Program-made: the position numbers and the translations under genes | The notes under the pieces: generated by a model | The model's database searches: none | The model's input: only the letters and a program-made list of their open reading frames with translations | Told to the model about the DNA's origin: nothing | Part shown: positions 1-64,000 of the stretch, in pieces | Position numbering within the stretch: the first letter of the stretch is position 1 | Layout of the letters: each line of letters begins with the position of its first letter | Source of the DNA: a virus | Strand: one strand, 5' to 3' | Length of the DNA: 64,000 bases | IMG/VR virus record: IMGVR_UViG_3300035671_000001 | Span: 18,506-82,505 of that record

Positions 1-8706: not shown

Positions 8707-8897
8707 TGTCCCAAAAGAAGCTCACGTGCGACATCTGTGGGAAGCTCTATGAGACGCTTGGCAGCTATGGGAATCATACTGATGACGAATGGTGGATGTG
8801 TCTGAAATGCTTTGGGAAGGCGGATGAGTTGGCCGCAAAGGAGGACAGGTGGCCTGATGCGCGCGACTTTAAGACGGTGAAGGAGGAGATGCGCTGA
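8706..8897 (+). CDS. small Zn-binding hypothetical protein
   Basis: CDIC...CLKC; coupled start with GGAGGAG RBS. Confidence 0.6.
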   Translation: MSQKKLTCDICGKLYETLGSYGNHTDDEWWMCLKCFGKADELAAKEDRWPDARDFKTVKEEMR

Positions 8898-9163
8898 TGA
8901 TGGGTGACTTCGACATCAAATGGATTGATCGCAAGCACGAACCGCAGTGCGCGCCGAATCCGGCCTATCCTCTCGGCATTGACATCGATCTATCCCAAGG
9001 CGCGACGAAGGCGTGCAAGTCGGAGTTGCCCTATCCGGCGAAGCGGATCGGATTTTATATGGTCAAGTGCAATATCTGCGGTCTCACGACGGTGATTACC
9101 ACGGCTGGGCGGAGTGACGATCCGCGCAGCATTACCTTGGCTTGCGGGGAGAAGACGCAATGA
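8897..9163 (+). CDS. Cys-rich hypothetical protein
   Basis: 88-aa ORF, coupled start with RBS. Confidence 0.6.
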   Translation: MMGDFDIKWIDRKHEPQCAPNPAYPLGIDIDLSQGATKACKSELPYPAKRIGFYMVKCNICGLTTVITTAGRSDDPRSITLACGEKTQ

Positions 9164-9354
9164 GTGACGAACCTGAATTTCATCTCGACTTCTCAGAGCA
9201 AGATCCTGAACTTCCCGAGGTTCATCCCGACGAGTGCCCGGATTGCAAAGTGCCTGCCGAGGTGGCCTACGGCATGGCGGGAGGCGGCATCGGCGCATAT
9301 TCCTATTGTCCGCAATGCTACAAAATCCTCGCGAAGACACAGGACGAACAGTGA
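9160..9354 (+). CDS. small Zn-ribbon protein
   Basis: CPDC...CPQC; ATGA overlap. Confidence 0.55.
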   Translation: MSDEPEFHLDFSEQDPELPEVHPDECPDCKVPAEVAYGMAGGGIGAYSYCPQCYKILAKTQDEQ

Positions 9355-9626
9355 TGGCAGAGCGATTAGGTGATGCACCAATTGAGCCGGCCTACATCAA
9401 ACAGATGAAAGCCATAGCGAGCGTTATCGACGAGACGTTCAACGGAGGGGCGAAAGGCAAGGATCGCAAGACGGGGTTCGTGCTGATGGTGTTTCCGTTC
9501 AACGAAGTAACCGAAGGCGGCCGCGCCAACTACATCAGCAACGCTGATCGCAAGGACATCGTGGTGATGTTGAAGGAGCAGCTCAAGCGCTTCGAAGGCC
9601 AACCCGATGTGACGGGGCACGCATGA
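9354..9626 (+). CDS. hypothetical phage protein
   Basis: MAERLGDAP...GFVLMVFPF...ANYISNADR; TGATG coupling. Confidence 0.65.
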   Translation: MAERLGDAPIEPAYIKQMKAIASVIDETFNGGAKGKDRKTGFVLMVFPFNEVTEGGRANYISNADRKDIVVMLKEQLKRFEGQPDVTGHA

Positions 9627-9796
9627 GCTTTACCGCTGAGGAGAAATACATCGAAGCCATGCGCGAGGTGAAGATGCGCAGGACGGTTTACGCGCGCACC
9701 GGCATTGATCCAAGCGAGGCCAAGCGCAGGATTGCGATAATGGAGGCCATCGCCGAAGATTATGAAAAGCTGGCGGAATCCGAGCGGCTGCTATGA
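9623..9796 (+). CDS. small hypothetical protein (57 aa, absent from the ORF track)
   Basis: MSFTAEEKY...AESERLL; ATGA overlaps at both ends. Confidence 0.6.
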   Translation: MSFTAEEKYIEAMREVKMRRTVYARTGIDPSEAKRRIAIMEAIAEDYEKLAESERLL

Positions 9797-10071
9797 CTGT
9801 CCACACATTGAAATCGTGGCCCGAATTTTTTGAGCCTGTGTTGTCGGGCCAGAAGCAATTCGAGCTTCGGAAAAATGATCGCGACTTTCAAGTTGGTGAT
9901 CATGTGGTGTTGCGCGAGTGGGAGCCGAATGGGGATCGCTACACCGGGCGCGAGATCAACAAGCGGGTGACGTATGTGCTGCGCGGCCTTGGCAGTGTCG
10001 GCACCATCGCGCCCTATAAGGGACTCTCGATGGGGTACGCCATCCTCGGGCTCGCGGATACTGACTGGTGA
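9793..10071 (+). CDS. ASCH/DUF3850-family protein
   Basis: HTLKSWPEFF...GQKQFELRKNDRDFQVGD..LREW signature. Confidence 0.85.
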   Translation: MTVHTLKSWPEFFEPVLSGQKQFELRKNDRDFQVGDHVVLREWEPNGDRYTGREINKRVTYVLRGLGSVGTIAPYKGLSMGYAILGLADTDW

Positions 10072-10081
10072 AGTGTAGAGG

Positions 10082-10264
10082 TTGCTTATGACAGCCGAAG
10101 AGTTGGGTACGCTGATTGCCACATTGCGGGCTGATGCCCAGAGTTTGCAACAGATCGAAAAGACGCTGGTTGAAATGAAGGATCAGATGCTCTGTGTGCA
10201 TCTGAAGCTCAATGATTTAGCCACAGCCCTTGCAAGGGCCTTAGAGAAAAAGAAAAAGAAGTGA
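10082..10264 (+). CDS. small coiled-coil hypothetical protein
   Basis: 60-aa ORF within the run of coupled genes. Confidence 0.45.
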   Translation: MLMTAEELGTLIATLRADAQSLQQIEKTLVEMKDQMLCVHLKLNDLATALARALEKKKKK

Positions 10265-10524
10265 CGCCAGACAAGCTGCAGGCATTTCGGATCAAGCTCA
10301 CCAACGAGCTGTGGAAGTCCTTTCCACGTGCCGATGCGGCGTCGATCTGGAAAGCTGCAAACGTGTTGCTGCCTTTGATCATGCGCGAGAGCTTCAATCT
10401 TGTGGACATGCCACACGAAGCCGACTGCGTCTGTTGGAATTGCGTCATGGCGTTGCATAGTGATGCAGCGCGGCGACTCGCCGAGTGGCGGACGGCGCAG
10501 GAGGCGGCCGATGAGCATGACTGA
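10261..10524 (+). CDS. hypothetical protein
   Basis: 87-aa ORF, GTGA overlap. Confidence 0.5.
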   Translation: MTPDKLQAFRIKLTNELWKSFPRADAASIWKAANVLLPLIMRESFNLVDMPHEADCVCWNCVMALHSDAARRLAEWRTAQEAADEHD

Positions 10525-10828
10525 ATTGCAGCTCAAATTGTTTCGGATACCAGCCAGCAAGCGGATCAAGTTGACGCCCACGCAGCGTGAAGTGTTGGCG
10601 TGGGTGGAGTACAGCGGCGGCCGGTTCGCGGCATGGCCGCGCAGGTTTCAGGCGCGCACGCTGCGGGTGCTGATGCAGCATCGGCTCGTGCAATGCACAG
10701 GCCATTCGCCGGCGCGCTACGTGGTGACGCCGCTCGGGCGCGCAGTCCGAGGACGTCATGAGTCGGGCCGGCCGGGGGCAGCTCCGAAGATCACTAGCCA
10801 ATTTTTGCCGGATACGGCGGAGGAGTAG
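10511..10828 (+). CDS. possible winged-helix hypothetical protein
   Basis: LTPTQREVL...TLRVLMQHRLV...YVVTPLGR pattern. Confidence 0.5.
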   Translation: MSMTELQLKLFRIPASKRIKLTPTQREVLAWVEYSGGRFAAWPRRFQARTLRVLMQHRLVQCTGHSPARYVVTPLGRAVRGRHESGRPGAAPKITSQFLPDTAEE

Positions 10829-11027
10829 GGAATTCGGCCTTCTGGCGGGGCTGGGGAGGCCACCGGTGAGGCGCAGCGGCGCCCCGCTAGTCCAGCCCCG
10901 AGCAGGCTCGAAAATGACGCCCACGGGCTCCCCACGGGCTCGCCAAAGCAGCGGAGTTAACCTGCCAAAATAATTAAAATGGCGTTGATATTGCTGGTGT
11001 TTTCGTTGCCAATTATTGCTTTCAAGC

Positions 11028-11056
11028 TTGATATTTAGGAAGCAGTTTCCTATACT
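11028..11056 (+). promoter_or_regulatory. sigma70-like promoter of the accessory operon
   Basis: TTGATA-N17-TATACT in an AT-rich island; palindrome TAGGAA-N5-TTCCTA in the spacer. Confidence 0.7.
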
Positions 11057-11483
11057 ACTTGGACTGCCCCATCGCATGCGGCCGCAAATGGCCCCCGAGA
11101 CGGGCGGGAAAGGACCGGGAGCGGCCCTGTCGGCATCGATCGCCAGATCAGCCTTATTTCGAAATGCTCCCGCAGCCTGACGGCAGACTTCCAGGGGCCG
11201 TGTATCGCAGAATAACCCGAGGTGCGACGCGTCGCGCCCTGGTGGCTATCAGTCGATCAAGTTGCCGGCGAGTGCCCTTTGCGGCCGCTGTAGTTGGCCC
11301 TGATTTGATCGCGTGCTGCTGACGCGCTTGTGCCTCGGGACAAAAAACATCTGCGCACGACTCCAATAACGAAATTGCACCGCTTGCAAGGCGGTGCATT
11401 CCCAAGCGGCGGCTCGCTCCGCCGTTTCGGAATTCAGTGCACGTCGCTGCAACGGCGTTTCTCAAACCAACGGAGTCCCCATC

Positions 11484-11765
11484 ATGACTACTACCAATCT
11501 CACCACGACTATCGATCGGCTCGGCGTCATTCTAGCGCAAAAGGCCGAGTTGATAGCCGAAGAAAAGTTGCTCAAGGGCGTGCTCGTCGACAACGGCGCG
11601 GGCGCTTACGAGGGCGACTTCTACCGCGCCACCGTCAGCATCGCTGAGCGTGGCACGCTCGACATGAAAGCGGTACGCGAGAAGCTTACCGCGCAGTTCA
11701 TTCGCGCCCACACCAACGTCACCGAAGTTACGACAGTGAAAGTCGTGGCTCGAAACGGAAAGTGA
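11484..11765 (+). CDS. small hypothetical phage protein
   Basis: ATG after a GGAGTC RBS; 93 aa. Confidence 0.7.
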   Translation: MTTTNLTTTIDRLGVILAQKAELIAEEKLLKGVLVDNGAGAYEGDFYRATVSIAERGTLDMKAVREKLTAQFIRAHTNVTEVTTVKVVARNGK

Positions 11766-11948
11766 ATGGGCCATGTACTGCACAGTCGTTTGCGTGGGGC
11801 TCGTATGCTCTGCGCTCTGCTCCACTCCCGATCCGTTGACTCGGCAAATTCAAACCGAGCAATATCTACAGCGGTTCGGGCCGTGCTCGCTGGGTACATG
11901 TCCGCCGTTCAATCCTGGCGATCACATCCGCACCAACCCTTATACGAA

Positions 11949-12047
11949 GTGAATGCCGTCGGGCCGCGCTTTCGAGCGCGGTCCCGCAGTGTTCATCTCT
12001 GAATGCTCGCCGCTTGCAACGGTGTCCCTCTCTAACGGAGTCACTCA
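11949..12047 (+). promoter_or_regulatory. repeated structured leader element (copy before the AAA gene)
   Basis: TGAATGC..stem..CAGTGTTCA, hairpin with TTGCAA loop, GGAGTCAC RBS. Confidence 0.65.
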
Positions 12048-13064
12048 ATGTCTCTTATTCTAGAGCATGAAATCACCATCGCTGACGCGGCGGTGATGTT
12101 GGAAATCCTCACTGATGCCGGTGATCCGGTCATGATGTGGGGCAAGCCCGGTATCGGCAAGTCTGACATCGTGCACCAACTCGGCGCCAAGAAGCAGCGC
12201 AAGGTAATCGAGTTTCACGCGGCGTTGCGTGAGACTGTCGACTTGCGCGGTATTCCAATCGCTGATCCGGCGACGGGCACAACGAAGTGGTTGGTGCCCG
12301 CCGAGCTTCCGCAGGCAGAACGTGATGGCGAATTCGGCTATTTGTTCTGCGACGAGATCAACCAAGCGTCTCCCCAGATGCAAGGCGTTCTCGGTGGTTT
12401 GATACTTTACGGCGTCATCGGCGACTATCGCTTGCCTCCGGGCTGGCGCGTCATCGCTGCCGGCAACCGGGTATCCGATCGGGCGGCCGCTCAGCGTATG
12501 CCGACGCACATGCGAAACCGGTTCGCGCACTTGTTCATCATGCCTGATGTAAACGCATGGTGCGTGTGGGCGAACGCTAACAAGGTTGCGCCCGAGGTTG
12601 TCGCTTTCGTTCGGCTGCGGCGCGAGTTGCTGCACATGATGCCGAAGGGCGACGAGAACGCGTTCCCGACACCGCGCTCGCTGACGAAAGCTGCAAAGTA
12701 TGTCAACGCGCCGACAGAACATCGGCTGCGTTTGTTTGCTGCTCACGTTGGTGACGCAGTTGCGGCGGAGCTGGACGGCTTTATCGAGCTTTACCGGTCA
12801 CTCGGTTCGCTCGACGATATCGTCGCTGATCCAGACGGCGCTAAGGTTCCCACCGAACCGAGCTGCCGTTACGCGGTCTGCACCGGGCTCGGCCGCATCG
12901 CCACGCGCAAGAATTTCCCGAATATCATCCGGTATGCCAAACGGCTCAACCGGGAGTCGGAAGTGCTTGTCGTGACTGATGCGACTGGCCGCGATGCCAG
13001 CCTCAAGGACACCACTGCCTATGGAAAGTGGGCGGTAGCCAACCAGGACTTAACGGTCCAGTGA
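12048..13064 (+). CDS. MoxR-like AAA+ ATPase
   Basis: GKPGIGKS Walker A, LFCDEINQA Walker B, AAGNR, RNRF and PTPRS motifs. Confidence 0.88.
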   Translation: MSLILEHEITIADAAVMLEILTDAGDPVMMWGKPGIGKSDIVHQLGAKKQRKVIEFHAALRETVDLRGIPIADPATGTTKWLVPAELPQAERDGEFGYLFCDEINQASPQMQGVLGGLILYGVIGDYRLPPGWRVIAAGNRVSDRAAAQRMPTHMRNRFAHLFIMPDVNAWCVWANANKVAPEVVAFVRLRRELLHMMPKGDENAFPTPRSLTKAAKYVNAPTEHRLRLFAAHVGDAVAAELDGFIELYRSLGSLDDIVADPDGAKVPTEPSCRYAVCTGLGRIATRKNFPNIIRYAKRLNRESEVLVVTDATGRDASLKDTTAYGKWAVANQDLTVQ

Positions 13065-13153
13065 GTACTGCAGAGGGCCGCGCGTTGCGGCCCTCGACAG
13101 TGTTTATCCGAACGCTCCTGCCTTGCAAGCGGGCACTCTTAGGAGTCACCACC
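13061..13153 (+). promoter_or_regulatory. repeated structured leader element
   Basis: TGAGTACTG-GAGGGCCGC/GCGGCCCTC-CAGTGTTTA, TTGCAA hairpin, GGAGTCAC. Confidence 0.65.
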
Positions 13154-13327
13154 ATGTCACTCAACGAAGCAATCGCCGTTGTAAAGGCGAATGGCTACCG
13201 CGTGAGCAAGCCGAAGGCGACGAAGAAAGTTGCCCCGCGCTTGAACGCAGTCGGTCGGCCGTTCTCGTCGTCCTACGATCCCAACTACAAAATGAAATAC
13301 AAGCCAAAGCGCTACGCCTACCCGTGA
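13154..13327 (+). CDS. small basic hypothetical protein
   Basis: 57-aa ORF behind a leader RBS. Confidence 0.6.
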   Translation: MSLNEAIAVVKANGYRVSKPKATKKVAPRLNAVGRPFSSSYDPNYKMKYKPKRYAYP

Positions 13328-13420
13328 ACAGCGCAGAAGGCAGCCGCGTGCTGCCTTCGACAGTGTTCATTCGAACGCTACGCCTCTTGCAAATTGGCGT
13401 CCCTCACTGGAGTCACTACA
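13324..13420 (+). promoter_or_regulatory. repeated structured leader element
   Basis: TGAACA-GAAGGCAGC/GCTGCCTTC-CAGTGTTCA, TTGCAA hairpin, GGAGTCAC. Confidence 0.65.
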
Positions 13421-14317
13421 ATGAATAAACCAATCAAAATCGCAACGCCGCTCTCTCGAAAGGCGGTGCTTGTCTCTGTGAATATCTCGCAGTGGACGGC
13501 GCGAAAGTTGGATCGCAAGGTCACCGACGAAGTTAACCGCGCGCACAACGCGGCCAAGGACGCCGGGCGATACAACAAGCTCTTGATCGAGGCCGAGCAC
13601 TTGGCCGAAGTCAACAAGCTGGTTTCGAGTGCCAGGAGCTTGCACTACAGCATGACGCGGCCGTGGGCGGACGAGGGTCCGCGCATTCTGCCAAACGCGC
13701 TCTACTCGAAGTTCACTGACGCATTCCGTAACTTGAAGCGTGAGTTTCAGATTGCGGCTGATGCGTTCTGCGCCGGCTATCCGAGCTTCGTTGAAGAGCG
13801 GAAGAAATCTTTGAACGGCTTGTTCAAAGAAGCGGACTATCCGTCAGCGAACGACATCCGCAACAAGTTCAAGCTTGAATTGAACGTGTTGCCATTGCCA
13901 GACGCAGAGGACTTCCGCACCGATCTTGATCCCGACACGCTCGCGGACATCAAACGCGAGATGAGCGAGACTTCCGGCAAGGTGCTTGACGATGCAATGA
14001 AACAAACATTCGTTGAGATCACCGAGCTGGTCGGCCACATGGCCAAGAAGTTGAACGAGCAAACGGCCAAGACCAAGCAGAAAGGCGAGCGCAAATTCTA
14101 TCTCGACTCGCTCGTCAACAACGTGCGCGACTTGGCTGACTTGTTGCCTGCCTTCAATCTGACTGACGATCCGAAGCTCACCGCTATCACCAACCGCATT
14201 GCTAAGGAGCTATGCGTGGAAGATGCGAAGGAGCTGCGGAAGAATGACGAAGCTGCCAAGACAGTCGCCAAAAGCGCTGACGAGATCGTGGCCGAGGTGG
14301 CCAAATTCCTCGGCTGA
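13421..14317 (+). CDS. DUF3150-like phage protein
   Basis: AVLVSVNISQWTARKLD, YNKLL and TRPW..GPRILP motifs; this family is usually found next to AAA/VWA genes. Confidence 0.65.
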   Translation: MNKPIKIATPLSRKAVLVSVNISQWTARKLDRKVTDEVNRAHNAAKDAGRYNKLLIEAEHLAEVNKLVSSARSLHYSMTRPWADEGPRILPNALYSKFTDAFRNLKREFQIAADAFCAGYPSFVEERKKSLNGLFKEADYPSANDIRNKFKLELNVLPLPDAEDFRTDLDPDTLADIKREMSETSGKVLDDAMKQTFVEITELVGHMAKKLNEQTAKTKQKGERKFYLDSLVNNVRDLADLLPAFNLTDDPKLTAITNRIAKELCVEDAKELRKNDEAAKTVAKSADEIVAEVAKFLG

Positions 14318-14333
14318 TGATACTCTGGTGCTC

Positions 14334-14373
14334 GCGAGCCACTGCCTCGGAGAGTACCAAAGAACGAGAGCGA
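14334..14373 (+). ncRNA. solitary TIGR-like guide unit
   Basis: GCGAGCC-ACTGCCTCG-GAGAGTACC-AAAGAACGA-GAGCGA, same repeats and spacing as the array. Confidence 0.85.
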
Positions 14374-14467
14374 TACTAAGTGGGCCGTCCGAAAGCGCGG
14401 CCCATCATAGTGTTGCGGACTGCAACATTCCCCGCTGCAACGGGGCAATTTAATACGGAGTCACCAA
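14372..14467 (+). promoter_or_regulatory. repeated structured leader element
   Basis: GATACTA-TGGGCCG/CGGCCCA-TAGTGTT, CTGCAA hairpin, GGAGTCAC. Confidence 0.6.
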
Positions 14468-15931
14468 ATGCATAACGACAAACATGCGATGGATCGTGTC
14501 CTAAAGGCGCGCTCCGCGCTGATATTGGCCCGCCGTTTTTACGGCGTACTGGTGTCGAATGTTGAGCCCGTTCTTTCGCATGACGTTCCGACGGCCGCGA
14601 CGAACGGCAAGAAGCATTTCTGGAATCCCGATTTCATCGCTGAACTGACGCAGGCACGTCTTGAGTTTGTGCAAGCGCATGAGAGCGAACACGATGCGCG
14701 CCACCATGGTACGCGTCGCGGCGATCGCGATCCGAAAAAGTGGAATGAGGCCACCGACTTTGGGATCAATATCGATCTCAAGGACGAGGGCTTTGATGTT
14801 CCGCCATGGGCGTTGCTTGACGAGCGATTCCGAGGCATGAGCGCCGAGGATATCTACCGCATGCGCGAGCTTGACGAACAGAACAACAAGCCGCAGCCGC
14901 AGCCCGAGCCTGAGCCCGAACAGGGTGAGGATGAGGGCGACGACGCCGACACCGACGAGGACAAGGGCGACGAGCCTGAAGCTTCCGACGAGGAAGGTGA
15001 CGAGGAAGGCGACGAGGGCCAAGGCGACGACGGTGAAGACGGCGACGAAGAAGGCAAGGGTGAAGGCCCGGCCGACGACGGCGATGAGGAAACCGACGGC
15101 GGCCAAGGCGCTGGCGACAGCGAAGCGGAAGGCGACGGCACGGGCGAAGGCACGGGCAGCGCTGACGGCGACGCTGATGGTGAGCCCGGCGAGGGCCAGC
15201 CGCAATCGTCCGGTGATCCCGGCCGCTGCGGTGAGGTGCTCGACGCGGCTGAAGACGCTGGCGATCTCGCTGAGATCGATCAGAAGTGGGAACGCACGGT
15301 ACGGCAGGCGGCTTCGATGGCGAAAGCGATCGGGCAGCTTCCGGGTCATGTCTCCCGCGACATCGAACGGGCCAACAATCCTGGCCAGGACTGGCGCGAA
15401 GTTCTCCGCGCTTGGTTCGATCAAGGCTCGCTGCAAGTCGAGACTTGGAACCGGCCGAACCGACGCTTTGTCGGGGCTGGCTTGTTCCTTCCCGGCAAGC
15501 GGCGGGACGGTATCAACCGGGTTGCGTTTCTGATCGATACGAGCGGATCGATGGACACCATCGCGCTGGCTTGTATCAGGAACGAAGCGCAGGCCGCGCT
15601 TGATGACGGTGCGATTGATGAGGTGATCGCCGTGTACGGTGACACGCAAGTCACTCGCGTCGACACTTGGCGCACGGGCGACGAGATCGAGTTCGATCCC
15701 CGTGGTGGTGGCGGCACGCGCTTGCGTCCGCTGTTCGATTATGTGGCCGAGCAGGCTGACGATTGCTCTCTGATCGTTTGCTTTACGGATATGGAATTCG
15801 AAGATTTGAATTCCACCGAGCCTCCGGCTTGTCCGGTGCTGTTCGCAGCGACGGGCTATCCCGACAAGGTTCGCAGATATCTTGCCGATGCTCCTTGGGG
15901 AGCGGCTGGCATTGATGTCGGCGCCCACTGA
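14468..15931 (+). CDS. DUF2201-like metallopeptidase-VWA protein with acidic linker
   Basis: PTAATNG, HESEH (HEXXH), D/E/G-rich linker, IDTSGSM MIDAS, GGGGT, FTD. Confidence 0.85.
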   Translation: MHNDKHAMDRVLKARSALILARRFYGVLVSNVEPVLSHDVPTAATNGKKHFWNPDFIAELTQARLEFVQAHESEHDARHHGTRRGDRDPKKWNEATDFGINIDLKDEGFDVPPWALLDERFRGMSAEDIYRMRELDEQNNKPQPQPEPEPEQGEDEGDDADTDEDKGDEPEASDEEGDEEGDEGQGDDGEDGDEEGKGEGPADDGDEETDGGQGAGDSEAEGDGTGEGTGSADGDADGEPGEGQPQSSGDPGRCGEVLDAAEDAGDLAEIDQKWERTVRQAASMAKAIGQLPGHVSRDIERANNPGQDWREVLRAWFDQGSLQVETWNRPNRRFVGAGLFLPGKRRDGINRVAFLIDTSGSMDTIALACIRNEAQAALDDGAIDEVIAVYGDTQVTRVDTWRTGDEIEFDPRGGGGTRLRPLFDYVAEQADDCSLIVCFTDMEFEDLNSTEPPACPVLFAATGYPDKVRRYLADAPWGAAGIDVGAH

Positions 15932-16030
15932 ATACTGAGCACGGCGGTAAGTCCCGCCGTGTCACAGTGTTCACGACGAACACACCCGCGCGGGCTTGCA
16001 CCGCACGGCACTCAAATGGGAGTCACTCAA
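15929..16030 (+). promoter_or_regulatory. repeated structured leader element
   Basis: TGAATACTG-CACGGCGG/CCGCCGTG-CAGTGTTCA, CTTGCA hairpin, GGAGTCAC. Confidence 0.65.
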
Positions 16031-16228
16031 ATGAACAACGATGAAGTTCTCGCAACCATTAAAGGGCTGCGCAAGAACAAGGCCGAAGCCTATAAATACT
16101 GGCAAACGAGCAAGAAGCAGATTCGCCCCAGTGAACGGGCGATGACACTTGCGAGCTACGCCCGCGAGATCGAGGCACTCGATCGCGTCATTATCAAGCT
16201 GCTGAATGAGCAGGCGGTGCAATCATGA
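16031..16228 (+). CDS. small hypothetical protein
   Basis: ATG behind a leader RBS. Confidence 0.6.
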   Translation: MNNDEVLATIKGLRKNKAEAYKYWQTSKKQIRPSERAMTLASYAREIEALDRVIIKLLNEQAVQS

Positions 16229-16440
16229 ACCGACATGTAAAGCTAACCATCGCCACGCCGGAGGGCGTGGTGCTGGGCACGTTGTTCGTGTCTGTGCCTG
16301 CGAGCAAGCTTAGTGCAGCGGACGAGATTATCGATGTCATCCGCGAGAGCTTCGACAACTGCGCTGAGACGTTGCAAATCCTGCTCAAGCTTGACGCAAT
16401 TGACGACAAGGCCAGACGTTTACAGAAACAGGAGAAGTAG
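16225..16440 (+). CDS. small hypothetical protein
   Basis: ATGA overlap, 71 aa. Confidence 0.55.
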   Translation: MNRHVKLTIATPEGVVLGTLFVSVPASKLSAADEIIDVIRESFDNCAETLQILLKLDAIDDKARRLQKQEK

Positions 16441-16443
16441 AAA

Positions 16444-16671
16444 ATGAACTTGTTAGCCCATGCCCTGCGCGCCGAAACGCTCGACGTCGCGCTGACACCC
16501 ATCATGCGGGCGCTCGGCATCAAGACCGGCGACACCGCCGCCAACATCTTTAGCGGTATGGGCGACGATGAATGGCCCGAACTAACGCTCGAAGCTCGGC
16601 GTGACTGGCTGCTTCACTGGCTCAAATTCGAACTAATCGATGCCCAGGAAGAAGTGATGGAATGCCCATAA
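16444..16671 (+). CDS. small hypothetical protein
   Basis: AGGAG RBS, 75 aa. Confidence 0.55.
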   Translation: MNLLAHALRAETLDVALTPIMRALGIKTGDTAANIFSGMGDDEWPELTLEARRDWLLHWLKFELIDAQEEVMECP

Positions 16672-16676
16672 CCACC

Positions 16677-16716
16677 AAGGCCCCGCGAGCTTCTGGCTCA
16701 GCGGGGCCTTTTTTTT
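16677..16716 (+). terminator. intrinsic terminator
   Basis: AAGGCCCCGC...GCGGGGCCTT stem plus T8. Confidence 0.85.
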
Positions 16717-16894
16717 GGCCTGCTTGCAACAAGCCAAATGTGGAGTCACCCACAAGCGGAATCTAACCACCTCGGATGGCCGGCGCAAGCGAAGATGGCC
16801 AGTCACGCGCTGCGCCAACCTGCGCAAGTGCGGCACGAACTGCGACAACCAATAATTCTATGCACAGGAAAACGGTTCCGGTATGCTGCCCGGC

Positions 16895-17098
16895 ATGACG
16901 AGCACCGGTTACCGAAAAGCAATCGCTGCGCTCGGCCTTAACCAGAGGCAGGCGGGGGAATTCTTGAACCTCACCGACCGCACCTCGCGGAGCTACGCCG
17001 CTTATGGCCCGCCGGTGGTGGTGGCGATGTTGCTGCTCACGATGATCAAGCACGGCATCAGCGTCGATGACGTGAACGAACTAATGAAGAGGAAATGA
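16895..17098 (+). CDS. small HTH (XRE/Cro-like) regulator
   Basis: YRKAIAALGLNQRQAGEFLNLTDRTSRSY HTH pattern. Confidence 0.7.
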   Translation: MTSTGYRKAIAALGLNQRQAGEFLNLTDRTSRSYAAYGPPVVVAMLLLTMIKHGISVDDVNELMKRK

Positions 17099-17283
17099 CC
17101 ATGGCAAAGCATTCAGGGATAACCGTGCACCTCGGGGAACTAGCCCAAGCCGTGCTCCTCGACTTGCTCGACAACATTGCGCGCCAGCTTGAGAGTGGTG
17201 TCGATCCGCTGCGAGTCGCGCAGCAAATTCGTGCCTTCACTGCGGCTGAGAAGTCTGATGTTCGCGAGGAGTTGCTGAGATGA
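17095..17283 (+). CDS. hypothetical protein
   Basis: Coupled ORF with GAGG RBS. Confidence 0.5.
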   Translation: MTMAKHSGITVHLGELAQAVLLDLLDNIARQLESGVDPLRVAQQIRAFTAAEKSDVREELLR

Positions 17284-17564
17284 AGCCGCTTATGGTCTGC
17301 GTCGCAACACTGTTTGCTTTCGGTGCATTGGGCGGCACCAAGGCCGAGAACGATCTTCAGGGAATAGCGGCGATGGTGGTGTACGATGCCAATTGCGTGG
17401 GCTATGCGCTCGTGCCAATTGAAGTCAAGTTATGGGTAAAGGCGTACAGCGAACTGTACCCGCGCGAGCTTCCGATGGCGGTCACCGAGATCAAGAGAAC
17501 CATTTTTGATAAGATCGGCAAGGCCGAGTTCTGCACGTCCTTCGCCATGCCATTTTCGAGATGA
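17280..17564 (+). CDS. exported hypothetical protein
   Basis: Signal-peptide-like N-terminus. Confidence 0.5.
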   Translation: MKPLMVCVATLFAFGALGGTKAENDLQGIAAMVVYDANCVGYALVPIEVKLWVKAYSELYPRELPMAVTEIKRTIFDKIGKAEFCTSFAMPFSR

Positions 17565-17664
17565 GCGCTGTCATGAACTGGTTAGAACGGATCGTGGTGT
17601 GGTCGCTTGTGCTGGCGATCGGCATATCGATCTTCACCATCACAGCGTGTCAGGTGCCTGTGCG

Positions 17665-17850
17665 ATGAAGCGAACCGTTGCTATTTTGGAGGCCATGTGG
17701 CGTTCGTCCGATCAGGAGTGTGCTCGATTGGAAGCTGAAAACGAACGGCTGCTGGCTCTGGTCATGGAAGTCTGCAACGAGATTGATGAGTTGGGCTTTC
17801 CTGGGAAAGCAGATCAGTTCAAGCGCCGCGCGCTGGAGTCGAAGCCATGA
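17665..17850 (+). CDS. small coiled-coil protein
   Basis: ARLEAENERL heptads; coupled to the next ORF. Confidence 0.45.
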   Translation: MKRTVAILEAMWRSSDQECARLEAENERLLALVMEVCNEIDELGFPGKADQFKRRALESKP

Positions 17851-18191
17851 CCAGTCCGCTCCAAGCCGCTTACAACGAAGTTACTCTAACGAATAGCCGT
17901 CTGCGCGCGGCGCTAGAAATGAGCGAGCTTGCGCGGGATCGCGCGCTTGCCGAGGTCGAGCGGCTGAACGCTGAGCGTGCGGGTGACCAACAACGGCTCT
18001 TTCATTATGAGGCCGAGATCGAGCGGCTGAATCGCTATACTGAGCGATTGCGTGCCAATGCAGAGCGCGATGCTAATGAGATCGAGCGGCTGACGGCGCT
18101 GGTAGTGCAGCTAGAGTTCCGGCCCACCGACGGCGAAATCCGAGATGCCGTCAAGGCCGTCCAAGCGCTATTTCCTGGCATAAAGCCTTGA
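17847..18191 (+). CDS. coiled-coil repeat protein
   Basis: Three (A/N)E[IV]ERL repeats. Confidence 0.55.
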   Translation: MTSPLQAAYNEVTLTNSRLRAALEMSELARDRALAEVERLNAERAGDQQRLFHYEAEIERLNRYTERLRANAERDANEIERLTALVVQLEFRPTDGEIRDAVKAVQALFPGIKP

Positions 18192-18258
18192 CGCCGCCGG
18201 CCGAATCGAGGACCACCTCCTCCACCGGGACCGACCTCCGGGTAGGAGATCGGGTTGC

Positions 18259-18759
18259 ATGGATGCCAAATGGTACGTGGCTCAGCTCAAGAATGGGCGC
18301 GAACGGGTAGCGATACGCGGGCTTGGTGACCAGGGATTCGAGAGCTACTACCCGCAAATGCAGGTGACGCGAGCCCGCAATGGGCGCGTGATCGATGACA
18401 CTGAGCCGGTATTCCCCTGCTATTTATTCCTGCGATCACAGCCTGACGCCTACTCTTGGCGCTCCATCAACAACACCCGAGGCGTGATCCGGCTGCTGGG
18501 CAATGACCAGCCGTGCTCGCTCCCGGATCGCGACGTCGAGCACCTCAAACTGCGCGAGAAAACGGGACAACTGCGGCATCCGCACCGCCGCCAGATCAGG
18601 GCTGGTGACGTGGTGGAGTTCAAGCTCGGCACCTTCGTCGGGCTCCAGGGCATCTGCCAGTGGACGCGGAGAGAGCGCATTTCCGTGTTGCTTCAAATTC
18701 TTGGCGGCAGTAGCGTCACCATCGCGCCACGCGATTGGCTCAAGCTCGCTGTTGCCTGA
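18259..18759 (+). CDS. NusG/RfaH-like transcription antitermination factor
   Basis: WYVAQLK, PVFPCYLF and INNTRGV NGN motifs; KOW-like GDVV...GTFVG. Confidence 0.88.
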   Translation: MDAKWYVAQLKNGRERVAIRGLGDQGFESYYPQMQVTRARNGRVIDDTEPVFPCYLFLRSQPDAYSWRSINNTRGVIRLLGNDQPCSLPDRDVEHLKLREKTGQLRHPHRRQIRAGDVVEFKLGTFVGLQGICQWTRRERISVLLQILGGSSVTIAPRDWLKLAVA

Positions 18760-18843
18760 GGGATCTTGCCAAAGCTGGTCTGTCTGGAGCCTTCGGGGAC
18801 AAAATCCGATTCAGCGTCAGTGCGGAAGCCGGGGAATAATCCC

Positions 18844-19221
18844 ATGCTCTACGATCCCAAAATAGACAAGCGCAATCAGCGTTTGGCCACCGTGCTTGAC
18901 ATCATGGCCGAGCGCATCGGCAAGAACGAACACGCTTGGTGCCAGGATTCGTTCCTAAAGTACGTTAAAGGCAATGACGACTTCGCCGTCTGTCTGGTCG
19001 AGGCGGTGTCACAGAGCACTGACAAAGGCGAGCGCAGAGAGCCATTCTACAATGCACTGGCGCGTGAGTTGCCTACCCGGATGGCCGGACTTCTCAGCCA
19101 TAAGTCCATGAGTGCGCGTGACAAGCTAATTTTCTTCAACGACTACAAAAGCACCGATCTTCCCCAAGTGCTCGATCTGATTGCACGAGCACGCGCCAAA
19201 GTGCCGGTGCCATGCGATTAG
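18844..19221 (+). CDS. hypothetical phage protein
   Basis: WCQ...CLVEAV...FND...VLDLIARA pattern. Confidence 0.55.
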   Translation: MLYDPKIDKRNQRLATVLDIMAERIGKNEHAWCQDSFLKYVKGNDDFAVCLVEAVSQSTDKGERREPFYNALARELPTRMAGLLSHKSMSARDKLIFFNDYKSTDLPQVLDLIARARAKVPVPCD

Positions 19222-19271
19222 GGAATTATTGCCAGCCCAGAGTCTAAAGCAGGACGCGGATTTGGAAATCT

Positions 19272-19742
19272 ATGGATAGCGGCTACAAGAAACAACACCG
19301 AAAGCCGGGTCCTAAAAAGAAGCGCGGAAGGCCCAAAGGCCGCCTAGATAAGCTTACCATCTACAAGCAGATCACCGCCCAACGCAACATGCTCGCGGCC
19401 GCTAACTACAAAGTCGCCACCGAGCATATGGATGAGCAAATCGGCTGGCTCGAAGGGCTAACCGCAGTGCTCAATCCATTCGACGACAAGGGCCACGTGC
19501 TCAAGGGCATGAGCCCACAGCTCTACTTCAAAGCAGTCGAACTGTACCGCGATTTCCTCGGCCTGCGGGCGCCGTACCAATCGCCACGGCTGTCGGCAGT
19601 GCAGATTTCCCCACCGCAGCGACAGCGCGAAACAACGGTTAATGTCACCATTCTCAACGATCGCGGCGAGCAGGTGTATTCCGATGCGCCCGAGGACATT
19701 AAGCAGATCGAGCACGTGCCCGGCGACGAGGAGGCAGCGTGA
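19272..19742 (+). CDS. putative terminase small subunit
   Basis: N-terminal GRPKG, APYQSPRLSAV motif, position upstream of the large terminase. Confidence 0.55.
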   Translation: MDSGYKKQHRKPGPKKKRGRPKGRLDKLTIYKQITAQRNMLAAANYKVATEHMDEQIGWLEGLTAVLNPFDDKGHVLKGMSPQLYFKAVELYRDFLGLRAPYQSPRLSAVQISPPQRQRETTVNVTILNDRGEQVYSDAPEDIKQIEHVPGDEEAA

Positions 19743-20158
19743 TGGAAACCACTGGCCTGTGCGATCTTTGCGGCATGGGTTGGTGTGGGCGCCCGTGTTT
19801 CCGCGATGCAAAGAAGCGTAACGGGCTGCTGTTTCATGCTGATGGGCGGGCCAAGACGCTCAAGGAGCGCGGGCTCGCTTGGGACAGCCCACCTCTAATT
19901 CAGACCGCGCCTAATCCGAAGCGGCGCGCGATTACTCCGCACCTCAAGTTGCTCTTAGGCAAGAAGGGCGTTGCAAAGGATGTCCCGAAAGTCGGGGCGG
20001 ATGTCTCGAAAGTCCCAAATGTCTCGAAAGTCGAGAAGCCTGTCTCGAAAGTCGAGGAGCGTAAGATGGGCCGCCCTGCCTCGGGGCTCTCGCCTGCTGA
20101 GCGCAAGCGCCGGCAGCGCGAGGCGAAAAAGGGCAAGCCGCTCGACTTCAAGGGCTGA
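19739..20158 (+). CDS. basic hypothetical protein
   Basis: VSKV repeats, MGRP...SPAERKRRQR. Confidence 0.55.
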   Translation: MMETTGLCDLCGMGWCGRPCFRDAKKRNGLLFHADGRAKTLKERGLAWDSPPLIQTAPNPKRRAITPHLKLLLGKKGVAKDVPKVGADVSKVPNVSKVEKPVSKVEERKMGRPASGLSPAERKRRQREAKKGKPLDFKG

Positions 20159-20297
20159 ACCGTGCGTGATCCCCAGTCCGAACTCACAGCCATCAAGCTG
20201 CAGCTCATGCGCAGTGCGCTCACGCGAGTGACTTCACCTTATTCAATGGGCGGGCGGCCGAAGAGCTTACGTCCTGTCACGTTGCCGGAGTTGAACG

Positions 20298-20486
20298 GTG
20301 CAGCAAGTCGAATGTCCATGTTGCCACGGCGAGCGCATGCTGTGGCTGTACCAGGAAGATGCTGAGCTGGGGCAGCTTGAGCCTGCGCGGGTGCAGTGCT
20401 GTCACTGCGAAGGCATCGGCACCGTTGAGGCTGAAGTTTCTGGTGCGCCTCCACCGCTGCGATCGTGGTGGCAGTGGCGGCTATGA
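20298..20486 (+). CDS. small CxxCxG Zn-finger protein
   Basis: CPCCHGE...CCHCEGIG; overlaps the terminase start. Confidence 0.5.
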   Translation: MQQVECPCCHGERMLWLYQEDAELGQLEPARVQCCHCEGIGTVEAEVSGAPPPLRSWWQWRL

Positions 20487-21760
20487 TCGAGCCTGCTCAG
20501 CATAAGCTCAAGTACCAGAGGCCGAAGCTTTACGCCAAGCAGAGCGCGGCTATGTTCGATCCGCGCCGGATCTCGCTGATCGAGGCGTCGACTAAGAGCG
20601 GCAAGACAGTCAGCGGCATTGCGTGGCTGTACGAGCAAGCGATTAAAGGCAAGCCTGGACAGAATTATTGGTGGGTTGCGCCGGTGTCGATGCAAGCGCG
20701 CATCGCGTTCAATCGTATGCAGCGACACTTCACTGCCAAGGACACCGGGCTCTCGGTGTTCGGCGTCAACCGTACCGATCACACTCTCACTACGCACAAG
20801 GAAACGGTGATTGCGTTTCGCTCGGGTGATCACCCTGACACGCTTTACGGTGAAGACGTCTATGCTTGTGTGATTGACGAGGCGTCGCGCTTCAAGGAAG
20901 AGAGCTGGCATGCGATCCGCTCAACGCTCACTGCTACGCGCGGGCCGATTCGAATAATTGGAAATGTCAAAGGCAGAAAAAATTGGTTCTACCAGCTTGC
21001 GCGTAGAGCTGAGCAGGGCTTTCCGAATCTCGGCTACCACAAGCTCACGGCCTATGACGCGATCGCGGCTGGTGTGCTCGACAAGAATGAGATCAGCGCG
21101 GCCAAGGCGACGCTGCCTGATCATGTGTTCCGCGAGCTGTACCTTGCCGAGCCGAGCGACGATGAGGGTAATCCGTTCGGTGCACAGCACGTGCGCAATT
21201 GCTTTGCGCCGCTGTCCAAGCGTCCTGCTGTAGCGTGGGGTTGGGATCTTGCGCGTAAGATGGATTGGACTGTGGGTATTGGGCTTGATGCCGACGGCCG
21301 TGTGTGCGAAGCGCTACGGTTTCAGAAGCCGTGGCACGAGCAGGTAGATATCATCAAGAAGTTCGTGCAGAACACACCCGCGCTTGTGGACGAGACGGGT
21401 GTTGGTGATCCGATTATCGAAGCCATCAAGCAGCCTGTGAAGAAGGGCGGCAATGGTGCTGAGGTGATTGAGCTGAGCTGCCCGAGGCTTGAGGGCTACC
21501 GGTTCACGATGGCCAGCAAGCAGATGTTGATGGAAGGGTTGGCGCTGGCGATCCACGAGCGCAAGATACGTTTTCCTGAGGGGCCGATCAGCATCGAGCT
21601 GCTGAACTTCGAGTATGAGTTCACGCGGCTCGGCATTCGTTACTCGGCGCCGTCTGGAATGCACGACGATTGTGTGTGTGCATTGGCTCTGGCATGGCGA
21701 TGCTTCGACAACAAGAAGCTGAATTACGATCTCGATCTGTCATGGATTGGCGGGGACTGA
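20483..21760 (+). CDS. terL: terminase large subunit
   Basis: TKSGKT Walker A, VIDEA Walker B, GWDLARKMD and HDDCVCALALA nuclease motifs. Confidence 0.92.
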   Translation: MIEPAQHKLKYQRPKLYAKQSAAMFDPRRISLIEASTKSGKTVSGIAWLYEQAIKGKPGQNYWWVAPVSMQARIAFNRMQRHFTAKDTGLSVFGVNRTDHTLTTHKETVIAFRSGDHPDTLYGEDVYACVIDEASRFKEESWHAIRSTLTATRGPIRIIGNVKGRKNWFYQLARRAEQGFPNLGYHKLTAYDAIAAGVLDKNEISAAKATLPDHVFRELYLAEPSDDEGNPFGAQHVRNCFAPLSKRPAVAWGWDLARKMDWTVGIGLDADGRVCEALRFQKPWHEQVDIIKKFVQNTPALVDETGVGDPIIEAIKQPVKKGGNGAEVIELSCPRLEGYRFTMASKQMLMEGLALAIHERKIRFPEGPISIELLNFEYEFTRLGIRYSAPSGMHDDCVCALALAWRCFDNKKLNYDLDLSWIGGD

Positions 21761-22269
21761 ATCCATTTGGACCGAGGAAGGTAGGGAGTTTGATGTGATT
21801 ACATTACGAGAGTTTGTATGCAAGGAATGTGGCCACAAAGTTGTGGTGCATCCTCGTTTGCCCCTCGATTATACGCCTAACATTTGTTGTGAGTGCTACG
21901 AGCACGGCCAGCCAAAACGCCGAGATGCTGAGGCTAGGATTTTCAATAAGGCGGTAGAGATTATGCGTTTATGTGGGGAGGTGACTGACATGACAAAGGA
22001 CTGTCAGCACGGGTTCAGCTCGCAAGCGCTGTGCCCGGTGTGTCAGCATTTCGGGAAGATTGCAGCCGCAGAGGCGGCTGAGCGTGAGCAGCGAGATTTC
22101 AGCACTATCGTCGACGCGTCCCGGCCTCGCACGAATCCCGGCGCGCCCGACGAGGCCAGCAGCTCCGGCTGACAATTCCTCCTCAGCTCGGAGCCGTTCG
22201 GGCGATTAGACAGATAGCACGAATTGACGTGCTTCAAACTATCGGGGCGACTGTAAGCGCCCGCCTGTC

Positions 22270-22458
22270 TTGGTGATCAACAAAGAGGAGAAAGACGGAG
22301 TAATGCCCGAAGAGACTCAGCTCGATCGTATCGAGGCGCTGTTGCGTCAGCTACTTGCGGCGCTGATCAAGATGAACATGCGCCTCGACGTTGTGTGCGG
22401 GCACGAGCTGAAGGAGCCCGAACAGCAGCTCCGCTTCTTCGGCGAGGTCCCGCTTTAG
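22270..22458 (+). CDS. small hypothetical protein
   Basis: QLDRIEALLRQLL motif; GGAG RBS before an internal ATG. Confidence 0.45.
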   Translation: MVINKEEKDGVMPEETQLDRIEALLRQLLAALIKMNMRLDVVCGHELKEPEQQLRFFGEVPL

Positions 22459-22530
22459 AAAGACATGAGAGCACGTGCGGGGACCTTCGGGGGAGGCGGG
22501 GACACATGCTCTCACGATCAAGCCGAGCTG

Positions 22531-22674
22531 TTACCGCTGTGGCGGTTGCTGCGGCTGATTGGGTGGTCTCGGTGCTCCGCCCGGAGGCGGCTTCTGTTCG
22601 GGTTGCGGGTTCTGCGTCGGGTTCGGGTTCTGCACCGGATCGTTCGGATTCGGATCAATTGGATTGTTGGGCAT
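22531..22674 (-). CDS. 47-aa Pro/Asn/Gln-rich peptide
   Basis: MPNNPIDPNPNDPVQNPNP...PPQR with a GGAG RBS on the minus strand. Confidence 0.55.
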   Translation of the reverse strand: MPNNPIDPNPNDPVQNPNPTQNPQPEQKPPPGGAPRPPNQPQQPPQR

Positions 22675-22765
22675 TTCGCTCCGTTACCTGTTCTTGACCC
22701 ACCTGCCGCACAACAACACCGCGACAAGCTACTTCGTTCCTTGAGGGAAATGATGGGCGCTTAAG

Positions 22766-24964
22766 ATGGCGATGCAGTTCAGCACATGGATGACGCGTTG
22801 GGACCCGAACGAGTACACCTTGTTCCGGCATCGCCTGCGCGGCGTGCAGTTCATCGGCCCCGACGTCATGCGGCGCTGGGACGTCACGCTGGCGACGAAC
22901 AGCATCGACCTCAACGATCCGATTATTCCTGCCTTCAAGGACGCGCTGATCAAGGAGGGCATCCTCCTGCCCGCGCGCGCGGAGTTGATCTTCGCGGCGG
23001 AGACAGGAGGCGAGCCTCCAGCCGAAGGGCAAGGGCCGCAAGGTCCGGCGGGACCGCCCGGCGCGACTGGGCCAGCGGGGCCAGCAGGGCCAGCAGGGCC
23101 AGCAGGGCCAGCGGGTCCACCGGGCAGCGGAGCTGGTGGTGGAATCGAAGAGGCGCCGATCGACGGCCAGCTCTACGGCCGCAAGGATGCGGCGTGGTCG
23201 CAGGTCACTGGAACGGGCGGACAGCCGGGGCCGGCAGGGCCTCCGGGACCGGCAGGCGCGGACGGCAAGGACGGCAAGGACGGTAAGGACGGCAAAGACG
23301 GTGCGCAGGGGCCGCAAGGTGATCAGGGTCCGCAGGGCACGCAGGGACCGGCAGGACCGGCCGGGGCCGAGGGCGTGCAGGGTCCGGCAGGTCAAGGTGG
23401 CGTGCAGGGCGTGCAGGGTGAGCCGGGACCGCAGGGATCGCCTGGGCTGAATGGTGCGCCGGGGTTGCCGGGATCACCGGGTGCGCAAGGCCCGACGGGC
23501 GCGGACGGCGCGCCAGGAGTTGGACTGCCGGGCGCGGCAGGGCCGCAAGGTTTACAGGGACCGGCGGGCGTGGACGGTGCGCAGGGTCCGGCTGGTCCCG
23601 AGGGCGCGGTCGGCCCGCAGGGCGTCGCGGGCGGAGTTGGTCCGCAGGGAATCCAAGGACCCGGAGGCCCGCAAGGCGTGCAAGGCGAGCCGGGGTCGAT
23701 CGGCCCCGCCGGCGCGCAGGGTGCGCAGGGCATGCAGGGGCCGTCCGGTGACACTGTCACGATCATCGGCAGCTTCAGTAACAAAGCGATCGCTGATCTA
23801 CCGCCGTCAGGCTACGTGCCTGCGGATTGGGATTCGCCCGGCGTGCCGCCTCTGGGCAACCAGATGGCGAACGGCCAGGGCTTGTTGCACACGCCGACGC
23901 AAACGGTTTGCTTGTGGGTTGGTCCAACGCTCACGCCCTCGGGTTGGGTCGAGCTGGGGAATGTGCAAGGTCCGATTGGGCCGACTGGTGCGGCGGGGCC
24001 AGCAGGCGCGCAAGGTCCACAAGGTGTGCAAGGTCCGCCGGGAGCTGATGCTGCGCCGGGTCCAACGGGAGCAACCGGCGCGGCTGGTCCACAAGGGCCG
24101 CAAGGTGATCCGGGTGCGCAGGGTATTCAGGGCATACCGGGATCACCGGGCGCTGCCGGAGCGCAGGGCGCGCAAGGCCCGCAAGGCATCGCTGGTCCGC
24201 AGGGCGCCAAGGGCGATCCTGGAACGCCGGGCCTGACTGGCGCGCAGGGTCCGAAGGGCGATACCGGTGCGCAGGGAACGCCGGGATCGACGGGCGCGCA
24301 GGGTCCGGCCGGAACGCAAGGCGTGCAAGGCGTGCAGGGCGTGCCGGGTCCGACTGCGGTGTCGGCGAATGCAGGCAACACCGCGACGCTCGGCACCGAC
24401 AATCTGATCTATGTGCCGACGCTGCCTCCGGCCTCTAACGCTACGCCGACGATGGACGGCACGGCGACGGTTGGTGTTGCGACGGCCTGGGCGCGCGGCG
24501 ACCATGTGCATCCGAGCGACACCTCGCGCATGGCGAAGGTCGGTACGACAGCCGTTGGCAACGCGGCGGCCGGCGAGATCGGCGAGGTGCTCTCGACCAG
24601 CGTCACCACCGGCGTCACGCTGGCCAGCGGCACGGCGGCGAACGTCGGGACGCTGAGCCTGACCCCGGGCGACTGGGACGTGAGCGCGCAGCTCGTGTTC
24701 AACCCCGGCACCAACCTCACCATCATGGCGGCGGCGATCTCGCTGACCTCGGCGACACTGCCAACAGCAGCGCAGCTCGCAGCGGGCACCGGGGCGATGC
24801 AGCAGTTGCGCGCATCGTTCGCGGCCTCGGCGGCCGAGATGCTGCAGAGCGGGTCGTGCCGCGTGAACGTCAGCACGACCACGACCGTCTACATGGTGGC
24901 GATGGTGACCGGCACGGGGACGTGGACGGGGACCGGCTTCATCAGTGCGCGCAGGCGGCGCTGA
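22766..24964 (+). CDS. collagen-like triple-helix virion protein
   Basis: Long Gly-X-Y runs, [13 protein letters not shown] motif, [10 protein letters not shown], beta-rich C-terminus. Confidence 0.85.
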
Positions 24965-24986
24965 GCAATTTAGAAGGTTCTAAACT

Positions 24987-26573
24987 ATGACACGCCCAAC
25001 AATCCGCAGAGGCGATCAGGGCTCGCTCGTGATTGATGTGCAGAATTGTCTACTGGAGACGGCCGACGTCGACGGCGATTTCGGTGCGCAGACCGAGCAG
25101 GCGGTGCGCGACTATCAGGAGTACGAACACATCAGTGTCGATGGTGTTGTTGGCCCAATGACGTGGGAGCACCTCGACACGGATTATGAGCTGTCGCCAT
25201 ACCCCCCAGCACTGCTACCGCCGCTTGAGCCGGCGACTGCAAAGAAAATCACTGATCTGGCCATGCAGTCGCCGGTCGCGGATTACAATTGGAGCGACAG
25301 AGGCATGTCGCCTCCGGGCTACACCAAGGGCATGGCGCTCGGTTATGCCACGTTGGTGCGTAAGTTGTATGTGGGAGACAGCGCTGCGCTCGACATGGCG
25401 CAGGCCGACACCGGCGATGACGATAAGGATGCGCTCGCTTGGTATGCGGACGTGTACGAAGACCTTGAGATGGACAACGACGAGGACGGGCTGCCGACGT
25501 TGCGCCACTTGTATTGCCTGCTCTGGGGTCTCGGCATGCGCGAGAGCAGCGGGCGCCATTGCGAGGGTCGCGATCAAAGCGCTGAGAACACGAGCAGCAC
25601 GACGGCAGAGGCGGGATTATTTCAGCAGAGCCAAAATTCGAGTTCGTGCTCGACTGAGATCCAGAAGCTACTCGACGAGTACATGTCCAACATTGGCTCC
25701 CAGCAATGCGCGCTTGATGTTTTCAAGGAAGGTGTTGGCTGCTCGTCGAGTGAGTGGGCTTGCTATGGCAGCGATGTTGGCTACGACTTTCAGGACACCT
25801 GCAAGAAGTGCCCACAGTACGCCGTCGAGGCGTGCTTGATCGGGCTGCGCCATTTGCGTCAGCACTGGGGGCCAATCAACGAGCACGCCGCCGAGGTCAA
25901 TCCGTATGTGGACGATCTTTTGATAGAGATCGAGCGCGTTCTTGCTGTATCGCCTGATGTGCCGATCGAGCCTGATGAGCCGGACGATCCGCTGCATCAT
26001 CCTGCGCCGAAGCCGCCCGAGGTGGAAGAAGTGCCGGAGCTGCCCAACCTACGCGCTATTTGCATTTCCAGTGGGCACGGTTTGAAGGTGCGCGGCGCGG
26101 CTGGGCCATCGCCGTGGGGCCTCGACGAGGTTGACGAAGCGAGGCGGGTAGTCTCGCGCGTTGTTGAATTGTTGGAGGAGGCTGGCGGTTCGGTGGTGGA
26201 ATTCCACGACAACACTTCTACCACGCAGAGTCAGAATCTCTCGACCATTACAACGTTCCACAACAAGCAGCAGAGAGACCTGGACGTAAGCATTCATTTC
26301 AACTGCTACGATCAGACGGCGCATGGGGTCGAGGTTCTCTATCTCACGCAGGAGAAACTTGCAGACAAGATTTCGAAAGCGATAGCCGATGCCGCCGGGC
26401 TCACCAACAGAGGTCCGAAGTATCGTGGCGATTTGGCTTTTCTAAACAACACGACCAAGCCGGCGGTGCTAATCGAGACCCTGTTCTGCGACAACCAGGG
26501 GGACACGGACGCGTACCGTTCTGAGTTCAACGCGATCTGCGAAGCGATCGCGAGAAGCATCGCAGTCATCTGA
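24987..26573 (+). CDS. modular endolysin: PG-binding domain, central domain, N-acetylmuramoyl-L-alanine amidase (Amidase_3)
   Basis: DGDFG..TEQAVR...DGVVGPMTW; SSGHG, DE, SIHFN and AVLIE motifs. Confidence 0.85.
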   Translation: MTRPTIRRGDQGSLVIDVQNCLLETADVDGDFGAQTEQAVRDYQEYEHISVDGVVGPMTWEHLDTDYELSPYPPALLPPLEPATAKKITDLAMQSPVADYNWSDRGMSPPGYTKGMALGYATLVRKLYVGDSAALDMAQADTGDDDKDALAWYADVYEDLEMDNDEDGLPTLRHLYCLLWGLGMRESSGRHCEGRDQSAENTSSTTAEAGLFQQSQNSSSCSTEIQKLLDEYMSNIGSQQCALDVFKEGVGCSSSEWACYGSDVGYDFQDTCKKCPQYAVEACLIGLRHLRQHWGPINEHAAEVNPYVDDLLIEIERVLAVSPDVPIEPDEPDDPLHHPAPKPPEVEEVPELPNLRAICISSGHGLKVRGAAGPSPWGLDEVDEARRVVSRVVELLEEAGGSVVEFHDNTSTTQSQNLSTITTFHNKQQRDLDVSIHFNCYDQTAHGVEVLYLTQEKLADKISKAIADAAGLTNRGPKYRGDLAFLNNTTKPAVLIETLFCDNQGDTDAYRSEFNAICEAIARSIAVI

Positions 26574-26597
26574 AGCAGCAAACTGGAGGTAAGTGTA

Positions 26598-27287
26598 ATG
26601 AATGGACAACCGTTTCTAGCTTTGATCACTCCCATTAGTGGAGGTGGAGGGCAGCCGCCTCCGTTGCAGCCGGGTTATCCGACGCATCCGTGGGTGCCGC
26701 CTTATGGACCGTCGCATCCGATCGCGCCGGGTGGCCCACCTCCGCAAATCTGGGGACCGATCGGTCCTTACCCGGACGCCGGCTTCCCGGGTCCGCAGCC
26801 CGGTGGCCCGACCTATCCTTCGCACCCGATCTATTATCCGGGCGCGCGCCCAGACCAAGGTCTGCCGGGACAGCAGCCGCGTCCCGACCAGAGCTTGCCG
26901 TGGCCGCAGCCGCATCCGTCGCACCCGATTGCGCCGGGAGGACAGCCGCCGTCACCAAGCCATCCTATCGTCTACCCGCCTTATGTTGACATCGGCTTCC
27001 CTGGACCGCAGCCGCATCCGTCGCACCCGATCGTGCTGCCGCCGATCCAGCCGGGCGGGCCACCGCTCGTTATTTGGGGAGGCCCGTTCCTGCCGCCTTA
27101 CGTTGATATCGGATTCCCTCTTCCACAGCCGCATCCGGAGCATCCGATTGTGATCCCGCCGCTGCCGCCGGAGCCGCCCGGTGAGGCAGTCAAGCCGCCG
27201 CCTCCGGGTGGTGGTTGGGCTTATGCCCCTGGTTATGGCTGGGGCTATTTCCCTGGCACCGGAGGTGTAGCGGGGCCGAAGACCTAG
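26598..27287 (+). CDS. proline-rich repeat protein (PSHPI repeats)
   Basis: GGAGG RBS; repeated P(S/T/E)HPI and PD/VDxGFPGPQP units. Confidence 0.7.
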   Translation: MNGQPFLALITPISGGGGQPPPLQPGYPTHPWVPPYGPSHPIAPGGPPPQIWGPIGPYPDAGFPGPQPGGPTYPSHPIYYPGARPDQGLPGQQPRPDQSLPWPQPHPSHPIAPGGQPPSPSHPIVYPPYVDIGFPGPQPHPSHPIVLPPIQPGGPPLVIWGGPFLPPYVDIGFPLPQPHPEHPIVIPPLPPEPPGEAVKPPPPGGGWAYAPGYGWGYFPGTGGVAGPKT

Positions 27288-27366
27288 TGTAACGGCATGG
27301 ACTTGTGACTTCGGGTGCCAATGCCGTCCCTGACCGTTGAGACCAGTCCGAAGGGGATGGCAACCA

Positions 27367-27726
27367 ATGTCTACGTGGGTCAACCGTAATCCGTTTATCT
27401 TTCTCGGCGGGTTATTGGCTCTGTGGCTCGGCGTTTTCTCGATCAGCTTTTATGCTTCGAGTGTTGGAGCACCGGCGCCTTCGTATCCGGCGCCGTTGCC
27501 ACCGTCACAACACGACGAGCACTTGCTTGCGCTCGATCGCGCTGGCATCGAGGCCGCCTATCGCGAGCAGGTGACGTTGCTGTTTAAGAATTGGATGAAT
27601 GACCCGAGCACACATCAGCCAAATCGCGCACTGACAGGATTACGCAACGCCGCGAAGGCTTACGTCGAGGCCATGGACGGGGCCAATCGTCGGGAAGAGC
27701 AACTGAGGACCAGACAACAGAGATGA
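27367..27726 (+). CDS. membrane-anchored hypothetical protein
   Basis: N-terminal hydrophobic helix; overlaps the portal start. Confidence 0.55.
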   Translation: MSTWVNRNPFIFLGGLLALWLGVFSISFYASSVGAPAPSYPAPLPPSQHDEHLLALDRAGIEAAYREQVTLLFKNWMNDPSTHQPNRALTGLRNAAKAYVEAMDGANRREEQLRTRQQR

Positions 27727-30260
27727 CCGATAGCAACGTCGTGAACATGCCGACCACGGAAGTGCGTTGGTACGACAGCTTCATCAACTTGCTCGCGGGC
27801 CTCGGCGTGATGGGGCGCGATAAGTTCGCGCATCAGCAATACTCATTCTCGTTGATGACGGTGTTGGAGCAGGAGAACGCCTATCGTGGTGATTGGCTCG
27901 CGCGCAAGGCGGTGCAGATTCCGGCTTGGGACATGACCCGCGAGTGGCGCAATTGGCAGGCTGATCCCGATCAGATCAAGCTGCTGGAGGCGATGGAGCG
28001 CAAGCTGTTTCTACAGCAGAGGGTACAAGAAGCACTGATCAAATCACGGCTCTACGGTGGTGCGGTGATGATCATCGGCGTTGATGCCGGTAAGCCAGAG
28101 GAAGAGCTTGACCTTGAAACCGTGACGTTGGACTCGTTGAAGTTCCTGCACGTGGTGTCGAAGAACAATATCGGCGTCGGCCCGATCATCTATGACATTA
28201 CCTCGAAGTATTACGGTCAGCCTGAATATTACGAGGCGCGCACGCAGCCGGTCGGCAAGGACTTCGACCAGAAGGAGAGCCTGTCGAAGAGTTCTGCTTT
28301 CAACAAGGTCAATGTGAAATTACACCCGTCACGCGTGGTCAAGCTCATTGGCGTTGATACGGCCGACCAGCTTATAGCTAACGTGTGGGGCGATAGCGTG
28401 CTGCAGCCGGTCAATGATGCGATCAAGGCTTGCGGCTTGGTCAGCGGTTCGCTCGCCACGCTGTGCTCGGAGCTGAAGATTGACGTCATCAAGATACCCG
28501 AGCTGAAGTCGATCCTGTCGACCGATGTTGGCACGCGCAAGATGTTGGGCCGGTTCGAGGCTGCCAACGTGGCCAAGAGCACGGTCAACACCATCTTGAT
28601 CGATGGCAACGAAGAATGGCAACGCATTCAGGCGTCGCTCGCGGGCGTACCGGAGATCATCGCGACTTATATGCAGGTGGTTTCTGGTGCGGTTGATATA
28701 CCTGCCGGAAGGTTTCTCGGCTTACCGCATAGGGGTTTGAATGTCACGGGAGAGGCCGATTTTCGCAACTACTACGATCGATTAGCCTCGGAGCAGAGCG
28801 TCACGCTGCAGCCAGCGATTAGCGTGCTCGACGAGGTACTGATCCGCTCGGCATTAGGTGATCGGCCGGAAGAGATTTTTTATGAGTGGAATTCGCTCTG
28901 GCAATTGAGCGATGGCGACAAGGCTGACATCGCGCTCAAGAAAGCACAGGCGTACCAAATCGACGTCAACGCTGCGCAGATTCCGCCGGTGGCGCTCGGC
29001 AACGCGCGCGCGAACCAGCTCATAGAGGATGGTTTCTATCCCGGCTTGGAGCAGGCGTTGGAGGACGCGGCGGCCGAGGGCGATACGATTGAGGAGCAAA
29101 ACGTGCCCGCGCCGATGCCGATGATGCAGCCCGGTGTTGATCCCAACACTGGCCAGCCGCTCGATCCGAATGCGCCGCCTCCCAAGGGCGGAAAAGGCGG
29201 TGCGGTGGTGCCGTTCGGCAAGAAGCCCAAGTCGCCGCAGCCCGGTCAGACCGGACAACTTCCCGCTAACGCACGCAAGAGCACAGCGCCCGGCATGAGG
29301 GGGTCCGGTGACAGTGACCCTTTTGATGATGAGGAGGACGCTGGCAACGAGTGTCACGATCCGAAGACAGGCGAGTTCTGTGGCGAGGGCGGTGGCGTTG
29401 GTGCTGGTGCGAGCGAGGGTGGTGCGGCCAAGGGTGAGGCCGGCGGCCATCCAGGCGAGGGTTATTCCAAGAGCGCCTACGTCGACAAGAATGGCGTGAT
29501 CCAAACCACGAAAGTTGAGGATGCGCTGCGCGCGCTATACCAGAACCGCAGAGTCAATTTAGATCAGCCGCGCAAGGTCTCGACGCTGATCAAGCGGCTT
29601 GGTCAAGATGTGATCGCAGCAGTTGAGAAGGGCGATAAGGCGCCTAATCTCAACATGTGCAACGTGTCGGTTTCCGGCACGAACTTGTTTTGTGCTGAGA
29701 GCAAAGGCATTCCGCGCATCAAGATGCCGCAGCTCGACGAGGTGCAGACCAAGGCGCTACTCAAGAGCTTGAAGGACGACGGCTACACGGTCACCAAGGA
29801 GAAGGAAGAGGCATCGCACTTAAAGGCGACGCAGGACGAGCTGTCGGGTGTCAAGGTGTGGCAGCAAGTGCAGAAGGCTAAGCTCGATCCCAAGCGGTTG
29901 GACAAGCGGCTAGTGGTGTCGAAGGACGGTTATATCTTGGACGGCCATCATCACTGGGCGGCTAAGATTGGGATCGACGCCAAGGACAACAAGCTCACCG
30001 GTAAGATGCGGATCTCGCGGGTGAACATCAGCATCACGGATTTGCTGCAGCGGGCCAAGGCGTTCTCCGGGCCGGCCAAGTCGGCGACGCAAGAGGTGAA
30101 GATTTATTTCAAGAAGAAGAAGGACGGCGCTCCCGAAGTCAGTGACGGCATCTTCGATCTTGATGATCACTTCGATCGACTAGGCGATTTCCATTTTGAT
30201 GCAGCATCGGCGGCCGAGGAGGACGCCGATCTCGCTCCCTTTCGACTTCGAGCCCGCTGA
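27723..30260 (+). CDS. portal protein (DUF1073-like) with C-terminal cargo (ParB-like domain)
   Basis: YRGDWLARKAV.IPA.DMTREWR, SRLYGGA, LHPSRV, IPAGRFLG...GLNVTGEAD.RNYYD; ILDGHHHWAA in the extension. Confidence 0.85.
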   Translation: MTDSNVVNMPTTEVRWYDSFINLLAGLGVMGRDKFAHQQYSFSLMTVLEQENAYRGDWLARKAVQIPAWDMTREWRNWQADPDQIKLLEAMERKLFLQQRVQEALIKSRLYGGAVMIIGVDAGKPEEELDLETVTLDSLKFLHVVSKNNIGVGPIIYDITSKYYGQPEYYEARTQPVGKDFDQKESLSKSSAFNKVNVKLHPSRVVKLIGVDTADQLIANVWGDSVLQPVNDAIKACGLVSGSLATLCSELKIDVIKIPELKSILSTDVGTRKMLGRFEAANVAKSTVNTILIDGNEEWQRIQASLAGVPEIIATYMQVVSGAVDIPAGRFLGLPHRGLNVTGEADFRNYYDRLASEQSVTLQPAISVLDEVLIRSALGDRPEEIFYEWNSLWQLSDGDKADIALKKAQAYQIDVNAAQIPPVALGNARANQLIEDGFYPGLEQALEDAAAEGDTIEEQNVPAPMPMMQPGVDPNTGQPLDPNAPPPKGGKGGAVVPFGKKPKSPQPGQTGQLPANARKSTAPGMRGSGDSDPFDDEEDAGNECHDPKTGEFCGEGGGVGAGASEGGAAKGEAGGHPGEGYSKSAYVDKNGVIQTTKVEDALRALYQNRRVNLDQPRKVSTLIKRLGQDVIAAVEKGDKAPNLNMCNVSVSGTNLFCAESKGIPRIKMPQLDEVQTKALLKSLKDDGYTVTKEKEEASHLKATQDELSGVKVWQQVQKAKLDPKRLDKRLVVSKDGYILDGHHHWAAKIGIDAKDNKLTGKMRISRVNISITDLLQRAKAFSGPAKSATQEVKIYFKKKKDGAPEVSDGIFDLDDHFDRLGDFHFDAASAAEEDADLAPFRLRAR

Positions 30261-31575
30261 CTTCAATCCCAGTCACGATCCGCATAGCGGTGAGTTCACT
30301 AGCGAAGGCGGTGGCAGTGGCGGCGGTGCTGCTGTCGAGCATGGCATGCATGAGGCGTCGGCACGGGCGTTTGTCGAGTCGCGCGATGTGTCAACTCGTC
30401 AGCAGTTTCTGTCCCCACATCCGGCTGAGGAGATGGGCGGGCATACGATGCTCACCAACAAGGATGGCACAGTCGGTGTCTCAGTTGATCCGCACGGCGA
30501 TATTCAGAATGTTTTCAACAATGGCGGCCCGAAAGGCGGCGCTGCGAAGGCGATGGTGGCTGCGATCGAGCACGGCGGAAAGACGTTGGATTGTTACGAC
30601 GGCTTCTTGCCGAGCTACTACCACCAGTTCGGATTTCAAGAAGATCAGCGGATGAAATTTAATCGCGACTTTGCTCCGAAAAACTGGGATTATGCCAAGC
30701 ACAACGAACCTGACATCGTATTCATGTCGTGGCGTGGATACGGTGCAGGTGGCGCCAAGGGTGCGCTGACACAAGTGGCCAATCGCAAGGACTGGTCGAA
30801 GCCAACAAGGGCAACAAAATATGGTGACAACTGGGATGCCGCCAAAGCCGCCAGCAGAACAGCAGCGCACAGCGGAAGAGCAAGAGATCATCGACTTGCT
30901 GACGACAACTACTGGGCACGAATTGAGCGAGCAGGAGATCGAATTGGCGTTGGAGCAGGCGCGCGCTCTGGGCGAACTTTAATTGACGAGAACGAATGCC
31001 ACGATCCAGGTAGCGGGGAGTTTTGCAGCACGGGTGGTGGTGGCGCGAGCACCGAAGTCGATCCGGCCAAGCCCATCGATCCCGGCACCAGCGATGTCAT
31101 TAGTCCGAACGAAAAGAAGTCCCTCGACAAGTATCAGAGCAAGAATGGGTTCAAGAAGTTCAACAAGCCGTTGCGCGAGGGGGCTGCTCCTAGTGCGGAC
31201 GCCAACAACCTGAGCAGCGCGATTGCTAAGCACAGTCTAGCGAAGGATGTGACGGTGTACCGTGGGATGGGCAACACCGTGTCGGCCCAGCTCGCGACCG
31301 CGTGGGACAACAAGAAGTCGGGCGAGTCGGTCACGTTCACGGAGAAGGGTTTCCTCAGCACGTCGCGAAGCAGAGGGGCAGCCGCGACGTTTAGCAACCA
31401 ACTGCTCGAACTCAAGGTCCCGAAGGGGTACAGGGCGCTGCCGATGGCGCGAGCGAAAGGTATGGGTGGTGAAGCAGAAATCCTGCTCGATCGGAATACC
31501 AAGTTCAAGGTGATCGGCGTCGGCCCTGGTGTCACGAAGGGCAGTAGGCTTTTTAGGGTGGAGCTGGTGCAATGA
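30196..31575 (+). CDS. cargo polyprotein: GNAT-like domain plus ADP-ribosyltransferase (start uncertain, possibly frameshift-fused to the portal)
   Basis: TLDCYDGFLPSYYHQFGF; R-S-E ART motifs VYRG, GFLSTS and EAEILL. Confidence 0.75.
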   Translation: MMQHRRPRRTPISLPFDFEPADFNPSHDPHSGEFTSEGGGSGGGAAVEHGMHEASARAFVESRDVSTRQQFLSPHPAEEMGGHTMLTNKDGTVGVSVDPHGDIQNVFNNGGPKGGAAKAMVAAIEHGGKTLDCYDGFLPSYYHQFGFQEDQRMKFNRDFAPKNWDYAKHNEPDIVFMSWRGYGAGGAKGALTQVANRKDWSKPTRATKYGDNWDAAKAASRTAAHSGRARDHRLADDNYWARIERAGDRIGVGAGARSGRTLIDENECHDPGSGEFCSTGGGGASTEVDPAKPIDPGTSDVISPNEKKSLDKYQSKNGFKKFNKPLREGAAPSADANNLSSAIAKHSLAKDVTVYRGMGNTVSAQLATAWDNKKSGESVTFTEKGFLSTSRSRGAAATFSNQLLELKVPKGYRALPMARAKGMGGEAEILLDRNTKFKVIGVGPGVTKGSRLFRVELVQ

Positions 31576-31715
31576 TCGACAAGAAGCCAGAGCCAGGGCG
31601 CTTCAACTGGGAGGAGGGCGACAAGGTGGAGGTTGTCGTCGAGTCCGAGCACAGTAAGACGAGCAAGACTACCAAAGACACCACCGACACCCATCGCAGG
31701 CGGGACGAGGAGTGA
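31572..31715 (+). CDS. small protein coupled to the ART gene
   Basis: 47 aa MIDKKPEPGRFNWEEGDKVEVV...; overlapping start and stop on both sides. Confidence 0.5.
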   Translation: MIDKKPEPGRFNWEEGDKVEVVVESEHSKTSKTTKDTTDTHRRRDEE

Positions 31716-32554
31716 GCGATCCAACGGGCACCGCTAGACTGCGGCGCTCGTTTCAGGCTGAGGGCAATCGCCGTCTCGCGCGCGTGCGCTCGTTGACGCA
31801 CACCGTCTTGGTCGAGCACGATCTGATGGCGGCGCGTAACGATCCGTTGGTGGCGCTGCTACCTCCTCCTGGCCATCGACTGGCGACGTTCACTCAGTGG
31901 TTCGAGCGCACGATTAACGAGCAGCTCGTCAACACGCCGTGGTGGGAGAAGTTTCTCGAACGCGCCTACGAGTCTGGGGTCGCTGCTGGCGGTGAGCTGA
32001 CGCGGAGCCCTCCTCGCAGCTACACACCAGTTCCGGCGGTGTACCGCGAGTTTGCCAAACGCGAATTCGCGGGCATCGCTGCCGCCACGATGCAACAGGT
32101 GAGCAGGCAGGCGGCGGCTGCAGCGATTGGCAGGCGCAAGCCGCTCCCGATGTATCAGCGGGTGCTCGCTGTGCTGCGCAAGATCGGGCATACGCGCATG
32201 AAGGCGGCGGCCAATACGATGGCGGTGCAACTGCACAATGCGGGACGGTTGGCGGCGTTTCGTGAGGCTGGGATTACGCAGGTTGGTATCGATCCGGAGC
32301 GGTTAGAGCCAGCACGGCCGTCACGTTTCATCAAGCACGATCATCGCCTGCACGATCAAACGGAAGAGGAAGAAGTTGACTGGGTGACTGCCGGTGATGA
32401 GCTGGTGTGTCCGATCTGTGAATCGTTGGCGGAGCAAAGCCCTTACAAGATCGATCTCGCGGAGGCGCTGCTACCAGCTCACATCAATTGCAGATGCAGT
32501 CTACTTCCCGCTGGGCTGCTGTCGCTGGAGGAGCGCCTTGGAGAGTCGGAATGA
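31712..32554 (+). CDS. head morphogenesis protein (MuF/SPP1 gp7-like)
   Basis: WVTAGD..VCPIC...PAHINCRC C-terminal signature. Confidence 0.85.
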   Translation: MSDPTGTARLRRSFQAEGNRRLARVRSLTHTVLVEHDLMAARNDPLVALLPPPGHRLATFTQWFERTINEQLVNTPWWEKFLERAYESGVAAGGELTRSPPRSYTPVPAVYREFAKREFAGIAAATMQQVSRQAAAAAIGRRKPLPMYQRVLAVLRKIGHTRMKAAANTMAVQLHNAGRLAAFREAGITQVGIDPERLEPARPSRFIKHDHRLHDQTEEEEVDWVTAGDELVCPICESLAEQSPYKIDLAEALLPAHINCRCSLLPAGLLSLEERLGESE

Positions 32555-32712
32555 TCGTCGAGTTCAACATCATGCGGATCGATGATCGCTTCTTCGCGGT
32601 CGCGATCATGAATGATGGCCCGGTGATCGAGATCGGCTTGTTCGACGAGTTCGATGATGCCGAGCTGGCCTGCGCGCGCTTCCGATTGGAGTACGACAGG
32701 CGGCTGCACTGA
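32551..32712 (+). CDS. small hypothetical protein
   Basis: Coupled ORF MIVEFNIMRI... Confidence 0.4.
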   Translation: MIVEFNIMRIDDRFFAVAIMNDGPVIEIGLFDEFDDAELACARFRLEYDRRLH

Positions 32713-32723
32713 GGGAGGAAACC

Positions 32724-32903
32724 ATGACGCTCGGGCTTTGCTTCTGGATCATCATGCTGATCTGGTTCGTGTTCGGATTGGCAATCCACTTCGCCTTCGT
32801 GGCCGGCACGTACGGCGCGATCGGCGGCACGCTGCTGTTGTTCATCTTGTTCTTGATCCTCGGTTGGCAGGTCTTCGGGCCGCCGCTGCGCCGGGGATCG
32901 TGA
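32724..32903 (+). CDS. small two-TM membrane protein (holin-like?)
   Basis: GGAGG RBS; MTLGLCFWIIMLIWFVFG...LGWQVFGPP. Confidence 0.6.
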   Translation: MTLGLCFWIIMLIWFVFGLAIHFAFVAGTYGAIGGTLLLFILFLILGWQVFGPPLRRGS

Positions 32904-33240
32904 TGGACCGCTCGACCAAGGCAGCCATCGTCATCTTCGTGGTCGTGGTGGTTTTCGTCCTGGCTCTCGCCACCTACGGCTATTGGAGCGGGGCGTGGGA
33001 CACCGAGCTGTCGCCGCCATGAGCTGGAACAACCACGACGCCATCCACCGCCACGCCTGCCACGCGCACGAGGACTTCCGCGCGCTGCGCCACGACCGCG
33101 ACAACGAGGCGCTCTGGCACTCGATGTCGCATCATTTACGCCACGTTGTCTTCCGCTCCGGCCATGAGGTCGATCAACCCAGGCGTCGTCACGTCCGCCG
33201 CGCGCACGTAGACAAATCGCACAGATAGGAGAGCTGCCCC

Positions 33241-35067
33241 ATGCCCTACAGCTCGACGAAGAGTCTGCCGTCTGCGGCTAAGAATCTGCCCGAGGCTGCC
33301 AAGAAAATTTGGCTTTCAGCGTTCAACGCTGCAAGCAAAAGCGGAAAGTACACCGAGGAACAAGCCTTCGCTATAGCGATGGCGGCAGTGAAAAATCGGT
33401 ATAAGCAGGTGCAGGGCAAGTGGGTGGCGAAGACCGACAGCGAGCCGCTGTTGCCGCTGTCAGACGAGGAGTTTCCGCTTGAAGTCAAATCCATGCCTGC
33501 GGCTGCCAAGAGCATTTTCAAGGCAGCATTCCGCAAGGCGCGAAAGGAGAAGCCCGACAGTCTGGCTGCCATTCTCGCTCTCACAGCGGTGAAGAAGCAT
33601 TTCACGCGGATCGAGGGTGAAGAGGGCGAGGAGTGGGTGAAGAAGGAGGAGGCCGAATCCGCGCGGGAGGAAGAGATTGCTTCGATTCTTGCTGCCGTCG
33701 AGAGCGCAGGAGGAAACGAAGGTGAGGGCGAAGGCGACGACGAGGGCGGAGGTGAGGGCGGCGGAGGTGGTGGCAGTGAGAGCGCTGATCCTAAGAAGAA
33801 GCGCACAGGCGAGACTGCTGAGCCCGGATACACCAAGACCACCAAGACGACAGAGACGACGGAGAGTAGGGCCGCTGGCGCGACGGACAGTATTCAGCTC
33901 ACCGAGATGTTCACGCTCGATGCCGATACGTCCAAGCGCTTCGGGATGCACGTCACACCGAACGGTTATCTCGTTGCCGAGCCGCGCGTCGCGCGCACTG
34001 GCATTCAGCTTTACAAGGGCTTCGAAGTCGGTCTTCCGAACATCGATGTGATCCGGATTTATCGGCCCGATGCTGAGGTGTTCGACAAGCGCGCTATGGC
34101 GTCGCTCGCGCACCGGCCGATCACGCTCGATCATCCCAACGAGAGCGTCGATCCTTCGAATTGGAAAAAGTATGCCGTCGGGCATTCGACTGGCGACATC
34201 GCGCGCGATGGCGAATTCATTCGAGTGCCGCTGACGCTGATGGATGCAACCGCCATCAATGCGGTGAAGTCCGGCACCACGCAGCTCTCTGTTGGCTACG
34301 GCGCCAAGCTGGTCTGGGGCCAAGGCGAGACCAGCGACGGCCAGCTCTACGACGCAATGCAGACGGACATCAGAGCGAATCACATTGCTCTAGTGCGAGC
34401 CGCACGTGGCGGCGACAAGCTCCGAATGGGAGACAGTCATGAAAGGAGAAAACCTATGACTGAGCGAACATTGAACCTCGATGGCGTTAACATCGCCCTT
34501 GAGGATAAAGACGGACAAATTCTGGAGCGTCATCTTAAGACGCTCAACGATAGTACGGCTGATTTGCGTAAGCTGCTCACCGACGCTCAAGCCGAGAAAG
34601 TCTCGCTCGACGCCAAGGTAGCGGAGCTGACCAAGTCAGTCGGGCTGAAGGACGGTGAGATCGAGGCGCTCAAGCAGAAGCTTGAGGACAACAAGATCAC
34701 GCCGCAGAAGGTCGACGAGGAGATCAACATCCGGATGGATGTGGTTGATCGCGCCACGAGCTTTTTCTCTGACACTAAGTACGTGTGGAAGGGCAAGAGC
34801 AACGAGCAAATCCGGCGTGACGTTGTTGCAGCTCGTATGGGCGACCAGCGGGCCAAGGCAATGGACGATCCGCGCGTCGAGGGTGCATTCCTGAGCATCA
34901 CCGATCAGCCGGGTGAGCAGGACGGTTTCCGTCGTATGGCGGACTCGTTCTCGGGGCGGCCAGCCAATGGCGGCTACAACGACAAGGCGGCGGCGGCCTA
35001 CGACAAGCGCAACGAAGAGCTTTCGACTCGTTGGATGCGCAACAAGGGCAAGGCCGCTTCCGTCTAA
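33241..35067 (+). CDS. ChaB-like repeats fused to a DUF2213 prohead protease/scaffold
   Basis: MPYSS...LP..AKKIW..AFN ChaB pattern twice; ARTGIQLY, ITLDHP, LSVGY and NHIALV..ARGG motifs; coiled-coil tail. Confidence 0.85.
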   Translation: MPYSSTKSLPSAAKNLPEAAKKIWLSAFNAASKSGKYTEEQAFAIAMAAVKNRYKQVQGKWVAKTDSEPLLPLSDEEFPLEVKSMPAAAKSIFKAAFRKARKEKPDSLAAILALTAVKKHFTRIEGEEGEEWVKKEEAESAREEEIASILAAVESAGGNEGEGEGDDEGGGEGGGGGGSESADPKKKRTGETAEPGYTKTTKTTETTESRAAGATDSIQLTEMFTLDADTSKRFGMHVTPNGYLVAEPRVARTGIQLYKGFEVGLPNIDVIRIYRPDAEVFDKRAMASLAHRPITLDHPNESVDPSNWKKYAVGHSTGDIARDGEFIRVPLTLMDATAINAVKSGTTQLSVGYGAKLVWGQGETSDGQLYDAMQTDIRANHIALVRAARGGDKLRMGDSHERRKPMTERTLNLDGVNIALEDKDGQILERHLKTLNDSTADLRKLLTDAQAEKVSLDAKVAELTKSVGLKDGEIEALKQKLEDNKITPQKVDEEINIRMDVVDRATSFFSDTKYVWKGKSNEQIRRDVVAARMGDQRAKAMDDPRVEGAFLSITDQPGEQDGFRRMADSFSGRPANGGYNDKAAAAYDKRNEELSTRWMRNKGKAASV

Positions 35068-35131
35068 TCCCTTTCCGACGTTCTCCTGACTTCCCCAAAC
35101 ATTCGTAGCTACTAGCAAAGGAGGCATAACA

Positions 35132-35602
35132 ATGCCTGCTGTTCAGACGACTTATGCAGCCACGATGCAGCCGGGCCTTGAGGGTCAGATTGCAACGATG
35201 CTCGACGACGATGATGTGGAAACCCGCATTGTCGAAACGGCGGCCGGAATCGCCTTTGGCCGCGCAGTCTCGGAGGGCGCCAACGCGCGCGGCGCCATCC
35301 TCGGCGGGGCCACGAAGTTCATCGGCCTCTCTGCACGTAGCGTCACCGAGGTCATCACGGCCGTGCAGACGGTCGATATGTACCAACGCTACCAGAACAT
35401 GGGCGTGATGCTGGAAGGTGACATGTGGGTGCGGCCAGTCGCGGCCGTCACGCACGGTGCACCGGCAACTTACGACTCGACCACCGGGCAGCTCAACCCG
35501 GCCTCCGCTGGCGTGGCCATCGCGAACTCACGCTACCTCACCTCGGCGGGCGCGGGTGCGTTGGCCCTGCTCCGGCTGACGGCGACTGCGGCGGGCGCGT
35601 AA
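35132..35602 (+). CDS. capsid decoration/cement protein
   Basis: IAFGRAV and GDMWV motifs; lies between protease and capsid genes. Confidence 0.75.
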   Translation: MPAVQTTYAATMQPGLEGQIATMLDDDDVETRIVETAAGIAFGRAVSEGANARGAILGGATKFIGLSARSVTEVITAVQTVDMYQRYQNMGVMLEGDMWVRPVAAVTHGAPATYDSTTGQLNPASAGVAIANSRYLTSAGAGALALLRLTATAAGA

Positions 35603-35641
35603 GTCGTTCGCTTCCCCACGCACACGCAAGGAGATATCACG

Positions 35642-36598
35642 ATGAACTATCACGCCTCATTCCATGATGCTCAGTCGGCTCTGAGTTTCATGCAGCAACA
35701 GGCTTCCTACATAGAGCCGGTTGTTTACGCCACGCAGTACCCCGAGATTCAATATCCGGACCTCGTGCCCGTAGACACCTCTGGCAACGAGTGGGCGAAA
35801 TCCAAAACGTTTTACAGCTCCGACAAAGTCGGGCAGGCGGCTTGGTTTCATCACTTGGCCAATGACGTTCCGATGGCCGACATCGTGCGAAGCAAGTTCG
35901 AGATGGGCCTCGAAATGGCGGCGATCGGCTACTATTACACGCTCGAAGAGATCGGTGTAGCGCAGCAAATTCCCAACATGAACCTCACCACCGAACGTGC
36001 TGATGCGGCACGGCGGGCCTACGAGGAGTTCATGGAGCGGATCGTCTTCACCGGTGACACGACCAAGAACTGGACCGGGTTGACCAACGACACCACCGTC
36101 ACCGCCGGCAACGCCATCGCAGATGGCACTGGTTCGTCGGCGCTGTGGACGGCCAAGGTGGCCAACCCCGATCTGATTATTCGGGACGTCAACTCGATCC
36201 TGACCGGCATCTACACCGCATCGAACACGGTGGAAATGGCGGACACGCTGCTGTTGCCGATCAACAGCTTCACTCTGCTAGCGAACACACGCTTGCCTAA
36301 CACGACGGCGAACGTGCTCGGTTGGCTCCAGCAATACAATACCTACACCGCGATCACGAACCAGCAGCTCACCATCCGCGCGGTGCGGGGCCTCGATACG
36401 GCAGGCGCCGGCGCCACCGCGCGCATTGTGGCGTATCGCAACGACCCGTCGATCCTCAAGCTGCATCTGCCGATGCCGCACAAGTTCCTCGGTGTCATGC
36501 AAGTGACGGCACTGCGCTATGACATCCCCGGAATCTTCCGCACTGGTGGACTTGAGATCAGGCGGCCGGGGAGCGTTCGCTACCTAGACGGAATCTAG
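35642..36598 (+). CDS. major capsid protein (DUF2184-like)
   Basis: IEPVVYATQYPEI, YTLEEI, ADTLLLP, GGLEIRRPGSVRYLDGI. Confidence 0.88.
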   Translation: MNYHASFHDAQSALSFMQQQASYIEPVVYATQYPEIQYPDLVPVDTSGNEWAKSKTFYSSDKVGQAAWFHHLANDVPMADIVRSKFEMGLEMAAIGYYYTLEEIGVAQQIPNMNLTTERADAARRAYEEFMERIVFTGDTTKNWTGLTNDTTVTAGNAIADGTGSSALWTAKVANPDLIIRDVNSILTGIYTASNTVEMADTLLLPINSFTLLANTRLPNTTANVLGWLQQYNTYTAITNQQLTIRAVRGLDTAGAGATARIVAYRNDPSILKLHLPMPHKFLGVMQVTALRYDIPGIFRTGGLEIRRPGSVRYLDGI

Positions 36599-36658
36599 CG
36601 CCCGCGAAAACAGTAAGGGCAAAGCTGATCGTTTCGGTTTTTCACAAGGAGCACAGCC

Positions 36659-37111
36659 ATGGCTGAGCAAGAAGTTGCAAAGCGTAAGATCAAGGTGAAG
36701 AACGTCAGTCCGAATGGGCAGCGTTTCCTATTCGACGCGACCGGCAAGCAGCATCTGCTTGGCCCCGGTCAAGAGGCCGAAGTCGAAGTTGCGGAGCCGG
36801 TGGCAAAGCAGATGGAGGAGCAATCCAAAGCTGGCTCCGATCTCCGCATTGATGGTCATGATCCTGAGGAGCCGCCGAAGAACGAGGCAGCGCCAGAGGT
36901 GCCGAAGGAGCACGAGAGCCGCGTTGCTCTGGCGGAAAAGGAGCGCGATCTGATGGAGGCTGGCCAGGAGGCCGATAAGGATCGGCGCGAGAAGGACGCC
37001 AAGAAGTCCGGCCCGCAGCGTAGGGCCGAGACCGGCATCCACATGTACGCGGATGGGGTTGAGCCAGAAGTCATTGCTTCCCCGCCGGACGCTCCTCCGA
37101 AAAAGAAGTAA
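36659..37111 (+). CDS. hypothetical virion-module protein
   Basis: AAGGAG RBS; directly follows the capsid gene. Confidence 0.65.
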   Translation: MAEQEVAKRKIKVKNVSPNGQRFLFDATGKQHLLGPGQEAEVEVAEPVAKQMEEQSKAGSDLRIDGHDPEEPPKNEAAPEVPKEHESRVALAEKERDLMEAGQEADKDRREKDAKKSGPQRRAETGIHMYADGVEPEVIASPPDAPPKKK

Positions 37112-37189
37112 GCGCCGCCCAGGCGTTTTCGTTGAGGGGCGGCTACCTCGCCCCGTTTTTCTATTCCTAACGCACAGGAGGCCATCCCC

Positions 37190-37867
37190 ATGGCTAATGC
37201 GGTCTATCCACGTTGGAAACAAAGTCTCATGACCGAGGCAGACACCAACAAGTCGCTCGATCAGAGCAGCACCAGCGCGCCGTTCGCGGCACTCGTCACC
37301 ACGTCGGGCGGCTACACCTACAGTGCCTCGCACCAGTTCTACAACTCACTCACCAATATCGTCGGCACCGACGTCGCCATTACTACACCCACCGTGTTGA
37401 ACGGACTGTTCGATGGCGACGACGTCACCTTTACTTCGGTGACCGGCACGGTGGTCGGTGCGATTGTGATCTATCGCAAGAACGCTGGCGCCAACACGAC
37501 GTGGCGGCTGGTGCTGTACGAGGACACGAGCGTCACTGGGTTGCCGGTCACGCCGAATGGAGGAAACATAGTTATTACCTGGAATGCGAGTGGTATCTTC
37601 CAACTTAGCGACAAAGTTGTAAAAGAAAACATTCATAGTCTCGGCTTCTTCGGTCCTGCCGAGCTTGTCGCATACAAGTATCGTGATCACGACGAGTTGC
37701 AGATTGGCTTCATCGCGCAACAGGTAGAGACCTTCGCTCCGCATGCCGTGCGTGAGTTGGGCGGCCTGCGCCACGTGGACTATGCTTCCGCCTTCGCGGC
37801 CGCTGCCGCGTTGGGAGGGATGCATGATCGCGACGGAATGGCTGTACTGGATCGCCGGGTTGCTTGA
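37190..37867 (+). CDS. virion structural protein with C-terminal intramolecular chaperone (peptidase S74-like)
   Basis: GLPVTPNGGNI followed by SDKVVKENI...GFIAQQV...VDY. Confidence 0.7.
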   Translation: MANAVYPRWKQSLMTEADTNKSLDQSSTSAPFAALVTTSGGYTYSASHQFYNSLTNIVGTDVAITTPTVLNGLFDGDDVTFTSVTGTVVGAIVIYRKNAGANTTWRLVLYEDTSVTGLPVTPNGGNIVITWNASGIFQLSDKVVKENIHSLGFFGPAELVAYKYRDHDELQIGFIAQQVETFAPHAVRELGGLRHVDYASAFAAAAALGGMHDRDGMAVLDRRVA

Positions 37868-38297
37868 AGGCGAGGGCTGCTTTCAACATCGACGCAACGG
37901 TGACTTGCTTGTTCAAGTCGTCATGACCGATGGCGACATCATCGGTCGTCTACAGACGCTTCTCGGCTTTGGTACATTGAGACAGTCGCGTCTGCCGTCA
38001 GGTAAGACCGGCTTTCGATGGACCTCCACGCATCAGGCAAACACCGCTGGCTTGCTGATGACGGTGCTTCCTTTGATGGGAGCGCGTCGCGCCGACAAGA
38101 TCAGAGAGTGCCTCAAGGCTTGGGGAGCGAAGCCGCTTCGCAAGGCGATGTGGACGCACTGCAAGAACGGTCACGAGCTTTCTGGTGACAACTTGTGGCT
38201 CATTCATGAAGGCAAGTATGAGAAACGTCGTTGCCGTGAATGCGCGCGGCTGCGTCAGATCAAATACAAACAATCGAAACGACCGGAGACCGCATGA
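37824..38297 (+). CDS. LAGLIDADG-like homing endonuclease with C-terminal Zn motif
   Basis: WIAGLLEGEGCF and VVMTD; THCKNGHE...RRCREC. Confidence 0.72.
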   Translation: MIATEWLYWIAGLLEGEGCFQHRRNGDLLVQVVMTDGDIIGRLQTLLGFGTLRQSRLPSGKTGFRWTSTHQANTAGLLMTVLPLMGARRADKIRECLKAWGAKPLRKAMWTHCKNGHELSGDNLWLIHEGKYEKRRCRECARLRQIKYKQSKRPETA

Positions 38298-38611
38298 TTC
38301 CTGGTGATCCATTCCGAGGCCTGCCGGAGCAGGAGCGGGCGCTGTTTGAAATCTTCAAGCAGGCGTCCGCCGGCAAGAATGTCGATGCCGTGATCGGGGC
38401 GTCGCTCAATCTTCTGATCAATGTGTTGCGGCAGATGGAGCCGACGCGGGCGGAGGCCGAAGCGCGCTTCGACATGCTGTTCGGCCGCGCCAAGTCGCTA
38501 CTGCTCGATCGGCACTACGACAGCGTGACCGGAAAACGCAAGACCGTGTTTCCTTTCACCCAGCAGGTTCGCCTGCCGTTGCACTGGGAAGACGACAAGG
38601 TGCACGGCTAG
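38294..38611 (+). CDS. hypothetical protein
   Basis: GGAG RBS, ATGA overlap. Confidence 0.6.
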   Translation: MIPGDPFRGLPEQERALFEIFKQASAGKNVDAVIGASLNLLINVLRQMEPTRAEAEARFDMLFGRAKSLLLDRHYDSVTGKRKTVFPFTQQVRLPLHWEDDKVHG

Positions 38612-38645
38612 AGACTTTCCTTCTCACGACAAAAGGACAGAAGCC

Positions 38646-39083
38646 ATGGCAATCGCCGGCACGACAGAACAGGCAATCCTCGCTCTCATCTACAACGCGA
38701 CGGCCTGGGCCAATTACGCGGACAATGCCGTCACTTCTCCGCAGGCCAGTATCGCGGTGGCGCTGCATACGGCTGACCCCGGGACCGGCGGCTCGCAGTC
38801 AACCAGCGAGGTCGTCTACACCAGCTATGCCAGGGCCAGCGTCGCTCGCACGACTGGTGGATGGACGATCTCGGGGACGGGTCCGGCGAGCTGCTCGCCG
38901 GTCAGCAACATCACGTTCCCGGCGGGTACCGGCGGCTCCGGCACGGTGACCAACTTCAGCACCGGCAAGACCGGGGGCGGCACCACTCCTATCCTCTGGT
39001 CCGGCACCGTGACGCCGTCGATCGCGGTCGGCAGTGGGGTGACACCGGTTCTCACCAACGCCACGACCATCACGCTGTCATGA
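38646..39083 (+). CDS. small virion fibre/structural protein
   Basis: VALHTADPG...EVVYTSYAR...ITFP motif. Confidence 0.7.
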   Translation: MAIAGTTEQAILALIYNATAWANYADNAVTSPQASIAVALHTADPGTGGSQSTSEVVYTSYARASVARTTGGWTISGTGPASCSPVSNITFPAGTGGSGTVTNFSTGKTGGGTTPILWSGTVTPSIAVGSGVTPVLTNATTITLS

Positions 39084-39511
39084 ACCATGCCGCAGCGTTC
39101 CGGCGCTGCCTCGTCGACCTCGACGTGGTCGGGGTCTGTGAACTGTGGTTTCACGTCGCGCCAGGACTGCCGCAGCCGAGGAACAACGAGGAGGCGCTCG
39201 TCACCCTGCACCACGCGCGCACGCAGGCTCACTCAATACCGCACAGGCTGCGTTGCTACTCGCACGCGTGGCTGCGTGAGCGCGGCCTGCCGTCGGGGCT
39301 GCCCGATGGGCTGAGGGCGAAAGCGGATCGCATGTACCCGCGCCGGGTAGAGGCGGTGGGTATCGCGGTGAAGGCGCTGTCGGGCGACCATGAGCGGGCG
39401 CGCGCGGTCGAGCGGGCGATGTCCGACGCCGTGGCCGAGTGCTACGCGGCCGGCGTCACCGATCCCGTTGTCGTCAAGGCTCGAATGGACGCGGCGCGGC
39501 GCGGCATGTGA
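39080..39511 (+). CDS. hypothetical protein
   Basis: ATGA overlap, 143 aa. Confidence 0.6.
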   Translation: MNHAAAFRRCLVDLDVVGVCELWFHVAPGLPQPRNNEEALVTLHHARTQAHSIPHRLRCYSHAWLRERGLPSGLPDGLRAKADRMYPRRVEAVGIAVKALSGDHERARAVERAMSDAVAECYAAGVTDPVVVKARMDAARRGM

Positions 39512-39517
39512 GCGGAC

Positions 39518-41077
39518 ATGGCAGACTGGTACGTCAGCTCCGCCGCTTATGCCGCCGTCCCGGCTTGGCAGGCGACGCACGCGTACACCGTCGGGCAGTT
39601 CGTCAGGCCAACGGCGGGGGCTATTGGAACGTCGTGGGTGTACCGCTGCACGACGGCTGGGACGTCCAGTGGGACAGAGCCGGTTTGGGGCACGGTAGCT
39701 GGCGCCAACAACGATCCTTTCACCGACGGCACGGCAGGCTTCACCAACGTCACCGGGCAGTCCGCCTACGGCTGGAGCGCGGCGGCTGGCACGCTCTACA
39801 CCTTGACTGGCGGCAACGCGCGAGTACGACTGACCACGCCGACGGAACGAGTCTTCCTCTCCAGCGACCACAGCGAGAGCAGCGTCAGCCCGGGCAGCTC
39901 GTACACCCAAAACAACGGTGGGTTCATCGCTTTCGGTCTTACGCAATTTATCTCGGTGAACCGCGCAGGCTCGGTACCGCCGGTCGCGGCCGACGTCCAG
40001 TCCGGCGCCTCGATCACGGTGACCGGCGCGAGCCTTGTGATAGACGCCTGCACCGAAGTTTTTTGGCAAGGCATAACCTTCACCGTTGCCGGTGGAGCGA
40101 CGAACTACAACCTTTATTTCTGCGGGGGCAGCACCGGGTACAAGCAGCACTACTTCAAGAACTGCGCGCTCGTGATCTCGAACACGAACGTCAACTCGCG
40201 CATGGGGCCGAATGGCACCGCTCCCAAGGTGGTGTTCGACAATACAACCGTTCAGTTCGGCAACGCCAGCCAATCCATCACGGTCGGCTTTTCAATAGAG
40301 TACATTTGGATTAACACGCCGTCCGCGATCCAGGGCGCGACGTTGCCGACCTCGTTGTTCACTACTTCATCAAACACCTTCTTGTTGGTGACTGCTCGTG
40401 GCGTTGACTTCAGTGCACTTACTGGGAGCTTCGTGACCGGCAGCACCGTCAGCGGTGGCACCCCCTACAAAATCCTGCTGGATAGCTGCAGAATCAATTC
40501 GGCGCTCAATCGTGCGGGCACGAACGTCGCGTTGGTCTCTGACGAGATCGAACTGGTGAATTGCTTCGACGGCACCAACGTCCTCAACGAGCGTTACACG
40601 CCAGCGGGTGTCGTCATCACCGACCGCAGCACCACGCTGAGCGGCGGGGCGCAGGACGATGCCGGTGCATACAGCATTAAACTGGTATCGAGCACCCGCT
40701 CCGAGAAGCAGGTCATGCTCCTGGACAGCTTCTGGCTGGACGTCGAGAACGCGCTGGTCGGCTCCGCGCGCACGGCAACGGTGGAGATCATCTCGTCGGC
40801 GTCGCTCAACAACGACGACATCCGGTTGTTCCTGGAATACATGGGGACGGGTGGATCGGCCGTCGCGTCGTTCGCCGACAGCCTCGCGTCGGTGCTGACC
40901 GCGTCGGCGGCGCTGACCACCTCCGCCAACACCTGGAACAACCCGCCGAGCACGCCGGTCAAGCAGCTCCTGCAGATGACGTTCACCCCGCAGGCGGCCG
41001 GGCGGGTGCGCGGGCTGGTGCGACTAGGTAAGGTCTCGGCCACGGTCTGGGTCAACCCGCAGCTCACGATCACCTAG
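39518..41077 (+). CDS. virion fibre protein, paralog 1 (MADWYVSS family)
   Basis: T/S/G-rich; YRCTTAGTS..EP.W motif; shared core of about 500 aa. Confidence 0.75.
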   Translation: MADWYVSSAAYAAVPAWQATHAYTVGQFVRPTAGAIGTSWVYRCTTAGTSSGTEPVWGTVAGANNDPFTDGTAGFTNVTGQSAYGWSAAAGTLYTLTGGNARVRLTTPTERVFLSSDHSESSVSPGSSYTQNNGGFIAFGLTQFISVNRAGSVPPVAADVQSGASITVTGASLVIDACTEVFWQGITFTVAGGATNYNLYFCGGSTGYKQHYFKNCALVISNTNVNSRMGPNGTAPKVVFDNTTVQFGNASQSITVGFSIEYIWINTPSAIQGATLPTSLFTTSSNTFLLVTARGVDFSALTGSFVTGSTVSGGTPYKILLDSCRINSALNRAGTNVALVSDEIELVNCFDGTNVLNERYTPAGVVITDRSTTLSGGAQDDAGAYSIKLVSSTRSEKQVMLLDSFWLDVENALVGSARTATVEIISSASLNNDDIRLFLEYMGTGGSAVASFADSLASVLTASAALTTSANTWNNPPSTPVKQLLQMTFTPQAAGRVRGLVRLGKVSATVWVNPQLTIT

Positions 41078-43945
41078 ATGGCCGACTGGTACGTCTCCAG
41101 CGCCGTCTACGCGACGATCCCGGTCTGGGCTGCGACGACGGCTTATAACGTGGGTCAGTTCGTCAAGCCGACGGTATCCGCTTTTGACACGCAATATGTG
41201 TTCCGCTGCACGGTGGCGGGCACCTCGGGTGCGACAGAACCAACCTGGAGCGGTGCGGCTACCAACAATTCGACCATCGCTTCGGGTGGTGCGACGTTCG
41301 CCAACGTTACTGGGCAGTCGACCTATGGTTGGAGTGCGTCGTCCGGAACTCTCTACACTGTTGCCAATCGTCGTGTGCTTGTTGGCGACCGTGTGTTTGC
41401 GTCGAGTGATCATGCCGAGAGTTCGTCAGCAGCGGTAGCATACGATTTCAATAACGGCACGGTCGCATTTGGCTTGGTTCAAATTGTTTCGGTCAGTCGT
41501 GCCGGATCGGTGCCTCCTACGGCAAGCGACACCCAATCTGGTGCCAGCATCACCAACACAAGTGGTTCCAGTGTGGCTCTGAATGCTTGGTGCAATTTGT
41601 TTTGGCAAGGAATCACAATCACGATTGGTGGCAGCAGTGCGATCAATCTGTTTTTCAACGTTGGAGCTGGTGCGCGGAAGTCGCATTATTTGAAAAACTG
41701 CGCGATAGTTTTTACTACTGCACAGGCTGCTTCAAGAATAAGTACCAACAACGTGGCGAAGGTTACGCTCGACAACACGACGGTCAAGTTTGCCAACGTC
41801 GCGCAGGCCATTGATGGTCAGGCGCCGTTCGACTTCAACTGGATCAACACGCCGTCCGCCATCCAGGGCGCCACAATCCCGACGACGCTGTTCAAGTGCG
41901 GGACCAACGCGCCGCCATTGTCCATGATCTGTCGCGGCGTCGACCTCAGCGCCATCACCGGGACGCTGTGCAGCGGCACTACCGGCTCGAACGGCGGCAG
42001 CATGAAAGCGCTGTTCGATAGCTGCAAGATCGCTCCCGGCGTCACGCGATTGGCCGCGCCCGCGACCATCACCAACGCGGGCGATGAAGTCGAGCTGATG
42101 AACTGCTTCGATGGGACCAACATTATCAACGAACGCTACGCCTACGGCGGCTCGGTAGTCATCGACCGCAGCACGACGCTGAGCGGTGGCGCTCAGGACG
42201 ATGTGGGAGCCTATAGCCTCAAGCTGGCGTCGAGCACGCGCGCCGATTTCCAGACCATGCCGCTAGATGCGTTCTGGCTCGACGTCGAGAATATCGCGAT
42301 CGGCGTGGCGAAGACGGCAACGGTGGAGATCATCGGCTCGGCCTCGCTCAACAACACCGACATTCGGCTACAGCTTGAATACACGGGAACTTCTATCCAG
42401 AGTTGGAATCCTGCCGATAAAAATGACGTCACGTTTAGCAACGGGAATTTAACTGCTACTGGAGTTACATCCTCACAAGGAGGAGTGCGAGCTTATCCTT
42501 ATTTCAGCTCTGGTAAGTATTACTGGGAGTGCAAGGTTGACGTGATTAGTTCGAACAATTGGGGTGTGGGTGTGGCTATTGCATCTTGCGATTTGGATGC
42601 GGTGGGAAACACTCCAAACAATGCTGCGGTGATTTTTAAGAGCGGCAATATCTATGTCAACAACGTCTATACGGGTACTTCACTTGGGGCACGCGCAGCC
42701 AACGATATTTTCAGTGTTGCGGTAGATGCAACCGCTCGATTGATTTGGTTCCGGGTTGCGCCATCAGGAAACTGGAACGCTAGTGGTACGGCCGATCCGG
42801 CAACTGGAGTAGGTGGCATCAGCATTAGCGCCCTGAGTGGTGCTCTTTTTCCAGTGTTTAGTTCAATTGGCGCAGACCAAACGACGATCAATCTTGGTGC
42901 TACTACTTTCAGTGGAAGCATTCCTTCCGGCTTCGTGACAACTGCGCTTTTGATTAACTATGGCTCATTCATCGAAAGCCTGGCTTCGGTGTTGACGCCG
43001 GCGGCGGCGTTGCCGACATCGCTCGTCACTTGGCTCAACCCGCCGAGCACGCCGGTCAAACAACAGTTGCAAGCCACGTTCACGCCGCGCACAGTCGGTC
43101 GCGTGCGCGGCCTCGTTCGACTCGGGAAGACTTCGGCCACGGCCTGGGTCAACCCGCAGATCGCCATCACCATTCCTCCGCTTTCCGCAGAAGCCTCGCA
43201 ATTCTTGGCGCGGACGTCTTCGCTTGATGCGACGCACACCAATGCTTACACGGCTTTGATCGATGGGCTAGTGACTGACGGCATTTGGTCGAAGCTGGAC
43301 GTGCTTCATGTCTACGCGACGCAGAACAGCACTACGGCGCTGCTGAATTTGAAATCGAATAGTTACACCGGCACAGCCAATGGCTCACCGGCATTCGTGG
43401 CGGATCGTGGCTTTACCGGCGTCGATGCCAGTGCGACGGTTTACATCGATACCGGGTTTAATCCGGCAACTGCCGGCGGCAATTATTCGCAGGATTCCGC
43501 GCATATCTCGGCATGGAGTAATACCACTCCAGCAAATTCTGGCCCTTCGGGCGGCGTCGTCATTGGTTCTGAAATTTCGGCATCTCATACTGCTGTTTAC
43601 TCGCGATATAACGACGGGTTTAGTTATTTCGGTGTCAACGCAAGCGCCACCAACTTTACTTCTACTGGTACTCCATCCAATGGTCATTTCCTTGCCAACC
43701 GTTCGTCTAGTAGCGCCCTTCAAGGTTACAAGAATGGGACTTCTGTTTTAACGTGGACTAATACGTCGGTCGCTCCGGCATCGCAAAATATTTATGCATT
43801 AGCAAACCATGGTCCTTCTGGTGCTAATCTTGGTACCGCGTTTCAGCTACCCGCGATAAGTATTGGCTCATCGTTGAGTTCGACTGATGTCACCAACTTC
43901 TACAATCGCCTGCGAACCTACATGACTGCCGTTGGGGTGCCCTGA
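41078..43945 (+). CDS. virion fibre protein, paralog 2, with SPRY-like insertion and lectin-like C-terminal module
   Basis: Same core; SNGNLTA...SGKYYWE insertion; additional C-terminal domain. Confidence 0.75.
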   Translation: MADWYVSSAVYATIPVWAATTAYNVGQFVKPTVSAFDTQYVFRCTVAGTSGATEPTWSGAATNNSTIASGGATFANVTGQSTYGWSASSGTLYTVANRRVLVGDRVFASSDHAESSSAAVAYDFNNGTVAFGLVQIVSVSRAGSVPPTASDTQSGASITNTSGSSVALNAWCNLFWQGITITIGGSSAINLFFNVGAGARKSHYLKNCAIVFTTAQAASRISTNNVAKVTLDNTTVKFANVAQAIDGQAPFDFNWINTPSAIQGATIPTTLFKCGTNAPPLSMICRGVDLSAITGTLCSGTTGSNGGSMKALFDSCKIAPGVTRLAAPATITNAGDEVELMNCFDGTNIINERYAYGGSVVIDRSTTLSGGAQDDVGAYSLKLASSTRADFQTMPLDAFWLDVENIAIGVAKTATVEIIGSASLNNTDIRLQLEYTGTSIQSWNPADKNDVTFSNGNLTATGVTSSQGGVRAYPYFSSGKYYWECKVDVISSNNWGVGVAIASCDLDAVGNTPNNAAVIFKSGNIYVNNVYTGTSLGARAANDIFSVAVDATARLIWFRVAPSGNWNASGTADPATGVGGISISALSGALFPVFSSIGADQTTINLGATTFSGSIPSGFVTTALLINYGSFIESLASVLTPAAALPTSLVTWLNPPSTPVKQQLQATFTPRTVGRVRGLVRLGKTSATAWVNPQIAITIPPLSAEASQFLARTSSLDATHTNAYTALIDGLVTDGIWSKLDVLHVYATQNSTTALLNLKSNSYTGTANGSPAFVADRGFTGVDASATVYIDTGFNPATAGGNYSQDSAHISAWSNTTPANSGPSGGVVIGSEISASHTAVYSRYNDGFSYFGVNASATNFTSTGTPSNGHFLANRSSSSALQGYKNGTSVLTWTNTSVAPASQNIYALANHGPSGANLGTAFQLPAISIGSSLSSTDVTNFYNRLRTYMTAVGVP

Positions 43946-46311
43946 TGGCTGACTGGTACGTCTCGTCCGTCGCCTACGCCGCCCTCCCGGCCTGGGCGGC
44001 GACGACGGCGTACACGGTCGGGCAGATCATCCGGCCGACTACAGCCGCGATCGGTACGCACCATGTACTTCGGTGCACTACAGCAGGAACGAGCGCAGCG
44101 TCTGAGCCGACATGGGCGGTTGGAAATAATGCGACGACCACATCCAACACTGCTGTTTTTACCAATGTTGGTGGTCAATCCGCCTATGGCTGGGGCGCCG
44201 CCTCTGGCTCTTTGTTGACCATTGGCCGGAGCCGTGTCGTAGTTGGTGATCGGGTGTTTCTGTCGAGCGATCACAGCGAAAGTGGCAACGCAAGTTGGGA
44301 CTTCAACAATCTCACGAGTGCCTTTGGATTGATCCAGCTTATCTCAGTCAACCGGGCTGGTTCGGTGCCGCCGGTCGCTGCCGATATTTTGAATGGGGCC
44401 AGCATTACCAATGCCGCGGGCGCTAACTTCCAAGTAGATGCTCATTGCAATTTGCTCTGGCAGGGAATTACATTCACCAGTGTAAATGGTTTTGCCTTCA
44501 ATACAAGCGCAACCAAGTCATACTATTTCAAAAACTGTGCTTTCGTGTTAAGCGCCGTTTCAAACGCTACTTTCAGAACTGCTGCGCCCTGTAAGATCAT
44601 TCTTGATAACACGACGATACAGTTTGGTCATATTGGTCAGGTTATTACTGCTGGTACCTTCGGCCAAGGTGAACTTTCTTGGATCAACACGCCAAACGCC
44701 ATTATTGGAGCTACGCTGCCAACCTTCTTATTTAGTAACGGTGGTACATCTCTGACGGTTACCTGTCGCGGTGTCGACCTCAGCGCCATCGTCGGGACGT
44801 TGCTAAAAACCGCGTCTGCCGGCGTGATTACAAAGGTGTTGCTCGACAGCTGCAAGATCGCTCCCGGCGTGACGCGCTACGCCTTGACCTCGACCACGGG
44901 CGATCCTGCCTACGACGAGATCGAGCTGGTGAATTGTTTCGATGGAACGAACATCATCAACGAGCGGCACACTGCGGCCGGCGACGTCATCACCGACGCC
45001 ACTACCACGCTGAGCGGAGGGACGCGGGACAACGTCGGCGGCTACAGCCACAAGCTCGTTTCCAGCGCGCGCTCCGACGTCTGCACCATGCCGCTCGACG
45101 GCTTTTGGCTCGATGTCGGGAACACCGGGGTAGGTGTGGCGAAGACCGCGACGGTGGAGATCGTCTCGTCCGCCGTGCTCAACAACAACGACATCAAGCT
45201 CCAACTCGAATACATGGGCATATCTGGTTCGGCGCTGGCGTCGTTTGGCGAGAGCTTGGCATCGATGTTAACCGCTGCAGCAGCGTTGCCGTCGTCGTCG
45301 GCGAGTTGGAATAATCCGCCCAGCACGCCGCAAAAGCAGTTCTTGCAGGTGTCGTTCACTCCGCAGACTGCTGGTCGCGTCAAAGGTCTGGTGCGGTTGG
45401 GCAAACCCTCGACGACGGTGTGGGTCAATCCGCAAGTTGCTGTCGCTGCGGTGCCACAGCCAACGTCGCTGACGGCCGCGTTGTTTGACGACAGTGGCAG
45501 CGACGCGTTCTATGCGCCCGCAATGCTTCAGGGAGTCCTGTTGCCCGCGCTGCTCGGTGACAGCGACACGTTCTATGCTGCCGCTGTTCCCTTACTGGCT
45601 TGGACTCCGGCCTCGCTCGCGACCCTGAAGGGTTGGTACAAGGCCGACGCGCTTTCGGGGGTGGACGCTTCCAACGTGACCTCATGGCCGGATTCGTCGG
45701 GGCTCGGCAACAACGCGGCTGGGGTTGGACCTACTATTTATCCACTGCTGCAAACGGCCGAACAGAATTCTCTCAACGTCGTTGAATTTGATTTCACCAC
45801 GGGCCAGTGTTTCAATTTACCTAATTTGTTGGCAGGCGCGACTGCCGCCGCCGCCATATTTGTATTGAAAACAATTGCAACTGGGCATGGCTGTCCGTTG
45901 AAGATTGGTACTGACACTCAGGAAAGCCACTATCCGTATTCAGACAACAACATCTACGACGACTTTGCCAGCAACGCTCGAAAAAGCGTGGGCAATCCTG
46001 GCACATTAACCTCATGGCATATTGCCAGCTTCCATTCGACCAATGGTAGCTGGAAGTATTACAGAAACGGCGTTTTATTCTTTTCGACAGCATCCAACAC
46101 GTTTGCTGTGCGAACCACTTCGCCTGCGCCTCTAATAGGGAGCAGTTTCTCTGCTACTTTCCTGTACAGCGGAATGATCGGCGAGGGCATCATTGTCAAC
46201 GAGTTCTTGAGCGACGCCGACCGGCAGAAGGCCGAAGGCTATGCTGCCTGGAAGTGGGGTCTAGTTGCTAGCCTTGATGTCTCACATCCATACAAGTCGG
46301 CAGCACCGTGA
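43945..46311 (+). CDS. virion fibre protein, paralog 3, with LamG-like C-terminal module
   Basis: Same core; WTPASL..LKGWYKAD...WPDSSG...EGYAAWKWG. Confidence 0.75.
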   Translation: MADWYVSSVAYAALPAWAATTAYTVGQIIRPTTAAIGTHHVLRCTTAGTSAASEPTWAVGNNATTTSNTAVFTNVGGQSAYGWGAASGSLLTIGRSRVVVGDRVFLSSDHSESGNASWDFNNLTSAFGLIQLISVNRAGSVPPVAADILNGASITNAAGANFQVDAHCNLLWQGITFTSVNGFAFNTSATKSYYFKNCAFVLSAVSNATFRTAAPCKIILDNTTIQFGHIGQVITAGTFGQGELSWINTPNAIIGATLPTFLFSNGGTSLTVTCRGVDLSAIVGTLLKTASAGVITKVLLDSCKIAPGVTRYALTSTTGDPAYDEIELVNCFDGTNIINERHTAAGDVITDATTTLSGGTRDNVGGYSHKLVSSARSDVCTMPLDGFWLDVGNTGVGVAKTATVEIVSSAVLNNNDIKLQLEYMGISGSALASFGESLASMLTAAAALPSSSASWNNPPSTPQKQFLQVSFTPQTAGRVKGLVRLGKPSTTVWVNPQVAVAAVPQPTSLTAALFDDSGSDAFYAPAMLQGVLLPALLGDSDTFYAAAVPLLAWTPASLATLKGWYKADALSGVDASNVTSWPDSSGLGNNAAGVGPTIYPLLQTAEQNSLNVVEFDFTTGQCFNLPNLLAGATAAAAIFVLKTIATGHGCPLKIGTDTQESHYPYSDNNIYDDFASNARKSVGNPGTLTSWHIASFHSTNGSWKYYRNGVLFFSTASNTFAVRTTSPAPLIGSSFSATFLYSGMIGEGIIVNEFLSDADRQKAEGYAAWKWGLVASLDVSHPYKSAAP

Positions 46312-48035
46312 TGGCAAAGACCACACCGATCAGCGCATCGCGTGCCGGTCTCGGCTCGGTCATCGTTGTCGATTCCACCGGGATCGTTAAGACGGAGGTG
46401 CTGAGCGCGTCGCGGGCGGGTGCGGGCGGGTCGGTCTTCAGCGTCGACGATGGCACCGGCAAGACCTACCAGCAGGCGGCGGTGGGCGTCGCCAGCGCCT
46501 CGAACGACCTAAGCCTGAACAAGAACTGGTTCATCGCGAACGTCGGCGTCGAGAGCGCCGGCTCGGGCGCCGTGTCTGTTGCCATACCCGCGCTATTGCC
46601 GGCGTTGGTGACCGACGCCGACGCGTTTTACGCGCCCACTATCGCAAACCTCACTCAGGTGTTGCAGCCCGCGCTGGTCGCTGCTGACGATGCGTTCTTT
46701 GCACCCGCTATCGGGATTGTCGGGCTCGCGATTGGGGCGGCGGCGGGGACGGGAGCTGCTTCTGCGGTTGGCGGGACAATCGGCTCTGCGGCCGGAGCCG
46801 GAGCTGCGGCTGCCATCGGCGCAAAAACCTTGTCGGCGGTCGGCGCTGCGGCTGGCATTGGGGCTGCCGCCGCTGCCGGGGCTATCGGCCTCGTCGGCAG
46901 CGCCAACGGCTTCGGAATTGCCGTCTCCCAGAGCGGGAGCACCGGCCGGGCGATTGGCACCGGAGCTGCCGCTGCCGTAGGCGCGAGCGGCGCCGTTGGT
47001 AGCGCCGTCGGCACCGGAGCCGCCTCTGCCATCGGCCGCATCAGTAACCTGTCGGTCGGCCGTGCTACCGGCCTCGGCACTGCCTCCGGGCAAGCCTCCA
47101 ACAAGGGCAAGCCGAAGCAGGCCAAGGGCCGTGCAGACGGGGTTGGGGCGGCCCGTGGCACTGGCGTTCGGGGATCGGCGGGGTTCGCCAGCTCTACGGG
47201 ATCTGGCGACGCCAGCGGGGCCGCTCAGCCGCTCATCACGGCTTACGTAGTGGGCCACGCCTCAGGGATTGGACAGGCTCAGGCGGCCACCGGCGTCGGC
47301 TCTGCCGGCCACGCCAGCGGGTTCGGTGATGCGTTCGCCAGTTACGCCTTTGAGGCGGAAGCGGACGGCCATGCCATCGGTGGTGGTGATGCCGAAGCCA
47401 TCTGCGCCGCGACGGTGGTGGGGCAGGCGGATGGCATCGGCACCGCTTCTGCAAGCAGCGCAAGCTCGACAATCATGGTCGGGACTGCGGCTGGAGCCGG
47501 CAACGCCATCGGCGGCGCGGCGGGAGCAGTCAGAGCACAGGCTGCGGGTATAGGCGCGGCGGCGGCAGTCGGCACGGCTAGTTTCGCCGGGACCGGCAAT
47601 GCTGTCGGCACTGGAGTCGCTGCTTCGACTGCAGGTTCTCTGGGGCAGGCCCCGAGCACCGGCGAGGCGATCGGCGTCAGCCCGCCCCTCGGCATTGTGC
47701 CGGCTCTGCTGGTCGACGCGGACGCTGTCCCGATAGCGAACGTCGGATGGAATCTAGTTCCCGACGTTGTCGTTGACGTCGATGTGGCTTTCGGCGGTGG
47801 GGTCCTAGCGACGGCCTACCTGTTGCCGGAAGACCTCGTGGAAGAGGACGTTATCGACACTTACCCGTTCTTCATCCACGGCGTTACCGGTGGCATTCCG
47901 GTTCCACCGTCACCCGATACTATGACTGGATCGATCAAGGATACGACATTGACCGGCAGCTTCAGCCAGTCGCCGACATTGACGGGCAGTATAACAGGTA
48001 CCGCAAGGCGCCAGTCGCGAAAGAAGGCCGCATGA
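46308..48035 (+). CDS. Gly/Ala-rich virion protein
   Basis: GxAxGxGxA repeats. Confidence 0.7.
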   Translation: MMAKTTPISASRAGLGSVIVVDSTGIVKTEVLSASRAGAGGSVFSVDDGTGKTYQQAAVGVASASNDLSLNKNWFIANVGVESAGSGAVSVAIPALLPALVTDADAFYAPTIANLTQVLQPALVAADDAFFAPAIGIVGLAIGAAAGTGAASAVGGTIGSAAGAGAAAAIGAKTLSAVGAAAGIGAAAAAGAIGLVGSANGFGIAVSQSGSTGRAIGTGAAAAVGASGAVGSAVGTGAASAIGRISNLSVGRATGLGTASGQASNKGKPKQAKGRADGVGAARGTGVRGSAGFASSTGSGDASGAAQPLITAYVVGHASGIGQAQAATGVGSAGHASGFGDAFASYAFEAEADGHAIGGGDAEAICAATVVGQADGIGTASASSASSTIMVGTAAGAGNAIGGAAGAVRAQAAGIGAAAAVGTASFAGTGNAVGTGVAASTAGSLGQAPSTGEAIGVSPPLGIVPALLVDADAVPIANVGWNLVPDVVVDVDVAFGGGVLATAYLLPEDLVEEDVIDTYPFFIHGVTGGIPVPPSPDTMTGSIKDTTLTGSFSQSPTLTGSITGTARRQSRKKAA

Positions 48036-48727
48036 CCGACATCGCCCAAAACTTCGCGCTCTACGTCGACAACGACATGGACGTGCTGTTCGATATCGGT
48101 CCGGATGACACCGGCACGAACCTCGCTTTCGCCGACCTGACGTGGAAGGCTTACAGCCAGATTCTCGGGGTGCCGGACATGTCGGCGGCGCTGATCTCGA
48201 AGGCGACCAACGCGGGCATCATAATCACCGACCCGCTGCTGATGAAGTTCACGGTCACGATCTTCAGCGCTGACACCGACGGCCTCGCTGGCAATTACTA
48301 CCACGAGGTCATCATCGTTGCGAACCACAAGACGACGACGGTGGCCACCGGCCTGATGACGGTGATCGACCCCGCTGAGGTACCGAACGTGGCTGCGTTC
48401 AAGGCCATGTTCCCGGAGTTCGAGGACGTGCCCGACACCACGGTGCAGATCGCGCTCGATCAGGCCGGGCAATTCGTGGACGAGAGCTGGGGCGGCTCGC
48501 AGACGGCCGGGCAGATGTACCTCGCGGCACACTTCATGGCGACGGCGCACGCGACTGGCGACACCGACGGGCGAGTAGTCAGCTCGGAGACCATTGGCCG
48601 GATGTCGATCAGCTACGCGACTGGCGTTAGCGTCGGCACCGCCGAGGGCGCGATGGGGATGACGAGGTACGGGCTCGTGTTCAACAACATGCTCTCGGCG
48701 CAGGGCTTCGGCATAGCGGTGGTGTGA
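48032..48727 (+). CDS. head-tail adaptor (DUF4054-like) with N-terminal extension
   Basis: FKAMFPEF...YLAAH...SETIGRMSISY...TRYG. Confidence 0.75.
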   Translation: MTDIAQNFALYVDNDMDVLFDIGPDDTGTNLAFADLTWKAYSQILGVPDMSAALISKATNAGIIITDPLLMKFTVTIFSADTDGLAGNYYHEVIIVANHKTTTVATGLMTVIDPAEVPNVAAFKAMFPEFEDVPDTTVQIALDQAGQFVDESWGGSQTAGQMYLAAHFMATAHATGDTDGRVVSSETIGRMSISYATGVSVGTAEGAMGMTRYGLVFNNMLSAQGFGIAVV

Positions 48728-49071
48728 TGGCATTCGATTGGGCAGGCCGCCGGGCCACGGCTACCCGTATGATCACGAAGTACGGCTGCCGCGCCATCTT
48801 ACGGCGGACGAGCGGCGACCGCGACTGCACCGCCTGCATGATTGACTTCATGCCGCACAGCCGTGCGGGTGAACTGCGCAATGCTCCCGATCGGATGATC
48901 CTGGTGGCGGCTACCGGGCTCGACGTAGTGCCCGACGCGGAGAAAGATCATCTCGTCTGGCTCGATCCCAGTAGTGGTGCTGAAGTCGAGAATCTGCGTC
49001 TTATTGCACCCATCGGTAAGTTCGCCCCGGCAGGCGTTGTCGTGTACTGGGAAATTCAGGCGCGCAAATGA
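48724..49071 (+). CDS. head closure/stopper protein
   Basis: ATRMITKYG...PAGVVVYWEIQAR; synteny. Confidence 0.6.
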   Translation: MMAFDWAGRRATATRMITKYGCRAILRRTSGDRDCTACMIDFMPHSRAGELRNAPDRMILVAATGLDVVPDAEKDHLVWLDPSSGAEVENLRLIAPIGKFAPAGVVVYWEIQARK

Positions 49072-49541
49072 TGGACAAGCGTGAGACGATCCTGGCGCAC
49101 TTGCTGGCGATGCTGGATGGTCTCGATGGCTTGGCCGAGGTCGATGGCGTCAAGAGCGTATTCCGCAATCGCGGTGAGATACCGCAGGAGAAGCTTCCGG
49201 CGGTTGTGCTGCTTGATGGTCGCGAGAAAATAAAGGTTTCAACCTCTACGCATGGCGGCTTGCGCACCCCAACCATCTTCACACTCAGCCCGCAAATCTT
49301 CATCGTGCTCAAGCCGCGCGATGACATCAACAACGACGGCATCGGTGAGGAGCTGTCGGCGTATCGTGTCAAGATTATCAAGCTCATGCGCGATGACGAC
49401 ACCTTGGCGGCTTTGCTCGGCGCCAACGGGGAGGCGCTTTATCTGAGCAGTGAGACTGACATGCAAACCGGGAGCACGATGCAAGGTCAGATGCAAATGG
49501 ACTTCGCGTTCTCTTATGTGCTCAACCCCAGCGATCTATAA
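49068..49541 (+). CDS. tail terminator-like protein
   Basis: RETIL...LPAVVLLDG; lies before the tail tube gene. Confidence 0.6.
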   Translation: MMDKRETILAHLLAMLDGLDGLAEVDGVKSVFRNRGEIPQEKLPAVVLLDGREKIKVSTSTHGGLRTPTIFTLSPQIFIVLKPRDDINNDGIGEELSAYRVKIIKLMRDDDTLAALLGANGEALYLSSETDMQTGSTMQGQMQMDFAFSYVLNPSDL

Positions 49542-49553
49542 AGGAGATTGATC

Positions 49554-50360
49554 ATGGCTGTTGCTGGCATCGTTTCCCCCGACGTCCAAAACCTAGCGGT
49601 AGGTAAGGGCTTTATCCTGTTCAAGCCGACTGAGGTGGTCAACTACTACCACGTTGGCAATGTGCCGACCTTCACTTTCACCCCCAAGATCACCACCCTC
49701 GATCATTTTAGCAGTATGGAAGGGACGCGACTCAAAGACCTTTCCATCACGCTGGAGAAGTCCGGCGAAGTGAAGATGGACATGGAAGAGTTGACGGCGC
49801 GCAACCTCGCCATGCTCGTGCTTGGCGATGTGACCTTGGATGTGGATGGCAATCCGACGGTCAGCATCTTCTCGCGTGATTCGTTGACTGGCGCGCTGAA
49901 ATACTACGCCACCAACGAGGTGGGGCCGCGTTGGTATGTCGATCTGCTTAGCGTAACGTTCAACCCGTCGGGCGATTTCTCACCGATCGGCGACACCTTT
50001 GCCAAGCTCTCGGTGACCGGCACCGTGCAGGCGGTGGACGGCGTGTTCGGCACTATGACGCTCAAGCCCGACGTCAACTCGGTAGTGCCAGAGAACGTGC
50101 TGCCGCCGTTCGTCACCGGCACGCCCAAGGTGGGACAAGTCTTGACCGCCAACATCGGTGGTTGGATCGGCGCGGCGAGCTTTGCATATCTGTGGAAGGT
50201 TGGCGGCACTACGCCTGCTGGCACGCCGGTCAATGGGAAGACTTACACCCCGGTGTCTGCCGACGCTACCAAGACGGCGACCGTCACGATCACAGCCACC
50301 AATGTGATTGGTTCGTCGCCTGCTGTGCCAAGCGCGGCAACGGCCGTCATCGCCGCTTAA
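49554..50360 (+). CDS. major tail tube protein with C-terminal Ig-like domain
   Basis: VGKG, GNVPTF and LDHFSS motifs; PFVTGTPKVGQVLT Ig-like tail. Confidence 0.8.
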   Translation: MAVAGIVSPDVQNLAVGKGFILFKPTEVVNYYHVGNVPTFTFTPKITTLDHFSSMEGTRLKDLSITLEKSGEVKMDMEELTARNLAMLVLGDVTLDVDGNPTVSIFSRDSLTGALKYYATNEVGPRWYVDLLSVTFNPSGDFSPIGDTFAKLSVTGTVQAVDGVFGTMTLKPDVNSVVPENVLPPFVTGTPKVGQVLTANIGGWIGAASFAYLWKVGGTTPAGTPVNGKTYTPVSADATKTATVTITATNVIGSSPAVPSAATAVIAA

Positions 50361-50392
50361 ACCATTCGGCTTAAAACAGGAGTGAAGTCGCT

Positions 50393-50929
50393 ATGGCAAC
50401 GATCAAGACCAGTCTGCTTGATATTGGCCCATTGACCGAGGAGCTGAAGGTCAGGGGCCATCCCATCACCGTGAATGGCATCACCGCTGCGCAGGTGTTC
50501 GAGCTGTTCATGAAGTATCCGGAAGTGCGCAAGCTGCTCGACGGCAGCGCCCGCGCCAACCTCAATGTCGCTGAGATGCTGCACACGACCACGCCTAACG
50601 TCATCGGCGCTGTCATCGCGATGGCCACCGGCGACGCAGGGAAGGCAGAGGCGGAGGAGAAGGCTAAGCAGCTCGGAGTCGGCGACCAACTGGCCATCAT
50701 CACCGCGACGCTGCGGCTGACGTTCCCCGACGGCTTCGGCCCTTTCGTCGAACAGGTGATGCAGATGACGAACAGGGTCAACGAAGCGGTGTCGGCCGGT
50801 ACGAGCGCGATGGCAACGGCTCCAGGGAGTGGCAAGGTACTGGATACTTCATCGCTAAAGCGATCCAGCGCTGCATTTCAAACGGACACACCAGGAATGA
50901 TGCCTGGAACTCGACACCGCGCCAACTGA
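50393..50929 (+). CDS. tail assembly chaperone (gpG); gpGT form via -1 frameshift ends at 51063
   Basis: Lies between tail tube and tape measure; C CCT TTC slippery site at 50740-50746; -1 frame open to 51063 (GH...W..TPRQ). Confidence 0.8.
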   Translation: MATIKTSLLDIGPLTEELKVRGHPITVNGITAAQVFELFMKYPEVRKLLDGSARANLNVAEMLHTTTPNVIGAVIAMATGDAGKAEAEEKAKQLGVGDQLAIITATLRLTFPDGFGPFVEQVMQMTNRVNEAVSAGTSAMATAPGSGKVLDTSSLKRSSAAFQTDTPGMMPGTRHRAN

Positions 50930-51062
50930 TCGCGTGGGGTGCGTTGTGCGAGCGTGATCGGCTAGCGGCATTACTGGACCGCATCACGACTGCACGGCTC
51001 GCCGCGAGCGATAGCAAGGACATCAAGGACTACATCGACTGGCTGGAACAAGAGCTTGATTG

Positions 51063-51641
51063 ATGGTCGCGGTTCGCATCTACCTCAAAGATGAGCGCGT
51101 AGGAGAGAAGTTCGTCCGCATCGCGACGCGCCAACGTAAGTGGGTGCTGAGCGCGACGCGGGCGGCTGCGCAGGATGCGTCCGACGCGATTATCGACGAG
51201 GGCAAGGCAGATATTGCGAGTGCAGGTAATTTCGGCCCGCGTTGGACCGAGGGACTACATGCGCCGGTGACAGAAGGCGGAGGCAACATCCGCGTCGGCG
51301 TTACGCATGACGTCCCCTATTTCATGGTCTTCGAGCGCGGTGCAGTCATCCATGGGAAGCCACTGCTGTGGATACCACTGAGCCACGTAACAGAGGCGCA
51401 GGGCGTTCGCGCGCGCGACTTTCCCGGCCGGTTGTTCAAAGTACCGAAGGGACCAGGAGCGCTTCGCAAGTCTGGTAAAGCGGCATTGTTATTATCTGCT
51501 GACGATAAGCAGCCGAAATACTTTGCCAAAGAAAGCGTGACCATTCCGAAAAAATTCCACATCGTGCAGATCACACGGAGCGTCGCGAGTCGGCTCGCCG
51601 AGTTTTATAGGACGCGTCTTAAGCAAGAGAAGGGCAGCTAG
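51063..51641 (+). CDS. tail completion/neck protein
   Basis: PYFMVFERGAVI.GKPLLWIP; synteny. Confidence 0.55.
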   Translation: MVAVRIYLKDERVGEKFVRIATRQRKWVLSATRAAAQDASDAIIDEGKADIASAGNFGPRWTEGLHAPVTEGGGNIRVGVTHDVPYFMVFERGAVIHGKPLLWIPLSHVTEAQGVRARDFPGRLFKVPKGPGALRKSGKAALLLSADDKQPKYFAKESVTIPKKFHIVQITRSVASRLAEFYRTRLKQEKGS

Positions 51642-51644
51642 ATC

Positions 51645-54600
51645 ATGGCCGACGACGAGATCGTAACAACTATAATCATCGAAGGCTTCGGCGCCATCGA
51701 GGGCAATTTTAACAGCCTGGGAACGGCGGCTGAGCATGCCTTCGGGCAGATGAGCAAGGCGGCACAATCGACCTCTGGCTATCTCGACCAGCTCAGCAAG
51801 AAGATCACTGAGACGAGTAATGCGGCAAACGCTGCAGGTCAAACCAGTAGTGGCGGTGGGTTATTCGATAGCCTGATCGCTAAAGTAAAAGAAGCTGCCG
51901 TTCAATTCGAGGCGTTCAGAACGAAGTTCGGTGGCACGCTTTTTTCTGGCGTAGCGGCCGGTGGCAAGGAAGCTGAGAAAAGTATTCAGGCTGTCGGTGG
52001 CGCAGTAACCCAGCTTGCTACGCAAGGAGCTAATCTTGCGTCGGCTTTCGGACCTGGTTTCGGTGCCGTCGCGCGCGGTGCAACCGAGGCTGCGAGTGCG
52101 ATCATTAAATCGGCTTCTAGTCTCACTACGTTTTCCGGCGCATTGACTGCCATTACTGCGGTTGGCGTTTCGTTTGTTGGTATTGGCGCCGGCCTGATTG
52201 CGATTGCCAAGCACAGTGCTGACGCCGTCAGAGAGATGTCTGATCTCGCCGAGACGATGGGTTCGACGATCGAGCAGGCTTCGGCTCTCACGCAAGCGCT
52301 ACGTGAGCAAGGTGCTAGCACCGATCAGTTCGGAACTGCGATGGCGCGGCTATCGCAGACGATCGCTCGTGCTTGGGAAGAGATTCAAGCCAAGACGCAA
52401 GCGTTCGTCTCGACGTATCAAGGTGCTCTAATCCGCGCCCGTGATGCCACGATTGCATTACAGCAGGCGCAAAACAATGCTGCTCTGATCGATCGCCAGC
52501 AAGCTTCGCAGCGGGCACAGAACGCGCTGAGCGTGCAGGGTGCGGTGTTGTCGCTTGTCGAGGCGGAAGCCAATCTGGCGAGGATTCGCAGGGGTGGGGC
52601 TGCCGATCCGTTCACCGAAGGCAGGTTGGAAGCCGAGCGCGCCATCTTGCAGGTGCAGCAAGCGCGTCAAGCACTGATCGACGCCGAACTCACCCGCGAA
52701 ACGAATCTCCTGCAGGCGACCGTCGCGCGTCAGCAGATACAGCAGGCCATCGTCAAGGCGGCCAAAGAAGAACACGACGCCCGTGAGGCGGTCGCAAAAG
52801 TTATGGCCGAAAGTGTCCAATCCTCGATCCAACTGGCGAGGGATTTGGCGGCTGGCGGTGCTGGCGAGATTACCAAGACATTCGAAGGAGTCGCCGTCCA
52901 AGTCCCCAAGACCGTTGACAATATCATGCGGGGGATCATCGGGGCGATAGGCCCTGCGGTCAAACAAGTTCAGACTCTCGACGGTAGCCTGATTGATCTG
53001 GCGAGCGCACCGCCGAAGGTTCAAGAGGCGTTCTTCTTCATCCTCGACGTTCTGAAGGGCATCGACGACGAGGCCCTGCGCACATCCATCGCTATCCGCG
53101 CGTTCGGGCGGACGCTCGGGCCGGAGCTGGCGCGGCAGGCTGCGGAGGGAAGCGGGCCGATCAAGGCGCGGATGCAAGAGCTGGAGGACCTCGGAATCGT
53201 CCTCGACAAGGACGAGAAGATAATATCGCAACAGTTTACCAAGGCATGGCAGCGACTGATCGGCCTAGTCGGTTCGCTCGGCATCAAGGCGGGGGTGAAT
53301 TTCCAAGAGCCGTTCATTGCGGCGTTCAACCAAATCTCCGACGCCCTGACTAAGAATAGGCAAGCGTTCTTCGACTGGGCAAAAGACATAGCTAATCTGG
53401 TCAAGGTCGTGGTCGCCGGGTTGGTCCAGGCGTTCACCGGAATCGATCTCAGCAAGGCATTGAACCTCAATCCGGAGCAAGTCCTAAAAGCGCAGGAATG
53501 GCGGCGGACCTTCGAGGAGATCGGCACAGCCGCCAAGTTCTTTGGCGAGATAATCGCCGTTGTCTTCCGTGCGATCGTAGCCGTGGTCGCGGTCGCGAAG
53601 CGGGCGTTCGACACCTTTGCTCAGGGCCTCAACAATATATTCAACACTGACTTCTTCACGGCTTCCGGGGTCGCGATTTCGGCCTGGGCGGCCCTGATCG
53701 TCGCCAAGCTCGCCTTGGCCGGTGCGGCATTCGCGGGGTTCAGTGCTGCGGCCATCGCGTCCTTGGGCCTTCTGTTGATCACCCTTGCTGTCGTCACTGC
53801 GGCCGTCGCTACGTTTGCCGCCGCGCTTCCCGATGCGATTACTCAGGTGAGCTTGATCGCCAAAATGTGGCAAGCCGCCTCCGCGTCCGGCCAGAGCATG
53901 GGCGCGGCCCTCCTGATACTGAACGAGATTTTCCAGGAGCATAAAAACCTTTCGAAAGAAGCCAAGCAGGCAATGTCGAACCTGATTGATGAGTTCATCA
54001 GGAGCGGTGGCGTCATCAACGGCGTGAAACTCACGATGCAAGACTTGGCTGGCATGCTTCGCAAGCTGGCCGAAGAAGCCGATAAGACCAAGATCACTCC
54101 TAAAGTCGACCCGGCGGTAACGGACGCTCAGCAGAAGGCTGCTGAGGACGCCAAGAGGGCTGCGGAGGCAGCGGCGAAATCGCAGGCCGACCTGGACGCG
54201 GCGCTTCAACGATACCGCGACAGCATGGCCGGTACGGCAACCGGTGTCTCGCAGAACTACAGGGACATGGCCACCGCAGCGGATCGTTCCGCCAGAAGCC
54301 AGATCAACAGCGCGACCGGCATTGGCGAGGCGATGGATAGGCTAAAAAGGAAACAGCTTGACCAATCGATCTCGTCGGCAAATCTCAGTGTGGCCGAGGC
54401 GCGTTATAATCTGCAGGTTCTGACCGGGCAACGCGAGCGCGACGAGGAGCTGGAACATTCGTTCGCTGTTCGGCGAGCGCAGAATACCTTGCAGGACGCC
54501 ATCAACAATCGCGATAGCTTGGTTCTACAAAAACAAGCGGAACAACAGCGTCAGGCCGGGCGCGATTCGGCGGCGGCAGGAGACGCGGCGACGAGAGCTG

Positions 54601-56135
54601 CGGATGCGAACTTCGCTGCGAGTAAGAAGATTGAGGTCGGCTCGGATGGCATCAAGGAAAGCTATCTCAACAAGAACAAGGTACTCAAGGATCAGCAGGC
54701 GCTGGAGAGCAAGCCCGCCGATTCTGGGCCTACGAACCAAAAAATCCAGGACGCCACCAAGCTGACGGATGCACAAAGAAAGGCCACGGAGTCTGAACAA
54801 CAAACTATTAAACAGAGCAACGACGCATTAAAGGACGCGGCGGACAAACGCAGGGCGGCTCTGGAGGCAGAGGTCAAAGACCTCGAACGGAAGAACAAGG
54901 CAATTAAGGATGCTGCGGACGCAGCAAGGCAGGCAGCGCAAGATACCCAGACTGTAGACAACAGGTCTGTAGAAACTCAGAGAAAAATGGCGGCGCTCAT
55001 CGCGGCCACGGAAAGCCAATCGGCAAAAGATGCGACTACTCAAATGGGGCGCGACGCTGCAATACAGGCGGGGCGCAAGAAGGGAGAGGAGGATTCAAAA
55101 AAGGCGCATGAGGAAGCAGTAGAAGCAGCTCGAAAACTAGCGGAAACAGAAGCGGCAGGGGTCAAGGCAGCCGAAGACGAAGCAGGCGCACAACAGAAAA
55201 TTTTGGATATCATCCAGGATACAATCCAGAAGCTGAAAGAGAAGCAAGATCAGGAACAAGTCCCCACTCCACAGCCGAGGCCGCCGGGGGCGTTGCCCGG
55301 CGATCAGCCGATACCCATTGATCCGCAGCAATTCCAAGCGGGCGTCGAGCAAGAGAAGCAGGCTCTGGCAGACCTCGTGAGCACGGCTGAACAAGCTGCA
55401 GGCAACATCAACGACGCATTCAGCAACATCGACATCGGCACCGACATCGAGCAGGGTTCGCAGGACCCTGGCGCCGCCTTCGACTCACTCGTCTCGCAAG
55501 CTGAACAGGCGGCACAGAGTGTCAGTGACGCGCTGTCGAATGTCGAATTCAATCCGGATCAGATTGCTGGCGACTTCAGCGGGCTCGTCGATTCGGCCAC
55601 GCAGGCTGCGACTGACATGAGCAACGCGTTCCAGACCGTCGACATGGCCACTGGCATCAACAACCAGATCGACAGCATCGAGACTAACCTCTCGCAATTA
55701 GACACCGCTGTTGCAGACACGGGAACGGCATTCGACGAGTTCGGAAGCTCCGGGCTCAGTGGCGATCTTGCTACTGCGGCATTCGGTGGCTTATTCCGAG
55801 GACGTCCAGGCACTGACACCAACCTCGCGTGGATCACCGACTTCGAGTACATCATGCGACCGGAGGCGGTCAGGAAGTATGGTGTCAACTTCATGCACAT
55901 GATCAACAGCATGCAGTTTCCAGGCTTCCGCGCGGGCGGGCTCAACCTCAAGACCCCGGCTTACGTCGCTGGCGGGGCGGCGCGCGCGCAGAACACGCGC
56001 ACCATGCACATCACCATTGGGGACCAGACATTCCGCAACCTTGTGGCACCGGAGAACACGGCCAAGCAGCTCGAACGTGCGGCGATTAATCGGCAGTCTA
56101 CTTCCACTGGCGTCAAGCCACGCTGGAGCCGGTAA
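51645..56135 (+). CDS. tape measure protein
   Basis: 1496-aa Ala-rich helical protein with a hydrophobic segment; C-terminal GG...GTDT...EYIMR.EAVRKYG. Confidence 0.88.
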   Translation: MADDEIVTTIIIEGFGAIEGNFNSLGTAAEHAFGQMSKAAQSTSGYLDQLSKKITETSNAANAAGQTSSGGGLFDSLIAKVKEAAVQFEAFRTKFGGTLFSGVAAGGKEAEKSIQAVGGAVTQLATQGANLASAFGPGFGAVARGATEAASAIIKSASSLTTFSGALTAITAVGVSFVGIGAGLIAIAKHSADAVREMSDLAETMGSTIEQASALTQALREQGASTDQFGTAMARLSQTIARAWEEIQAKTQAFVSTYQGALIRARDATIALQQAQNNAALIDRQQASQRAQNALSVQGAVLSLVEAEANLARIRRGGAADPFTEGRLEAERAILQVQQARQALIDAELTRETNLLQATVARQQIQQAIVKAAKEEHDAREAVAKVMAESVQSSIQLARDLAAGGAGEITKTFEGVAVQVPKTVDNIMRGIIGAIGPAVKQVQTLDGSLIDLASAPPKVQEAFFFILDVLKGIDDEALRTSIAIRAFGRTLGPELARQAAEGSGPIKARMQELEDLGIVLDKDEKIISQQFTKAWQRLIGLVGSLGIKAGVNFQEPFIAAFNQISDALTKNRQAFFDWAKDIANLVKVVVAGLVQAFTGIDLSKALNLNPEQVLKAQEWRRTFEEIGTAAKFFGEIIAVVFRAIVAVVAVAKRAFDTFAQGLNNIFNTDFFTASGVAISAWAALIVAKLALAGAAFAGFSAAAIASLGLLLITLAVVTAAVATFAAALPDAITQVSLIAKMWQAASASGQSMGAALLILNEIFQEHKNLSKEAKQAMSNLIDEFIRSGGVINGVKLTMQDLAGMLRKLAEEADKTKITPKVDPAVTDAQQKAAEDAKRAAEAAAKSQADLDAALQRYRDSMAGTATGVSQNYRDMATAADRSARSQINSATGIGEAMDRLKRKQLDQSISSANLSVAEARYNLQVLTGQRERDEELEHSFAVRRAQNTLQDAINNRDSLVLQKQAEQQRQAGRDSAAAGDAATRAADANFAASKKIEVGSDGIKESYLNKNKVLKDQQALESKPADSGPTNQKIQDATKLTDAQRKATESEQQTIKQSNDALKDAADKRRAALEAEVKDLERKNKAIKDAADAARQAAQDTQTVDNRSVETQRKMAALIAATESQSAKDATTQMGRDAAIQAGRKKGEEDSKKAHEEAVEAARKLAETEAAGVKAAEDEAGAQQKILDIIQDTIQKLKEKQDQEQVPTPQPRPPGALPGDQPIPIDPQQFQAGVEQEKQALADLVSTAEQAAGNINDAFSNIDIGTDIEQGSQDPGAAFDSLVSQAEQAAQSVSDALSNVEFNPDQIAGDFSGLVDSATQAATDMSNAFQTVDMATGINNQIDSIETNLSQLDTAVADTGTAFDEFGSSGLSGDLATAAFGGLFRGRPGTDTNLAWITDFEYIMRPEAVRKYGVNFMHMINSMQFPGFRAGGLNLKTPAYVAGGAARAQNTRTMHITIGDQTFRNLVAPENTAKQLERAAINRQSTSTGVKPRWSR

Positions 56136-56304
56136 GGATGGCATCCATGAAATCTAATTTCCAAGTCGTTGAGACGACTGACCTGCGCACGCGGGTGAAG
56201 AGCTTCAAGATATACCGGCGCAATGCGCTGCTACCGCTTGTGATCGGCCTTGTGACGCGTGAGGAGGCGGAGGCGAAGTTGCGCGAAATAGAAGAGAACG
56301 AGCG

Positions 56305-56766
56305 ATGACTGTAGTACCTGGACAGACGCCTTCGCTTCCGCTCGGGACATGGCTGGTGCTCTCGGTTGGCGGCGTCCCGCTCTATAGCGCGCGCGGGCTC
56401 GATCAGACGCTGCAGCCGATCGACGCAGCTCACGTTACGCGCCGCACCATCAATGGCACGCTGGTCGACCTGTCGGTTGATAAGTTTCACAAGTATTCGT
56501 CGAAGATCACTTGCACCGACGTCGAGGCGCCTGCCATGGATGGGATATTTCCAGGCGTGCAGGTAACCGTCGACTGCATCGCCGAGCTGGTCTTCAAGAC
56601 CGTGGGTGGTACGCCGTCGCGCACGGTGGTTGCGGGTTCAGCGCGCACCGTCGGCGATTTTACGATCTATCGTCCGCGCCTCGACATGATGGTGGTGGGA
56701 TTTCAGCAGAGCCTCTCTGAGTATGCGCGCGACGTGCAGTGGGAACTAGACCTAGAGGAACGCTGA
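56305..56766 (+). CDS. distal tail protein-like
   Basis: Follows the tape measure; RRTINGTLVDLS...WELDLEE. Confidence 0.6.
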   Translation: MTVVPGQTPSLPLGTWLVLSVGGVPLYSARGLDQTLQPIDAAHVTRRTINGTLVDLSVDKFHKYSSKITCTDVEAPAMDGIFPGVQVTVDCIAELVFKTVGGTPSRTVVAGSARTVGDFTIYRPRLDMMVVGFQQSLSEYARDVQWELDLEER

Positions 56767-58787
56767 TGGCCAACAGTTCGACCTTCTATTTCGCTTGGAC
56801 GGTGAGCACCGACAACGTCTTCTCGGGCGCGCAGATGCGTGAAGACGAATTGATTTTCTCGTTCAAGCTCACGCACGACGAAGGACAGTTTGCGCAGCTT
56901 GAGCTGGAGATTATCAACCCACACATTGGGCTGCTGGCGCCTGGGCGGCCATTCTGGGCGTGGTTTTCGTGGAGCGATGGGGCCTCGGTTTATCCGCTGT
57001 TCTTCGGACGGCTGGTTGGCATTCCAAGCGACCTGTTTGCGGATGTTATTACCATCACGCTGGTGGCCAAGCCGATTGATTATACCGAGCAGCGGTTGGC
57101 GATTGCGGCTGGGCTCCGGGTACTGCCGTACTTCGATCCGATCTTTATCGATCCGAAGCAACGTGATGACCCAGACGTGGCATTGGAAGGCTATTCCGCG
57201 CTGTGGCACGTGAATCGAGTGACACATCAGGTGACAATTTCCGACGTGATTGCTGGGGAAGATGGCGTCGAGGAGTTCACGCCCAACGATGTATTCTATG
57301 ACAACGTCTCGCTGGAACTAACGGAAGCACCATTGATGGTGTGCGAGATCGACGCCTCGGCGAGCTGGGTACAATGCGACCATACCGGCGTCATTCAGTT
57401 CAAGAAGGAGCAGTTCAATCCGCTGTCGACCGCCGTGGCTGACGACTTGCCGCAACAAGAAATCAATCTAGGCAACGGCATCATCTTCAAGCGCGCGCTG
57501 AACCAGAGCGGGCAGACGGCGACTGGCAAGGATAGTCCCAATTCGCGCAGCATAAGCTGGAGCTATCAGAATCAATCGCAAACCCACAACGACGGCGACA
57601 CGATGTCGGTCGACGGGCACATGAACATCCAGACGCTCCCAGCCGATTTTTCCAACAAGGATACAATCGCGACTTTGAGTGAAGGTTCGACTTCTTCAAG
57701 AACCGGCTCGATGGTGATCGGCGATCCGTACACGGGGCGCGGAGCCGAAGCCAGCATCAATATACAAACGACGGCTAATTACTTAGCGATAGACAGAGCG
57801 TTGGCACAGCCGGTCGCGACCGATATAGAGATCGGTGTCGAAGTTGAGCAGAACCGTCGGGAAACGATTCATGTCCGGGTCCTTGCTGATGTGCAACCAA
57901 TTCTCACGGAAGCCACCGAGACGGAAAACAACATCAAAGAAAAGCTGTCGATGAATGCCTCGGACGTGGTTGCAGAAGGCGTCATCACGCCATCCGACGG
58001 CGTTTATTTTCCAACTGGACGCGGGCTGCAGAGCTTGGAATATCTGATGATGGTGGCACGCGCTCATTTATTGGTGCGGTCGCGCGCGGTCAAAGTATCG
58101 TGGGACTGCCGGTTCTCGCGTGTCGTCAGTATGAGCTGCCGCAAGAACGCCTTTATCGAAGACGCGCGCTTACCCGGAGGTGGTGTGCTGGGCAAGATCA
58201 TTGCCTACGAGATGACCGGCACTGGGGATTCGGGGGAGTTCGTCGGCAACGTCACCATTGGCAGTGCCATCGGCTATGGCAATCCAGTCGTGACGGCGGC
58301 GGGTTCGCCCGACTACGTTAACGACGGCTATGTCCAGCTCGGCTACCAGCACTATTCCGGCACGTTGTTGGCGGCGACGACCAACGACATGAGCTTCTCG
58401 CCTTTAGCCTACGTGGCTGCTGGGCTGCAGCTTCCGATCAGCGCGGATCAGGTTCTCATTCGTCATGAGTGGAACGATTCGGGGCAAGCCGCCGCCGCTC
58501 AGGCAGCGGCAACAACTGCAATCCAATCGTCCAGGCAATTGGGATCGTTTACCGAAAATGCACCTGCGAGCGCATCGTCTGGACCTTCACCTGAGCTGTT
58601 CGCCTATCTCGCGGCAAGTGCTTCGATGTCTGCTGGTGTCGATCAAGCCATCCGCGATAATCCGGCATGGTTGGAAATCGAGCTTGCGCCCGTGCAAGGT
58701 ATCTCAACAGATGTTGAATACGACGCCGCCACCAGTCCGCTTGTCATTCCGATGCAGATCAATCTCTCGGCAGGTTCAACCCCGTAA
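56766..58787 (+). CDS. tail tip/baseplate hub protein
   Basis: Size and synteny; PLFFGRLVG. Confidence 0.6.
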   Translation: MANSSTFYFAWTVSTDNVFSGAQMREDELIFSFKLTHDEGQFAQLELEIINPHIGLLAPGRPFWAWFSWSDGASVYPLFFGRLVGIPSDLFADVITITLVAKPIDYTEQRLAIAAGLRVLPYFDPIFIDPKQRDDPDVALEGYSALWHVNRVTHQVTISDVIAGEDGVEEFTPNDVFYDNVSLELTEAPLMVCEIDASASWVQCDHTGVIQFKKEQFNPLSTAVADDLPQQEINLGNGIIFKRALNQSGQTATGKDSPNSRSISWSYQNQSQTHNDGDTMSVDGHMNIQTLPADFSNKDTIATLSEGSTSSRTGSMVIGDPYTGRGAEASINIQTTANYLAIDRALAQPVATDIEIGVEVEQNRRETIHVRVLADVQPILTEATETENNIKEKLSMNASDVVAEGVITPSDGVYFPTGRGLQSLEYLMMVARAHLLVRSRAVKVSWDCRFSRVVSMSCRKNAFIEDARLPGGGVLGKIIAYEMTGTGDSGEFVGNVTIGSAIGYGNPVVTAAGSPDYVNDGYVQLGYQHYSGTLLAATTNDMSFSPLAYVAAGLQLPISADQVLIRHEWNDSGQAAAAQAAATTAIQSSRQLGSFTENAPASASSGPSPELFAYLAASASMSAGVDQAIRDNPAWLEIELAPVQGISTDVEYDAATSPLVIPMQINLSAGSTP

Positions 58788-58804
58788 AACAGGAGCATGA
58801 ATTC

Positions 58805-59044
58805 ATGGCGAACATGGAAAAGATTATTCGGCCGCACCTGCCGCCGAACGTTGCTCCGCTCAACACCGTGGCGAAGTGTCAGGTTCCGCCTGAAAATACG
58901 GTCCTGACGTTCGGCAAACAATCCAGCCAGACCGGTGCCACTAGAACGGGCTCAACCAGCTACGATTATGCCAATGCGGCCACATGGTACATGACCAAGC
59001 AGGAGCGCGAGTTCGAGTTCGGCGCAATCTTCAAGGGAGGGTAG
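58805..59044 (+). CDS. small tail-module protein
   Basis: AGGAG RBS, 79 aa. Confidence 0.55.
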   Translation: MANMEKIIRPHLPPNVAPLNTVAKCQVPPENTVLTFGKQSSQTGATRTGSTSYDYANAATWYMTKQEREFEFGAIFKGG

Positions 59045-59068
59045 TATCAGGGCAGAGGGGGATAGCAG

Positions 59069-60070
59069 GTGATTCTATATCGCACCTCTGGGCCGTGGGG
59101 CTCTGGCGTTGGTGCCAACCTGAGTCCAGCACAGGTTGATGGCAATTTTTACGATGTGTCGCAGCGGGTGCAGTTTCTCGAATTGCATCCGCCAGAGCCG
59201 GTTCTGATCTCGTCGTTTACCTCAACGGGCGGTCAGCTCTACATCAATATGTCGGACGGCACCGTCAACGGGCCGATCGCGATGCCAGTGGTGCGCTGGT
59301 TCTTTCGTGGGCCGTGGACGGTGTCGACTATCTATCACAAGGACGACGTGATCGTTGCCCCTGACAGCGCTGTCTATATCGTCATGGTCGATCACACCTC
59401 GTCGTCCAGCACATTTGATTCTCACGCTAATGATGGACACGGTCACGATTACTACTCTCTGCTGTTAACGGCGCCTGCGGCTACGCTGCCGAGTGACGGC
59501 GGTCCTGGTTATGTTCTGACTAAGACGAGCGCTGCCAGTTACGATGTAATGTGGGCGCCACCATCTTCGCCAATAGGCGGCGGTGCTGGTCAAGTGCTGC
59601 AGAAAAACAGTGCCACCAATGGTGACGCGACTTGGAATACGTTGGGACTGGGCGACCTCAAGAGCGATGTGAATGTAAGCACAGAGCCTAACGATGGCGA
59701 TTATCTGCAGTGGGATGCTACGGCAGCTCGCTGGACGAACCGGCCGTCTCCATCATTGAACGTCTTGGAAGCCCCAGCGTGGAACCCAGACCTTGGGGAT
59801 GCCGGTGCGTTTATGGTGATAGTCAACGGCACCGCTGATGCGGCCGTGACGATTCCAGATGATGCCAGTGTGGCGTTTCCGATCGGAACCGAGCTGCATG
59901 TCCATCAGGATGGGACTGGGAGGGTCACGATACAGCCATCAGGTTCGGTAGTCCTGCGTGTGTACGCTGGCTTCTTGAATCAATTGTTGGGGCAGTACGC
60001 TACCGCAACGGTGAAGAAGACCGATGTCAACTTGTGGCGATTGTTCGGATTGCTAGCACCAGCAGCATAA
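59069..60070 (+). CDS. tail fibre/adaptor protein
   Basis: QVDGNF, GQVLQKNS..GD..W and FPIGT motifs. Confidence 0.65.
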   Translation: MILYRTSGPWGSGVGANLSPAQVDGNFYDVSQRVQFLELHPPEPVLISSFTSTGGQLYINMSDGTVNGPIAMPVVRWFFRGPWTVSTIYHKDDVIVAPDSAVYIVMVDHTSSSSTFDSHANDGHGHDYYSLLLTAPAATLPSDGGPGYVLTKTSAASYDVMWAPPSSPIGGGAGQVLQKNSATNGDATWNTLGLGDLKSDVNVSTEPNDGDYLQWDATAARWTNRPSPSLNVLEAPAWNPDLGDAGAFMVIVNGTADAAVTIPDDASVAFPIGTELHVHQDGTGRVTIQPSGSVVLRVYAGFLNQLLGQYATATVKKTDVNLWRLFGLLAPAA

Positions 60071-60076
60071 GAGGGG

Positions 60077-61729
60077 ATGATGGGCACGTCGGACCAACAG
60101 CGGCGCTCGCACGTCGTGCGATATTGGGGCAAGGACGAGAACGAGGATGTCTGGGTCGACGTCGAGGTTCTGGATCGAATTACTTTCAATGGTCGGCAGG
60201 GTAATGCGCCGCGCAGTAACCAATTTCAAAAAACCACCGTTAATTTCGCCTTCAAGGCTGGTGAACACAGCGGTGACAATCGCAAACAAACCAAACTGAA
60301 AGTCTACGTCGATCCCGACGACAAGGATCGGTTCGTCGAGATTCCAGCTACCGATGCCATTGCAGTCAAGTCACGGTCGAAGCGTCAGTACCAAGTCGCT
60401 AACAAACGGTTTGATAACAACCCACAAAATCGGTCGCGCGATAGCATAGTGCTCAAGATTGTCAGCAACGACATCGATGAAGATAAGCTGGAGGATAACG
60501 AGAACGGAAAGAAGCAGCCTCCCAGCGATCCAAGGGATTATTACAATGCCGTTCTCGCCACCAACAGCATGGATGAGGATCAAAAGCTCAATGTCGAGGT
60601 AGCCGATAAGTTCGGGGTGCTACGGGCAAGCAAGCGACAGTCACAAGGGGTTAGGCACAGCGGCCTCTGGAACGATTTCTTGTTGATGCCGCAGAGTGGC
60701 GATGGTTTGCCCGGAGTGGAGGAGAGCAATCCCAACGCTGTTCCTGAGCCGCTTCGGTTGGACCCACTAATGACCATCGTTAACTTTGGCGGCAAGCCCG
60801 GCGGCGGAAGCTTTACGACTGGCGACGAGTGCTGCGAGCAGTACTTTTGCAAGATAAAGAAATTGAAGGACGATCAGAATTGGGAGTTTTTGGGATCACT
60901 TGGCTTCTCCGAGTCCGGCAACACCAATGGCGCGTCGTATAAGAACATCGGGGCCAACGCCAAGGGTGAGAACGGAACCCCGACATTCGTGCTCATCGGG
61001 ACCAACTTTTCCGGTGAAGGTGATCACGACAGCGAAGTAGCGATCATCATGACCTCGCACGATGGTCAGAACTGGTTTCAGTCGGCCAGGATCACGGAAG
61101 ACAGAGGCTCCTCCGGCTCGGCCGCTGGAATGGGCGTGGTGTGGGACGAGAGCGCGCATGCGTTCTATGCCGTCGTGCACACCGACATACACTTTGATGG
61201 CGATCCCCCACCGGACTCTGAGGTCTGGGAGATACTCTATCGCTCGTCCACTGGGACGAGCTGGGGCCAGGCTGGCAAACGCCAAATGGGCGAAAATGAG
61301 GAGGTTGAGGGCACCTTGCTTCCACCCCACTACAGAAATAAAGCAGGGACGCGCGACGGTATCTTCGGCTATTGGGAAAAGAAGGACGAGCACGCGAAAG
61401 TCATCGAGAGTGTGCTGGTTGAATGCAACAATCCGTGTCGGATGGAAGTCGGCGACGGATTCATACATCCTGGCGCCGGTGGCAGCATAACCATCACGCA
61501 CAAGGTGGGGAAGAAGACGAAGACTAATACGGTGTCGCCAGGGTGCGCGGCCCTGTGCGCGACCTTCGCTGGTAACATCCTGGTGTGCGGCGGCAAGGGC
61601 GGGGCCATCACCAGCTCCATCGACATGGGCAAGACCTGGCAACATGAGGCGACGTCGCCGTTCGACGTCTACTGCGCGATCGGTGGAGGAAAAAAGGACT
61701 TCGACACCAAGAAGGGGACAAGACGGTGA
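60077..61729 (+). CDS. tail-associated protein with Asp-box-like motifs
   Basis: SHDGQNW, SSTGTSW and SIDMGKTW Asp-box-like repeats. Confidence 0.6.
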   Translation: MMGTSDQQRRSHVVRYWGKDENEDVWVDVEVLDRITFNGRQGNAPRSNQFQKTTVNFAFKAGEHSGDNRKQTKLKVYVDPDDKDRFVEIPATDAIAVKSRSKRQYQVANKRFDNNPQNRSRDSIVLKIVSNDIDEDKLEDNENGKKQPPSDPRDYYNAVLATNSMDEDQKLNVEVADKFGVLRASKRQSQGVRHSGLWNDFLLMPQSGDGLPGVEESNPNAVPEPLRLDPLMTIVNFGGKPGGGSFTTGDECCEQYFCKIKKLKDDQNWEFLGSLGFSESGNTNGASYKNIGANAKGENGTPTFVLIGTNFSGEGDHDSEVAIIMTSHDGQNWFQSARITEDRGSSGSAAGMGVVWDESAHAFYAVVHTDIHFDGDPPPDSEVWEILYRSSTGTSWGQAGKRQMGENEEVEGTLLPPHYRNKAGTRDGIFGYWEKKDEHAKVIESVLVECNNPCRMEVGDGFIHPGAGGSITITHKVGKKTKTNTVSPGCAALCATFAGNILVCGGKGGAITSSIDMGKTWQHEATSPFDVYCAIGGGKKDFDTKKGTRR

Positions 61730-61998
61730 AGGTTCAGCTCGACGACCCCGCCTCGATCTTGTGGCTGCAGCAATCCTTGCTCCTGCTCACGACGGCACAT
61801 CTCGTGCCCAACGGCCAGTTCGACAAACTGACGCGAAGGGAGGTCGGCATTTATCAGGTCTGGAAGCGCCTGCCCAAGACGTGTCTGCCTGACGAGGCGA
61901 CGATACAAAGTATCGAGCAGGACCTCGCGCCGCGTCGTGAAGTACGGGCGTTGAAGCCGCAGGGCCGCTACAAAGTGCCGCGCGGTCCCAAAAAATGA
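61726..61998 (+). CDS. hypothetical protein
   Basis: Coupled ORF, 90 aa. Confidence 0.5.
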   Translation: MKVQLDDPASILWLQQSLLLLTTAHLVPNGQFDKLTRREVGIYQVWKRLPKTCLPDEATIQSIEQDLAPRREVRALKPQGRYKVPRGPKK

Positions 61999-64000
61999 TT
62001 CCCGGAGTCGTCTCGCAGGAAACAGCCGGTCGGTTACCTCCATCGGATCAGGTGCTTGAACCGCAATATCCCGGCGGGATGTTTTTCGAGGGAATATATT
62101 TTTCGGGCCATGTACCTGGAACGGTCCTGCTGGAGAACGGCCTCGGGGCGATGGTGCTGCGAAACATCGATCGGGCGCTCAGCCCACAATTTTTTCTTGA
62201 TCCAACTGATGCGTTCTACAGCGCCGCGAGCGGACGCCAGTGGGTGCTCGCGCCGCAAGAGCTGGTGATTGATTCCAATTTTGAGACGGTTTTTGCATTT
62301 ACGTCGAAAACACCTACCCAGTTTTTGGTGCCGTCGCTCTATGTCAGTGTTGATGCTCTAAGCTTGCCCAGCATTAGGCTTCCGGGACTACTGCAGGTCG
62401 GCCTGTTCGCGAACGATGACGTGTTGTTTACGCCGTTCGTGATTGTGTCCGGTGCGCTGCGGGCTGCCATGTTTACTGAACTTGACGCGATTTATGCGCC
62501 ATCATTCACCACGCCTCTGACGTTGCATCCCAGCCGACCTGTCGACATCGAATCGTTCTACGCGCCGCTCATGCGTGCTGGAGTAATTCAGCCGCTTCTC
62601 CATGTGGACAACGACATTGTCCGCGCCTTCGTCACCAAAGTTTCCATGGCCGCAGGGTTGGTGGCAAACGATGATATGCTATCCATGCCAGCCGCCATCG
62701 GAATCCCGGCGACGCTCGATGGTCCTATTCAAACTCTAGCGATGTCGAACGGCAACCTGACGGCTACCGTGACTAGCGCTGGTGCCACTGCCGGAGTGCG
62801 CAGCACGGCGCTCAAGACTGACAACAAGTTCTACTTTGAGATGACCGTCGGATTATTCCACGACGTCTACACCGCGCTCGGCATCTGCCAGACGACCATA
62901 GATTATGCCGGGCTGCTCCCCGCCGTGCGCGTCAACGTGGCGAGCGGCGGCATCGTGAGCAATGGGACTGATACTGGCTACAACGTCGGCGCGGGTGCAA
63001 ACGGCGACATCTATGGGTTCGCGGTCGATCTCAGCGCGAGGCTAATGTGGTTCCGACGGTTTAGTGCGCCGTGGAATGGAACTCCGGCGGCTAATCCGGT
63101 AACCGGGACTAACGGCGTAACTATACCCGCTGGGGCCTGGACTCCGTTCGTGCGGTTCGCCATAGGGTCTCTCGTTGGCGACAACGTGACGGCAAATTTC
63201 GGCCAGTCCGCATTTTTCGCGGCGGTGCCCGCCGGCTTCGGCCTCTGGTCGAATGTGGTGGCCAAGCTGCAGCCTCCGATCGTGACTGATGGCGATGTGT
63301 TCCGCGCGCCTACGGCCGGACAGATCATCAGCCCGGCCATGTTCGACAGCGACGCCTTTTACGCGCCAGTGCTCACGGGCGGCGCCGTCGCGCTCGCTAC
63401 ACTTGATGGCGATTCATCGAATGTGGCGCTCTCGAACGGCAACCTGACCGCGACGCATGCCAACAACGCGACCAACTCGGGTGCGCGCAGCACCGCACAG
63501 CGAACCACCGGGAAATACTATTTCGAAGTAAGGATGACCTTGACGCACGGTAACTTTGACACCGTTGCAATCGTTACGGCAGATGCTGTTTACTATGACT
63601 TTGTCACAGGCGTGGCTAATTGCGTGTCGCTGCAGAGGGGCGCTGGCGCCATTTATGCCAACAACACGAACTCCGGTAAGAGCTTGGGTGCTTGCACCTC
63701 AGGCGATGTAATTAGTTTTGCGGTTGACCTCACCGCGCGCAAAGCTTGGTTGCGCAAGAACGGTGGCAATTGGAATGGGCTCACGCTTAGTTTGGAGAAT
63801 CCGAACACTGGCGTTGGCGGTGTGACGATTGCTGCAAGCCAGAGCTTCGCGCCGGCAGTTGGATTTGGTGGCTCCGGTACGGTGGCCAGCGATGCAATGA
63901 CTGCTAACTTCGGGCAGTCGGCATACATTTATACCCGACCGATTGGGTTCGGCGACTGGCAAGCTACGATCACGACAGTTGTTGTGCCAACATCGTTCAA
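61995..64000 (+). CDS. tail fibre/receptor-binding protein with SPRY-like domains (partial, runs off the window)
   Basis: ATGA overlap; repeated D.D.FYAP motifs and two SNGNLTA...K[FY]YFE...ANFGQS domains; missing from the ORF track, consistent with no stop in the window. Confidence 0.7.
   Translation, partial: MIPGVVSQETAGRLPPSDQVLEPQYPGGMFFEGIYFSGHVPGTVLLENGLGAMVLRNIDRALSPQFFLDPTDAFYSAASGRQWVLAPQELVIDSNFETVFAFTSKTPTQFLVPSLYVSVDALSLPSIRLPGLLQVGLFANDDVLFTPFVIVSGALRAAMFTELDAIYAPSFTTPLTLHPSRPVDIESFYAPLMRAGVIQPLLHVDNDIVRAFVTKVSMAAGLVANDDMLSMPAAIGIPATLDGPIQTLAMSNGNLTATVTSAGATAGVRSTALKTDNKFYFEMTVGLFHDVYTALGICQTTIDYAGLLPAVRVNVASGGIVSNGTDTGYNVGAGANGDIYGFAVDLSARLMWFRRFSAPWNGTPAANPVTGTNGVTIPAGAWTPFVRFAIGSLVGDNVTANFGQSAFFAAVPAGFGLWSNVVAKLQPPIVTDGDVFRAPTAGQIISPAMFDSDAFYAPVLTGGAVALATLDGDSSNVALSNGNLTATHANNATNSGARSTAQRTTGKYYFEVRMTLTHGNFDTVAIVTADAVYYDFVTGVANCVSLQRGAGAIYANNTNSGKSLGACTSGDVISFAVDLTARKAWLRKNGGNWNGLTLSLENPNTGVGGVTIAASQSFAPAVGFGGSGTVASDAMTANFGQSAYIYTRPIGFGDWQATITTVVVPTSF

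Follow-up and report, generated by a model that had tools for sequence, protein, structure and literature searches.

One operon of an 82.5-kb phage genome from IMG/VR carries five full and two partial copies of an RNA module of about 100 bases, which at almost every gene junction spans the distance from the upstream stop codon to the ribosome site of the next gene (Table 1; positions are those of the window, the 64,000-nucleotide stretch of this genome that was analyzed). A covariance model built from the five full copies recovers another 46 from 15 other contigs, and the 51 copies, in which every pair covaries, make up a well-supported, uncatalogued structured RNA family of uncultured soil phages. 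The functional reading that we prefer, at a probability of roughly 0.4, is that of an mRNA cistron-junction module: a two-turn helix, probably cut by host RNase III so that each product keeps a protective hairpin, and after it a standard translation start.

All seven sites given in the original prediction are present, all on the + strand of an operon that encodes a MoxR-type ATPase, a DUF3150 protein, and a DUF2201 protein, and every part described there was found: the outer stem, the internal loop, the GC inner stem with its variable sequence, the second hairpin (YUGCAA loop), and the ribosome-binding site. TGAAYACTG occurs exactly in copy 5 only; GCGATACTA and TAGTGTTGC of copy 4 still pair at 9 of 9 positions. 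The 64-kb window contains six instances of GGAGTCAC, all of them on the + strand and inside the element region, against a chance expectation of 1.9, and every copy folds more stably than its shuffles (z -2.4 to -3.8). The model made from the five window copies detects no additional copies elsewhere in the phage genome.

Table 1. Positions of the repeat copies and of neighboring features in the window
Feature	Position	Strand	Components and basis
Solitary TIGR-type unit	14334..14373	+	repeat, 9-nt spacer, repeat, 9-nt spacer, repeat start; exact match to the array-unit pattern
First, atypical copy (operon head)	11376..11487	+	model R1 15.7 bits, E 0.029; fold; hairpin scan; solitary P2-type hairpin 11376-11398 (UUGCAAG loop); GC hairpin with different outer stem; second P2 11441-11458 (CUGCAA loop); GGAGUCCC; ATG 11484
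Copy 1	11945..12050	+	UGA 11950 opens 5' arm 11950-11958; inner hairpin 11962-11984; 3' arm 11987-11995; alternative arm 12001-12007; P2 12008-12024; GGAGUCAC 12037-12044; ATG 12048 (ATPase)
AAA_5 MoxR-type ATPase	12048-13064	+	core cargo gene; Pfam and PHROG scans
Copy 2	13057..13157	+	ATPase stop UGA 13062 opens 5' arm 13062-13070; inner hairpin 13073-13095; 3' arm 13098-13106; alternative arm 13110-13116; P2 13117-13133; GGAGUCAC 13142-13149; ATG 13154 (57-aa ORF)
57-aa accessory ORF	13154..13327	+	between copies 2 and 3
Copy 3	13320..13424	+	UGA 13325; 5' arm 13325-13333; inner hairpin 13336-13358; 3' arm 13361-13369; alternative arm 13373-13379; P2 13381-13397 (long loop); GGAGUCAC 13409-13416; ATG 13421 (DUF3150)
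DUF3150	13421-14317	+	core cargo gene; Pfam and PHROG scans
Copy 4	14366..14470	+	5' arm GCGAUACUA 14370-14378; inner hairpin 14383-14405; 3' arm UAGUGUUGC 14408-14416; alternative arm GCAACAU 14422-14428; P2 14429-14445; GGAGUCAC 14457-14464; ATG 14468 (DUF2201)
DUF2201 metallopeptidase/VWA	14468-15931	+	core cargo gene; Pfam and PHROG scans
Copy 5	15924..16034	+	UGA 15929; 5' arm 15929-15937; inner hairpin 15940-15962; 3' arm 15965-15973; alternative arm 15978-15984; P2 15985-16008; GGAGUCAC 16019-16026; ATG 16031 (65-aa ORF)
Intrinsic terminator at operon end	16679..16716	+	GC hairpin, then eight U
Remnant copy	16718..16751	+	P2 hairpin (CUUGCAA loop) and GGAGUCAC, no start codon after; E 0.062

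The covariation test covers 51 copies from 16 contigs, five paralogues by themselves being weak evidence. Across the nested helices 86.6% of cells are paired, compared with 64.1% after shuffling (the observed values were matched by 0 of 500 shuffles) and 33-51% when the partners are slid; 235 cells have both sides changed, two-sided changes occur in 23 of 23 pairs, and RNAalifold finds the same helices independently. Selection on the RNA fold, which the original prediction had deduced from covariation, is thus well supported. G·U cells outnumber A·C cells by 15:0 in the alternative helix described below and by 16:2 in the inner helix, so the sense strand is the one that folds. A long-range closing helix, GUGA:UCAC, was rejected; it shows no covariation because UCAC is constant where GUGA varies.

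The module is built around a bipartite helix of about 17-20 bp, in which a small internal loop (2x2-3) separates a conserved 9-bp outer stem from a variable GC inner hairpin with a 9-10-bp stem (median for the whole helix 17 bp, range 11-22). In a recurrent variant the 5' arm ends in AGCG and the outer stem has two neighboring mismatches. Three features that escaped the first reading of the sequence, namely a stop codon in the stem, a third arm, and a G-poor linker, turn what looked like a static hairpin into a two-state junction. The third arm (GAACACU) lies downstream and can pair with the 3' arm as an alternative hairpin, mutually exclusive with the outer stem; this hairpin is 92.4% paired, compared with 20-45% in slid controls, in an alignment that was not fitted to it. 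Its median stability is -7.3 kcal/mol, and the two folds are nearly isoenergetic (median difference -1.2 kcal/mol). Compensation runs through all three arms in copy 4 and in L137:1455, L008:6386, L011:3571, and L015:3789.

The helix begins at the upstream stop codon or shortly past it: UGA opens the 5' arm in 29 of 51 copies (57%), a stop codon lies at most 10 nt upstream in 39 of the 47 copies that have an upstream ORF, and the 5' arm provides stop codons in two frames. At 9 nt, the 5' arm is roughly as long as the stretch that a ribosome covers past its A site, and the inner hairpin begins just past that arm. On such grounds one can picture a ribosome-driven switch, in which a ribosome terminating on the UGA would melt the outer stem only and the alternative arm would catch the 3' arm, thereby reporting or insulating upstream translation, either by translational coupling or by keeping the released G/U-rich strand off the downstream start. 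The near-equal energies of the two folds suit this idea, as does the first, atypical copy, which has no gene before it and lacks the alternative arm. However, the full three-arm design persists in three copies with a more distant stop, 56-59 nt upstream (copy 4, where the DUF3150 stop is 56 nt away and all three arms are altered in concert, as well as L010:4759 and L010:8092), so the two-state design is independent of a terminating ribosome. Nor does a thermodynamic model of Shine–Dalgarno (SD) accessibility in the full, ribosome-masked, and cut forms show a consistent shift between states (0.37, 0.41, 0.41), and no conserved anti-SD sequence was found, a candidate CUCC after the alternative arm being limited to about 12 of 28 copies. 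We regard a switch driven by ribosomes as doubtful.

Processing by RNase III would make use of the same arms in another way. As a cis-acting module of the operon mRNA sitting at each cistron junction, the element would have its two-turn helix cleaved at the internal loop by the host enzyme, with ends predicted on the loop's 3' side (about 15963-15965 in copy 5); the upstream message would then end in a stable GC hairpin, a predicted shield against 3' exonucleases, while the freed 3' arm could snap to the alternative arm, and the resulting hairpin, placed at the new 5' end, may protect the downstream message from 5'-end-dependent decay. That message would open with a standard, unstructured, and strong translation start. 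In phage T7, intercistronic RNase III signals (R0.3, R0.5, R1.1, and others) recur from gene to gene along one transcription unit. The present element shares with them the intergenic repetition within one unit and the geometry, a hairpin of about two turns at its median length with an internal loop. RNase III substrates typically comprise two helical turns, and an internal loop leads to a single cut that leaves a protective 3' hairpin (PMC1540722), as the putative cut would here. RNase III-type sites, one of the three alternatives in the original prediction, agree with this geometry. There is no sequence similarity to the T7 signals, and several parts go beyond them: the third arm with its alternative 5' hairpin, the stop placed in the stem, a further hairpin whose loop is conserved, and a standard ribosome-binding site fused to the element. 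The phage encodes no RNase III, and the host enzyme would therefore be required. Against this model stand the variation in helix length and the outer-stem mismatches of the AGCG variant, and RNase III alone does not explain the exact placement of the stop as first triplet, the conserved loop of the second hairpin, or the UCAC that follows GGAG.

The second hairpin (P2) combines freely varying stems, each pair being changed on both sides in 10-19 of 51 copies, with a loop that stays YUUGCAA and is conserved in the form CUUGCAA. After it come a G-depleted linker (39% A, 29% U, 25% C, 7% G), the near-invariant GGAGUCAC, whose SD lies 7-9 nt before the start codon, and ATG in 50 of 50 copies. The UCAC after GGAG is near-invariant as well and cannot pair with the 16S rRNA tail. 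A constant loop on variable stems and a near-constant UCAC are what a set of operators would display if a single trans-acting factor, be it an RNA-binding protein of phage or host or a loop-loop contact, recognized the CUUGCAA loop and/or GGAGUCAC and jointly set translation of all operon genes. Lone P2-type hairpins, moreover, stand at the operon head and past the operon terminator and almost nowhere else on the strand, and some genomes have derived variants common to their own copies (e.g., L009, L010, L078). Nevertheless, only the three core genes are conserved among element-bearing operons, with no further protein, and P2, located 8-14 nt upstream of the SD, does not obviously occlude it. 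A NusG-like protein (18259-18756) was considered as partner and rejected: its homologue occurs in one element-bearing complete genome and not in the other, a complete genome in which the element has seven + strand copies lacking the gene. The regulator-binding site raised in the original prediction is matched by the conserved loop, but no conserved partner was found, and we consider a common operator unlikely. The only other P2-type hairpin on the same strand has a longer GUUGCAAUA loop, lies inside the helicase gene, and is probably due to chance.

The covariance-model search of phage genomes proposed with the original prediction places the element, with compensating mutations, in about 17 related viral contigs, and in three complete genomes it is restricted to this operon. 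In the window no Rfam 15 family reaches its gathering score, and the matches at 11000-17200 are at chance level (E 0.4-10), none on a copy. Relatives with the same three genes have short plain spacers or a different leader in place of the module, which is thus dispensable for the genes as such, a further point against the processing model. Matches to the ATPase in cultured phages are all below 40% identity, and there is therefore no cultured model phage. Among bacterial genomes, a pattern scan and the model leave a single contig of 2.7 kb, which belongs to the bin of a soil Alphaproteobacteria MAG and is a weak hint as to the host. Among sequencing runs, the one strong match is to a soil metagenome, from which this DNA may come, and no RNA run is among the matches listed.

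Gene content in relatives, another comparison proposed at the outset, shows indel and rearrangement borders that coincide with elements. By blastn breakpoints, the window has element-ORF-element where L008 has a single element, the 57-aa ORF being an insertion relative to L008; a homologue of its N-terminus is found in L008 in another slot, and an IMG/VR search for relatives of this ORF found none. L015 and L032 differ by a rearrangement with elements as boundaries. The cargo consists mostly of orphan ORFs (about 22 of 51 are singletons), some encoding superinfection-immunity proteins, and copies cluster clearly by neither slot nor genome, same-slot similarity being 0.617 vs 0.607 for random pairs. 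The phage encodes RecE-like and RecT proteins, whereas a tyrosine recombinase (PF00589) is absent throughout the 82.5-kb genome; without a site-specific recombinase, any exchange would proceed by homologous recombination. The earlier suggestion of recombination sites is borne out as far as copies border inserted or rearranged genes.

The insertion and rearrangements at element borders, the ORF start found in two different slots, the singleton cargo, and the low likeness of same-slot copies, together with the stop codons in two frames, would accord with an element acting chiefly at the DNA level, as a portable joint that spreads with its cassettes and folds only incidentally as RNA. We judge that rather improbable: the genome has no tyrosine recombinase, hairpins are unnecessary for homologous recombination, and the bias of G·U over A·C as well as the fixed orientation and spacing to stop and start point to selection on the transcript. 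Integron attC sites likewise pair a variable center within outer inverted repeats that are conserved, occur once per cassette, and fold in a strand-specific way, but the arms AGTGAAC ... GTTCATC agree with the attC core RYYYAAC ... GTTRRRY at only 5 of 7 positions on each side, the genome has no integrase, and the element precedes its gene and bears that gene's ribosome-binding site. For an RNase III-processed junction, recombination would be a by-product, with the ~100-bp repeats serving as joints for inserting, replacing, and moving small accessory genes. A reading that joins both levels is possible, if on the doubtful side: a bistable three-arm RNA switch, flipped by cutting of the helix or by a ribosome stopping inside it, would cap both neighboring messages and present a standard start, while at the DNA level a ~100-bp joint would let a RecET-type system capture and move promoterless genes, and the junction would also release the solitary TIGR guide discussed below. 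If true, this would be an integron-like cassette platform without an integrase.

The pattern of repeated cassettes invites comparison with the PeSL (promoter-early stem-loops) of T4-type phages, which combine a sigma-70 promoter with a working terminator (PMC2839356, PMC4122927). Both are short conserved cassettes repeated among small, variable, mostly orphan genes (PMC2839356, PMC4122927), and both border indels or replacements between related phages (here window-L008 and L015-L032) with exchange by homologous recombination. The intergenic place, strong GC hairpins, and mutually exclusive helices would also suit a terminator-promoter cassette or a transcription attenuator. However, neither hairpin is followed by a T-run, a terminator scan finds none at the copies, and the sole + strand T-run terminator-like site nearby is at 16695-16716. 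A sigma-70 promoter scan yields one weak site in a single copy, overlapping its own start codon, with a regional count not above shuffles. Since the SD lies so close to the ATG, a transcript could not begin downstream of a promoter placed in the element. No -10 partner lies 16-18 nt from TTGCAA, and sigma-54 and sigma-70 readings of this sequence were rejected on inspection of spacing and partner boxes, the promoter scan also being negative. Of the features of an attenuator or riboswitch platform, the element has conserved alternative helices, no terminator, and no consistent SD masking. Unlike PeSL, it spans stop codon to start codon within one transcript without promoter or terminator, and a PeSL-like role is highly improbable.

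A second phage analogy is with the start-associated sequences (SAS/ESAS) of Cluster K mycobacteriophages, where a conserved asymmetric SD-containing motif, with flanks unable to pair with 16S rRNA, sits a few bases before the ATG of non-structural genes only, in one orientation, often with inverted repeats ahead and sometimes with the upstream stop codon inside the motif (PMC3203893). The present element is like SAS/ESAS in each of these respects. It differs in sequence and host group, and whereas the ESAS repeats showed no RNA-type compensation and were regarded as DNA sites (PMC3203893), it shows strong compensation and a G·U bias. The 13-bp SAS/ESAS motif GGGATAGGAGCCC does not occur in the element, whose motif is GGAGUCAC, and the likeness is one of analogy only.

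The three compensating arms, the stop in the stem, and the fused start suggest how a phage could turn each operon gene into an independent, stable, and portable expression unit. The ~100-nt module is a candidate natural cistron insulator and, in a group of phages with no relation to T4, ties gene exchange to the signals for expression. The module also bears on how a neighboring solitary TIGR unit is matured. The solo guide that the original prediction placed next to one copy is real: it overlaps the 5' arm of copy 4, its final GCGA being the first four bases of that arm, and the remaining 43 matches to the array-unit pattern lie at 3159-6239.

The window comes from a tailed phage (an 82.5-kb IMG/VR virus of soil origin, rated complete by CheckV) that carries helicase, terminase, portal, protease and endolysin genes. 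In its plus-strand operon, an RNA leader of about 100 nt spans the interval from the stop codon of one gene to the start of the next, and the five full and two partial copies of this element lie where the original prediction placed them. Each copy folds better than its own shuffles (z −2.4 to −3.8), and the motif GGAGTCAC occurs six times in the 64 kb, always on the plus strand and within the element region. A covariance model built from the five full copies of the window scored the two partial copies weakly (E 0.03 and 0.06) and found no further copies in the 82.5-kb genome; Rfam held no match to the element. A reading as terminator or promoter fails. Elsewhere in the window, a 1496-aa ORF (51645-56135) has no Pfam or PHROG match, and the NusG-family protein listed below has a 75% identical homologue in one complete related genome (G001) and none in another (G002).

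Features of the phage operon, its surroundings and selected cargo genes (positions in the window unless a contig, L plus number, is given)
Feature	Position	Strand	Remark
Full copies 1-5 of the element	11945-12050, 13057-13157, 13320-13424, 14366-14470, 15924-16034	+	
Partial copies	11376-11487, 16718-16751	+	
93-aa ORF and 59-aa ORF	operon	+	
AAA_5 MoxR-type ATPase	12048-13064	+	core gene
57-aa ORF	between ATPase and DUF3150 genes	+	
DUF3150 protein	13421-14317	+	core gene
DUF2201 metallopeptidase/VWA protein	14468-15931	+	core gene; long acidic low-complexity D/E/G-rich insert in mid-part (14860-15220), giving spurious DNA matches to unrelated phages
Three small ORFs	operon, listed after DUF2201 gene	+	
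Clean intrinsic terminator	16679-16716	+	closes operon
NusG-family protein	18259-18756		166 aa; directly before structural genes; Pfam PF02357, E 4e-21
TIGR-type array	3159-6239		43 tandem 36-nt units
Solitary TIGR-type unit	14334-14373		
RecE-like exonuclease VIII	L027:7390-8529		phrog_412; genome bases outside the window
RecT-like annealing protein	L027:8868-10142		phrog_561; genome bases outside the window
Superinfection-immunity protein	L041:346-768	-	cargo behind element; PF14373
Superinfection-immunity protein	L030:9090-9503	-	cargo behind element; PF14373
Superinfection-immunity-like protein	L082, after 7668		cargo behind element; groups with the L041 and L030 proteins by sequence similarity only

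The anatomy of the element was drawn from 51 copies on 16 contigs. Its 5′ arm (consensus UGAACACUR) contains a UGA that serves the upstream gene as stop codon in 29 of the 51 copies; the stop lies 0-10 nt upstream of the arm in 39 of the 47 copies having an upstream ORF, and a few copies rely on a second stop, UAA or UAG, in a different frame. An internal loop of 2-3 nt leads to an inner GC hairpin, different in sequence in nearly every copy, and then to the 3′ arm, YAGUGUUCA, which closes the outer stem. A third arm, GAACACU, follows after 3-6 nt and can pair with the 3′ arm in place of the 5′ arm. Next come a second hairpin, P2 (variable 5-6-bp GC stem, CUUGCAA loop), and a linker (median 11 nt) whose composition is 39% A, 29% U, 25% C and only 7% G; the genome as a whole has 59% G+C. 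The translation start has a near-invariant GGAGUCAC, after which ATG comes in 50 of 50 copies, the stop-to-start distance being 87-114 nt (median 95).

The predicted covariation, including an inner stem that varies yet keeps pairing, is borne out across the 51 copies. In the nested helices 86.6% of cells are paired, a share that shuffling lowers to 64.1% and sliding of the partners to 33-51%; two-sided changes occur in all 23 pairs (235 cells), and none of 500 shuffles reaches the observed pairing values, although the alignment was fitted to the nested structure tested and these statistics therefore favour it. A 28-copy set gave the same pairing result, and RNAalifold, on its own, recovered the inner stem, P2 and part of the outer stem. 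The alternative hairpin, which lies outside the model, is paired in 92.4% of cells (20-45% in slid controls), and 19 of its cells show two-sided changes. The three arms have changed jointly in several diverged copies, namely copy 4 of the window and those at L137:1455, L008:6386, L011:3571, L015:3789 and L032:3739; this three-way constraint also accounts for the sequence conservation of the outer stem, in contrast to the drifting inner stem. Cells with G·U far exceed those with A·C (alternative helix 15:0, inner helix 16:2), so the folded strand is the sense strand, which, given the orientation, stop codon and RBS, is therefore the mRNA. Folds computed with the alternative arm blocked and with the 5′ arm blocked are close in energy, the median difference being −1.2 kcal/mol (range −4.9 to +8.9).

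Our top-ranked candidate, with a probability of roughly 0.4, is that the element may be an RNase III-type processing site. The full helix (median 17 bp) matches typical bacterial RNase III substrates in its length and in having an internal loop; in such substrates, internal loops limit cutting to one strand and a protective 3′ hairpin remains (PMC1540722). No RNase III gene was found in the phage genome. If the cut fell on the 3′ side of the internal loop, the upstream message would have the GC hairpin as its end, and the 3′ arm, once released, could fold into the alternative hairpin (median stability −7.3 kcal/mol) at most a few bases from the new 5′ end. Hairpins close to a 5′ end protect from 5′-end-dependent decay; RNase III processing would give the third arm a function. 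The precise position of the stop codon, together with a first copy that lacks the third arm, speaks for a ribosome-driven switch at the junction, which we nevertheless consider unlikely: the three copies with a stop 56-59 nt upstream keep all three arms, a pattern that RNase III processing accommodates, and modelled SD accessibility shows no consistent change (0.37, 0.41, 0.41). Less likely still is a trans-acting factor reading the P2 loop or GGAGUCAC; it would account for both conserved single-stranded motifs, but no conserved candidate protein was found.

Copy 4 also touches the TIGR-type sequences. Of the array, the repeat pattern alone was confirmed, namely two alternating 9-nt repeats and two 9-nt spacers per unit, and the solitary unit fits the pattern of the 43 array units exactly. 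This solo guide does adjoin a copy, as had been noted: the unit and the 5′ arm of copy 4 overlap by four bases, the end of the former being the start of the latter, with matching changes in the 3′ and third arms. Were the helix of copy 4 cut, the cut would set the 3′ side of the solitary unit, in keeping with the earlier suggestion that the adjoining copy could help to release the guide.

A search with the ATPase recovered 14 viral contigs (63-84% identity), several with the same module at the same junctions, others in which the same genes abut with short plain spacers, and one lineage (L016/L021) with a different repeated leader. In that lineage (L016:5200-9740, same as L021) the leader runs from a stop codon through a long GC hairpin and further hairpins to a final one, GCUCA..GAAAGGAA..AUGAGC, within which the RBS and the start codon lie. 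Pattern scanning and then the covariance model added nine contigs from IMG/VR, most with the same three core genes. In two other complete genomes, copies were found within this operon only; among prokaryotes (one genome per species), they appeared on a single 2.7-kb contig binned to a soil alphaproteobacterial MAG. In function, the module would resemble a T7 RNase III signal joined to the kind of start-associated sequence that Cluster K mycobacteriophages carry (PMC3203893), and its evolutionary behaviour is PeSL-like; the element is a member of none of these three classes.

Genes are probably exchanged by homologous recombination between the repeats, because the phage encodes a RecE-like exonuclease and RecT, which make up a recombination system, and no tyrosine recombinase was found in its 82.5-kb genome. 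Such exchange is documented for PeSLs in T4-type phages (PMC2839356, PMC4122927). Compared with the contig L008, the window has an inserted segment at 13157-13322, which corresponds to the 57-aa ORF; copies 2 and 3 both align to a single L008 element, giving element-ORF-element. Behind an element after the L008 DUF2201 gene, an ORF start is 71% identical to that of the 57-aa ORF over the 14 residues available before the contig ends. Two further contigs, L015 and L032, are collinear across the core genes and the next element and then carry different cassettes, with one 165-bp segment, 88% identical, at a different position. Occupying the same slot in different phages does not make two copies more similar than a random pair. 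We take exchange to be a consequence of the repeats and not the primary function. The 51 cargos include 24 instances of the three core genes, 3 of one superinfection-immunity family, found with other small genes behind the module in some relatives, and about 22 singletons. One 69-aa cargo ORF (L011:1258-1464) has a sub-threshold match to a phage ProQ C-terminal-like domain (E 0.004), too weak to use; ProQ-type proteins bind RNA hairpins.

What the first reader, a model, noticed from the sequence alone, without database searches (positions are those of the whole stretch)
14239..14373. Solitary guide unit sits next to its own, synonymously recoded, target
Seen: one complete unit at 14334-14373, 8 kb from the array, with A=ACTGCCTCG and B=AAAGAACGA. 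B+revcomp(A) gives a-AAG-AAC-GAC-GAG-GCA-Gt (KNDEA). The adjacent DUF3150-like gene reads g-AAG-AAT-GAC-GAA-GCT-Gc (KNDEA) at 14239-14256, about 85 bp upstream. That is 13 of the central 16 nt identical, with all three internal mismatches at synonymous third positions. Inference: the guide targets the homologous allele in related phages while the linked resident allele is immune. This is the layout of free-standing homing endonucleases, but RNA-guided and served in trans by Tas. I do not know of this being described.
Basis: partly seen in the sequence, partly recalled or inferred. Interest (0 to 1): 0.95.

Follow-up and report, generated by a model that had tools for sequence, protein, structure and literature searches.

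The report
Lone TIGR guide beside recoded target
A soil phage carries a single guide-RNA unit of the TIGR-Tas type just behind a gene whose own end it almost matches, differing only at silent codon positions. Three more guides in the same genome do the same, which gives this newly described RNA-guided system its first candidate natural targets, probably rival versions of the phage's own genes.

Summary
Window 14334-14373 is a complete, solitary TIGR guide unit. It lies 16 nt after the stop of a DUF3150-like gene and before a strong hairpin. A nuclease-less TasA and about 80 further units lie elsewhere in this 82.5-kb soil phage.

The unit's predicted 16-bp target (spacer B + revcomp of spacer A) matches the gene's own 3' end, 78 nt upstream, at 13/16. 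All three mismatches are synonymous. Alone this is only suggestive (p about 0.01-0.02).

Three more units of the same genome show the same layout: a RecE-like gene (14/16), tas itself (14/16) and a 100-aa gene (13/16). That is 4 cis pairs against 0.26 expected (0/5000 permutations) and none in four control geometries. Another phage supplies a fifth pair.

"Aimed at a rival allele, own allele immune" is the best fit but is unproven:
- No homolog in IMG/VR, JGI metagenomes or GTDB genomes carries the perfect site; the nearest relative is only 78% identical.
- TasA has no nuclease.
- Three other multi-array TIGR phage records show no cis pairs.

This scan reported the same pattern on other DNA (e1-6035209, e1-6035212). 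[quoted passage not shown]
13421..14317 (+). DUF3150-like gene (298 aa) that carries the near-target in its last 26 codons
   Evidence: ORF with a GGAG ribosome-binding site. Weak Pfam DUF3150 match, E 3.5e-4. 489 homologs at E<=1e-30, many labelled PF11348.
14239..14256 (+). Resident near-target GAAGAATGACGAAGCTGC (K-N-D-E-A). The central 16 bp, 14240-14255, match the guide's target at 13/16.
   Evidence: the three internal mismatches are all synonymous third positions. At N and E the resident uses the genome's minor codon, where the guide target has the preferred one.
14334..14373 (+). Solitary TIGR unit: 5'-truncated edge GCGAGCC (14334-14340), spacer A ACTGCCTCG (14341-14349), loop repeat GAGAGTACC (14350-14358), spacer B AAAGAACGA (14359-14367), 3'-truncated edge GAGCGA (14368-14373)
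   Evidence: The first base of each 9-mer is A in 71/82 A spacers and 77/82 B spacers, so the effective spacers are 8 nt.
14370..14416 (+). Strong hairpin directly behind the unit (core GGGCCG...CGGCCC, 14382-14403). Probable transcript end, but without a U tract.
   Evidence: Fold of 14318-14420: -46.4 kcal/mol, z -4.9. Not scored as an intrinsic terminator. Relatives have stop, hairpin, next gene, without the unit.
3565..4353 (+). tas gene: nuclease-less TasA (262 aa), the protein expected to load the solitary guide in trans
   Evidence: Matches the Nop part and C-terminus of the 331-aa chain 9mty_A (residues 125-260, E 1.5e-10) and TasH, and IS621 only at E 0.017. Only 36 residues precede the match, so there is no room for RuvC or HNH.
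3157..3560 (+). Upstream TIGR array (about 11 units of period 36)
4341..6280 (+). Downstream TIGR array (about 50 units, some with expanded edge repeats)
4377..4421 (+). Second unit of the downstream array (A ACACGGACA, B ACGATCATG). Its target nearly matches the 3' end of tas.
4329..4346 (-). Near-target in the last codons of tas (H-G-H-M-I): 15/18 overall, 14/16 centrally. Both internal mismatches are synonymous (CAT/CAC, ATT/ATC).

Best explanation
The unit is a working single-guide TIGR locus.

How it is made (inferred). It is transcribed as the 3' tail of the DUF3150-like mRNA, cut out as a 36-nt tigRNA, and loaded onto the phage's nuclease-less TasA, which is encoded 10 kb away.

What it recognises. 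Its two 8-nt spacers together read the 16-bp duplex AAGAACGA|CGAGGCAG. That is a version of the K-N-D-E-A stretch of the same gene written in the genome's preferred codons. The phage's own copy, 78 nt upstream, differs at three silent positions. By the published numbering one of these is seed position 5 of spacer A, so the own copy is probably not bound.

Most likely role. The guide is aimed at the corresponding allele of closely related phages that enter the same cell. TasA binding would silence transcription or block the rival DNA. The guide sits beside its own immune allele because tight linkage keeps guide and immunity together through recombination, and lets the guide travel with the immune allele when a rival genome is rescued by recombination.

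Shown here: the unit, the geometry, the near-match, its synonymous nature, its recurrence, and the absence of the unit in relatives.

Inferred: expression, loading, non-binding of the resident site, the existence of the targeted allele, and the competitive effect.
For: - Canonical unit with array-type truncated edges and a trailing hairpin. This matches the published description of array ends (PMC12045711).
- TasA is present in the same genome. Other TasA proteins bind DNA and repress transcription under RNA guidance (bioRxiv 10.64898/2026.09.09.750476).
- Four cis pairs: genome units 8541, 32837 (this finding), 22882 and 12733. Observed 4 against 0.26 expected, 0/5000 permutations, and 0 in four control geometries.
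- Near-self hits whose mismatches are all synonymous: 6 of 84 in the right geometry against 3 of 245 in the controls.
- No guide has a self site better than 14/16. The five cis pairs have 2-3 mismatches each, as expected if perfect self matches are avoided.
- In the RecE-like pair the guide spells ATG (Met) where the resident has CTG (Leu). A 76%-identical relative has ATG.
- The spacer-B half AAGAACGA is exact in 5 of 8 relatives of the DUF3150-like gene, while the resident has AAGAATGA.
- At 4 of 6 silent differences the resident holds the minor codon.
- None of 8 relatives has the unit.
- An independent phage (L126/G005) has a mini-array right after a stop codon. Its first guide matches the upstream gene's end at 13/16, with 2 of 3 mismatches silent.
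- Precedent: virus mini-CRISPR arrays target close relatives near the array, and the self loci are mutated (PMC6858448).
Against: - No sequence with the perfect target in a homologous gene was found:
  - none in the 8 IMG/VR homolog loci;
  - none among the exact 16-mer hits in IMG/VR for any of the four guides;
  - none in the 19-mer context search of JGI metagenomes or GTDB genomes.
- Of the top 120 protein homologs only one (P0002, 78%) even encodes KNDEA followed by a G-initial codon, and its DNA could not be fetched.
- TasA has no nuclease, so harm to a rival is inferred only.
- There are no expression or processing data.
- The pattern is not general: 0 of 74 units in three other multi-array TIGR phage records have a cis site. 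In 80 partial loci there were 3 cis hits against 0-1 in controls.
- Guides of this and related phages show no excess of matches to each other's genomes over control geometries.
- The RecE-like and tas pairs have no mismatch at the presumed seed, so those resident sites might still be bound.
Confidence: 0.48

Rival explanations
1. Footprint of guide birth. New TIGR units are made from DNA next to the place where they are inserted: the phage's own DNA, or a relative's during recombination. The near-match is then a historical trace. The gene has since drifted, or was selected to escape self-binding, at silent sites. The guide need not have any present target.
For: - All cis pairs involve units at or within two units of an array boundary, or solitary units.
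- How TIGR spacers are acquired is unknown (PMC12045711; Xu 2026).
- No present-day target was found anywhere.
- Silent-only differences are what purifying selection on the gene would leave.
- The same unexplained proximity exists for mini-CRISPR arrays.
Against: - Turning an 18-bp duplex into A-loop-B needs one half inverted and the order of the halves swapped. No simple duplication or slippage gives it.
- Repeats and edges of the solitary units are intact, which argues for maintenance.
- The guide spells codons and one residue (Met) seen in relatives rather than in the resident. That fits an allelic source as well as an ancestral one.
- This rival and the best explanation are not exclusive.
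Confidence: 0.2
2. Self-regulation. TasA loaded with the solitary guide binds the phage's own gene end despite the mismatches. It acts as a weak road-block that feeds back on read-through into the guide and the downstream operon. For the tas pair, the feedback would act on tas and array expression.
For: - TasA proteins repress transcription when guided to a gene.
- One cis pair lies in tas itself, just before its array, a natural place for autoregulation.
- The RecE-like and tas sites match at 14/16 with no mismatch at the presumed seed positions.
- From my own knowledge: partial-match autoregulation is known for Cas9 with a long tracrRNA form.
Against: - A nuclease-free binder has no reason to keep mismatches. 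If binding were selected, silent positions could match perfectly, yet all five pairs keep 2-3 mismatches and none has 0-1.
- In this finding's pair there are 3 central mismatches, including presumed seed position 5 of spacer A.
- A road-block about 20 codons before a stop codon would mainly yield truncated mRNAs.
Confidence: 0.12
3. Coincidence. A purine-rich, codon-like 16-mer happens to resemble nearby coding sequence. Third-position mismatches are common between unrelated in-phase coding stretches.
For: - The window has 14 sites of at least 13/18 and three of at least 13/16 for this target. One unrelated site (AAGAAGGAGGAGGCCG) also differs only at third positions.
- For this pair alone, 21/2000 shuffles and 1/82 other guides do as well.
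- Genome-wide near-self counts do not exceed control geometries.
Against: - Four cis pairs against 0.26 expected, 0/5000 permutations, and zero in four control geometries.
- The same layout (stop codon, unit, hairpin, site about 60 nt before the stop) occurs at the second solitary unit, with 14/16.
- All-synonymous hits are enriched only in the right geometry.
Confidence: 0.05

Closest known systems
Dual-repeat TIGR-TasA systems (Faure et al. 2025, PMC12045711; Xu et al. 2026, bioRxiv 10.64898/2026.09.09.750476)
   Same: [quoted passage not shown]
- Repeats end in CC(A).
- Arrays start and end with truncated edges.
- A solo-Nop TasA is encoded between the arrays.
- The two spacers read opposite strands of one contiguous site.
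- It is phage-borne.
   Different: - Here a single unit stands alone 8 kb from the arrays, in the 3' tail of an unrelated gene. Further solitary units and mini-arrays are scattered over the genome.
- The papers read here describe arrays next to tas and call the natural targets unknown.
- A guide lying beside a silently recoded copy of its own target is not mentioned in them.
Virus-borne mini-CRISPR arrays of Sulfolobales viruses SPV1/SPV2 (Medvedeva et al. 2019, PMC6858448)
   Same: - One or two guides in a virus genome.
- Guides aimed at close relatives.
- The orthologous self locus carries point mutations that prevent self-targeting.
- Targets lie close to the mini-array, with the reason for the proximity left open.
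   Different: - Those are CRISPR guides that use the host's Cas nucleases.
- 100% matches to the rival virus were observed there.
- Here the system is TIGR with the phage's own nuclease-free effector, and the rival allele has not been seen.
Free-standing homing endonucleases of T-even phages (intron-less homing, marker exclusion; from my own knowledge)
   Same: - A selfish element sits next to the site it recognises in relatives.
- The resident site is protected by sequence differences.
- The element is sporadically present among relatives.
- A RecE/RecT-type recombination module is present in the phage.
   Different: - No endonuclease: specificity comes from a 36-nt RNA and a nuclease-less TasA encoded elsewhere.
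- Cleavage, co-conversion and spread are not shown.
VIPR systems (bioRxiv 10.64898/2026.04.26.720920 and 10.64898/2026.10.15.759431)
   Same: - Phage-encoded RNA-guided silencing of competing mobile elements.
- Silent third-position changes are recognised as the escape route from sequence-directed targeting.
   Different: - Unrelated protein (a RAMP) and guide grammar (GGY/NN repeats that skip the wobble base).
- The authors found no near-self hits, whereas here near-self cis hits are the finding.

Membership tests
Dual-repeat TIGR unit (tigRNA gene) | Edge repeat, about 9-nt spacer A, loop repeat, about 9-nt spacer B, edge repeat, with the repeats of the genome's own arrays | tested here: met
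   0 mismatches to GCGAGCC-N9-GAGAGYACC and a 3' GAGCGA. The same repeats occur in about 80 other units of the genome.
Dual-repeat TIGR unit (tigRNA gene) | The locus begins with a 5'-truncated edge and ends with a 3'-truncated edge followed by a terminator | tested here: met
   The edges are truncated as at the true array ends. A strong hairpin follows (-46.4 kcal/mol, z -4.9). It has no U tract, so it is not a textbook intrinsic terminator.
Dual-repeat TIGR unit (tigRNA gene) | A Tas (Nop-domain) protein in the same genome | tested here: met
   The 262-aa protein at 3565-4353 matches chain 9mty_A (E 1.5e-10) and TasH.
Dual-repeat TIGR unit (tigRNA gene) | Transcribed and processed to a 36-nt RNA bound by Tas | not testable with these tools
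   No RNA run holds this DNA. Only one DNA run was found, probably the source sample.
TasA (nuclease-less Tas) | Nop domain without an N-terminal RuvC or HNH domain | tested here: met
   The alignment to the 331-aa chain 9mty_A starts at query residue 37 and chain residue 125. No nuclease family was found in Pfam.
Homing-endonuclease-like selfish element | Uses a site-specific DNA endonuclease | tested here: not met
   The effector is TasA, which has no nuclease domain. No nuclease gene adjoins the unit.
Homing-endonuclease-like selfish element | The recognition site is present in relatives that lack the element and altered in the carrier | tested here: inconclusive
   The carrier site is altered at 3 silent positions. 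None of 8 relatives lacking the unit has the perfect site, but they are only 64-73% identical. Database-wide searches found none in a homolog.
Homing-endonuclease-like selfish element | Sporadic presence among relatives | tested here: met
   0 of 8 relatives have a unit behind the gene. The exact unit occurs nowhere else in JGI metagenome contigs.
Virus-borne mini guide arrays used in interviral conflict | Guides match closely related viruses perfectly | tested here: inconclusive
   No close relative of this phage is in any collection searched (best 78% amino-acid identity). No perfect match was found.
Virus-borne mini guide arrays used in interviral conflict | The self locus orthologous to the target is mutated, and the target lies near the mini-array | tested here: met
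   Four cis pairs within 250 nt, each with 2-3 mismatches, mostly silent.

The most novel reading that the evidence does not exclude
Scattered solitary TIGR units are selfish 'guide plus immune allele' cassettes. TasA binding to the rival allele stalls or breaks that genome. Rescue by recombination with the carrier (the phage has a RecE/RecT-type module) then copies the immune allele together with the adjacent guide. The guide would thus spread through related phages as an RNA-guided, nuclease-free counterpart of intron-less homing.
Probability: 0.2. Interest if true: 0.92.

Novelty: new variant of a known kind. Interest (0 to 1): 0.78.

Why it matters
Both the founding TIGR-Tas paper and the 2026 follow-up state that the natural targets and the biological role of these systems are unknown. 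They attribute this to spacers being too short for database matching.

Cis pairs avoid that problem. The neighbouring gene tells what each guide is written against, and the statistics hold within one genome. From these pairs the report draws four points:
- The published two-strand geometry is confirmed on natural sequence.
- In this clade the effective guide is 8+8 nt.
- TasA systems appear to serve conflict between sister phages, with self-immunity by silent recoding.
- Candidate site pairs (perfect against resident) are ready for binding and repression assays.

The result also extends to a second, unrelated RNA-guided system the unexplained nearness of virus-borne CRISPR guides to their targets. 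That suggests a general rule of linkage between a guide and its immune allele.

Tried and rejected
The DNA of the one homolog that could carry the perfect site (P0002, a Logan contig) could not be read.
- blastn of 13300-14500 against GenBank phages gave no match.
- Only one run holds the DNA (a soil metagenome, probably the source). Its contigs show a divergent relative whose gene end and spacer region do not align. This says nothing about alleles.
- Exact target 16-mers in IMG/VR gave 22, 21, 6 and 4 hits for the four guides. All lie outside homologs and are at chance level.
- The exact unit in JGI metagenomes gave 0 hits.
- The 19-mer context search gave 40 metagenome and 30 genome hits, none in a homolog. 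Eleven of the 30 genome hits are in Mesorhizobium records; nine or more of them are one conserved locus, counted as one chance event.
- Guides of this phage and of 80 loci from phages with the same repeats were cross-matched. There is no excess over control geometries.
- Genome-wide near-self counts show no excess.
- The suggestion in earlier notes that array guides aim at the AAA/DUF3150/vWA cassette rests on three 14/16 hits. Enrichment in the early region is not significant (p 0.11-0.13).
- A third solitary unit (genome 14794, minus strand) has only 12/16, with a 1-nt gap, 28 nt upstream (5 of 81 other guides do as well). The first unit of the mini-array at genome 6317 has 12/16. Neither was counted.
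- An RNA-level explanation (spacer A pairing with the upstream mRNA) was rejected, because spacer B is identical to the mRNA, not complementary to it.
- A CAST-like fixed insertion distance was rejected: distances from site to unit range from 23 to 148 nt.
- My first crude gene caller picked antisense frames. It was replaced by a codon-usage model, and the RecE-like gene was set by hand.

Full report
**What is there.** The window is bases 18506-82505 of an 82.5-kb IMG/VR virus record, rated complete by CheckV. The only run that holds the DNA is a soil metagenome.

At 3565-4353 lies a 262-aa protein. Residues 37-173 and its C-terminus match the Nop part of a solved 331-aa chain, 9mty_A (residues 125-260, E 1.5e-10). 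It also matches TasH (E 5.8e-7) and, only at E 0.017, the IS621 transposase. Only 36 residues precede the match, so it is a nuclease-less TasA.

The tas gene is flanked by long dual-repeat TIGR arrays: edge GAGCGAGCC, loop GAGAGYACC, period 36. The part of the genome before the window holds more mini-arrays and solitary units. The first base of nearly every 9-nt spacer is A (71/82 and 77/82). The repeats therefore end in CCA, as in the published box C, and the effective spacers are 8 nt.

**The unit of the finding.**
- 14334-14373 reads GCGAGCC-ACTGCCTCG-GAGAGTACC-AAAGAACGA-GAGCGA.
- It has no mismatch in the core pattern. Its truncated edges are those found at the ends of the genome's true arrays.
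- It starts 16 nt after the stop codon of a DUF3150-like gene (13421-14317).
- A strong hairpin follows (-46.4 kcal/mol, z -4.9). The hairpin has no U tract.
- There is no room for a promoter of its own, so I infer that it is the 3' tail of the gene's mRNA.
- Eight relatives of the gene (64-73% identity) go straight from the stop codon to a hairpin to the next gene, without a unit.

**Geometry.** Faure et al. report that spacer A pairs with one strand and spacer B with the adjacent part of the other. Cuts fall 5' of the base paired to spacer position 5 and leave 8-nt 3' overhangs. Swapping A and B still works.

**The near-match.** The 18-mer AAAGAACGACGAGGCAGT meets GAAGAATGACGAAGCTGC at 14239-14256.
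- Identity is 13/18 overall and 13/16 centrally. The site is in frame as K-N-D-E-A, and the three inner mismatches are synonymous.
- The outer two positions are the box-C A's. Over the four pairs below they match at chance level (2/8).
- The match alone is weak evidence. The window has 14 sites of at least 13/18, and one unrelated 13/16 site also differs only at third positions.
- Being within 300 nt upstream of the unit happens for 21/2000 shuffled targets and 1/82 other guides.

**Replication inside the genome.** Scanning every unit's target against the whole genome turned up further cases of the same layout.
- *Solitary unit at genome 8541.* It lies 9 nt after the stop of a PDDEXK/DUF3799 (RecE-like) gene and is followed by a hairpin. 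Its target matches the gene about 60 nt before the stop at 15/18 (14/16). One difference is silent. The other is Leu in the resident against Met in the guide's target, and a 76% relative has Met.
My first mask had hidden this site.
- *Unit at genome 12733.* It matches a 100-aa gene 148 nt behind its array at 13/16, all mismatches silent.

The permutation test dealt the targets out anew among the unit positions:

| Measure | Result |
|---|---|
| Units with a site of at least 13/16 within 250 nt | 4 observed, 0.26 expected |
| Permutations reaching the observed value | 0 of 5000 |
| Cis hits in the four control geometries (revcomp A + B, A+B, B+A, reversed) | 0 |

Near-self hits whose mismatches are all synonymous number 6/84 in the right geometry and 3/245 in the controls. 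No self site exceeds 14/16.

**Outside this genome.** The same repeats occur in more than 110 stretches of IMG/VR.
- In 80 such loci there are 3 cis hits, against 0-1 in controls.
- One of these is clear. In L126/G005 a mini-array follows a stop codon directly, and its first guide matches the upstream gene's end at 13/16, with two of three differences silent.
- Three other multi-array phage records read whole (G001, G002 and G004; G001 and G004 share units) have no cis pair among 74 units.
- The pattern is therefore real but not universal.

**Is the targeted allele out there?** I could not find it.
- The eight relatives do not carry it. Five of them do have the exact spacer-B half AAGAACGA, where the resident has AAGAATGA.
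- Among the top 120 protein homologs, 8 encode KNDEA. Apart from the query itself, only one (78% identical) has the G-initial next codon that a perfect site needs.
- Exact searches of IMG/VR, JGI metagenomes and GTDB genomes gave only chance-level hits outside homologs.
- Nothing closer than 78% identity exists in 5.8 billion proteins, so this failure has little power.

**Interpretation.** The data say that each of these guides is written against a sequence that encodes the same peptide as its neighbour but with other codons. At 4 of 6 silent differences the guide's target has the genome's preferred codon. The resident copies always keep at least two mismatches.
- This fits guides aimed at sister alleles, with self-immunity by silent recoding. 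Synonymous change is the escape route that the VIPR authors also point to for inter-phage targeting.
- It also mirrors virus-borne mini-CRISPR arrays. There the self loci are mutated and the targets lie near the arrays, for reasons left open.
- Linkage offers a reason for the nearness. A guide separated from its immune allele by recombination would turn on its own genome. A guide next to the immune allele is carried along when a rival is rescued by recombination.
- TasA has no nuclease. TasA proteins are shown to bind and silence, not to cut. Homing in the strict sense is therefore unproven.
- Rival readings remain open: a trace of how units are born, weak self-regulation, and coincidence. They are scored separately in this report.

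**Earlier notes of this scan.** Other first readers listed the RecE-like and tas pairs on this genome; I found the former independently and checked the latter. Follow-up agents reported solitary stem-loop TIGR guides aimed at kin in another soil phage (e1-6035209, e1-6035212), which I did not verify.

Noticed in passing
window 4557-4601, 4669-4713, 5108-5152: Three units have spacer B = AAGCGAGCC, which is the edge repeat itself. The edge repeat that follows the first two is an expanded variant (GAGCGTTTCAGCC, GAGCGTTAAGCC); after the third it differs by one base (GTGCGAGCC). Earlier notes read this as guides against TIGR arrays.
   Followed up: no
L009 16813-17181 (minus strand) versus window 5946-6170: A 10-unit array on the opposite strand, before the window, shares one identical unit (AACCAGCGC/AGATCGCCG) and one near-identical unit (GTGGAGTCT or GTGAAGTCT / ATATCGGCG) with the end of the main array. 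It is a partial inverted duplication of guides.
   Followed up: no
L009 7573-10145: The second solitary unit sits inside a recombination module: a PDDEXK/DUF3799 (RecE-like) gene, the unit, a small gene, then a RecT-family gene. The phage thus brings its own recombination functions.
   Followed up: partly
window 14319-14324 and 14372-14377: The hexamer GATACT occurs on both sides of the solitary unit. It could be microhomology or a duplication left by the insertion, or chance.
   Followed up: no
window 4330-4347 and the Tas C-termini of loci L063-L143: The tas site hit by the array's second guide encodes the C-terminal G-H-x-H-x-I motif. This motif is conserved in 40-odd Tas relatives and aligns with the C-terminal loop of 9mty_A, which the 2026 preprint links to tigRNA processing.
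   Followed up: partly
L245, L250, L254, L260, L262, L264, L265, L267, L271 (Mesorhizobium genomes): One locus conserved across Mesorhizobium species contains AAAGAACGACGAGGCAG, 17 of the 18 bases of the full predicted target. This is at chance level for the size of the collection, and the host of the phage is unknown.
   Followed up: no
G001 and G004 (records behind L067 and L108): Two other TIGR phages share several identical guide units and, like this genome, have many scattered mini-arrays. Such a pair could show how guides and target genes change between close relatives.
   Followed up: no
window 23069-24344: Long runs of 9-nt periodic repeats (GGGCCAGCA and similar) lie inside the 732-aa ORF 22766-24964. 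They look like collagen-like Gly-X-Y repeats of a tail fibre.
   Followed up: no
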